Shown: piece after piece, positions 1 through 40,468 of the stretch | Numbering within the stretch: the stretch's first letter is position 1 | Layout of the letters: each line of letters starts with the position of its first letter | Virus record (IMG/VR): IMGVR_UViG_3300031949_000091 | Coordinates: 1 to 40,468 of that record | Strand: one strand, 5' to 3' | DNA length: 40,468 nt | Origin: a virus | Taxonomy: Duplodnaviria > Caudoviricetes | Translations under genes and position numbers: made by a program | Notes under the pieces: model-generated | The model's input: only the letters and a program-made list of their open reading frames with translations | What the model was told of the DNA's origin: nothing | Databases searched by the model: none

Positions 1-9
1 ACCGACAGC
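1..9. repeat. 9-bp terminal direct repeat ACCGACAGC (second copy 40460..40468)
   Basis: Direct comparison of both ends; merging the copies gives one continuous ORF. Confidence 0.85.
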
Positions 10-213
10 ACCCAGCGCGGTGGCGATCTGGGCAGTCCGAAAGTGGGCGCTGGGCTCCTGGCTGACGATCGACTGAAATCGCGGGTAAATTTCCCCGGAC
101 ATAGGCTCCTGGGCGCTGACGGTCCCGCTGTTGACCCCCTGCTGGTCGATTCCGCCGATCAGAGTAGCCCCGGCGGCGACCCCGTAAAGCGTATGTCTGC
201 GGCTGACGCTCAT
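1..213 (-). CDS. Major tail tube protein, 5' part (continues across the circular junction into 40468..39746)
   Basis: Not in the ORF track. ATG at 213 after GAGAGGG RBS; open frame MSVSRRHTLYGVAAG...ALGAVG to base 1, in frame with the open frame at the window end. Lies just upstream of the tail chaperone and tape measure. Confidence 0.8.
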   Translation of the reverse strand, partial: MSVSRRHTLYGVAAGATLIGGIDQQGVNSGTVSAQEPMSGEIYPRFQSIVSQEPSAHFRTAQIATALGAVG

Positions 214-248
214 TGTTGGACCCTCTCAGAGTTTGGCTAGGCGCGGGC

Positions 249-869
249 CTAGACGGTGCTGTCATACAGTAACCCGACCTGGACCGTGCCGACCGTGCTG
301 GGGTCGCCGCACGACACCTGGATCTGGCCGAGTGTGACGCCAGCCAGCGGGTTGGTGATCCCTTGGTCCTCTATCCAGCCGCTGGCCTCACCCGCGGGGA
401 TCTCGACCGCGTGAATACTGGTCCCGTCTTCTTGCTCATAGTGGACGCAAGCCCGCTTGTTACACGCTTGGGCGAAGGCCCTCACAGCATCGCCCGACAC
501 GTCACAATTCAGTTCCTGGCACTTGCCCACTACGACCGCGCTGTCTTCGTCGGGCAGATCGTCGCCAGCTCCGGTGTCGATGCTGATCGTGGTGGAGTCG
601 TAAGCGGTCACCTGGCACTTGTATTGCAGCCCGCCGGACCAGTAAACGTCCACATAATCCGAGTCGGTGATCCCGTGGCCCTCGGCCAGGGTGACAACGC
701 CCGTGTTGGCGTCGGTTCGGGTCGTCAGGCTGCCGGCGAGTCCGACCGTCAAGCCCTCGTTCTCGCCAACCTCATGGGCGACGATGGCGCTGGCGGTGCG
801 CACCGCGCTGCCGGATATGCTGATTCCGGCGATCGCGGCGTTTAGTTGCAGATTGGCGGTGTAGCTCAT
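249..869 (-). CDS. Putative virion structural protein (206 aa, acidic, beta-rich)
   Basis: AGGAG RBS plus ATG; between neck genes and tail tube; no family recognised. Confidence 0.6.
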   Translation of the reverse strand: MSYTANLQLNAAIAGISISGSAVRTASAIVAHEVGENEGLTVGLAGSLTTRTDANTGVVTLAEGHGITDSDYVDVYWSGGLQYKCQVTAYDSTTISIDTGAGDDLPDEDSAVVVGKCQELNCDVSGDAVRAFAQACNKRACVHYEQEDGTSIHAVEIPAGEASGWIEDQGITNPLAGVTLGQIQVSCGDPSTVGTVQVGLLYDSTV

Positions 870-878
870 GGCGTGCTC

Positions 879-1355
879 CTATTTGGGCGAAATCGCCCGC
901 TGGACCCGTAGGGCCTTTAATCCCGCCTCGACCCGCCGATCGAACAGGCGGACCAGGGCGCGATACTCGTTTCCGCTCACGGTGGTCATTTCTTTGGCCA
1001 TATCCACTTTTGATTTTGGGATGATGCGGCCCAGCGTGGAGCTGGGCAGGGTCACTCTGACGTGGTGTCCGCTGGCAGTTATTCGGGCCATGCGGGTCTG
1101 TCGTTCGCTCGTTCCGCTAAACACCAGCGGCTTGGTTTGGTGGGTGACGGCGGCCTTGATCCGGCTGTAGATCCGGGAGCGGGGGGTGTAGGCATATTCC
1201 CGCCCGCCGGCGGTTGTAAAATGCTTGGGTCGAAACTCCCTAAACCAGTACTCGCCCAGCAGCTTATAGATAGGTTTGCAGATCTCCGCCCAGCGGCGGC
1301 GGGTGGTGGCCACGTCGGCGGCGCCCGTGTACTTGACCTTTAGGGCTAGGATCAT
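879..1355 (-). CDS. Putative neck/tail-completion protein (basic)
   Basis: Synteny, basic composition, PLVFSGT motif reminiscent of virion morphogenesis proteins; ATGA overlap with the upstream gene. Confidence 0.5.
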   Translation of the reverse strand: MILALKVKYTGAADVATTRRRWAEICKPIYKLLGEYWFREFRPKHFTTAGGREYAYTPRSRIYSRIKAAVTHQTKPLVFSGTSERQTRMARITASGHHVRVTLPSSTLGRIIPKSKVDMAKEMTTVSGNEYRALVRLFDRRVEAGLKALRVQRAISPK

Positions 1356-1873
1356 TGGACCCCCTCGGCGTAGTTGACCGCCAGGGCGGCATAGTTGACC
1401 TCGCCATATTCGGGCCAGTTTTCCGGCTCGTTCCGCAGCGGTCCCAGGATCAGATCTACCCCGCTGGCGACCACGTCGGCCCCGTCGTTGGCCTCCAGGT
1501 TGTCGATAATCGCCCCGACCGTGTTCTCCCAGGCTTGGTCCACGTCCGCGCGGCTTTGGCCTTCGCCCACCGTGGCGTCCTGTTCGAGCTCAATGATGAT
1601 CCTGCCGGATTTGGCGAAACCCTGGGCGTCTTTGCGGCTGGCATACCCGCCGCTGACGTCCGTATAGATCAGGGCGTAGGGTCGATAGGTTCGCAGCTCC
1701 ACCAGGCTGTACTTGTCGGCACTGGCTGCCGGATCGGGCAGCCCATGCGGGTGGATCTTCGCCAGGGCGGCGGTCTGGTCGGCGGTGGCAGTCCACGTCC
1801 GAAAGGCCGCGCTGCGGGCTAAGGCAGCGCGGACCGCTTCGCGGGCCAGACTGAGACAGCCGGCAGCAGCCAT
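1352..1873 (-). CDS. Putative tail terminator-like protein
   Basis: Position in head-tail cluster, 173 aa; function inferred from synteny only. Confidence 0.45.
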   Translation of the reverse strand: MAAAGCLSLAREAVRAALARSAAFRTWTATADQTAALAKIHPHGLPDPAASADKYSLVELRTYRPYALIYTDVSGGYASRKDAQGFAKSGRIIIELEQDATVGEGQSRADVDQAWENTVGAIIDNLEANDGADVVASGVDLILGPLRNEPENWPEYGEVNYAALAVNYAEGVQ

Positions 1874-1876
1874 CGA

Positions 1877-2248
1877 TCAAACCCTCCGGCGGTAGCCAGG
1901 GCCAGCGCGTTCGGCTGAGGCGGTGCTGACACAATCCAAAACGGCGACCGCTCCAGCCTGCTCGACGCCCCGGACCTGCCAGTTACTCGATCCGATAGTG
2001 ACCGTCGCGTTGGCGGCGGGCTCAGCGACCCCGCCCTCGGCGGCGGTTGGGTCCGTGCCGATCAGAACCTTGCGGGTCTGCCGGCGGACCAGGCCCGTGT
2101 CCGTGGTTTCGCTTTCCGCCCGGGCGGGCTCGCAATAGGCGGTTAGCACCGTGGGCGTTCCATCGGCGGCGGTGTAAGTGACGGTCTGGCCGTGGTGTTC
2201 CAGCAGGTTGGGCAGGACCGCGGCCAGGTTGTCGTCGAAACGGCTCAT
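1877..2248 (-). CDS. Head-tail joining (head closure-like) protein
   Basis: 123 aa, pattern G.TVTY ... ATVTIGSSNWQV typical of stopper proteins; follows the cement gene. Confidence 0.65.
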   Translation of the reverse strand: MSRFDDNLAAVLPNLLEHHGQTVTYTAADGTPTVLTAYCEPARAESETTDTGLVRRQTRKVLIGTDPTAAEGGVAEPAANATVTIGSSNWQVRGVEQAGAVAVLDCVSTASAERAGPGYRRRV

Positions 2249-2286
2249 ATCTCACCCAGTGCGCCCCCTGCCGGCGGGCGCGTCTC

Positions 2287-3048
2287 TTAGATCAGCGGGG
2301 CGACCAGCAGACCGACCCGCATGGAACCCGCGGGTGTTCCGCCCGCTGTCGCCTGGCTGGTCTTGGCATAGCAGCCTTTACCAGCGGGGATCACCGCCAG
2401 GACCGTCCCGGTTGCGGCGATCGCGGTAGGCGTACCCTGCACCAGGTCGCCAACAGCATCGGCGGCGGCGTCAGTCGCGGTGAGCGTCGCCAGGGCGGTG
2501 TCGTCCGAATCGTACACTGTGACGATCTGCTGATCCTGGCTGGAGCCGACCATTACCTCGGTGATGATACCGGTCGCCAGGAGGATGATCAGACCGGCAG
2601 GGTTCTCAGCCGCGGCGACCAGTTCGTGTTCGGCGGTGTCGTCGTGCTCGATCAGCTGGGCGCGGGTCCGCCAGGCGACCCGCTGGCCCGTTCCACCGGC
2701 TCCCGCCAGACCCTTGTTCAGGTCCACCCGAACGGCGGTTCCAGACGCCACAGCGTCCACAGCGGTCCCCAGCAAGACGTCGTCGCTTGCGCCTGGGGTG
2801 GTAATGGCGACCGATGCACTGGCGTCCCAATAGACGGGATCCCCGGCGCTCCAGGTCGTTCCGCTGGTGCAAAGAACATCAAAAATCCCCTCGCTGTAGA
2901 CGCTGCCCAACTCGGAGGCGGCCAGGTCCGTCTTGACGATCGCGGCGCGTCCATCCGGCAGTTGGACGATTTCGCCGGCGGTCTTGGCGGTGCCGGGGGT
3001 GTAAGGCTGGTGATAACCTCGTTGGATGTACGTGGCCTCTAGGGACAT
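2287..3048 (-). CDS. DUF2190-family capsid cement protein with C-terminal extension
   Basis: N-terminal YIQRG...AGEIV...G.VY.EGIFD...WSAGDPVYWD...LLGTAV...VRVDLN pattern; directly after capsid; about 140 extra C-terminal residues. Confidence 0.75.
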   Translation of the reverse strand: MSLEATYIQRGYHQPYTPGTAKTAGEIVQLPDGRAAIVKTDLAASELGSVYSEGIFDVLCTSGTTWSAGDPVYWDASASVAITTPGASDDVLLGTAVDAVASGTAVRVDLNKGLAGAGGTGQRVAWRTRAQLIEHDDTAEHELVAAAENPAGLIILLATGIITEVMVGSSQDQQIVTVYDSDDTALATLTATDAAADAVGDLVQGTPTAIAATGTVLAVIPAGKGCYAKTSQATAGGTPAGSMRVGLLVAPLI

Positions 3049-3187
3049 AGTTTAAGGCTCCTGTTCTTGCCCGCCCCTGCGGCGGGTCTGGGTTAGGGGT
3101 TGACACGTCGCCCCAGCGAATCAGGACAAGCTGGGGCCGGCGGTTAGTTTGCTTTTGTCCGGTCCGGTCCGCTCCGCAGTGGCTCGG

Positions 3188-5275
3188 CTACGCGCCCTTG
3201 CTGCGGTTAATTCCTCGAAAATCGACAGCCGCGGCTCCGCAGTCGTGATAGACCCGCCAGCCGATTCCCAGCACGTCCACCGGGTCGGCCCGCTCCACCG
3301 TCGGCTCCGTCTGACCGCGCAGGTAGACGATTACGATTGACTCGGCCATCATCGCGTCGGCGGTCAGATACCAGGCGGTGGCCCCGTTCGTCGCGGCGTC
3401 CAGGCGGGGCTCCGTTATCACCTGCAGTGATCCCTGGTGAACGTTCTTGGTCCCGTACCGGATCGTCGTGTCCTCTCCGGTCGTGACCAGCAGCTCCTGA
3501 GACTCGACCAGTTTTCTGGCCGTGTGTTCCAGGGCGACCGGCACCAGCAGGCCGCGCGGGATCAGGTTCAAGATTTCGCCGGCCAGGCCCTTCATTTTGC
3601 GCATGGCGACGCGCGCGGCGGCCAGGCCCGTATCGCCCAGGACACTGGCGGGCGTGCCGGTCAGATAGTTGGCCCCGCTGGCGTGGCTGGCGTGGAACAA
3701 CGCCTTGCTGTCTTCGTTCATGGTGGGGCCGACGCCGCTGGCGCTGACCAGCAAGGCGTAGACAAGGTCTTCGATGTTGCGTTTGGCAGCCGCCCCCATC
3801 AAAGCGGGCGCCCGGGCGAACGCGCCCAGATCGTCGTTAATGAACATGGTGCGCGTCAGCTGCAGCATGCGCCCGTAGGTGTAAGCCTGGTGCGTTTCGG
3901 TAGCTTCGGAGAGCGTACCGTGCGGGATTTCTCCACCGTTGCCCACCTGGGCCAGGCTCGAAAAACCCGACAGTTTGACGTCGCGGACCTGCTTAAAGTC
4001 GTTCACGTCGCGCCGTCCGCACCATTGGCTCGCGGTGCTGGGGTAATCGGTGTAGGCCCGCTGCAGGATCCGGGCGACTGAGCTGGTGACGATGTACGGG
4101 AAACTGCCCGTGCTGACCGCCCGCTCGAACAGCCGGCTGGGGTTGTAAATCTGCTGGCGAACCCCTTCGATCAACAGGGAGGTCCGGGCCAGGTCCTGCA
4201 GGGTCATCTGGCGAAAGTCCGCGGCGGCGCTGATTCTCTCGGCGGGCATCGCCTCATTGATCCCCGACCGGATACAGATTGCGTCAATCATCACCGCCCG
4301 GCGCTTGTCGGCGGCGTCCGCCGTGACCCGTGCGTCGGTCAGCGGGTCCGGGCGGTTACGGGTCACGGCCTCAAAGAACCGCAGGCCCGCAGCCTCTGGC
4401 GTCAGGCCCTCGTCGACCGCGGCGCGCAGCAATTCCTCCGGCACGTCCTGCCCGGCCAGTTCGGTGATCCGGGCGATCCGCTGGCGTTCGGCGCGGGTGG
4501 CGGCAGCGCGTTCGGCCTGCAGATCGGGGGTGTCCGCGGGCGGATCTGCGGGTGGATCCTGCCGGCGGGGTTCGGGCGGCGAGGCGGCGGGGCGGGTCGG
4601 TTCGCTCCGCTCCCCGCCCGCTGGCTCGTTTGCCGGCGGGACCGAATCGTCGGTCGCGGTCGGGTTCGGTTTGATGGTGGCGGGCATAGTTGGCTCCTTT
4701 TTGTGTGGGGCGGTGGGCCCCGTCCGTTGTTCACGCAGTTTGGCGGCGATGTCCGCCCCAATTGTTACCAGGCTCCCCTCTTTGATCAGGTATCGGACCG
4801 CCACCCGCAGGCGGCGGGCGGTAGCGGTGTAGGTTTGGCTTGCCACGTCGGCACTTTCCCCGGCTTCGATCAGGACCGCCTCCAGGATGCGGTAGCCGAT
4901 CGACAGGTCGGTCAGGTGACCTTGTTCGATTTTGCGCCAGTGGCGCTCCGCCCGTTCGTCACCCTTGGCCAGATACAACGTGCCGACAATCTGGTTTGCC
5001 TCAGTGCTGATCTGGCGGATCGACCCGACCAGATAGTCCAGGTCCCCGCGTAGGTGGCTTTCCAGCAGCGGCAATTGGTCGGCATACTCGGCACCCGACG
5101 GCAGCAGAACCTCGTCGATCAGGTCGCCAGTGTCCCAATCGTAAACAGTCACGGGCTGATCGGTGGCCAGGACGCCCTGGACCGTCCGGTCCTGGGCTCG
5201 GATTGTTGATGATCGCAGGGTCAGGTCCCGATAGGTCAGGTCTGTTGTCCGCGTTAGCGCTTCGCTGACTGGCAT
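3188..5275 (-). CDS. Prohead protease-major capsid fusion (Mu gpT-like capsid domain)
   Basis: N-terminal protease motifs (PLLESH, DLSIGY, EGSLVTIGAD), Pro-rich linker, then capsid motifs (STGSFP, VNDFK, TYGR...FINDDLGAF, LLVP..LE, EPRLD, DCGAAAVDFRG). Confidence 0.9.
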   Translation of the reverse strand: MPVSEALTRTTDLTYRDLTLRSSTIRAQDRTVQGVLATDQPVTVYDWDTGDLIDEVLLPSGAEYADQLPLLESHLRGDLDYLVGSIRQISTEANQIVGTLYLAKGDERAERHWRKIEQGHLTDLSIGYRILEAVLIEAGESADVASQTYTATARRLRVAVRYLIKEGSLVTIGADIAAKLREQRTGPTAPHKKEPTMPATIKPNPTATDDSVPPANEPAGGERSEPTRPAASPPEPRRQDPPADPPADTPDLQAERAAATRAERQRIARITELAGQDVPEELLRAAVDEGLTPEAAGLRFFEAVTRNRPDPLTDARVTADAADKRRAVMIDAICIRSGINEAMPAERISAAADFRQMTLQDLARTSLLIEGVRQQIYNPSRLFERAVSTGSFPYIVTSSVARILQRAYTDYPSTASQWCGRRDVNDFKQVRDVKLSGFSSLAQVGNGGEIPHGTLSEATETHQAYTYGRMLQLTRTMFINDDLGAFARAPALMGAAAKRNIEDLVYALLVSASGVGPTMNEDSKALFHASHASGANYLTGTPASVLGDTGLAAARVAMRKMKGLAGEILNLIPRGLLVPVALEHTARKLVESQELLVTTGEDTTIRYGTKNVHQGSLQVITEPRLDAATNGATAWYLTADAMMAESIVIVYLRGQTEPTVERADPVDVLGIGWRVYHDCGAAAVDFRGINRSKGA

Positions 5276-5288
5276 TTTAGGGCGCTCC

Positions 5289-6761
5289 TTAAACTGCTGG
5301 CCCGGTCGGGCCCATTGGCGGCAGTCCGGCGGCGGCTAGTTTCTCGTTAGTCGCTTTGCGGGCGGCGATCAGATCGTCCTCATCGGTCCCGCTGCTGGCG
5401 GCGACCGTTCCCAGATCCGTGAATCCGCCGTCCAGGGCCACCTTGTCGGCCATGCGCTCTTTGTAGGGGTCCACATGGGGGCGCTTAGGCCAAAGCCAGC
5501 TCACCTTGACCTCCGCTGGGCGGCGGGCTTTCAGCAGGCCCAGCCGGCGGGCTTCTTGCTCGACCTCTGCCAGTAGGGGCGACAGGAACGCGCGCCCCGT
5601 CCACGCTTGCAGGTCCTGGATTCCGCGCCCATAAGTTTGGTCATCAAATCGCGCGCTCGAATAGTTGGCGTTGGAGGCGTCGGCCAACAGAATCATCAAA
5701 GGCTGCCCCATCGCCAGGCCCAGTGGCCTCAGTCGTTCGCGGTGATACTCGACGTAGCTGGTGGCGGGCTGCTGGGGGACCATCTGCCGGGCTTCCCAGC
5801 CAGGCGGCAGGGTCGAAATGGTCCGCCGTTCGATTTCGGTAGACTCGTTGACCTCGACCGGGTCCAGATTCGGATCCCGGGTCTGCAGCAGGACCGCGTT
5901 GTCGGCGGCCATGCGGGCAGCGTCCAGGACCTCGGCGTCGAAATCGCGCAGGTCGGCGATTTCCTCCAGGCAGGTGGCCAGCCAGGGCCAACCGCGGAGT
6001 TGGTCCGGCTCCACCTCCTCGAATAGGTGGTAAATATAGCGCGCCTTGACGGGGGTGTGGGCGGTCTTGGCGGTGCTGTCGGTGACGATGTAATAGGTCA
6101 AGGGGCGGCCGTCGGCGTCCGTCTGGATCCCCAGGTTGGTGTAGTCATCCGCCATTCTATCGGTGGGCTGGTCCAGCCGGCGGGGGTGGATGGTCTTTAG
6201 TCTTAAGCTTAGTTCGTCGGCTCCGCGGCGGCGGCTCTTAGTAATCTGGACCAGGTACTCCCCGCAGGTGGGCAGCAGGCGGATACATTGCTTTAGGATC
6301 TCGACCCCCGCGGACCTGCCGCGGACGTCGGGGTGGGCCCACCAGTCGGCCCATATCCGTTCGAGTTGATGGGTATAGGCGCTGTCGGCTGGCTGGACCC
6401 GCAACGTGGGACCATATTGACCCACCACGTCGGTTCCCAGCGTGTCGATCGCGTGCTTGACGTAGCCGTTGTTGGCCTGCTCATAAATGCAGCGGGCTCG
6501 CATCGTCGCCAGCAGGTCGCCCAGGTCGGCGTTGATGCTGCGGTCGTTGACCGGCGCCCAGTGGGCGGCGTTTAGGCGGGTGCTCTGTGCGGCTTCCCAG
6601 CGGCGGCGCTGTTCGGAGTTTTCCGGCAGGCTTTTGGGGTCCACGTAGGGCGCCCGCGCTGGGCGGACCCATTGGGCGGCTATGGGTTCGCGGTCCTTAA
6701 AGGACCATTTCTCGCGGGGCGGCCGGCGGTGGGTGGTGGTTTTCTTGGTCTGGCGGGCCAT
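5289..6761 (-). CDS. Portal protein, lambda family
   Basis: WEAA...MRAR...NNGY, QLRGWPWLA, NYSSAR, W.WP...VDPYKE motifs; 490 aa. Confidence 0.92.
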   Translation of the reverse strand: MARQTKKTTTHRRPPREKWSFKDREPIAAQWVRPARAPYVDPKSLPENSEQRRRWEAAQSTRLNAAHWAPVNDRSINADLGDLLATMRARCIYEQANNGYVKHAIDTLGTDVVGQYGPTLRVQPADSAYTHQLERIWADWWAHPDVRGRSAGVEILKQCIRLLPTCGEYLVQITKSRRRGADELSLRLKTIHPRRLDQPTDRMADDYTNLGIQTDADGRPLTYYIVTDSTAKTAHTPVKARYIYHLFEEVEPDQLRGWPWLATCLEEIADLRDFDAEVLDAARMAADNAVLLQTRDPNLDPVEVNESTEIERRTISTLPPGWEARQMVPQQPATSYVEYHRERLRPLGLAMGQPLMILLADASNANYSSARFDDQTYGRGIQDLQAWTGRAFLSPLLAEVEQEARRLGLLKARRPAEVKVSWLWPKRPHVDPYKERMADKVALDGGFTDLGTVAASSGTDEDDLIAARKATNEKLAAAGLPPMGPTGPAV

Positions 6762-7021
6762 TAGGGCGTGGCCCTCGTATAAGTGACCTTACTGCGCGAG
6801 ATACCGTTGGCCCCACTGCGGGCCTGTCGCCAGCGGGCCTCCAAGGCGTCCAGATCCTCCGGGCGGTAGTGATACTCTGCCGTTGCGGTCTTCATGTCGG
6901 GGGTGGCTGCCAGCAAGGCCCGGGCATGTTCCAGTTTTCCCAAGGCGGTGGCGTAGTCCCCAGCCTCCGCGGCGGTTCCCGCGGCGGACATTAGTGTCCG
7001 AATATCGGCGGCGTCGCTCAT
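6761..7021 (-). CDS. gpW-like head completion protein
   Basis: 86 aa helical protein between terminase and portal; TAATG overlap with portal. Confidence 0.55.
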   Translation of the reverse strand: MSDAADIRTLMSAAGTAAEAGDYATALGKLEHARALLAATPDMKTATAEYHYRPEDLDALEARWRQARSGANGISRSKVTYTRATP

Positions 7022-7053
7022 AACACCAATATGTAGGGGGTGGGCGTGGTGGA

Positions 7054-7422
7054 CTAGGGGGCCTTTCCAGCAAGTGGAAACGACCTCTCTGGGGTAGGGA
7101 CCACCTCGACACTCTTAAACGTCCGACCGCAGATCTGGCACTTGTGATAGCGGACCGGGCGGTCTGTGTGTGTGACTCGGGTGTTTGTCGATTGGCATTT
7201 GGGGCAACGGATCAGGTAATAAGCCACCCCGTCCTCGGTGGTGGGGTTCCGCTGGGGTTCGCGGTTGGTCCGCTGGCTGAGTCTGGGCAGGGGTGGGGGG
7301 GGCGCGGTATGTCGCCAGGTCCGCCGGCAGAATCGACAAACCCGTTTTTCCCAGGGCGCGCCCCAGCGTGTTCCCCGTGCAATAACCTGGTACTCAGCGC
7401 AGCCGCACTCTGGGCAGGTCAT
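7054..7422 (-). CDS. Double zinc-ribbon protein (Ogr/Delta- or NrdR-like), possible transcription regulator
   Basis: CPEC...CRFC and CPKC..TNTRV...YHKCQICGRTFKSVE; ATG at 7422 overlaps the terminase stop (ATGA). Confidence 0.7.
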   Translation of the reverse strand: MTCPECGCAEYQVIARGTRWGAPWEKRVCRFCRRTWRHTAPPPPLPRLSQRTNREPQRNPTTEDGVAYYLIRCPKCQSTNTRVTHTDRPVRYHKCQICGRTFKSVEVVPTPERSFPLAGKAP

Positions 7423-9461
7423 CGGCGCCCCCTCCTGCGCTGGGTGGCCCACCAGCCGCGGGTGGGCGGGCTTGCCGTCGCCCCTGGCTGGTGGGTGGCG
7501 GTGGTTTTGCGGGCGGCGGTCGATTTGTCTGGGCTGCCAGGCGCCTTAGTTGAGGTCGGGCGGATTCCCAGGCGGTCGGCGGTCGCCAGACAGTTATAGC
7601 AACAGTCCAGCCAGTGGTTCTTGCGACCTTTGGCCACCCAGCGGATCTGGCGGCCTTTTTCCGGGGTCCAGGACTCGACCAGTAGCTCACTGGTCAGGTG
7701 GCGGCAAAATGTCAAATGCTGTCCTGGCGGGGCGGCAAATAGCGTGATAGCCCCGGGCGCGTCGATCGGGCAACTAAGGCCCTCGTGCAGCCGGCTTTTC
7801 CAGGCGTCCGCGTCCACGTCCAGCCGCAACAGTCGGCGGGGGCTGGTCAGCCGGCTAACGTGCCAGCTGTTACCGATCTCTCGGACCGTGGCCCCTTTTT
7901 TCGACGGGCGGGTATAGCGGCGGATGCGCCAGCGGTCGCTGCCGAATCCCAGGCTCGCCAGCCAGGGGGGCGGCGCAGCAGCGCAGAATTGATAGACCAC
8001 GTCTACCCCCTGGGGCCCCTGCCAGCCGGCGTCTACAGTGGCGATCGCGGGGATCAGCGTGGACCCGTCAGCGACCAGCCAGCCCGCTCGTATCCGTTCG
8101 TCTAGCTGCCGCAACATGGCGAGTATCGCGGGGGCCACCCCGAGCTGGGGACTTAGTACGTCCTCCGCCCCATAGTCAACGATGTGCCCGGACCCCTCGG
8201 CCCGCCAGGCGATCGCCGCCCAGTGGGCAACATATTGGCCTACGTCAACGTGGAACGTCAGTGCGCTTGTTTTCGGCGGACACTGGCCCTGCGGGTGGGG
8301 GGCCTGTCGGTGCGTCAGCCCTTCCCGGTCCAGGGGGGTGGGTTCGACCTCCAGCGGCGCGGTGGGCAGGGCCCAGACAAACTGACACTGTTCGCGGTCC
8401 GCTTCGTCGGGGTCAGCGGCCCGCAGGGACAGCCACTCGCCCCGTCCAATCGCCCCGGGGTTGGTCAGCAGGTTATGGGCGGCGGACCACCTAAACCCGA
8501 ACGTCTCAGTTTCCGGCGGGTTGCCCGTGACCTTGCCGCGCCGGTCTATCTGCTGGCCCTTATGCAGCAGCCGGGCTAGTTGGTTGGCCCGGCGCCACTG
8601 TTCGCTCGACCAGGGCGCCTGGCACTGATTGCACCGAAAGTGCGCCAGCCGGCGGGCTTCCACTTCGTTGGTGGCATCCTGCCACCCCACCAGATCCTCG
8701 CGGCCCAGCTCGACCCAGGCGTGGCACTTAGGGCAGGGTAGGACCAAAAACGAGGCGCTGGATTCCTGCTCGTAACCCCACCAGATTCGGCCGGCTTTTG
8801 TGGTGGGGGTCGATTCCTCATAGCCGGTCGCCTGGTCGCCATAGGCGCGGGTCCTGGCCCTCAGTTGGCGGTACTTGGCAGCCTCTGGGCTGGCGGTCCC
8901 GGGCGATCCAAAGGCGTTGGCTTCGGTGATTTCTAACACCCGGGCACTGTAGCCGGCGCGGGCTTCGTCTCTGCCGCTTCCGTGCATGAATCGCAAGGTG
9001 ACCCCGGACGTGAATTGCACCGCGCGGACCCGGGGGCTCCCTTTCGATCCATCGCCCCTGATCGGCAGGTATTTGGCGTAACGGCTGCGCTCGATCGCAG
9101 GTAACAAGACCTCCCGCCACTTGTCGGCGGCCATGTTTTCGTCGGGGACGCCACAGATTACACCTTCCTGCAGCTCGAATAGGTGGAACAGTGTGGGGAT
9201 TATGAAACAAAGCCAGGTTCCACCCGCCTGGGATGGTTTGACCGTCACAAAGTAGCGCCAGCGGCCCGAGTCGGCCTCATTCAGCCAGATTTTAGCGATT
9301 GGCAGGCGGTCCGCTCGGAATTTGCGCCCGGCATAGGGCCCCGTCGGCAGAATTAGCTCCGTTTCGGCAAATTCCAGCATTCCGCGGACCGGCGGGGTGG
9401 CGGCTTGGGCCAGGCCCCAGCGTAGTTCCTCCAGGGTTGGCACCCCTATCGCGGCACTCAT
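7419..9461 (-). CDS. terL: Terminase large subunit, lambda GpA family
   Basis: KPSQAGGT P-loop, ESTPT motif, CPKC/CNQC zinc finger, nuclease acidic motifs HVDVG, TVDAG, NHWLDC; ATGA overlap at 9461. Confidence 0.93.
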   Translation of the reverse strand: MSAAIGVPTLEELRWGLAQAATPPVRGMLEFAETELILPTGPYAGRKFRADRLPIAKIWLNEADSGRWRYFVTVKPSQAGGTWLCFIIPTLFHLFELQEGVICGVPDENMAADKWREVLLPAIERSRYAKYLPIRGDGSKGSPRVRAVQFTSGVTLRFMHGSGRDEARAGYSARVLEITEANAFGSPGTASPEAAKYRQLRARTRAYGDQATGYEESTPTTKAGRIWWGYEQESSASFLVLPCPKCHAWVELGREDLVGWQDATNEVEARRLAHFRCNQCQAPWSSEQWRRANQLARLLHKGQQIDRRGKVTGNPPETETFGFRWSAAHNLLTNPGAIGRGEWLSLRAADPDEADREQCQFVWALPTAPLEVEPTPLDREGLTHRQAPHPQGQCPPKTSALTFHVDVGQYVAHWAAIAWRAEGSGHIVDYGAEDVLSPQLGVAPAILAMLRQLDERIRAGWLVADGSTLIPAIATVDAGWQGPQGVDVVYQFCAAAPPPWLASLGFGSDRWRIRRYTRPSKKGATVREIGNSWHVSRLTSPRRLLRLDVDADAWKSRLHEGLSCPIDAPGAITLFAAPPGQHLTFCRHLTSELLVESWTPEKGRQIRWVAKGRKNHWLDCCYNCLATADRLGIRPTSTKAPGSPDKSTAARKTTATHQPGATASPPTRGWWATQRRRGRR

Positions 9462-9964
9462 TCGGTCACCCCCATCCGTTGGATTTCGCGGTCGCAATCC
9501 TCCAGGGCCTCCAGCAGGAGTTCCTGTGCCCGGGCGCCAAACTCTCGCCCCAGTGCTTGGCTGGCAGACCGCAGGATCCCGGCGATCTGGCCCAGGGCGG
9601 CGTGAATCTCGGCGCGGGGTATTAGGGTTCGTTTCCGTTCCGCCAGGTCCAGCTCGACCATGTCCGCTTTCAGCCGGCGGTAGCGTTCCAGTTGGGCGGT
9701 GTTGGGTCCCCTAAGTAGTGGGTCGCCCTCGGCGGCGGCGATCCCGCCGGTAGGGCTTTGGCTGGCGGCCCAGGCATCAATACATCCTCGCGTGTAAAAC
9801 CAGACTCGGCCGCCTTCGCGGCGGATGCAATCGGGGGGAAAGGTCGGGCGGATTGCCCGGTTAAACACGTTTTCGGACACATCGAAGACGCGCGCAGCCA
9901 GATCAGACAGGCCCAGCCAGCTCTGTAGTGCTTTTCGTTTACGGGTGGTGGGCGTGGTCGTGAT
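9458..9964 (-). CDS. terS: Terminase small subunit, Nu1-like (start probably ATC at 9964; the track starts it at 9880)
   Basis: HTH-like LSDLAARVFDVSENVFNR upstream of the track start; coiled coil LERYRRLKADMVELDLAERKRTLIP; adjacent to TerL. Confidence 0.75.
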   Translation of the reverse strand: MTTTPTTRKRKALQSWLGLSDLAARVFDVSENVFNRAIRPTFPPDCIRREGGRVWFYTRGCIDAWAASQSPTGGIAAAEGDPLLRGPNTAQLERYRRLKADMVELDLAERKRTLIPRAEIHAALGQIAGILRSASQALGREFGARAQELLLEALEDCDREIQRMGVTE

Positions 9965-9976
9965 CGCGTTGGCTCC

Positions 9977-10423
9977 CTACACTTGCCGGCGGGGCTGCTG
10001 GCGGCGCAGCAGGCCCCGGCTGGCGGGCGATAGGCCCAATTTATCCGACAGGCTGATCAGTAGGCGGGCGGCGTTGTTGGCCACAGTCAGATATGGGTTA
10101 ACCTGGGCCTCCCCGGCGGTTCCCCGGACCACCAGCCCCAGCCGGCTTACCTCGTTTTCGGCGGCAACCCAGCGGCTAAAGATCCGGCAGTACAACCCCA
10201 GCAGGTTGGCGTCCTGGCGACTGATCTGTCCGTCTAACAGTTTGCTGAGGCGTGTAAACTCCCCGGCGGCGATCGGGTCCAGGGTCTTGGGCTTGTCAGC
10301 GGCCCGCAGGGGCTGATCGGGCATCGGCGGATCGGTCCCCGGCGCGGACATCTGACCCAAACTGGCCAGGTCGGGCAGCGGCTCCACGGCTCCGCGTTTC
10401 TTAGATCCCTTCTTCGCTGGCAC
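9977..10423 (-). CDS. Terminase small subunit, P27 family
   Basis: D..LL.LYC....W......V...GLV........NPYL...........LGLSPASR signature. Confidence 0.85.
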   Translation of the reverse strand: MPAKKGSKKRGAVEPLPDLASLGQMSAPGTDPPMPDQPLRAADKPKTLDPIAAGEFTRLSKLLDGQISRQDANLLGLYCRIFSRWVAAENEVSRLGLVVRGTAGEAQVNPYLTVANNAARLLISLSDKLGLSPASRGLLRRQQPRRQV

Positions 10424-11072
10424 TGACCAGAACCTCCAGCATCCAAGCCCGGTGAAACTCCAGCAGTGCCCGGTCGTGGGTCAGCGTGAATTGTTCAATA
10501 TTGTGGCAGCTCCGCAGATTGGCGCTGCTCTCAATCACATAGGCCCCGCTGGCGGTTTCGATTAGTTGGATCTTCGCATGGCAGCGGATAGCGCGGACCC
10601 GTTGGCCCCGTGCCTCCAGTTCGGCGACCAGCCGGCGAAACGTCCGCCCGCTATCCTTCATAGATCGAAAGTAAACCGAACAGATAAAAGTCAGTTTTTG
10701 GACCTGTCCGGCGTCCAGTAGTTCGATCAGTTTGGTGGTGTTCCGCTCGTTGAAGCCCAGGGTGGCGATATTCAGCTCAGTGGCGGGTTCTTGGCCCATT
10801 CGGATTATGGCGGGGATTAGATCGAAGGCGTCGAAATTGCCACGCATTACACAATGGCACGTTTCGCCTGGCGCGGGCAGTCGGCCCAGTTGTTCGGCGG
10901 CGTTGGCCACCCGCCGCTGATCTAGAAACTGCCGGCGGGTCGGCTGGCGGCGGTGCGTCACTTCGGACCGTTCGATCTCGGCGGGTCCACCCCGGCGGGT
11001 GCGGGCGGTTTCCGTCAGGGCGGGCAGGGTGTTGGTATCGATCGTTGGCAGTTGTCCGGCCCAGTGGCTCAC
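10401..11072 (-). CDS. Phospholipase D-fold (HxK) putative nuclease
   Basis: LNIAT, CHAKIQLI, IESSANL and NIEQ motifs of single-domain PLD-like nucleases. Confidence 0.8.
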   Translation of the reverse strand: MSHWAGQLPTIDTNTLPALTETARTRRGGPAEIERSEVTHRRQPTRRQFLDQRRVANAAEQLGRLPAPGETCHCVMRGNFDAFDLIPAIIRMGQEPATELNIATLGFNERNTTKLIELLDAGQVQKLTFICSVYFRSMKDSGRTFRRLVAELEARGQRVRAIRCHAKIQLIETASGAYVIESSANLRSCHNIEQFTLTHDRALLEFHRAWMLEVLVSASEEGI

Positions 11073-11130
11073 GGTTCACCCCACCCCCACCCCGCAAAAA
11101 AGTTGCGCGCGCAAGAAACGCCAGCCATCG

Positions 11131-11169
11131 GGGGGACTTTACCCCCAGGCCCGCCCCCAGGAAGGACCC
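11131..11169 (-). other. Candidate cos packaging site (cosQ-like GGGTCCT plus dyad GGGGG-TAAAGT-CCCCC)
   Basis: Minus-strand GGGTCCT at 11169..11163 equals lambda cosQ; the dyad starts 16 nt further on; intergenic, upstream of the terminase genes. Confidence 0.5.
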
Positions 11170-11207
11170 GCCATCCTAGGTCGGTTGCTGTTCTTCGGTT
11201 GCCCACC

Positions 11208-11504
11208 TCACTGGTCACGGCGGCGCCCTCCCCGCCAGCGAACGGGGCGGCGGTCCATGCGGTCGGCCTGGACTGGGCGGGGTTCCTGGCTGTCAATTGG
11301 GTCCAGTTGGTTCAACGGCCACCAGCGGGGGCACGGGTGGCCATCCGGCGCCATGCAGACCACCAGCGCCACAAAGCCACGCTCCCGGTCCTGGCGAATA
11401 CGTTGGACCCGTCCGACCTGGCCCGTCGATCGTATCTCTACCTTGCAACCTGGCTCGTTGGTGGCTGTCTGACTAGTCTGACTGTCCGGCTTTGACTTGC
11501 TCAA
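11208..11504 (-). CDS. Hypothetical protein (possible small SH3/KOW-like barrel)
   Basis: GAGGAG RBS plus TTG; PGCKVEIRSTGQVGRV pattern. Confidence 0.6.
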   Translation of the reverse strand: MSKSKPDSQTSQTATNEPGCKVEIRSTGQVGRVQRIRQDRERGFVALVVCMAPDGHPCPRWWPLNQLDPIDSQEPRPVQADRMDRRPVRWRGGRRRDQ

Positions 11505-12679
11505 GTTCGGCTCCTCTTAGGTTTGGCAGGATTCCAGGCATATCGACCTGCCGGTCCGGATGCCTGGGTGTGCGTTGGTTCATAAATGGCAGCAGCATAT
11601 TGGCACTTTCCCGGCGGGCAGTCTGCAGCCGGCGGCGGGCTCGGGTACACCAGCGCGCGTCCTGTTCGATGCCGACCGCTTGGCGGCCCAGTTGCCAGGC
11701 GGCCAATAGGGTGGATCCGGCCCCCGGCGAACGGATCTAGAACCAGGTTGTCCTGCCGGCTAGAAACCTCAATAGCGTGGCGCAGCAGGTCGATCGGCTT
11801 CTGGGCGGGATGTTTGCCCGGCTGTGGGGCGACCGGCTGAAACTCCCAAACGTCCGTATAAGGCACGGCGGGCGAGACCAGGAACGGGCGGCGGGTATCC
11901 AGCAGGTCCACCCGCCGGCGGTTAAACTCGTTCACCCGGGCACAATACTGCCGGACCAGTTCGCCCCAATCGCAAGCCAGATATGGCGGGGCCCCTTGGG
12001 ATCTGCCGCGGTTGAACAGGGCCCGCAGCCGCTCATAGTGCTCGCGGGTCGGTAATTGCCACTGTGACCGGCTGAAGTAATGGTTGGACGCCATAGTGGC
12101 CACCCCGCAGGCGTCGTTACATTCCTGGCGGCTGATCCCCGCGGCGACCCGTTCGCGGTCCAGATAGGCCCGCAGCGGTTCCATGATTTCGGCCCGCAGT
12201 TGCCGGCTCGCCCCCAGAAATCGGGACTTGTCCGTTTCTAGTTCGGCCCCGGGCTGCTCGGCAAATATGATGTACTCGCACCGGCTAAAGTAGGCCCGCA
12301 GGGCGGACTTGTCGGCACCTGCCCACTTGCCCCGGCTTTCGGCGGGCCCCTTTACCCAGCAGATCCGGTTCAATATCCGCCAGGACCGTCCGATCGCCAT
12401 CTCGACACCGGCGGCCATCCGGGGCGATGCAAACCAGTACAGGCTGGCGGTGGCCTTGCAGACCCGCCCCAGTTCGGCGGCGACCTGCCCGACCCACTCC
12501 AGATAACTCTGCGGGGTCGGCCAGGCCCGGTCCCAGGCGTCACTTTTAACGCGATAATAAGGCGGGTCGGTTACCACCAAGTCGATCAGATCGGGGGCCA
12601 TGCGGGCCAGCAGGGGCAGCGCATCGGCATGATAAAGCCAGACCCCCTGCTCGGCGAAACATGATCCAGCTGGCAACAC
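11473..12679 (-). pseudogene. N6-A/N4-C DNA methyltransferase with inserted HTH-like segment, frameshifted in the SAM-binding motif
   Basis: DPPY, DVW, HPAQKP, VLDPFAG in ORF 11501..12679; the continuation GSTLLAAWQLGRQAVGIE is in another frame (ORF 11473..11706); break at a G5 run (11721..11725). Confidence 0.85.
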
Positions 12680-12745
12680 CCTACAGGCTCCCGTTGATCC
12701 AGTCTAAAAGGCTGTAGCAGCCCTCCAGCACTAGCAGAATGAGCA

Positions 12746-13261
12746 CTACAGCGAAGAACCAGCGGGTGGGCGCGGGTCTGGCGGGCTCGGGCGGGGCGGG
12801 GCCATCGGCGGCGGAAATTCGGCGGGATCTGGGGTGTAGTAGCGGTTCTTGATTTCTAGGACTTTGACCGCAGTTCCGGCATTCTCTTGGTGGTCTTCCA
12901 CACACTTATCAAAGCCCTCCGCAGCCGCGGGATGCTTTTTCTGTAGCAGTTCGCGGCCCTTTTGAATCGACAGAACGACGTCGCGGAGTATCTGCCCGAA
13001 GCGATGGGACCGCCAGGCCAAACCTAGACCGACCAGCCAACCGACCCCCAGCAGTCCGCCGATCGCTTCGGTCAGCCCCGGACCGGCGGTATCGGCGGCG
13101 GTGGTCAGGCGCTCGGCAATTGTGGAACTATCGGGCGCGGGTTGACTGGCGGGCGCAATGTCGGGCGGCGGCGTGGGCAGCGGCGATTGGCCCAGGTCCA
13201 CCCGCAGCGTGCAGCCGGCGGGGATCAGGGCCAGGCAGATTGTCAGCAGGGCGCGGGTCAT
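12746..13261 (-). CDS. Lipoprotein with internal transmembrane helix (spanin-like topology)
   Basis: MTRALLTICLALIPAGC signal/lipobox-like, Pro-rich linker, TM AIGGLLGVGWLVGLGLAW. Confidence 0.65.
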   Translation of the reverse strand: MTRALLTICLALIPAGCTLRVDLGQSPLPTPPPDIAPASQPAPDSSTIAERLTTAADTAGPGLTEAIGGLLGVGWLVGLGLAWRSHRFGQILRDVVLSIQKGRELLQKKHPAAAEGFDKCVEDHQENAGTAVKVLEIKNRYYTPDPAEFPPPMAPPRPSPPDPRPPAGSSL

Positions 13262-13272
13262 GGAACGCTTTA

Positions 13273-13365
13273 CTACCACAACATCCCTTGGCCCGAGTCG
13301 ATGCATCCGCCCAGCGCCGTCAGGATCGCCAAAATCGGTGCATACAACGCTAGTACCGTTGCCAT
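13273..13365 (-). CDS. 30-aa lipopeptide precursor
   Basis: Below track cutoff. AGGAGG RBS, MATVLALYAPILAILTALGGCIDSGQGMLW, lipobox LGGC. Confidence 0.65.
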   Translation of the reverse strand: MATVLALYAPILAILTALGGCIDSGQGMLW

Positions 13366-13409
13366 TTAAGACCTCCTGTTCTGCATTCCCCCTGCCTTGC
13401 CCGTGAACC

Positions 13410-13826
13410 TCATTCCGTCACGGGTTGCGTGCTTGCCGGCTGTGATGCTGGATCCAGCACGGGGGGATCCAAACCCTGTTGGTGGGCCAGTATTCTCAGT
13501 AGAACATCGCTTTGTTGCTGCAAGCCGGCCGCCTGGGTTTTGATTAGTGCCAGCAACTCATCAGCAGAAACGCTCGTTTCGCTCGTTGGGTTCACCCGAA
13601 TGCCGGCTTTCACCTTGCCGGGCGCCCCCAATAACACGGTCGAGCCCTGCTCCATGCCGAGATTCGTCGCACTCTCCCAAGCAACCTCACCGCCGCTGTT
13701 CGTATCCTTTACGCCCTGGATGCCTGCGTTGAGGATCTTGATCTGATCGTCCACAGGCATCCCCTTACAACCCGTCAGCCCCGCCATGATCGACCAGCCC
13801 GCCAGAATGCACAGTAGCACCCTCAT
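13410..13826 (-). CDS. Lipoprotein
   Basis: AGGAGG RBS; MRVLLCILAGWSIMAGLTGC lipobox; C-terminal coiled coil. Confidence 0.75.
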   Translation of the reverse strand: MRVLLCILAGWSIMAGLTGCKGMPVDDQIKILNAGIQGVKDTNSGGEVAWESATNLGMEQGSTVLLGAPGKVKAGIRVNPTSETSVSADELLALIKTQAAGLQQQSDVLLRILAHQQGLDPPVLDPASQPASTQPVTE

Positions 13827-13827
13827 A

Positions 13828-14106
13828 TCAGCCTCCTGCCCTTATGGGCTTTCGACCCGCCAACCGGCGGGCAATGTCAAGATCGACCGCGCGGCCAGGG
13901 TCCGTCCCTGGCAGGTGGCGCGGCGGTCGGCAGTTGCAATTACTGATCACCCGGTCTGGCTCTACTTGGTGAACCAGGCAGGTGAACGTGTCGGCGGGCT
14001 CATTGGCCCGCACAAACGGATCGGCTTGCTGGCGGGTCCGCGCGGGGATTGAATGGGTTTGTGACACCAGCAGGCTCGGCGGTGGTGGTGGCGGCACGTA
14101 ACCCAT
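13828..14106 (-). CDS. Hypothetical protein
   Basis: Fills the gap; TGATG coupling upstream, stop 1 nt from the next start. Confidence 0.5.
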   Translation of the reverse strand: MGYVPPPPPPSLLVSQTHSIPARTRQQADPFVRANEPADTFTCLVHQVEPDRVISNCNCRPPRHLPGTDPGRAVDLDIARRLAGRKPIRAGG

Positions 14107-14237
14107 CAATCACCCCAAAACCAGATCTCAGTCAGAATCGACCGGACCCCGGCGGTTAAATGACCATGACCCAGCAGGCCCATCAGTAGACAGCCCGCGG
14201 CAATCGGCAATAGGCCCATCAGTAGGTCTTTGGTCAT
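14106..14237 (-). CDS. Small membrane protein (43 aa)
   Basis: GAGG RBS, ATGA overlap, hydrophobic LLMGLLPIAAGCLLMGLL. Confidence 0.55.
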   Translation of the reverse strand: MTKDLLMGLLPIAAGCLLMGLLGHGHLTAGVRSILTEIWFWGD

Positions 14238-14665
14238 GGTATGACCTCGGCCCCACGCGGCGCGTTTTGGTGGGTGGGTGGGGTTGCGTGGGGCCTTGCG
14301 TATGCGTTCGATGTTTTTGGGCGTTCGGCGGCGGCTTGTGGCGTGGGGATTTGGCCTAGGCGGCCTCGCAGGTGGTCCAGCACCAGCGGTGCCGCAAACC
14401 ACCCCAAAAGCATAACAAGGACGCTCCACAGAACCGCCGTGTTGCGGGCTCGGGCCCGTAGGTTCGCCTGGCAGACCTGCTGGCGGACATAAATATCCTG
14501 TAGGCTCTTACTCATTTTCGGAATATCGCGGGTGCGTTCACTGAGTCGGCCTAGCCGGCGGTTTTGTTCGCTGATGCGGTCGTGAATCTGCGCAACAGCC
14601 TGCAATATCCGACCGTTGCCAGGTTCGGCGTTTTGTGGCGGCTGGCTGGTTGGCTGCCGGCTCAT
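14234..14665 (-). CDS. Coiled-coil plus single-TM protein, holin-like candidate
   Basis: ATG at 14665 after AAAGGGG; coiled coil then TM VLWSVLVMLLGWFAAPLVL. Confidence 0.55.
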   Translation of the reverse strand: MSRQPTSQPPQNAEPGNGRILQAVAQIHDRISEQNRRLGRLSERTRDIPKMSKSLQDIYVRQQVCQANLRARARNTAVLWSVLVMLLGWFAAPLVLDHLRGRLGQIPTPQAAAERPKTSNAYARPHATPPTHQNAPRGAEVIP

Positions 14666-14756
14666 TCGTTGCCCTTTGGCGGCGTCCAGTTTCACATTCC
14701 CAGATACCCGCCCGACCAGGGCGGGTCTAGTTGGGGTTTCCAGGCACTGGAAAACA

Positions 14757-14954
14757 CCACTCACAGCCGTCGGCTGTTGTGCTGTTGTTGTTTGTTTCAA
14801 TGGTTAGCTTCATCAATATATTGGCGCGGCCACTTCTGTCCGCCCTTAGCGGTCAGTTCTGTCCGGGGGCTGTGAGTAACTAGGCCCTGATCTGTGAGTA
14901 AATCCGGGCGATCTGTTAGTGGATCGGCCCCGCGGGGCGGGGCTCTGTGAATTG
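14757..14954. repeat. Candidate replication origin: four phased iterons, AT-rich tract, one inverted copy
   Basis: CTGTGAGTAA at 14870 and 14892, CTGTTAGTGG at 14913, CTGTGAATTG at 14945; AT-rich tract about 14775..14822; inverted CCACTCACAG at 14757..14766. Confidence 0.6.
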
Positions 14955-15222
14955 TTGGGGCCTGGACCCGATAGGTCTGCCGCTGGGCTCCAGCCAGCTG
15001 GGCGGCCTCGACCTGGACCACCCCAGCGGTCACCAGTTCGCCCAGCCAGCGGCGGATCTGCCGGCTGGACCGGCCCAGGTCTCGCCCGATAGTTGCTTCG
15101 GTCGGCCAGGCAGCGCTGTTATTGCCCTGGCGGTCCAGCAGATAGGCCCATAGCAGCCGCGGACCAGGGCCCACGTGGGCGGTCCGTAGGATCGCCCGGA
15201 TTTGTGCCAATAGGGGGGGCAT
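14797..15222 (-). CDS. Winged-HTH replication initiator-like protein (HTH_36-type N-terminus)
   Basis: RLLWAYL...AWPTEATIGRDLGRSSRQIRRWLGELVTAG; iterons in its 3' half. Confidence 0.7.
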   Translation of the reverse strand: MPPLLAQIRAILRTAHVGPGPRLLWAYLLDRQGNNSAAWPTEATIGRDLGRSSRQIRRWLGELVTAGVVQVEAAQLAGAQRQTYRVQAPTIHRAPPRGADPLTDRPDLLTDQGLVTHSPRTELTAKGGQKWPRQYIDEANH

Positions 15223-15229
15223 CGGTTAG

Positions 15230-16078
15230 TTAGCCGTTGTCCTTGTTCCGCGCTCCCACAGAAATGGGCAGTTCACTGTATGGGTCACCGCCGACGATAG
15301 GCGGCAGATCCTCCATGCCGTAGAGTTTCAGCAGATCGGTCAGGGAGCCAGCGATCGCCTCTTGGGTGGATAGCATGGCACAGTCCAGGTCCATGGGCAG
15401 CGGAATCAGCCCAAACTCGGCGACCTCACAGATAACAGCCGCGCGGACCGCCTGGCGTGCGATCTCAGGCACGTCCCTAAAGATGTTGACCTCGAGGCTG
15501 ATCTGTTCGGGGATCGGCTTGTTGCCGGCGGTGGTCGCCAGGCTGGCTTGCTTGCCCAGGGATTCCTTCCCGACCCCGACCTCGTGGTCTGCCAGACTGC
15601 TGGCGGACACCCGGATCTGGCGGATCAGGGCCACAAAATCGTCGTCGACACACCCGGCCAGGTCGGTCCGCAGGATGTCCAGAAACTCGCGCTGTTTGTA
15701 CAATCTGCGGTCTTTTTCCATACGAGTCAGCAGGTCCCAGACCCCAGTAGTGGTTAGCTTCATGCTCAGTTGAACCACCCGGTGCGCGCCCTCGTCGATG
15801 ATAGCGGTGATCCAGCGGCGGCCCACAAATATCATCGCCTCACTGCGCGGCGCCACTTCCGCCCGCCGGCATATCTCGACAGTGGCAGCGGCCACGGCAT
15901 CCAGCCCGCTAAGTTGGTAGTTCCGCGGCGGATAGTCCGGCGTCCGCCAGACTGTGGACCCGTCCGGCATCTGGATCAGGTACGGCGCGCCCGGGCAGTC
16001 GGCCTTTACAACCACCCTGGCCCTGCCGGCGGCGAGAATGGTGTTTGTCAGCGCTTCAAAGGCTTTGGCTTCGATCAT
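15230..16078 (-). CDS. DUF2303/YfdQ-like phage protein
   Basis: Size, QREFLDILR and IPEQISLEVNIF patterns, and coupling to the usual small upstream partner; recalled similarity only. Confidence 0.5.
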   Translation of the reverse strand: MIEAKAFEALTNTILAAGRARVVVKADCPGAPYLIQMPDGSTVWRTPDYPPRNYQLSGLDAVAAATVEICRRAEVAPRSEAMIFVGRRWITAIIDEGAHRVVQLSMKLTTTGVWDLLTRMEKDRRLYKQREFLDILRTDLAGCVDDDFVALIRQIRVSASSLADHEVGVGKESLGKQASLATTAGNKPIPEQISLEVNIFRDVPEIARQAVRAAVICEVAEFGLIPLPMDLDCAMLSTQEAIAGSLTDLLKLYGMEDLPPIVGGDPYSELPISVGARNKDNG

Positions 16079-16713
16079 AGTGATCCTTGCTCCTTGTTCT
16101 GTCCGAGTTCGTCCAGGGTCATCTGGTTGGCGTTCTCGGGGGCCTCAGAGTTGAACACCAGTTCCGCAGCGGTGCTGGTTTTCATGCTGTACTCGCGCGT
16201 TTGGCGGTGCGGCACCTTGGACCTGATCTGCAGTTGGACCTGGCAGGTTTCGGCGGTTCCATGCTCGACCTGCTCGGGCTTGACCAGAACGGTGAGGGTG
16301 ACCGATCGGTTGGTTGGGTCGTTCGGGCGGTCTTGCACGTCGGCGACCACCTTGTCCAGTTCCGCCTGAAAGGCGCTCTCCGCCTTGCCAAAGTCCAGAT
16401 CTTTAAGCGTCCCCAGCGTCAGTTTCTGTCGCATCGTTTTTGGCTCCTGTATTGTGTCCGCCGGTTGGGCGGGCTGTTGGTGGGGTGATAATAGCGCGCA
16501 GGGTGTGGGCCCGGCCGCCGGCTGGCGGTGTACGGCTGTCGATTCGGATCTGACATTGGGCGGTGTCCCCATGACCGTCCGCGGGGCGGGGTTTTCGGGG
16601 CGGTCGCGTATATCCGCCAGTTGCTCGGCGACCTCGTACCAAAACGGCTGAAAGATCGGGTTGTTGCGGATGAACTGGTCGGCGGAAATTATTTGCGCGG
16701 CCGCGCTGCTCAT
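16075..16713 (-). CDS. Conserved phage protein, partner of the DUF2303-like gene; two in-frame starts (16713 and 16434)
   Basis: AGGAG plus ATG at both positions; the C-terminal 119 aa have the F..EL..V..D..D....RSVTLT...KP pattern. Confidence 0.65.
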   Translation of the reverse strand: MSSAAAQIISADQFIRNNPIFQPFWYEVAEQLADIRDRPENPAPRTVMGTPPNVRSESTAVHRQPAAGPTPCALLSPHQQPAQPADTIQEPKTMRQKLTLGTLKDLDFGKAESAFQAELDKVVADVQDRPNDPTNRSVTLTVLVKPEQVEHGTAETCQVQLQIRSKVPHRQTREYSMKTSTAAELVFNSEAPENANQMTLDELGQNKEQGSL

Positions 16714-16715
16714 GT

Positions 16716-17288
16716 CTATCTCCTGGGCGGGGCCATATTGCCCCGCGGGGCGCCTTCCAAAACGCGGGCAATTGTCAATTGGGCCCCCGGGTGCCCCTGG
16801 GCGGCGGTATGCGTTCCGCCCGGGGGCGGCTCCGGGTCGCGGGTTGGTGGCGCTGGCCCAGCGCCACCCGCGGGGCCCTGGCGCTGGGCGCTGGGGGGTT
16901 GGATTCTGGTATGTTGCGGTTTGGGTGGTGTCGCCCGGTCCTGCCGGCCGCCGCGCAGCAGCTCGGCTAGCCCTTGGGCGTTCAAGGCATAGACCCAGAC
17001 GTCGCGGTGGGTTTCGTGGTCCCAGCGCTTCGCCGACAGAACCAGCACCAGCGGCGGCCATGGCCAGCGGCGCCCTTTTGTGGGGTGGTTCTCATTCAGG
17101 AGTTCGCTAATCCTGCCGGTCACCCGGTTAATCGGCCAGACGCGCAGGCCAAGGGCTCGGGCGATCCTGTCGGCGATCTGGCGGGCGGTGGCGGGGCCAG
17201 GTTGTAGGGCTTGCAGAATTTGCAGCCGGCGATCGGCGATTATCGGGCGTAGGGCCTCCAGGCTTTGCTCGCGGGTGACGCTATACAC
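16716..17288 (-). CDS. Winged-HTH DNA-binding protein
   Basis: RLQILQALQPGPATARQIA...INRVTGRISEL. Confidence 0.65.
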   Translation of the reverse strand: MYSVTREQSLEALRPIIADRRLQILQALQPGPATARQIADRIARALGLRVWPINRVTGRISELLNENHPTKGRRWPWPPLVLVLSAKRWDHETHRDVWVYALNAQGLAELLRGGRQDRATPPKPQHTRIQPPSAQRQGPAGGAGPAPPTRDPEPPPGGTHTAAQGHPGAQLTIARVLEGAPRGNMAPPRR

Positions 17289-17502
17289 TGGCCAGGACCT
17301 CCCTGGGCGGTTGGTGGCGGACTTGATGGGGGCTGCAGACTAGAACACCGCCCGGCGCTCCAGGGTGTGCAAAAACGAAAGCCAGGGCAGTGGTTTGTCG
17401 CGTCAGGTGGACATAGATCTGTTCGATCGGTCCGGCTGTCCACTGCCCGCAATGCTCAAACCAGACCCGCTCCCCTATGTTGTATGGGATCTTAATGTCC
17501 AC
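17281..17502 (-). CDS. Hypothetical protein (73 aa)
   Basis: AGGAGG plus GTG at 17502; IPYNIGERVWF start. Confidence 0.6.
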   Translation of the reverse strand: MDIKIPYNIGERVWFEHCGQWTAGPIEQIYVHLTRQTTALAFVFAHPGAPGGVLVCSPHQVRHQPPREVLASV

Positions 17503-18469
17503 CGTTTTTGGCCTCCTGCGGCAGTTCGGGCAGTTCGTGCCAGATACACCCGTCCAGTTCCTGCCTTTTAGGCTGACAGCGGTAGCACCAGCGGCGGCTG
17601 CGGACCGGCTTGGTGGCCACCAGGCCCCGGTGGGGTTCCGTCCGATCCTGGGCATCCTTTCCAACCTCCGGGGCCTGGTTGGCCTTCGTTTCCCGCCAGC
17701 GGCTTCCTTTGTAGAAAAACGGGACCCCACAGATCGCGGCGGCATCGCGGGCTTGGCGCGCAAAATCCAGCGGCGAGGGGCGGGCGCCTGGCCCGGTTTC
17801 GGGGCCGGCGATCAGCCAGTCGATTTGGCGGATCCGTTCCTGAGTCGATTGGCTTGGCGGCTGGCTGCGGGCGGTCCAGTCGGTCGGTCCCAGATAAGGC
17901 TCATAACTGACAAACCGGCGGGCGGCGGGGGTATCGGCCAGCACGTCGATCCGCCAGGCGGTAAAGTCATCCGCCACAGTGGTCCCGACCAGAATATTGG
18001 CGGGCGGCGGCATCTGCATATTTGCCACAATCTTCGGCAACAGATTGGCGGCCCGGTGGATCCGCTTGGTCAGCACGCAAAACACGTGCTGCGGGGCGTC
18101 GGCCATTGCCCGCCAGCTCGCCCCGATCTCCAGGTCGCTAATTTCGTGGTGAAACAGGTCGGTCCAGACGGCCCAGACCGTCGGGCGGGCCTTGATGATC
18201 TTGTCCATTGCCTCCCGCCAATTCAGCCGGACCTCGCCGGTCCACTGGCCAGCCTGGTCGGTCAGCCCCTGATTGCGCTGGCGGATTCCGGGGTGGGGAT
18301 GTCGGGCGAACCGGTGGGCCTGGGCGGCGGACCAGCAGCGGGCGCAGCTATAGTCAACCGGGCTGCAGCCGGCGACTAGGTCCAGGCTGCGCCCCCACCA
18401 TAAACCCCGGGCCAGCCGATCGGCCCCAATCATCGCGGCCAGGTCATAGTGGGCGGCTGGCTTAGGCAT
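17492..18469 (-). CDS. Gp37/Gp68 (DUF5131) family protein, radical-SAM-like three-Cys motif
   Basis: GCSPVDYSCARCW, TDLFH, HVFCVLTKR, NILVGTTV, RFVSYEP, IDWLIAGPETG, GVPFFYK. Confidence 0.9.
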   Translation of the reverse strand: MPKPAAHYDLAAMIGADRLARGLWWGRSLDLVAGCSPVDYSCARCWSAAQAHRFARHPHPGIRQRNQGLTDQAGQWTGEVRLNWREAMDKIIKARPTVWAVWTDLFHHEISDLEIGASWRAMADAPQHVFCVLTKRIHRAANLLPKIVANMQMPPPANILVGTTVADDFTAWRIDVLADTPAARRFVSYEPYLGPTDWTARSQPPSQSTQERIRQIDWLIAGPETGPGARPSPLDFARQARDAAAICGVPFFYKGSRWRETKANQAPEVGKDAQDRTEPHRGLVATKPVRSRRWCYRCQPKRQELDGCIWHELPELPQEAKNGGH

Positions 18470-18740
18470 CGGCGATTGCCTCCACCTGGGCAATGGTGAT
18501 CCGCACCGCGAACCGTTCACTGATTATCTGCGCGATCTGGCGGATGGCGGTCTGGTTGTGGTTGGCCACCAGCGTCAGGGCCCGCAACGCAACATCGCGG
18601 TCACAAGTCCGGCGGGCGGCTTGGATCAATTCGTCTATACCCAGGCGGGTCAAGGTGACGGCAGTTGCCAATCCGCAGCCTTGTTGTCCACAGTTGCGCA
18701 CCTCGGACAGCGGGCAATCGGTCGGCAGCTTAGTCGGCAT
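18462..18740 (-). CDS. Hypothetical protein
   Basis: AGGAG RBS; overlaps both neighbours. Confidence 0.6.
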   Translation of the reverse strand: MPTKLPTDCPLSEVRNCGQQGCGLATAVTLTRLGIDELIQAARRTCDRDVALRALTLVANHNQTAIRQIAQIISERFAVRITIAQVEAIADA

Positions 18741-19248
18741 GGGTTAGGGCTCCTGCGGGTGTCTGGTCGGGTAGTTCCGGCAGATCGGTGCCGCGGTCTT
18801 TCATGTAGTCACCCAAGGCATCGGCGGCGGTCCGCAGGATGGCGCGCAGGCTCATAAGTCCCGCCCTGGCGTCCGGCTCGTTTTGGGCGACCAGCCGGAC
18901 CAGCCTGATCCGCCGCGCGGCACTGGCGGCGGTCTTGTATAGGTCGGCGGTAGTGAAGTCGTTGGCCGGGCCGCTGATTTGCAGCCCCATCTCGGGGTGT
19001 TCGGCGGTCACCTGCCAGGTCCCGGGCTCCAGCTCCCGGCAGCCCAGAACCACCAGCCCCCGCCAATCGTCGTGATCGACCAGATCGCCGCGGTCGAACG
19101 GGGGCAGCCGGCGCTGGCTCTGCAGCTCCAGCAGTAGGCCCCGCAACCGGTCCGCCTGGGCGGGGGTCAGCAGACTCACAGACTCGGCGTCGGCGGCCCG
19201 ATAGCCCAGGTCGGCAATCCAGCCGGCTAGTGCTTCCTTGCTGATCAT
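18730..19248 (-). CDS. Hypothetical protein
   Basis: GAGG RBS; operonic position. Confidence 0.6.
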   Translation of the reverse strand: MISKEALAGWIADLGYRAADAESVSLLTPAQADRLRGLLLELQSQRRLPPFDRGDLVDHDDWRGLVVLGCRELEPGTWQVTAEHPEMGLQISGPANDFTTADLYKTAASAARRIRLVRLVAQNEPDARAGLMSLRAILRTAADALGDYMKDRGTDLPELPDQTPAGALTHAD

Positions 19249-19264
19249 TCCGCGGCCTCACTGC

Positions 19265-19304
19265 AAAAAACCCGCCCGGGCGGGCCCGCCAAGACCCGCC
19301 CGGG
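19265..19304 (-). terminator. Intrinsic terminator with a competing upstream hairpin
   Basis: CCCGC-CCGG-GCGGG followed by T6; upstream CCCGGGCGGG can pair with CCCGCCCGGG of the terminator stem. Confidence 0.5.
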
Positions 19305-19327
19305 TCCGCCATAGCGCGCCCACGGCG

Positions 19328-19516
19328 CTAGTTTTGGTCCCCGTTTTTGCCTTCCAGCCCCCGCAGGCCCTTGGTGATCAGAAACCGCAGGCAGTCGGCC
19401 CGGTTTTCAATCCCCAGGTGGGCCTGGGCCTCGGCGATGGCAGCGGCCAGGCGGGGGTTCAAGGTCATACTGACGTAGCGGCTCGGCGTTCGTCGGGTGG
19501 TAACGGTGTCGCTCAT
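19328..19516 (-). CDS. Ribbon-helix-helix regulator (Cro-equivalent position)
   Basis: YVSMTLN strand, helix, G turn, NRADCLRFLI helix; GAGGG RBS plus ATG at 19516. Confidence 0.75.
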   Translation of the reverse strand: MSDTVTTRRTPSRYVSMTLNPRLAAAIAEAQAHLGIENRADCLRFLITKGLRGLEGKNGDQN

Positions 19517-19558
19517 TGTTCGGCCCTCAAAAAACCTCATAACCTATACAGTCGGCAG

Positions 19559-19586
19559 ATTCTACCTCTCACCACCAGCCTGTCAA
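19559..19586 (-). promoter_or_regulatory. Sigma70-type promoter (early lytic direction)
   Basis: TTGACA-16 bp-TAGAAT on the minus strand. Confidence 0.7.
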
Positions 19587-19629
19587 CCCAAAAAGTATAA
19601 AAACCCCTTCAAACACCTCAAGTTATCTG

Positions 19630-19658
19630 TTGATACGTCGGGCGGGGCGTGCTAAACT
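19630..19658 (+). promoter_or_regulatory. Sigma70-type promoter for the repressor candidate
   Basis: TTGATA-17 bp-TAAACT with TGn extension. Confidence 0.6.
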
Positions 19659-19690
19659 CTTTGCTAGTATAGGGTTGGATAGGGGACTCT

Positions 19691-19960
19691 ATGGGACCAA
19701 AAAAAACAAACAAACGCACGATCAATCTGCAGCTGAACCCCGAGGACTATCAGGATCTGGACAAATTGATCCAGCGGTTTGGTATGCCGCAGCGTGAATT
19801 TGTCCGGCGGGTCTTTGCCTGGTTGTTGGCTCAGGACCCGCTTGTCCAGGCGGTAGTGTGCGGCGTCGTTCCGCAGGACAAGGCGGTGAACGTCCTAGAT
19901 ATGGTGCGTAGGACACTGGCGGGGCTGCCGGATCCTAATGATGGGGCGGCTTGTGGGTAA
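19691..19960 (+). CDS. Ribbon-helix-helix regulator, repressor candidate
   Basis: TINLQLN strand, PEDYQDLDKL helix, GMPQREFVRRVF helix; AGGGG RBS; divergent orientation. Confidence 0.75.
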   Translation: MGPKKTNKRTINLQLNPEDYQDLDKLIQRFGMPQREFVRRVFAWLLAQDPLVQAVVCGVVPQDKAVNVLDMVRRTLAGLPDPNDGAACG

Positions 19961-20723
19961 ACCCCCGCCGACAGTCTACTATTAGTAGCTGGCGGCCCAG
20001 GCCCATCGTCAACAGGCAACTAAAGGGCGACCGGCTTCGCAGGTATTCGGTCAGATCGGCGGTCTTGGCATTCTGGCAGCTCCACCAGGCGAGTTGTATT
20101 GGCTCCGCTGGCGCGCTTAACCAGACCGCCAGCCACCCGGCGGGCGCATCCATCTGGTCGGCAAGCCAGGCATGGGCCCAGAACCAGCTCGCGGTGGTCT
20201 GGTCGGCAAAGTGGGCGACGATGTTAGGGTGGTTCACGCCATAGGACCGGCAAAAGTCGATCCGGGGGCCCGCGGTGGTGTCGATCAGATAGTAATAGTG
20301 CTGGATCCCGGCGGTCCGCCCGTAGCTCGTGATCTGCCAACAATCATTTAACACCTGTTGACAATCGACGCCCCGCGGCCAAGGGATCTGCTCGGCTAAA
20401 ACCTGCCGGGCAAGGGCGGGATTCAGCCCGCCCAATTCACAACAGGCTAGGCGCTGGTCCAGGTCCCGGGCGGCATGGTAGCGCCACAATAGTTTGACCT
20501 CCGCCGGCTGGGCGGCGTTCCGTCCGGTGATCACCAGCGCGCCGATCGCGGCGATCGCACAGACAGCGGCCAGGCACCACCACAACCACGGGTTCCGGGC
20601 ATTTTCTGGGGACAGCCGACCCCAGGGTCCGATCGTCAGGTCTACATTTGGGGGCGGGGGTGGTGGTGACGGGCGGGACTTCTGCATGGGTTTTTGGTCC
20701 GGCTGTGGGGGCTGCATGGTCAT
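19935..20723 (-). CDS. Single-pass membrane protein coupled to the integrase
   Basis: Pro-rich N-terminus, TM WLWWCLAAVCAIAAIGALVI; ATGA overlap with int stop. Confidence 0.65.
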   Translation of the reverse strand: MTMQPPQPDQKPMQKSRPSPPPPPPNVDLTIGPWGRLSPENARNPWLWWCLAAVCAIAAIGALVITGRNAAQPAEVKLLWRYHAARDLDQRLACCELGGLNPALARQVLAEQIPWPRGVDCQQVLNDCWQITSYGRTAGIQHYYYLIDTTAGPRIDFCRSYGVNHPNIVAHFADQTTASWFWAHAWLADQMDAPAGWLAVWLSAPAEPIQLAWWSCQNAKTADLTEYLRSRSPFSCLLTMGLGRQLLIVDCRRGFTHKPPHH

Positions 20724-21829
20724 GTCCTCTTGGGTGGGTTGGGTGGGGCTGCCGGCAGGTCAGCCAGCTGCAAGGCGGCGGCGATCCGGTCGGCGTGGGG
20801 CGTCAAGTCGGTGTAATGTTTTAGGGCGATCGGCGGGCTGTGGCCCAGCATCCCGGCGGCGGTCTGGTCGGCGATCCCGTAGACCCGCAGCCGGCTGCTG
20901 CAGGTCAGCCTGAAATCCTGAAACCGGTGGTGCTGGATCCCGGCGACGTCACACAATCGGGCAAACCGCTTGCCGGCCAGTGGGTCGGCGGGCCAGATCC
21001 GGCCGGCTTCCGGTTGGCCCTCGTAAAGCCCGTCGATTGCGGCTGCCAGCGGTTCGGGCAGCGGGACCAGGCTGATATGGGCGGTCTTAGTGTGCGTGAC
21101 CCGGACAGTCCGCGCGACCACGTCGACGTCGTAGTAATGCAGCCCCAGAATATGGCTCTTGCGGGCCCCGGTAAACCAGGCGGTCAGCAGCAGGGCGTAG
21201 GTGGCCAGGTCGGGGGCACGGGCCAGCAAGGCCCTAAACTCCGCCTCAGTGATGGCGTGGTGTTGGCGGGGCATCGGGCGCAGCCGGCAGGCCCGGGCGC
21301 GATTGACTGGGTTATCCACCATTGCGGGCGGGCGCAAGTCCAGGGCGTAGTTACATAAGGCCCGCAGGTGGCGCAGTTCGGTTTTGATTCGGCTGACGCT
21401 GGGCGGGCGGCGTTTGCTGTAGACCTTACCGCTGGGTCCCCGCTGGCGCGTGGGTTGCTCTAGTCGGCGGCGGACATAGCGGTCGATCACGGCGGGGCTT
21501 AGTTGGTCGGTCCTCAGTTTGCCGGCCCGGCCGACCGTTTCGGCCAGCCGCTCGACCAGGGCGGTCATATCGGCCTCATAGGCCCCGGGCGGTCCGGTCC
21601 GCGGGCGGTCGGCGAGCCAATGCTGCAGCAGCTCCGTTAGTTGCAGTGGGCGGATCCGCATGGTCAGCCCTATATCCAGTTCGGTCTGCTGGCGGATCAG
21701 GGCGTCGCGGGCTTGGCCCGGGTCCGCTGTTCCGGTGGTCTGGCTGACGGTAACCCCCTCAATCCGCCAGCGGATCTCAAAGTTGCGCCCCGGGCGGCAG
21801 ACAAGATAGGCTTTCGGTGGGCGTCGCAT
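20720..21829 (-). CDS. int: Tyrosine recombinase/integrase
   Basis: TGAR..., HTKT, FQDFR, MLGH, KHY catalytic set; N-terminal arm-binding-like strands; AGGAG plus ATG at 21829. Confidence 0.92.
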   Translation of the reverse strand: MRRPPKAYLVCRPGRNFEIRWRIEGVTVSQTTGTADPGQARDALIRQQTELDIGLTMRIRPLQLTELLQHWLADRPRTGPPGAYEADMTALVERLAETVGRAGKLRTDQLSPAVIDRYVRRRLEQPTRQRGPSGKVYSKRRPPSVSRIKTELRHLRALCNYALDLRPPAMVDNPVNRARACRLRPMPRQHHAITEAEFRALLARAPDLATYALLLTAWFTGARKSHILGLHYYDVDVVARTVRVTHTKTAHISLVPLPEPLAAAIDGLYEGQPEAGRIWPADPLAGKRFARLCDVAGIQHHRFQDFRLTCSSRLRVYGIADQTAAGMLGHSPPIALKHYTDLTPHADRIAAALQLADLPAAPPNPPKRT

Positions 21830-21957
21830 CGGAACTCCTGGCCAAAGGACGCCGTCACTGGCGGCTGCCAGCGCCCAGGCTCCGCACTGGGGGCACCAAT
21901 ACCAGACCCCGGCGGTCACCAGTTCGCAGCCAGCGGCGGATCTGCCGGTCCATCCAG

Positions 21958-23583
21958 TCAGCCGGCGGCTTTCCCGTTATCTATATCCGGCTCAATTTCG
22001 CTGACCTGGTCGGTCTGGGCGTCGACGTTCTGTTGGTCGACTATCTGCTGCTGCAGCCGGTTGATGGTCCGGGCTTGCTCGGCGTTGCGTTCGGACATCT
22101 CGGCGATCCTGGCGGCTTGGGCGCTGGCCTGGTGCTCTTGCCGCAGAATCCGGGCACTCAGTTGCCGGGCGTCGTCGGCGGCGGTCCGCAGATCCGCTCG
22201 GGATGGCGTCCAGTCGGGGATCGCCTCCGCCGGCAGGGCCAGGCGGCACCCGCAGCAGCGCGGCCAGTGCTTGGGGTCGCCTGTATGGGCGTACAGATTG
22301 GCGGACCGACGGCGCCCGCACTTTTGGCAGACCGCCCAGGGCGGCGGTCCGATTATCTTGTCTTGGTCGTGGTCCCAATAGACCATGTCTCCGGCGGTGA
22401 TTAGATCGTCAGTCTGAAAACCGATCGGCCCGCCGTAAAAGTCCAGCGGGTAGGGTTCGGCCCCGGTCGGTGGGCGGGCCAGGATCTTTAGGACAATTTC
22501 GTCCGCCCGCCGGCGGCTGGCGGCGCCCAGGCGGCCCATCATTTCGACGCTGTTGTCCCACCACTCGCGGTCCTCGGGGCTCATTCCAGCGCGGGCCCAG
22601 TTGCGGACCCTGTCCTCAAAGGTCTGCCCCTCGTGGCGGTTGATCTCGGCGGCCAGGGGCGGGTAGCGGTCGGCCAGGGCTTTAACCTTTTCCAGGATGC
22701 CCATCTGGTCCCAGGCTTCTGGCTTGGGCGGGCTCTGTTCCTCCGCCCAATCCGCCGGCGCGGCGGCGCTTCGCAATCGCTCCAGTACTGCCCGGGCGCG
22801 CCGTATCTGATCTTGCCCGTCGGCGTTGGCCTCCAGTTCCCCGACCCGTTGCCTTAATGCCGGATCGCTGGACGGTTGTTTGCCGGCTGGCGCTATCGTC
22901 GGGACCGACAGGACCACACTGGCCTTTTTCTCGCAGTCATCGCAGACCGGAAACTTACCCACCAGCCCCTCCAGGGCGCAAAATCGCACGTGTTTGCCCT
23001 TTAGTGGTCGGTGGCAGCCTGGACAGGCGGCCCCGGGTCCTGCCAGCCGATAGGGTTGGCGGTCCAGTATCCGGCACTCCAGGCGGTTGTCCCGATCGGC
23101 CCATAGTCTGGACAGCTCGGCGATAACGGCGGCAGGGGCCCTACTGTGCCAGGGCTCCTCCGCGGTCGGTTGTCTGGTCAGATGGGCGATCTGGGCTTCC
23201 AGACCGATGATCCTTAATTCGCGCTGGTGGACCTGTTTCAGCAAGTTGCGGATCTCCCGCTGCACGTAGTCAAGATCTGCGCCGGCGGGGGTGCGTTCGG
23301 CTTGTAAACCTTCCACCTGGGCGTTCCAGGCGTGGCAGGTTATATCCCGTGTCATTCCAAGGGCGGAACCGATTGGGCAATCGTTACTGGGGCAGCGGAT
23401 GATCCAGTTAACCCCTTTAAGGTTCCTGTTCCGCTGGACAAGGGGCTGGGTTCCGCACCACGGGCAGGGTAGCGGTTCGGTCGGTATCTGGGCATGGGGG
23501 GTCGGCGGGGCAGGTGTGGCGTCCGGGCTCCGGTGGGTTGGTGGCCCAGTGGTGTCCATGTTCTGACTTGTCGGCTTTGTCAT
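21958..23583 (-). CDS. Mosaic protein with Lar-like N-terminal zinc finger, further CxxC pairs and coiled coils
   Basis: PLPCPWCG...IRC...C...AWN; CPGC/CDDC, CQKC/CCGC; 541 aa. Confidence 0.65.
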   Translation of the reverse strand: MTKPTSQNMDTTGPPTHRSPDATPAPPTPHAQIPTEPLPCPWCGTQPLVQRNRNLKGVNWIIRCPSNDCPIGSALGMTRDITCHAWNAQVEGLQAERTPAGADLDYVQREIRNLLKQVHQRELRIIGLEAQIAHLTRQPTAEEPWHSRAPAAVIAELSRLWADRDNRLECRILDRQPYRLAGPGAACPGCHRPLKGKHVRFCALEGLVGKFPVCDDCEKKASVVLSVPTIAPAGKQPSSDPALRQRVGELEANADGQDQIRRARAVLERLRSAAAPADWAEEQSPPKPEAWDQMGILEKVKALADRYPPLAAEINRHEGQTFEDRVRNWARAGMSPEDREWWDNSVEMMGRLGAASRRRADEIVLKILARPPTGAEPYPLDFYGGPIGFQTDDLITAGDMVYWDHDQDKIIGPPPWAVCQKCGRRRSANLYAHTGDPKHWPRCCGCRLALPAEAIPDWTPSRADLRTAADDARQLSARILRQEHQASAQAARIAEMSERNAEQARTINRLQQQIVDQQNVDAQTDQVSEIEPDIDNGKAAG

Positions 23584-23796
23584 ACCTAAGTCCTTGTCTT
23601 GTACCGCGCCGGGCAGGACTCGAACCTGCGACCGCGGGATTAGAAATCCGCCCCTAGGGGTAAACCTGGGCAGGCTTCGACGCTCTGTAATTCTGTAACT
23701 CTCTCGGATTCTCTCCCTTACGCTATCTCACTATAGCACACTCTTGGGCTCTTATCCAGCCTCTAATTAGGTAGTTGGTGGCGGATTGGTGTCCAT
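23537..23796. repeat. Integrase arm-type direct repeats flanking the att core
   Basis: GTTGGTGGCCCAGTGGTGTCCAT (23537..23559) and GTTGGTGGCGGATTGGTGTCCAT (23774..23796), 20/23 identical. Confidence 0.7.
23605..23649 (-). mobile_element. attP: attP core: 3' half of a tRNA-Arg(TCT) gene
   Basis: Minus strand GGA-TTTCTAA-TCCCG-CGGTC-GCAGG-TTCGAGT-CCTGC-CCGGCGC-G: anticodon loop, T-arm and acceptor 3' strand; no D-arm or 5' acceptor strand. Confidence 0.88.
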
Positions 23797-23798
23797 AC

Positions 23799-24053
23799 TC
23801 ATCTTCGAATATCGCGATTCGGTCCCACTAGCCTGATTGGTCGGCATGTCAGTCCTCGACAGTTGGGGCATAATCGGCTGTCGTCGTCCAGAATCGGAAC
23901 GCAATTCACGCACCCTATGGCCGAACACCGATCACAGGGGGCGCAGGTCGATTCGTAGAGAGGCACGCGACAGAAATCGCACGTTCCCAAGTCATCTAAT
24001 CTATCGCAGTCCATTCCATCAATATCTTTTGGCATAACACCCTCATTCCTCAC
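23799..24053 (-). CDS. Small protein with four CxxC pairs (zinc finger)
   Basis: CDFC, CDRC, CVNC, CPNC. Confidence 0.6.
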   Translation of the reverse strand: MRNEGVMPKDIDGMDCDRLDDLGTCDFCRVPLYESTCAPCDRCSAIGCVNCVPILDDDSRLCPNCRGLTCRPIRLVGPNRDIRR

Positions 24054-24504
24054 TCGGCCCCGGCAGTAGTGGCGGCATCCTGCCCTCTATGTAGGATTGC
24101 TTGACCTGTGGAATCGCCCAGGCCCCGAAGGTGCGGCCGTCGGGCAGCACCGTCTGCGCCAAAAACTCCTCCGGCAGGGTGGTTATGCCACTTTCTACCG
24201 CCTCCAGTTTGGCTTTGATGATCAGGGCAAGGGCCCGCCACCGCTGGCGGACCCCTTGCTCATAGGCGTTTTCGATACTCCTGGCGTTGTTGCGCTTCTT
24301 GCCCGTCGGCGTCCGGGTAAATTTCTCCCGATCCGGCAGCGGCAGCTCGAAGCGCACACGCAACCCGTCGATTCTAAACCCCAGCGTGGCCCTTTGATCG
24401 TCCCAGCCATACGCAAAGGCATCCGCCCCGTAGCGGGTTAGGGTCCGCTCTATCTCGGCGCGGCTGCGGTCCGATGGGACGTCGGTTTGGCTGGCATACC
24501 TCAT
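24043..24504 (-). CDS. Conserved uncharacterised phage protein
   Basis: YA..T.V...RSRAEIE..L.RYGA...RQRWRAL.L.IKAKLEAVESGI pattern common in prophage early regions. Confidence 0.75.
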   Translation of the reverse strand: MRYASQTDVPSDRSRAEIERTLTRYGADAFAYGWDDQRATLGFRIDGLRVRFELPLPDREKFTRTPTGKKRNNARSIENAYEQGVRQRWRALALIIKAKLEAVESGITTLPEEFLAQTVLPDGRTFGAWAIPQVKQSYIEGRMPPLLPGPSEE

Positions 24505-25250
24505 TGGTCTACCTCAACCAGTATCAGCGCCCGGCGGCGGGCTCGGACTATCGGGTCGATGTCATGCCCGCGCTCGACTGGAAAGTGACTCCAGGCGTAC
24601 AGTGCGGCGACCAGCCGCGGGTCACAGACCATCGGGTAACTGATCGTCTCGGCGCCTTTGCGGGCTTGGCTGCGGGCGTCGTTGTCGGCGGCGACCATTT
24701 CGGTGGCGTCCAGCATTTCGCGCAAGGTGTAGGATTGCAGATCCGGGCACTCCTCACCCTCCTGCAGGCCCATTGTTTGGTAAAAGACCTTGACCATATC
24801 GTCGTTGACCGCTTTGGCCCGCTCCAGGGCGTCGGGGCTGCTGGCAAGTTGCTTGCCGCAGTGGGGGCAATGCGTGGTATCCTGCAAAACTCCGCAGCAA
24901 AGGATCATGGGTTTGGCCTCCTGTTCGGTTCGGGTCCGCGGCCTGGGGCGATCGGCAGGTGGGGGGGCCTCATGGTCCAGCAGATCCCTCAGCGCCAAAA
25001 ACCACCTTTTCCACTTCTCTGCCGAGTCATGAAAGGCCCGGGGTTCGTGCCAGCCCTCTTGGTCACAAGTGGCTTTTGCCGTCCGATGGGCTCGGGCGGT
25101 CCGCCTCAGCCATTCCAGCAGCCCGCGGGCGGTCAAGTCGATCACTTTATGACCGCATCGCGGGCAGCGATTCTGGCGGCAGGTCCGCCCGCAACGTTTG
25201 CAGCGGTTCGGGGGCCTCCAAACTTTAGGTGGCATGTTTGGATACTCCAT
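24501..25250 (-). CDS. Hypothetical Cys-containing protein with internal in-frame start at 24908
   Basis: CKRC/CPRC and CC...CPHC; AGGAGG plus ATG at 24908. Confidence 0.6.
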   Translation of the reverse strand: MEYPNMPPKVWRPPNRCKRCGRTCRQNRCPRCGHKVIDLTARGLLEWLRRTARAHRTAKATCDQEGWHEPRAFHDSAEKWKRWFLALRDLLDHEAPPPADRPRPRTRTEQEAKPMILCCGVLQDTTHCPHCGKQLASSPDALERAKAVNDDMVKVFYQTMGLQEGEECPDLQSYTLREMLDATEMVAADNDARSQARKGAETISYPMVCDPRLVAALYAWSHFPVERGHDIDPIVRARRRALILVEVDQ

Positions 25251-25713
25251 TTTTGGCGATTAGGTCCACCCGGGCTTGCCTCCCTGTTTTGGGCTCTAAT
25301 TGCTTGGCGACGCGTTTGGCCTGGCGGCCCCGCGCGCGGGCTTGGTGGATCCCCAGTCGCGTGCCGTTCGGCAGTAGGATCGTCTGGCAGTTCGGCCCAG
25401 CAGCGTGGGCATAATCAGCAGGCCCAACATAGAATTCCTGCATACGCCCGCCCAGCGCCTTGGCCAATAGTTTGGCCTCGTGCCGGCGGCGTTTCCGCCT
25501 GGCGGTCCACTTGGGATAAAGTTCCTTTCCGCAGTCCGGGCAGTGGCGCATGTGGCGGACTGACCCGCAGCAGTGGACCCGCGGGGCCCAAACGGTGCGG
25601 CTAGGCGGGCGGTGTCTGCTCTTGGTTTTCTGGGGGGCGGCGGGCTTGTAGGTCTGCCCCGTGCGCGTGCGATAATTAGTCAGCAGATCAGATCGGCGGC
25701 GCCTCCACTTCAT
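25225..25713 (-). CDS. Basic hypothetical protein with CC...CPDC motif
   Basis: Operonic overlaps; HCCGSVRHMRHCPDCGKEL. Confidence 0.55.
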   Translation of the reverse strand: MKWRRRRSDLLTNYRTRTGQTYKPAAPQKTKSRHRPPSRTVWAPRVHCCGSVRHMRHCPDCGKELYPKWTARRKRRRHEAKLLAKALGGRMQEFYVGPADYAHAAGPNCQTILLPNGTRLGIHQARARGRQAKRVAKQLEPKTGRQARVDLIAKNGVSKHAT

Positions 25714-26047
25714 GGGATCCGGTCCGGTTGGCGGGGTCAGGCTGGGTTCCGATCGGCTTGATCGGTGGCGGGGTGGTGTTCGTTACTATGCGGCGCACGT
25801 CCTGTAGATTGGGCGCCTCGGGTAGGCTGTATCGCGGGACCCCGAATAAGGCTTCGCCCGCGTTGGCAGGCTTGGCGGTCCAAACCTCATAAAAGGCAAT
25901 CGCCAGGGCCAGAACCTGGGCTTGGCCGCGCCGGTCTTCACACCAGCAGCCAGCCAGCTGCTCGACCCGTTCAAGAAAAAACACCAGGTCGGCGGGTGGT
26001 TGCGGGCAGCGTTCTCGCAGCATTTCGACCAGGGTAGGATTGGCCAT
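25688..26047 (-). CDS. Hypothetical protein
   Basis: GGAGGG RBS plus ATG. Confidence 0.6.
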   Translation of the reverse strand: MANPTLVEMLRERCPQPPADLVFFLERVEQLAGCWCEDRRGQAQVLALAIAFYEVWTAKPANAGEALFGVPRYSLPEAPNLQDVRRIVTNTTPPPIKPIGTQPDPANRTGSHEVEAPPI

Positions 26048-26050
26048 CGT

Positions 26051-26344
26051 TTAGCCCTCCCCCTGCTGGCTGTGCGCGGTTGTGGTGGCCGGTCGGCCCC
26101 GCGGGGCCCCTTTGACCTTGCGGACCAGGACGATCTTAGCGGCCAGGTCGCTGCTGGTTCGCTCCAGCAGGTTCCGCCAACCCGGGCTGCTGGTGTAGGC
26201 GTGGACCGTCGCCACGGCGATCGGCTCTCCCAGCTGACGGCTGGCAGCCCGGGCCACTTGTAGGTAACTGATCGGGTGGCGGCTGCCGGTCGGGATCGCC
26301 CGCCAGATAGCCTGGGCTATTGGCCCAGCTCGGTAGCGTTTCAT
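26051..26344 (-). CDS. Basic HTH-like DNA-binding protein
   Basis: SYLQVARAASRQLGEPIAVATVHAY helix-turn-helix pattern; AAAGGGG RBS. Confidence 0.55.
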   Translation of the reverse strand: MKRYRAGPIAQAIWRAIPTGSRHPISYLQVARAASRQLGEPIAVATVHAYTSSPGWRNLLERTSSDLAAKIVLVRKVKGAPRGRPATTTAHSQQGEG

Positions 26345-26374
26345 TGTGCGGGACCCCTTTCTTGCTCTTGGCCA

Positions 26375-26403
26375 ATACTAACACCCCGGCGGTATGGGGT
26401 CAA
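26375..26403 (-). promoter_or_regulatory. Internal sigma70-type promoter
   Basis: TTGACC-17 bp-TAGTAT with TGn; overlapped by ACCCC-N8-GGGGT dyad. Confidence 0.5.
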
Positions 26404-26404
26404 G

Positions 26405-26596
26405 CTAGTCGGTAAACTTGACCGTTTTGCCAACACTCGGCAGCCGGTCAACCTGCTGCTGGACCCAACGGCGCAGGTGGGCATCGGCTATCCGCAGGGC
26501 GCTGGCGGCGACCCGGTCAAACTTATGGCCCGGTCGGCGGGCGGCACACTGGGCCAGGATGTAGTTCCGCAGGTGGGCTTGGTTAATGATCATCAT
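26405..26596 (-). CDS. Small histone-fold-like protein (prokaryotic/phage histone candidate)
   Basis: 63 aa, basic; short helix, loop RV (DRVAASAL), long helix, loop GKTVK; GGAG RBS. Confidence 0.6.
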   Translation of the reverse strand: MMIINQAHLRNYILAQCAARRPGHKFDRVAASALRIADAHLRRWVQQQVDRLPSVGKTVKFTD

Positions 26597-26606
26597 AGGT
26601 CTCCAA

Positions 26607-27524
26607 CTATTTGCCCTTGGGGCGATTCAAGTAACGGCGGACAGATTCGTAACGGTCGGCCAGGCGGCGCAGATCTGCGCGGGCGAGTTCTTCACGCTGG
26701 CGGGCGGCGTGCCAGGCGGCGGCGTCGATAAACTCCAGGGTGGCGGTTTCGATCAGGTCGGCGATCGTCTGGGGGTCCAGCGCGTCCAGCTCCCAGGAAT
26801 CCTCTCCGAACCGATCGGCATAACCGGCGAACCGTGAATCGGTGGTCTTGGCGGGATTGGGCGGCGGGTTGTATTGCTCGACCTGGTTCCAGTTCAACGC
26901 CAGCCGGCGGACCTTGACGGCGTCGGGTCCGGCGAACATCGCCAGCCGGTCGGCGATGTCCCGGCTCATATCAATTCCGCTGGGGTCGTGGTCGCCCAGG
27001 TGTAGGATCACCGCGGCCTGTCCCGCCTGTCGATAGGCTCGGATCCGGTGGTGGCCAGCGGCCCACATTTCGGACTGGCTGGTGTAGCCCTTGCAGGCGA
27101 AATAGGGCAGGCGCATGCGTTCGCAGACGCCGGCGATCACCCCGATCAGGGCTTCTTTTTCGATCCAGACCTCGACCCGATGGGCTTGATTCTCCCAGTA
27201 GTCGACGCTGTACTGGGCGGCGCAATCGTCAATGATGGCGGCGGGGCTAGACCAGGTCGGCAGCCGCTTTAGGTTGCGGCCACGGTCTTCGATGGCCTCC
27301 CAGTCTATCAGGCCCGCCAGCCTGCCGGCGTTAATGATCTCGCCCAGGCGCTTGTACTCACTTTGCTGGTTGGCCAGCAGGTCCCGGCTGACAAACTGAT
27401 AATAGAGTTGGCGCAACGTCAGCCGGAAACCCTTGGCCAGGTACTCGTCGATGATCTCGTTGGCCTGGTTGATGGCTGCCTGGCGGTCGGCGGTAAATCG
27501 CTGGTTGATGTAAGCTATTCTCAC
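26607..27524 (-). CDS. Spo11/TopoVI-A-like winged-helix plus Toprim protein
   Basis: TLRQLYY (candidate catalytic Tyr), EVWIEKEA, KGYTS, LGDHDPSG (DxD), WELDAL. Confidence 0.8.
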   Translation of the reverse strand: MRIAYINQRFTADRQAAINQANEIIDEYLAKGFRLTLRQLYYQFVSRDLLANQQSEYKRLGEIINAGRLAGLIDWEAIEDRGRNLKRLPTWSSPAAIIDDCAAQYSVDYWENQAHRVEVWIEKEALIGVIAGVCERMRLPYFACKGYTSQSEMWAAGHHRIRAYRQAGQAAVILHLGDHDPSGIDMSRDIADRLAMFAGPDAVKVRRLALNWNQVEQYNPPPNPAKTTDSRFAGYADRFGEDSWELDALDPQTIADLIETATLEFIDAAAWHAARQREELARADLRRLADRYESVRRYLNRPKGK

Positions 27525-27733
27525 GGCTGGCCCCCCTCCCGCTGCCCTTGGCGGGTGGCGATCGCAGCGTCCAGCTCTTGGTCGGCCCAGTCCCTGGCCC
27601 AGTCCCGCAGGCGGTGGATCCCACAGTCCAGAATGATCTGACCTTGGGCGTCCAGAACACTAAAGCCCCTATACTTGGCCTTTTGGTAAAGGACCAGGCT
27701 GGCGGCTTTGCTGATTTCTATATCCGCTGGCAT
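27521..27733 (-). CDS. Hypothetical protein (70 aa)
   Basis: GGAG plus ATG at 27733; GTGA overlap with the Toprim gene. Confidence 0.55.
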   Translation of the reverse strand: MPADIEISKAASLVLYQKAKYRGFSVLDAQGQIILDCGIHRLRDWARDWADQELDAAIATRQGQREGGQP

Positions 27734-27827
27734 CAAAACGGCTCCGATCTGCGCCCCGGCCCAGTCCGGGGCGCCCTGGTTGGCCCAGGCCCTGGCCCCG
27801 ACACGTCGGGGCTCGGGCTCCAGCCAG

Positions 27828-28157
27828 TCAGCGGATCGCCTGGGCGACCCGGTTACAGATATTGCAATAGTCGGCGTCCCCGTTAACTGGGCTGCCGCAG
27901 TCCACACAAACCCGGCTGGATTCCTCGACCCGAACCAGCGTCACCCCGCGGGCGACCAGCCGCTCGAGATTGGCTTGTAGCTGCGGATCGGCGGCGATCT
28001 CGGCGTCTGTCTGGCCCACCACATACTCGATCCGCTGGGGCTTAAAGGCGTGAAAGATCGCCGGCTGCCAGTTGCCGTCCGGATGTTGGTAGTAGCGGCG
28101 GTGGGCGACCAGGACCCAGGTTTGGCCAATCTCGAACCCCTGGGGAATCGCGGCCGC
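27828..28157 (-). pseudogene. Orphan 3' half of an interrupted gene
   Basis: Open frame AIPQGFEIGQTWVLVAHRR...PAIFHAFKPQRIEYVVG...CVDC...CNIC with no evident start/RBS before an in-frame TGA at 28211. Confidence 0.6.
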
Positions 28158-28205
28158 TTGTCCCCGCGACCCCGGGGCCGGGCTGACCCAGAAAGGACAA
28201 GCACC

Positions 28206-28844
28206 ATGTCACCGCCCGGAACCAAAGCACAGCGAGCGATCTGGCCCCTCCACCCTTTCAAAGCGAAGTCGCAAGATGCCGAAGGGAACGATCTGAGAAA
28301 CTCTATACGGCCCTGGCACTTCCCGATCGCCACGGACGATCCGTCAGTCGTTGTTACCAGAGACAGAGGTTTCCGATTCACGCGCCATTACGTGCCGACT
28401 GAAGCCGAACGCGCCACCATGGATACAATCTACCCCCACTGCAACGCTGCAGAACGTCCCCCCTGGCATCGAATACAGGCCAATCTGATAGGTCTAGGGT
28501 ACAAAGCTGGGGATCTACAGAACCTGTCCGTACCATCAATAATGACGATGCTGGAGCAACGAGGGACCCCGCCGCCAGCGGCGCCATCACCACAATCATC
28601 ACCAGCGTGGAAACGATTGAATGTCAGGGAGACGCGAAGCGGCGACACCGCTGATCTGGATGGCAAGACATATCGACTTAGGGGCGGGCGTGATGCCGCG
28701 TTCTTGAAGGCCCTGCAAGAAGCCGAGGGCGGACCGAGGAAGGCCAACGACTTAGAGTCCGTGTTGTGCGAACGTCCAAGCCGGATATACAAGCGGCTGG
28801 CGAAAGAACTTCAGGAAATCATCGACAAGCCCGGACGGGGGTGA
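28206..28844 (+). CDS. Inserted gene, 212 aa, possible C-terminal winged-HTH
   Basis: AAAGGA RBS plus ATG at 28206; opposite strand and more A-rich than flanks; FLKALQEAEGGPRKANDL...RPSRIYKRL. Confidence 0.65.
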   Translation: MSPPGTKAQRAIWPLHPFKAKSQDAEGNDLRNSIRPWHFPIATDDPSVVVTRDRGFRFTRHYVPTEAERATMDTIYPHCNAAERPPWHRIQANLIGLGYKAGDLQNLSVPSIMTMLEQRGTPPPAAPSPQSSPAWKRLNVRETRSGDTADLDGKTYRLRGGRDAAFLKALQEAEGGPRKANDLESVLCERPSRIYKRLAKELQEIIDKPGRG

Positions 28845-28966
28845 TGAGTTTGCGGAAGCGATAGAGGTTCCGCTCTTGACCGCACGATCTGTAGGTTAGG
28901 ACGCGATGATTATGGCAAGCGATCAGGCAGTCCGTGATTGGGTCAACCAGCAGCAGCAGCGGGAAT

Positions 28967-29287
28967 TCACGCAGCGATGGGAAGCCGCCGGCGTTCCCCC
29001 GCGCCGATCGGGCAGGCATCGCAGTAGCAGCCCTGCTCGACCGTGCCGTAGTAGTTGCTCGGGACGGCGGCATTACGGCAAGGCTGTGCGGCAAATAGGG
29101 CGGTGCCATCCACCCAAGTCCAGCCGCGGGCGGGTTTGATGCCGGCCCCGCAGGTGGGGCACGTATGGACCAGCAGCGGAAACTTGCCGCAAGCCCGGGC
29201 CAATGCCTCCGCCACCAGATACAGCCCGCCGGGCTGGCGGTAACCGCAACCCCGGCGGCGTTCGCGGCGCTTTTCGATCATCAACAT
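28967..29287 (-). pseudogene. 5' half of the interrupted Cys-rich gene
   Basis: GAGGA RBS; RRGCGYRQPGGLYLV...CPTCGAGIKPARGWTW...CDACPIG, then stops inside the insert. Confidence 0.6.
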
Positions 29288-29349
29288 GGTCAGATCCTCA
29301 CTCTGCCGGCGGGCCTATTCCTGCCGGTCCGGCTTTCCTGTCTTGATTA

Positions 29350-29380
29350 TTAGTCTAAGCCAAGACTAAGACAGAGTCAA
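29350..29380 (-). promoter_or_regulatory. Sigma70-type promoter with overlapping palindromic operator
   Basis: TTGACT-17 bp-TAGACT; perfect inverted repeat TTAGTCT-N6-AGACTAA at 29350..29369; A/T tracts upstream. Confidence 0.72.
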
Positions 29381-29447
29381 CAGATAAATCGGCACAATTC
29401 TGGTTTTTCTCAAAAAAAACTTTCGACCGGGCGGGCGGTGGATCCGA

Positions 29448-29615
29448 TCAGCGCGGCCAGCGGGCCAGTGGGCAACAGGTCAGGATCTGGCGGTCCGCCT
29501 CGCGCGTGGGGCAGTCAGCGGCGCGGGGGCAGTTGCGGCAGGCGTGGCGGCGCTGGACCAGTTCGGCGGGTGGGGTCAGTCGCTCATGATTTGGTGGGGC
29601 TTCGGTGGCATTCAT
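29448..29615 (-). CDS. 55-aa Cys-rich protein (CxxC...CPxxxW)
   Basis: Below track cutoff: MNATEAPPNHERLTPPAELVQRRHACRNCPRAADCPTREADRQILTCCPLARWPR. Confidence 0.65.
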   Translation of the reverse strand: MNATEAPPNHERLTPPAELVQRRHACRNCPRAADCPTREADRQILTCCPLARWPR

Positions 29616-29627
29616 GGTCCCGGCGGC

Positions 29628-29990
29628 TCATTTTCCGCAGCCGCTGCATGGTCTGCCGCCTTGGTGGCGCCGGACCGTTTCGTCGATGTCCATATCATCC
29701 GTTGGGTCGGGCTGTCCAGACTTCGTTTGGTCTGGCTTGGTGGTAGTGACGGGGCTTGACCGATTCGCCTGGTCAACCGATATGCCCAGGTCTATAGTCG
29801 GGCAGGCAGCAGCGGCGAGCTCGGCGGCGGTGGCAGTCCGCAGGATCCGCCCGGGGTGCTTCTCGTGGTGGTCCGATCTAATAGCAACCACACAACGCCC
29901 GCGGCGATCAGCGACCCAGTGCAGACCGTGGGCGTCCGCCCACTGCCGGGCGGCGTGCTGATCCGCAAAATCGGGCAGAAAATAGATCAC
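29628..29990 (-). CDS. Hypothetical protein ending in CSGCGK
   Basis: GTG at 29990, 2 nt after the upstream stop; 120 aa. Confidence 0.6.
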   Translation of the reverse strand: MIYFLPDFADQHAARQWADAHGLHWVADRRGRCVVAIRSDHHEKHPGRILRTATAAELAAAACPTIDLGISVDQANRSSPVTTTKPDQTKSGQPDPTDDMDIDETVRRHQGGRPCSGCGK

Positions 29991-29992
29991 GC

Positions 29993-30667
29993 TCAGACCC
30001 CCAGCAGCAAACTTACGGTTCCGCCGTAACCGATGCTGTGATGCGGTGGCAGACCACAGTCGCCCGCATTCCAAGTGTTATTCAGTGGCCCAAGCGTGTA
30101 GCCCAGGCACGTTATCGGAACAGAAACACCCTGTTGGGCGTCAAACATGAAGTTCTGTGCTACCACTTGGGCTCCCAGAGACCAGTAGTATGCGCCAGAG
30201 TACAGCAGCGCAGCGTTAATCTGGATCGCGGCACAATCTGTAACAGCCTCGTACACCAACCAGATGCATGGGTACGACGGGTGCTGTTGTAGAATATGAG
30301 AACCGTTCAGTTGGGCAATCTGAGCGACCACGCACCGAGCACTACTGCAAGGCTGGACTCCGTTAAAGGTCAATTGCGCAAATTTTGGGGTGGCCCCGGC
30401 ACAAAAACCACAATTGCTACCGTATTCAATGGGGCAGTTTTCATCAACCACAAAAGCAAACTTGTAACAGGGCCCGGCGACCTCGACCAGACACCCGCTG
30501 ATCTCCTCCTCCGCATCCCACGGGTGGTATCCGAACGCGGTCCACGGGTCGCTGGTTGTGATAACATCCACATCGAACATGAGGCTACCGCAGCGCGTAT
30601 CATGAACCTCCACGCGACAACAGCCGCTCCGATCGACCAAATAGCCGTTAATGGTGGTCGTGGCCAT
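29993..30667 (-). CDS. Cys-rich distal tail / receptor-binding candidate
   Basis: 14 Cys in 224 aa; lower GC in the 3' two-thirds; TAATG-coupled at the end of the tail operon. Confidence 0.6.
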   Translation of the reverse strand: MATTTINGYLVDRSGCCRVEVHDTRCGSLMFDVDVITTSDPWTAFGYHPWDAEEEISGCLVEVAGPCYKFAFVVDENCPIEYGSNCGFCAGATPKFAQLTFNGVQPCSSARCVVAQIAQLNGSHILQQHPSYPCIWLVYEAVTDCAAIQINAALLYSGAYYWSLGAQVVAQNFMFDAQQGVSVPITCLGYTLGPLNNTWNAGDCGLPPHHSIGYGGTVSLLLGV

Positions 30668-31050
30668 TAGCTGGCCTCACAGAACCAGGATGCGAACAGC
30701 GATTTTAGCGCGGCTTGCAGGGCGGAACAGCTGCCGACCATTTCGGCTATCGCGGCACACTGGGCGGCTGCGTCGGCTTCGGCGGTCAGGGCACCATAAC
30801 TGTAGTTGGCGTCACTGATCCGCCAGACCCAGACCCGGGCGCCCGTTAGATCGGTCGATCCGAACAGCAGGACCCCTGTAAGGTTCTTGCCGTTCGTCTC
30901 GTTGCTGCTGGCCAGGTTTCCGGTGATCCGCTGGACCGTCGCCAGGTTGTCGGCGTGGGCGGTAACCTTGGCCAAAAAAGGGGGCCCGGTGGATCTGCCA
31001 CCCGATGATAAACCGACAATCTGGGGCCCGCGCGGCCCTGTTCTGTTCAT
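30667..31050 (-). CDS. Putative tail tip protein
   Basis: Coupled on both sides; beta-rich N-terminus followed by a helix. Confidence 0.5.
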   Translation of the reverse strand: MNRTGPRGPQIVGLSSGGRSTGPPFLAKVTAHADNLATVQRITGNLASSNETNGKNLTGVLLFGSTDLTGARVWVWRISDANYSYGALTAEADAAAQCAAIAEMVGSCSALQAALKSLFASWFCEAS

Positions 31051-33002
31051 TGGGCAAACCCCGTCCGCAGGACCGTCCGCTGCTGACTTTCGGTGTTCGT
31101 CCAGCTGACCGACGTTATGGGCGCCCGGATTGTCTGGGCATCCCCGGCGGTTTCGATCACGTCCAGAATGACCCCCAGCAGGGTGTACCAGTTCACTAAG
31201 CCCTCGATCGCCACTTCCGCCCGGCAGCGGGTCTGGTAGTAGCGGCCTATGGCACCTGCCAGGGTCGCCAGCATCCGTTGCGAGTCGTTCCGTAGGACGC
31301 GCCCCGTCGGCCCGCTGGTTTTGACTTGCCCATCGGGCGCCAGTCCGACCACGGTATTAGGGGCCAACAGCCACAATTCGGCGGGGGTGTCGATCACCTT
31401 GCAAGTTCCATCCGCGTCCGCTTCGTCGGGCAGGTGGTGGATCAGTTCCAGCCGGTAGTCGCCCTCAAAGGCAATTGTGGCGATCAGTGTCGAATAGTCA
31501 TAAGTCGGTTCCGTTATGGTTTCGGCGGGTTCCCCGCTGTCCCAGTGATTATTGGCCAGTAGGTGGGCGGGTTGGCAGCGCAACTGTATACCCCAGTCGT
31601 TGGCTGGGCTTATTATGCCGATCTGCCGCTCTGTCGCGGGCACGTATCGATCTAGCTCCGGGTCGGTCAGCCAGACCAGCGGGCCCAACAGATCGGGCTG
31701 GTAGGTGCTCGGGTTGTGGTCCACTGCTCGCCCGTCGGCATAGTCGATGCCGGCGAACAGGGGCAGCCAGGTCAGCGTGGTGCGGGCGGTGGTCTGATAG
31801 TCCGCCAGATCGCCAAATAGAATCTCCCCCAGGGGTGTTGGAACCGGTGCGGCTGCCCCATCCTGGTGGTTCCAGGCGGCTGGGGCCCCGTAGGCACTCC
31901 ATACCGCCCGCAGGTGGTCCGCGGTCCGCGCCGCATCATGGCTTTCGGGATCATCTGAGCCGGACCCCGTCCCCGCCTTGTACTCCGCCTCTTGGGCGGC
32001 GGACCATTTTGGGACCAGCGTGTCGGCATCGCCCCGCAGGCTGCAGCAGACCACTAGGCGCTTTCCAATCACCCGGATCCGGTCGTGTCGCTGGTCGGCG
32101 GACCGTACCACGTTCACGTCGCAAAGGTCGCGCCGATCGGCGGGCAGACTGACGGCTTGGGGATTGGCGGGTAGACTCACCCCACCCGCGGCCAGTGCGT
32201 AAGGGCTTAGGGCGTAGACCCAGACCGCAAACCCGTCCGGCGTTTCGATGATCGTATAGTCCAGACCCATAGCGGGGTCGATGATCCGCCCCAGGACCTC
32301 AGCCAGGGTGGGGTGATCGCTGGCGACAACGGCGTCCGTCAGCTTCTCCAGCAGGTCAACCTGGCCGGCGGTGGTCCAGGCGGGTCCGCCCGTGTGGGTG
32401 GCATGGCGGGCCAGCAGATATTCGAGCATCTGCCGGCGGGTCCAGGTTGCCACACCACCGAACAGATAGACCCCGTTGGCGGCGGGCGCGGCGCTGCGGT
32501 TGCCGGTCACCGCGGCGGATGGGTCGGCGATGTTGAAGTCAGGAACCCAGCCAATCTGCCGTTCGCTGCCTGCCTCCACCCAGTAGCTATCCACCAGCGG
32601 CGTTTTGCGTAGTTCCTGCAGCGGCTCGGCGGCTTGCCAAATCTGGACCCCAGCGGGCTGGTCGGGGGCGGCGTAAATCTCGCGGGGCTCGCTAGTGATC
32701 CGCCCGATCCAGAATGTCATCACCTGCCCCTCGCCGGCGGTCAGGGATGCCCGGACCCACCAGCCCAGCAGGTTCCAGGCGGTCCGGCTGGCCAGGTCCG
32801 CCTCGTGGGGGTCTTTGGCGGTTCCGTAGTCCCGGCGCAGCTCCGCGGTGCCCAGGTCGTGACCGGAAACCGCGGCGGTCGCCCGGATCAGGTCTAACTG
32901 GGGTTCATACTCCCACGCATCCGCCCAGCGCCGTTTGATCTCAATGATCGGGCTGGCGGGCGCCAGGACCCACGGGTCGGTTGGTCCTTTAGCGGTCGGC
33001 AT
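31047..33002 (-). CDS. Large tail hub/tip protein (651 aa)
   Basis: Start reassigned to ATG at 33002 (TAATG overlap); size and position in the tail module. Confidence 0.6.
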   Translation of the reverse strand: MPTAKGPTDPWVLAPASPIIEIKRRWADAWEYEPQLDLIRATAAVSGHDLGTAELRRDYGTAKDPHEADLASRTAWNLLGWWVRASLTAGEGQVMTFWIGRITSEPREIYAAPDQPAGVQIWQAAEPLQELRKTPLVDSYWVEAGSERQIGWVPDFNIADPSAAVTGNRSAAPAANGVYLFGGVATWTRRQMLEYLLARHATHTGGPAWTTAGQVDLLEKLTDAVVASDHPTLAEVLGRIIDPAMGLDYTIIETPDGFAVWVYALSPYALAAGGVSLPANPQAVSLPADRRDLCDVNVVRSADQRHDRIRVIGKRLVVCCSLRGDADTLVPKWSAAQEAEYKAGTGSGSDDPESHDAARTADHLRAVWSAYGAPAAWNHQDGAAAPVPTPLGEILFGDLADYQTTARTTLTWLPLFAGIDYADGRAVDHNPSTYQPDLLGPLVWLTDPELDRYVPATERQIGIISPANDWGIQLRCQPAHLLANNHWDSGEPAETITEPTYDYSTLIATIAFEGDYRLELIHHLPDEADADGTCKVIDTPAELWLLAPNTVVGLAPDGQVKTSGPTGRVLRNDSQRMLATLAGAIGRYYQTRCRAEVAIEGLVNWYTLLGVILDVIETAGDAQTIRAPITSVSWTNTESQQRTVLRTGFAQ

Positions 33003-33745
33003 TAACTGACAACCTCCAGGTCCAGCGGGCTGGTCGGTCCATCGACATCCGCCCGGGCGGTTAGGACCACGCTGTCCTCGCTGTAGGCGGTGGCGCGGCG
33101 GGTTTGTAGCCGGACCTTGACCGTCGCCCCCTCCACTTGGGCGGGCAGGGCATAGTCCAGGATGGCGGGGCCACTGGTCGGCATGGTTGCCACCAGATCC
33201 GGGGCGTCGGCGTCGGGGTCGCTGCCGTCGATGCTGTAGGCGATCGCCCAACTATCGGCCCGCAGGTCGCCTGTCTGCCAATAGAAACCGATCACCCGGA
33301 CCACTCCGCCGGCTGCCGGCTCCAGCCGAAAGATCGCGGGGGCGGCGGGTGGGCTTTCCGCTTCGGCCCCGCCAGACAGGTCCAGCCGCAGGTAGGGCTC
33401 CCCGTTGGGCCCGACCGGCAGGAAACCCGAATCTATCACGCCGTTAAACCGGCTGCAGGCGATCCACCAGGTCCCGTCCGCAAAGGTGTCCGCGGGCGTG
33501 GCGGGTAGGGTGGCGCTGGTGGCATAAGGGCTGTCGGTTTCGGCGGGCGGTCCGGCGTTGGACCGGTAGAACCGATAGACCGCCTCGTTGAAAACCCGGT
33601 AGAGTCCGCGCCCGGCGATCTGGTAGCGCGGGCGGATCCAGGGGCCACCCAGTAGGCGGCTGGGCAGGATAATCGGCCCGGGCGGCGTGGGCCTCAGAAT
33701 GGTCAGGGCGGCAGCTACGCTGCCCGCCTCAGTTGGCCAAGCCAT
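33002..33745 (-). CDS. Tail protein with Ig/FN3-like beta domains
   Basis: YRFYRS...WWIACSRFNG and PPAAP...WAIAYS patterns; coupled. Confidence 0.55.
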   Translation of the reverse strand: MAWPTEAGSVAAALTILRPTPPGPIILPSRLLGGPWIRPRYQIAGRGLYRVFNEAVYRFYRSNAGPPAETDSPYATSATLPATPADTFADGTWWIACSRFNGVIDSGFLPVGPNGEPYLRLDLSGGAEAESPPAAPAIFRLEPAAGGVVRVIGFYWQTGDLRADSWAIAYSIDGSDPDADAPDLVATMPTSGPAILDYALPAQVEGATVKVRLQTRRATAYSEDSVVLTARADVDGPTSPLDLEVVS

Positions 33746-34245
33746 TAGACCGTTTCAAACTCCAGTGTTCCGCTGACCGCAACGGCGGCGGCGGCGCGGT
33801 TGGTGACCAGCAGCCCCAGCAGCTGGTCGGCGTTCAACATGGGCCCCTCACTTGGGGGCCATTCTTTAATGAGTCCGCCGCGGCTGTTGAATTCCATCTG
33901 GAACAGCGCGTTGGTTTCGTAGGTGCTCGGCTCGACGCCACCCGTCAGGTAGTCGGTCCCGCCGCTGGCGGGGCTGTTCGCCTGGTTGGCGTCCGCCTTG
34001 GGGATGTTGGCGGTGGTGATAGTGGCGTTTGGTGTTCCGGCGCCGCCGGCGGATACGTCGGCTACGCGCTTTAGTTGGACGGCCAAGGTGGCATCGGTGG
34101 GCGTGGCGGCGGCGGCGATCGCCAGACTGCGCAGTCGGATCCGCAGGCCTGCGGTGTCAGCCAACAACAACGCTGCCAGCGTCTTGTAGGTGCTGGCAGA
34201 GGCGCTGGTGCTGATATTCTCGAACGGCAAGGCGTAACGGGGCAT
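33745..34245 (-). CDS. Small beta-sandwich structural protein
   Basis: GGAGG RBS; 166 aa; tail module. Confidence 0.55.
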   Translation of the reverse strand: MPRYALPFENISTSASASTYKTLAALLLADTAGLRIRLRSLAIAAAATPTDATLAVQLKRVADVSAGGAGTPNATITTANIPKADANQANSPASGGTDYLTGGVEPSTYETNALFQMEFNSRGGLIKEWPPSEGPMLNADQLLGLLVTNRAAAAVAVSGTLEFETV

Positions 34246-34249
34246 GATT

Positions 34250-35746
34250 TTAGCCTCCTAATTGGTCATACGAGACGCGCAGGTGGGTCAAGACCTTTGG
34301 GTCCGAGTCGCTGGCGGCTCCAATAGTGCGGCGAACGTGTAGGGTGTCGGCGGTCTTGGCGGCCAGATCGGGCAGGACCAGGGCGTCCGCTTCGGTGGTG
34401 GGTGAAACCCAGGCGGCGCCATCGTCGCTGATTTCGATGCCGCTGACGGCAGGGTCGATCCAGACGCGCAGGCCCGTCACCATTTCGGTGGACTGGTTGT
34501 ATAGATCGACCGTGTACGTCTCAGCGTCCCCGGCGGCGGCTTCCGCCGCGCTTACATCATCCGATGCGATCGGGTTGGCGTAGCGGTCCGCCAGGGCGAC
34601 CGCGGCGTCGGCCACCCCTCCGCCGGCGGGGTTGGTCAGGTAGCGGGGATAGACGCGCACGCGGGCCCACTTGTTGGGATCGGCGGCGCCCTCGAGCAGG
34701 TAGTGCCCGGGGATTTTAACCTCGACCGGCTCACCGGGGACCGCCTCGCCAGGCGCCTGCCAGGTCAGATTGTAGCCGGCGGATCGGATCCGGGCGGTTC
34801 CGGGGCCATTGGCAGCCGCGACTTGTTGTATCCAAACCCCGGGCACCGTGCCGGCGGCGGTTAGGTGCTGGACCTCGACGGCACCCGATTCAAACCGCAG
34901 GCGATCCGGCCCTGTCCGGCTGCGGTCGGTGTACGAATAAAAGATCTGCCCCGGGCGCTGCCCCGGGCGATGTTGGGGACGGTGCACCGCGAAGATGTCG
35001 CGGGCGAACCGCTCCATACGCGGGCTCGAAAAGCACCCGGCGAAATAGCCGCACGCGGAAAGGATGTGAGGCCAGCTGGTGCCGGCGTAGCCGGTTGTGC
35101 CAGGGTAGTCGCCGAACGAAATCGGATACACCCCGGTCTTGGCGGTCTTTGCCATGTTGGCGCTGGCGCTTTTATGACCATCGCTAGTACTAAATACATC
35201 GAGGCTCCACGTGCCCTTGGCAGAGTTTCCCCTGGCAAGCAGCAGCGCGATGTCGCGAGAGGCGAGCGATCGCGATGACGGCACCGCGACTATTTGATAG
35301 CCGCCCTCCGCGAAATAAGGTGCGTACAGCCACATCTTCGTCGCGCCTGCCTGATACCAGGCCACTAGCCAATTGCGCACGGCCCCTGAGTCTGGCGCAG
35401 AAATCGCCAAGACGGGTGTGCCGTCAAACGACGTCTGAATCATCTCCACGAGCAGGACGACGGTGTAATTTGTCTGCGAGAACTGGGGGCGCCAGGCAAA
35501 ATCGATCGGGTTATCAACCTGGTCTAACACGCTCTCATTTGCGCCCCAACCAAGCCGGCCCGACACGCGCGTCCGGTCACTAGTAGCATCCGCCCGCACG
35601 CGTCCGGCGTAGTCCCACGGCCGCCAATTCTCAGCCGGTCCAGGCTCCAGCATGGGAACCCACAACTGCACTCCCTGCATAGACCAGTGCCCGCGATCGA
35701 ACGGCTGCACGACGAACGGCGGCTTGCGTGGGTGACGCCAGGACAT
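34250..35746 (-). CDS. Tail protein with LamG/concanavalin-like N-terminal half (receptor-binding candidate)
   Basis: GGAGG plus ATG at 35746; aromatic beta-rich N-half, then a compositionally distinct C-half. Confidence 0.5.
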   Translation of the reverse strand: MSWRHPRKPPFVVQPFDRGHWSMQGVQLWVPMLEPGPAENWRPWDYAGRVRADATSDRTRVSGRLGWGANESVLDQVDNPIDFAWRPQFSQTNYTVVLLVEMIQTSFDGTPVLAISAPDSGAVRNWLVAWYQAGATKMWLYAPYFAEGGYQIVAVPSSRSLASRDIALLLARGNSAKGTWSLDVFSTSDGHKSASANMAKTAKTGVYPISFGDYPGTTGYAGTSWPHILSACGYFAGCFSSPRMERFARDIFAVHRPQHRPGQRPGQIFYSYTDRSRTGPDRLRFESGAVEVQHLTAAGTVPGVWIQQVAAANGPGTARIRSAGYNLTWQAPGEAVPGEPVEVKIPGHYLLEGAADPNKWARVRVYPRYLTNPAGGGVADAAVALADRYANPIASDDVSAAEAAAGDAETYTVDLYNQSTEMVTGLRVWIDPAVSGIEISDDGAAWVSPTTEADALVLPDLAAKTADTLHVRRTIGAASDSDPKVLTHLRVSYDQLGG

Positions 35747-36105
35747 CACATCCTCCAATCATGCCCATCGTAGACCCCGCCTGCGAACTGCGCGTGCTTG
35801 GCCAGCCGTGGTAGCGTCGTCGCGGTGACCTTGGCTGCCAGCCGCGCCTGCATGGTCACCAGGCTGTCTCGCACGGCCTGTGCCTCGGTCGTCGATGAAT
35901 AACGCGGGTACTGGATGACCTCCAACACGGCGCCGGATGCGATTGCCGCGGCCTCGTCGGCGGACAGGTTCGGCACCTTCGACTCGGCGGCGATCGCGGC
36001 GACGTTTGATCGGTCTGTGCTCTTGGCCACCGGAACGTGGAATGCAACCTCCAGGATGATCTCGGGGCCGTCCTGCCTCGCCGTCAACACGTGTATCAGT
36101 CCCAT
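35746..36105 (-). CDS. Hypothetical tail-module protein
   Basis: GAGG RBS; coupled. Confidence 0.6.
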   Translation of the reverse strand: MGLIHVLTARQDGPEIILEVAFHVPVAKSTDRSNVAAIAAESKVPNLSADEAAAIASGAVLEVIQYPRYSSTTEAQAVRDSLVTMQARLAAKVTATTLPRLAKHAQFAGGVYDGHDWRM

Positions 36106-36501
36106 CTAGTCTACCTCCACGCCGTCAATCAGGCGGCTGCGAACGCTGACGGTCACATCGTCGTTCGTCTCATTCTCAAGGACGAGCTTGATCTGAGGCC
36201 CCGCGCCCGGCAGCAATACCGGCACCGTCACGTACCTGGTCTCGCCCGCCGCGTAGGGCATCTCGAACTCGATCAACGCCGCCAGGTCGCTGGCATACTG
36301 CTCGCCGTCGCCCAGGGCATCGGCCACGCGCACCGTCAAGCCCGAGTTCGAACTGGCGCCGTAGACACATTTGATCGAGACAACGATGCCAATCGCATCC
36401 TCGATGTTCTTTTCGAGAGCCGCCGAGTTACCGTCGGCGATCGCCTGGTCGGTCAGGTCCGCCACCACGCTTGTCGCGTGCTTATATTTTGCGGTTGCCA
36501 T
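36106..36501 (-). CDS. Small acidic beta-sandwich structural protein (131 aa)
   Basis: GGAGG plus ATG at 36501 (MATAKYKH). Confidence 0.6.
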   Translation of the reverse strand: MATAKYKHATSVVADLTDQAIADGNSAALEKNIEDAIGIVVSIKCVYGASSNSGLTVRVADALGDGEQYASDLAALIEFEMPYAAGETRYVTVPVLLPGAGPQIKLVLENETNDDVTVSVRSRLIDGVEVD

Positions 36502-36502
36502 G

Positions 36503-37063
36503 TTAGGCGGCCTCCGAGATTGTGACCTTGGTTGTTGCTGGGTTGAAACTGATGGCAAAGCTGGGGGCATCGGGCGTGCGGACCACCAGCTCCGGCCCCA
36601 CTGTGGCGGGGTCGCCCTCATTGCCGGCGGCGTCGATTGGCACTACCCGCCAGGTGTACTCCGTCAGGTCCGCCAGTTCGCGGGTCCGGTAGGTATACTC
36701 CCAGGCGGCGGGGTCATACGGCACCCAGCCGATTGTCTGAAACTCTCCGGCGGCTTCTTTTTGATCAACCCGGTAGCGGCGGGCGTCCAGATCCAGACTG
36801 CGCAGCCACCGCAGGACCCGCCGGCGGGCCCAGCCGTCCGGGGCGTTGGCGGCGGGGTCGAACTCGGGATCGGTGGTATCGACCGCCTGGATCCTGACCT
36901 GCTCGCCCGGGTACACGGAAAACACCCGGCTGGGCGACTGACTGGCCCCCACATAATCGGCGTCGACCCACCAGTGGTAAATGACCGCCCCGGGCAGGTC
37001 GCTGGTGGCGGTCACCTGGATCTGCCCGCGCAGATTCTGAAAGTTGTAGGCGGTTATGCTCAT
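36503..37063 (-). CDS. Fibronectin type III-like tail protein
   Basis: LRW...YRV...LADLTEYTWRVVPIDAAGNEG FN3 signature. Confidence 0.7.
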   Translation of the reverse strand: MSITAYNFQNLRGQIQVTATSDLPGAVIYHWWVDADYVGASQSPSRVFSVYPGEQVRIQAVDTTDPEFDPAANAPDGWARRRVLRWLRSLDLDARRYRVDQKEAAGEFQTIGWVPYDPAAWEYTYRTRELADLTEYTWRVVPIDAAGNEGDPATVGPELVVRTPDAPSFAISFNPATTKVTISEAA

Positions 37064-37422
37064 TGCGTCAGCACCCCCTGCATCTGGCAGACTCCATGCG
37101 CCCGGGCGGCCCCGTTATAGATAATTGGGGCCTTTGGGCGCGGGTCCACTAAGGACACAAACACGTTTTCGTAAGTGTCGCCCCAATCGTCCACCAACGT
37201 GACTATTGTTCCCTGCAGTTCGGCCAGACTATCCAGCCAGGTCTGTACCGCGGCGGCGGTATCGTAACGGTGGGCGACCAGTTCGACCGGGGCCTCCCCT
37301 TGACCCGTTTGCTGGATTGCGTACCCGTCTAGTCCGGGGCGGCGGCGGACCTCGGCGGTGGTCTTTAGCGGTGAAACCCTGCCGCTGATCCGATCGCAGG
37401 TGATCCCGCCAATGCTGGGCAT
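37060..37422 (-). CDS. Distal tail-like protein
   Basis: 120 aa directly after the tape measure; RPGLDG and LQGTIVTLVDDWG. Confidence 0.55.
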   Translation of the reverse strand: MPSIGGITCDRISGRVSPLKTTAEVRRRPGLDGYAIQQTGQGEAPVELVAHRYDTAAAVQTWLDSLAELQGTIVTLVDDWGDTYENVFVSLVDPRPKAPIIYNGAARAHGVCQMQGVLTQ

Positions 37423-38879
37423 TAGTCCGTTCCCCCTTGGTCAGCGCCGATTGGGGCCAGGGCCCGCCCGCCGCTGGTCTTGCGCTGCAGATTGTCGGCG
37501 GCGGCGGCCAGGTTGGTGGCACTGGCATCCAGTCGCTGCATGATCTGGTTATAGGCTTTCAGCATATCCGCGGGCTGGTCGGTGGCTGGCATCATTGTTT
37601 TCAAGGCGGGCTCGACCTGTTCGGTCGGCAGTTGGTTGATCCGGCTGTAAATCTCGTTGCGGATATAGCGGGTGTCCCCTTGGCTCAATCGCTCAACGCC
37701 TTCCGAGACCCCGCCGAACCACTGCCCAAACCGCCCGCGTCGCTGCGCCCGGTCCGCGGCCCTGCGGGCCTTAATTCCGTCGGACAGGTTCCGCAGCGTG
37801 CCGCTGGGTTCCTCCGCCAGTTCGCGGGCGGCCTCGCCCGCCTGGCGGACCTCGGCAGCGGCAATCTCCGGCACCCCCCCGGGCAGGGCCAGTTTGGTGG
37901 CGACGCGGTCCTGGGCTTCGGCCTGGTCCACCTCCTCAACCGCCTGGCGGTACAGATCGCGGTTTAAGATCAGGGTCCGATAGCCGGCGAGGCCCTCCGC
38001 CCGCCCAAAATACTTTAGCTGCTTGGGTCCGGTCATGTGTAGGGCTTCGATCTTCGTCAGACTCTGATCCAGGCTCAGCCCCTCATAGCCTCCCTGCTTC
38101 TGTAGGGATTTCAGGTAGGCATATATCTGGGTGGCGCCCGCTTCTGCCGACCCGGTCGCTGCCGACAGGATTGACGTTGCAGCCAGCAGCTCCTCGTCGC
38201 GCATTCCTAGGGCCTTGGCGGAACCCCCGCCCCGGCTGGCTGCTTCCAGCAGGCTCTCGGCGGTGGCGGGTGAAAACTTGCTGGCTCCGAACGCCTTGGA
38301 AACCAGCGCCCGGATGCCGCTGGTTTCCTTTTGACCCATCGACATTTGCAGGGTGGCGGCCGCGCGGGCCATAACCATGGGATCCTCGACCAGCCCCCGG
38401 GCCCCAAGTTGGGTAAATAGGTCCACCTGTTCCAAAGCTCCGGCACTCTGCAGCATGAAGATCATCTTGGCGGCGGATCCCAAGTCCAGCGTCGCCCCCC
38501 GGGCGTAGGTCTGTTTGGCCAGGGCCACCAGCTTGGTCATTTCTGCGGGGTTTTCGGCCAGTTGGGCCAGGCTCGACATTCCCAGACGGCTTGCTTGGGC
38601 CTTGCTGGCGGCGCGGTTCGAGATTTCTTCGACCCCCTGGATTGCGGCCCGGATCCCGGTGACCGCGGCAGTAATTGACACCATTCCCAAGGCATACGTT
38701 TTAAGTTGCTGGGCGGCGGCGGACCCGAACGCACCCTTGGCGGTGTCCCCCGCAGTGCGGGCCTTTTGGCCTACCTTGCCGTAGCCGTTTTCCAGCTTCC
38801 GTTGCTGGTCAATCAGGCGCTGTTGGGCCTTCCACAGGTGCGCCTCGTCGCCTGTCATTTCTACAATAACTTTTGCCAT
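37422..38879 (-). CDS. Tape measure protein (short, 485 aa)
   Basis: Ala/Gly/Leu-rich helical protein after the chaperone frameshift pair. Confidence 0.8.
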   Translation of the reverse strand: MAKVIVEMTGDEAHLWKAQQRLIDQQRKLENGYGKVGQKARTAGDTAKGAFGSAAAQQLKTYALGMVSITAAVTGIRAAIQGVEEISNRAASKAQASRLGMSSLAQLAENPAEMTKLVALAKQTYARGATLDLGSAAKMIFMLQSAGALEQVDLFTQLGARGLVEDPMVMARAAATLQMSMGQKETSGIRALVSKAFGASKFSPATAESLLEAASRGGGSAKALGMRDEELLAATSILSAATGSAEAGATQIYAYLKSLQKQGGYEGLSLDQSLTKIEALHMTGPKQLKYFGRAEGLAGYRTLILNRDLYRQAVEEVDQAEAQDRVATKLALPGGVPEIAAAEVRQAGEAARELAEEPSGTLRNLSDGIKARRAADRAQRRGRFGQWFGGVSEGVERLSQGDTRYIRNEIYSRINQLPTEQVEPALKTMMPATDQPADMLKAYNQIMQRLDASATNLAAAADNLQRKTSGGRALAPIGADQGGTD

Positions 38880-38891
38880 CGTCGCGCGTCT

Positions 38892-39736
38892 CTAGTAGCC
38901 TTCATGCAGCAGGATCCAGACCTCCGCCATCGTCGGGCGGTGGGAGGGCAGTCTACCCGCCAGCCAGCGGCGGATCGTCAGCCACCGGGGTCCGCTGGGC
39001 CAGACGCCGCGGTCTTTTTTTTTAGGTACTCCCAGACCGTTGCGACATCGATCAGCGCGTCCAGCACGGCCACCATTGTCCGGCTGGTCAGTAGCCCCAG
39101 GATCCCCGCCTCGACCGGTCCCAGCCGATAGTTCGCTTGTAAGGCCAGCACGGCGCCCGCGGCGGCTTCGTCGTTGGTCATCTCGACCGCAAGGCTGACG
39201 TTGTCCGCCCCCTCGGGGGCGTCGTCGATGTTCGCCCCCCAGCGGGCGGCTTGCCAGGTTTCCGCCAGACGCCACAGTTGGGCCCACCTCTCGACCACGT
39301 CGGCGGGGGCCCAGTTGCCGGCGGCGGTTAGTTCCATCTTTCGCTCGAGCGCGCAGAACCATACCAGGGCGCCGTCCTGCTCGGACTGTCCGCGGGCCAG
39401 CGGGACCAGCCACTCCTGCCCGTCGCCCAGCCTCACCAGTTGCCCACTCAATTGCTCGGATCGCGCCAGGTCCGCCGGCCCCGGCTTATCCGCGGGCAGC
39501 CAGCCGACCCAGGGGCCAGCCAGTAGGGCTTGCCACTGCTGGCGATCCTGGTAGTAGCCGACGTCGGGGTGGTTGTTCGGGCCCAGGATCAGTCCGCCGG
39601 CGGCGTCTGGCCCCGTGGTGACCTGGGCGGCGGTCCAGGGTCGCTCCAGCGCGTAAGCCAGACCCATATCCGCCAGGTTCCGATCCGTTAGGGACCCTCG
39701 GGTCTGGCCCGGCAGGTAGTAAAGGAATCCGGCCAT
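38892..39736 (-). CDS. Tail assembly chaperone (39736..38978) with -1 frameshift extension to 38892
   Basis: A9G slippery run at 39023..39014 near the 3' end; the -1 frame stays open to TAG at 38892, 12 nt before the tape measure. Confidence 0.8.
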
Positions 39737-39745
39737 GCGGGGCTC

Positions 39746-40468
39746 CTAACTGATTGCGCTGCCTATAGTGACCAGGATCGGGTAGTTGCTGCCATCGTAG
39801 ACCAGCGGCATTTCTAGGTTGCACATTGCGGGGCTTTCGTCGGTCGCGTCGATCAGGTCCGTCACATAGGCCAGACCGGCGGCGGTAAATTTCAGGTGCT
39901 GGGCGGTTCCGTTGGCAACATAAGTGCTGCCGGCGGCCCGCTTGCGTAAATAGATTGCGGTGTTGGCGTGGGTGGCTGCCTTGCCGGTTAGCGGGATGTT
40001 GGTGGACTTGAACAACTCCACGTCAATCCCGGTCAGCCGGATCATCGGGGCCACCCGGACGATCGACACAAACGTCGGCCAAATGTCGCTGTCGGCGCGT
40101 TGGACCTCGACCGTCAGCCCGAAATCAATCTCTAGGCTCCTGATATGGCTGATCGTCACGCCCCCGATCGTCACTGGTCCGATGGCGAACCGCTCGGCGT
40201 CCGTCAAGCCAGCCGGCAGGCTGACCGAATCGGTCGGGATAACCGGCTCGTTGGCCCCATCGTAAGTTGCGGCGGCAATGTAGGTCAGCGCGGCATGTCC
40301 CGCGCTGTCGGTGATTGATATTCCCTGCGGGTACAGCAGCCCCGCGTTAATCGTATATTTGCGGTGACTGGCTCCACTGGCCCGGGTGGACCCGGCGGCA
40401 TGGGCCTGCGCATACAGGACCAGTTTGCCTGCCAGGCTGCCGATATTGGCCCCTAAAAAACCGACAGC
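39746..40468 (-). CDS. Major tail tube protein, 3' part
   Basis: No stop from 40468 to 39746; in frame with 213..1; joined protein about 308 aa. Confidence 0.8.
   Translation of the reverse strand, partial: AVGFLGANIGSLAGKLVLYAQAHAAGSTRASGASHRKYTINAGLLYPQGISITDSAGHAALTYIAAATYDGANEPVIPTDSVSLPAGLTDAERFAIGPVTIGGVTISHIRSLEIDFGLTVEVQRADSDIWPTFVSIVRVAPMIRLTGIDVELFKSTNIPLTGKAATHANTAIYLRKRAAGSTYVANGTAQHLKFTAAGLAYVTDLIDATDESPAMCNLEMPLVYDGSNYPILVTIGSAIS

Follow-up and report, generated by a model that had tools for sequence, protein, structure and literature searches.

A stand-alone Mini-A topoisomerase homologue next to a predicted two-helix mini-histone in a temperate phage: probably two independent accessory genes

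When a phage gene encoding a topoisomerase VI-A-like protein is directly followed by a gene encoding a very small histone-like protein, do the two products work together on DNA, or are the genes independent passengers of the same operon? The preliminary description of this locus proposed a two-gene unit that wraps and cleaves DNA. From the evidence presented here, we consider it probable that the known Mini-A and a predicted two-helix mini-histone are independent accessory genes, joined by modular shuffling in the operon of a temperate phage.

The window, i.e. the whole stretch of DNA analysed, comprises 40,468 bases with a completeness of 93% (CheckV), and its genes lie on the minus strand almost throughout. 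It codes for a gpA-type terminase, a lambda-type portal, a capsid, a tail tape-measure-like protein, a tyrosine integrase (20720-21919) and a DNA methylase; these genes identify it as the genome of a temperate tailed phage. The two genes of interest are located within a stretch of short, mostly unannotated genes, with the tail region on one side and the integrase on the other. The two best named matches of Mini-A come from Planctomycetes, a likeness in sequence that hints at the host of this phage. A single contig of run X1, which is possibly the window's own source, covers both genes without differences, while runs X2 and X3 contain scattered short pieces of the window only. Elsewhere in the window, positions 27967-28005 are also matched at high depth by further contigs of runs X1 and X3, which suggests a piece common to other elements. 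The sole sizeable plus-strand ORF of the region that resembles a real gene (28050-28844) has a C-terminus similar to that of winged-helix regulators, contains a promoter-like site (28514-28543) and has no Pfam or PHROG match. On the minus strand, a 153-aa ORF (24043-24504) is a member of phrog_17260 (E = 4e-61, function not known), and a 541-aa ORF with a weak Lar-like zinc ribbon (21958-23583) is found immediately upstream of the integrase.

Judging from its signature, length and context, the 305-aa protein (26607..27524, minus strand, GTG start) is the known Mini-A, a stand-alone phage homologue of Topo VI-A described in 2019-20 (PMC7671362). In the accessible text of this source (Takahashi et al.), Mini-A proteins are viral, have about 300 residues and carry the motifs RxxY/FY, E..DxDxxG and xWELDAL. 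All the motifs first read in the 305-aa ORF were confirmed, i.e. TLRQLYY (residues 36-42), IEK (121-123), DHD (178-180) and WELDAL (244-249). They belong to the 5Y-CAP (R38-x-x-Y41-Y42, here R38-Q-L-Y41-Y42), the Toprim (E122, D178-x-D180-x-x-G183) and the T2BI box (S243-WELDAL249). Across 52 aligned sequences, Y42, E122, D178, D180, G183 and the stretch from W244 to A248 are invariant, and R38 and Y41 are conserved in at least 90%. The protein matches phrog_6247 ('DNA topoisomerase') with an E-value of 6e-109. All 7998 scored candidates were homologues at E ≤ 1e-3, and 84 GenBank phage records contain a homologue, some of them annotated 'DNA topoisomerase'. A sequence search of the PDB with Mini-A yielded no informative match. 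Using the AF2 model (pLDDT 89) as a Foldseek query, we obtained Topo VI-A as the best match (E = 3e-4) and in most of the top rows, which, together with the phrog_6247 match, upholds the initial Spo11/Topo VI-A-like assignment. A distant Mini-A-like type was also observed in the phylum of genome G001, where about 15 of 400 genomes carry it; its example at locus L419 (1279-2337) ends in VELDAL and matches the local profile with E = 5e-60. This type may constitute a subfamily of its own, belonging to genomic islands.

The second gene (26405..26596, minus strand) encodes the putative two-helix histone-fold protein of 62-63 aa. The gap of 10 nt between the two ORFs is exact (26597..26606, minus strand, TTGGAGACCT) and contains, as read from its letters, the small gene's ribosome-binding site (GGAGA). 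This site is 3 nt upstream of a first ATG and 6 nt upstream of a second one; the spacing is better for the second ATG, so the 62-aa form is likelier, and the database entry for the protein has 62 aa. The 63-aa protein has no informative match in Pfam, PHROG, NCBIfam or PADLOC, a word-index search with it returned itself alone, and tblastn against 50,697 GenBank phage records returned nothing. Its family was recovered by the full HMMER scan only, with 55 representatives including the window's protein at E ≤ 1e-3, and this conservation indicates that the small ORF is a real gene. Family members are mostly found on viral contigs, and ten relatives are annotated no further than 'hypothetical protein'. 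Within the phylum of G001, the gene was found in 2 of 401 genomes when 15 candidates were scored in each; in the genomes searched, it is uncommon on the chromosome.

The preliminary description assigned to this protein a basic composition, which is correct (11 K/R, 4 D/E), and a histone-like layout, most of which stands: the RV loop, the long helix and the GKTVK loop are present, but the first helix, described as short, extends over residues 6-20. The layout is alpha1 (6-20), L1 with R28-V29, alpha2 (31-50) and L2 with P53-S-x-G56-K57-T58-V59, with no alpha3. In alignment A2 (52 sequences, three longer fused forms being left out), R28, V29, P53, G56 and T58 are conserved in at least 90%. The most conserved residues are R28, K57 and T58, in the DNA-contact loops, and the basic alpha1 positions 6, 10 and 21; the core has a median net charge of +6. 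L2 reads PSxGKT, and the RV and KT[I/L/V] loops are kept. HMM searches yielded 82 proteins, 73 with the motif and 9 without it. The arginine of the R-D clamp is replaced by glycine in 72 of these 73 motif-bearing proteins, and the C-terminus lies at most 5 residues past the threonine in 53 of them. After addition of the members found by patterns, the latter was true for 129 of the 156 sequences that represent the family at 70% identity, those lacking the motif having been removed before counting. Among the 73, aspartate at +7 occurs in 6 of the 34 that are long enough, including the window's protein, which ends in GKTVKFTD, 5 residues past T58, and thus retains the D of the clamp. A kinship-blind and control-free covariation scan of the 156 sequences, which we do not count as evidence, gave a few long-range pairs (13-59, 26-59 and 33-59; z about 3-4); these would fit pairing of L1 and L2 between chains.

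Some members of the family depart from this simple form. In three records (P0141, P0166 and L238:9839-10456), the mini-histone is extended by a hydrophobic, signal-like segment and by another domain, which may be a genuine fusion or result from the loss of a stop codon; P0141 and P0166 presumably resemble cell-wall hydrolases. Locus L212 contains two diverged copies about 3.3 kb apart (10000-10230 and 13335-13592), possibly a heterodimer pair. Another member, P0203, is found on a 548-kb contig named Candidatus Asgardarchaeia, and the family may therefore reach archaea or archaeal proviruses.

Is this small protein a histone? The AF2 model of the 63-aa protein (pLDDT 95.7) consists of two helices (6-20 and 31-50), with no third helix. 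Searched with the A2 profile, the PDB gave a single match under E = 0.1, the face-to-face histone HTkC (9F2C, E = 2.3e-4). In VIA-align, the top 22 rows are all histone folds, ahead of the first non-histone, with Z-scores of at most 5.8 where the tool's guide is 8; HTkC, HLp and HBb are found at Z 5.5-5.8 with an rmsd of about 2 Å, below the guide for a safe match. Also among the VIA rows are TAFs, NC2 and CENP-S/X, which we take to be histone folds. Foldseek with the model ranked histones mostly first, with E ≥ 0.36 and none at E ≤ 1e-3, and the ESM Atlas placed the protein with unnamed viral clusters (0.95), the nearest named family being PF00808 (0.85). No Pfam histone family was found at E = 0.1 across the 52 members, except CENP-W in one of them. 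An hhalign comparison with five histones of nucleosomal type, taken from G001's phylum, gave a probability of 4.5% over 24 columns. Nucleosomal-type domains with RKT..D intact were observed in 5 of 301 genomes of this phylum (L413-L417), as parts of longer open frames of 116-402 aa. According to the accessible text of PMC13260811, the histone signatures are RV in L1, RKTV in L2 and an R-D clamp into alpha3; the conservation of R28-V29 and K57-T58-V59 matches the first two, whereas the R of the clamp is absent from the family. The HTkC profile match, the AF2 model and the VIA rows thus support the histone-fold-like assignment made initially, with evidence of modest strength.

We infer a handshake dimer: each chain's L1 (R28-V29) would pair with its partner's L2 (K57-T58-V59), and the paired loops would hold the DNA backbone irrespective of sequence. 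As far as the accessible parts of PMC12701072 and PMC11390915 describe them, face-to-face tetramers are built through the end of alpha2, L2 and alpha3; because alpha3 is lost here, the mini-histone is likely a dimer. HBb is the model of a dimeric bending histone (PMC11894785, accessible text). Since the alpha3 surface for face-to-face tetramers is lost, the mini-histone would bend DNA of the phage or of the host as HBb does, and would not wrap it in the manner of a nucleosome.

The protein could instead be a histone-derived or histone-like two-helix protein with a non-bending job. It might, for instance, bind and inhibit another protein, or poison a host histone by forming heterodimers with it and thereby blocking the tetramer. 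The missing alpha3 and R-D clamp, both kept by known histones, the moderate structural scores and the variable accessory genes all around the mini-histone would suit such a role. Moreover, face-to-face histones occur in Planctomycetota (PMC11390915, accessible text), from which the two best named Mini-A matches also come. On the other hand, the best-conserved residues of the family are precisely those of the DNA-contact loops and the basic positions of alpha1, and the core is positive in net charge (median +6). We therefore regard a non-bending job as unlikely.

Homologues of Mini-A and of the mini-histone are very rarely found side by side. Our survey covered 190 Mini-A loci with flanks of up to 5 kb, of which 110 are viral and 80 come from genomes. 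These were the best 80 of 576, the best 80 of 379 and 34 from a single-sequence scan, so that distant Mini-As are under-sampled; they form 169 clusters at 90%, and 188 have at least 500 nt downstream. A mini-histone was found near Mini-A in 1 of the 190 loci (L130), with either of two profiles, and single-sequence phmmer over the first 34 loci found nothing. L130 is a prophage-like region of a Planctomycetales MAG, in which the mini-histone is 1.6 kb downstream on the same strand as Mini-A, with about five ORFs in between. For the reciprocal survey, patterns gave 80 and 138 loci, with the family present in 79 and 130 of them (209 loci, with some redundancy). Taken together with the window and L130, the first set forms 42 groups, and 152 of the 209 loci have at least 600 nt upstream. 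Mini-A was found in none of the 209. At the scale of whole records, the mini-histone is present in 0 of 100 Mini-A phage records (out of 110), the same profile being positive in G001, and Mini-A in 1 of 50 mini-histone phage records (out of 79), about 25 kb away.

This survey of gene neighbourhoods, named beforehand as a refuting test, ran against linkage of the two genes, and the two-gene wrap-and-cleave unit is not borne out among homologues. A conserved module of Mini-A and histone is likewise not supported, given this near-absence of linkage in loci and whole records. The neighbours of Mini-A vary freely among the neighbourhoods listed, and a recurring neighbour family of the mini-histone is found in at most 4 of the 42 independent locus groups. 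In the most recurrent of these neighbourhoods (4 of 42 groups; L219:8684-9730 and L269:10024-12277), the mini-histone is flanked by an ATPase gene and a peptidase-like gene, which we take to encode a MoxR-like AAA ATPase and a metallopeptidase/VWA-like protein.

The two genes nevertheless co-occur in the window, in L130 and in G006, and the second mini-histone genome, G164, carries a distant Mini-A type on a separate contig; in the phylum of G001, Mini-A-like genes are present in 16 of the 401 genomes. These co-occurrences exceed expectation for two rare genes across all viruses. By likeness to the window's genes, the Mini-A of L130 ranks 47 out of 191 and its histone 112 out of 292; the two pairs were therefore not co-inherited, and the L130 and G006 proteins are no close kin of the window's for either gene. 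Such co-occurrences are consistent with accessory genes drawn from one pool and do not amount to a cassette; they leave room for a weak functional pull between Mini-A and the mini-histone.

A joint action of the two proteins, in which the mini-histone bends DNA, replaces the B subunit and offers a bent substrate to the Mini-A dimer, would treat the pairing as optional, and other Mini-A phages would rely on a bender of the host, e.g. HU or IHF. It would agree with the spacing of 10 nt within one operon, with a second prophage carrying both genes on the same strand inside 1.6 kb, and with a third record carrying both. In the accessible text of PMC7671362, Topo VI bends DNA by the H2TH domain of its B subunit, a domain absent from Mini-A, and a topoisomerase VI-like gene is present in IHF-histone clusters (PMC11390915, Fig. 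7b legend). However, no other adjacency exists among the 190 and 209 loci, none of the 100 Mini-A phage records has the histone, and the pairs are not sister lineages, all of which makes joint action quite unlikely. It is very unlikely that the smallest histone fold yet seen, a two-helix dimer lacking alpha3 and the R-D clamp, serves in this phage as a plug-in bender replacing the B subunit of Mini-A, with the Spo11-like dimer and the histone forming a B-less type IIB cleavage machine.

The third gene of the locus was initially described as HTH-like. This 97-aa ORF (26051..26344, minus strand) begins 60 nt past the small ORF and is possibly a winged-HTH gene: its low-confidence Atlas model (pLDDT 0.53) has weak structural matches to winged-HTH proteins (TM about 0.5), but no family match was found in Pfam, PHROG, NCBIfam or PADLOC. 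A sigma70-like promoter candidate, TTGACC-17-TAGTAT with TG (26375..26403, minus strand), which is a consensus match only, lies in the gap of 60 nt ahead of the gene; 3 such candidates were found, against 1.0 ± 1.0 in shuffled sequences. This suggests that the 97-aa gene may have its own start, and with its own promoter candidate it was rejected as a third member of a module.

What, then, could Mini-A do as an independent accessory protein? As in the preliminary description, no partner is visible: GHKL, Topo VI-B transducer and SbcC-type ATPase (Walker B) families are absent from the whole record, and PF13589, PF02518 and PF09239 have no match in it, control genomes being positive in each case. 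The five local proteins have no PADLOC match. On these missing partners, a Wadjet or a Topo VI system was rejected. The stand-alone state was first presented as unusual, but the B-less state defines the published Mini-A subfamily (PMC7671362), so that a missing partner is the norm and no surprise; the accessible text of this paper reports no Mini-B in the neighbourhood of Mini-A and gives the function of Mini-A as unknown. In our literature search, no title or abstract opening reported Mini-A biochemistry. A decoy against Toprim defences of the host was another early suggestion. Such a decoy, catalytically dead and aimed for example at Wadjet JetD, could draw on the missing partner and on a fold resembling the C. 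glutamicum nuclease (8b7f, E = 4e-4) and, more weakly, JetD (7til, E = 0.03). It is extremely improbable, given that none of the 52 aligned sequences departs from the catalytic tyrosine or the metal ligands (Y42, E122, D178 and D180), that Topo VI-A occupies most of the top Foldseek rows and that PADLOC gives no match. As an independent accessory protein, Mini-A is likely a Mg-dependent, tyrosine DNA-cutting dimer without ATPase partner. It would use Y42 to cut DNA in replication, recombination or the turnover of host DNA, on its own or together with a partner encoded elsewhere.

If the mini-histone dimerises and bends DNA, a histone can do without alpha3 and the R-D clamp, both of which are described as near-universal. 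The protein would then be a 60-residue object on which to test how small a histone can be, and would represent a common group of DNA-architecture proteins of phages that escape Pfam and PHROGs. The window's Mini-A would lend itself readily to asking whether a type IIB A subunit cuts DNA without a B subunit.

Compared with known systems, the 305-aa protein is like the Mini-A subfamily (PMC7671362; PHROG 6247) in length, RxxYY, E..DxDxxG, xWELDAL and phage origin; both are without a nearby B subunit, and no difference was found with the subfamily as the accessible text describes it. The Wadjet nuclease JetD/MksG and Topo VI-A/Spo11 share the winged-helix/CAP and Toprim architecture with Mini-A, but their systems differ from the window, whose record has neither an SbcC-type ATPase nor a GHKL subunit. 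The IHF-histone cluster of Schwab et al. 2024 resembles the window in that a histone gene is close to a topoisomerase VI-like gene (PMC11390915, accessible text). Its histone is of another type, with RxTxxxxD and a dimerising C-tail, and an IHF-like gene is its constant partner, whereas none is found among the window's ORFs near both genes.

The mini-histone shares with HTkC (9F2C), HLp (9QT0) and HBb/Bd0055 (8CMP) the order alpha1-L1-alpha2-L2, an alpha2 of 20 residues, a basic character, RV in L1 and KT followed by a hydrophobic residue in L2. It differs from them by about 7 more residues in alpha1/L1 and by the lack of alpha3 and of the R-D clamp, the latter because PSxGKT stands where they have RKT. 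The RxTxxxxD and truncated alpha3 of face-to-face histones are thus both missing (glycine in 72 of 73; no third helix in the model). Like the 'phage histones' of Schwab et al. (PMC11390915) and VTTHFP, VHHHFP, VFFHFP, BBVHFP and VKHFP (PMC13681535), it is a small histone fold of tailed phages, and it shares with the Schwab type the lack of RxTxxxxD. In the accessible parts of these two catalogues, the phage types keep a truncated alpha3 or gain a C-terminal tetramerisation helix, the trait of 'phage histones' and VTTHFP; the mini-histone has neither and stops 5 residues past T58. Its motifs are absent from three supplement alignments of PMC13681535, the main supplementary PDFs of both catalogues lying outside this comparison. 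Seven phage record ids are absent from the histone-fold table of PMC13681535 and five from its file of 966 histones, in which control ids were found. Our literature search returned these two catalogues, compared in part, and no paper on an alpha3-less phage histone. By the readable parts of both catalogues, the mini-histone is set apart from the types described there and is likely an unpublished variant of the alpha3 histones.
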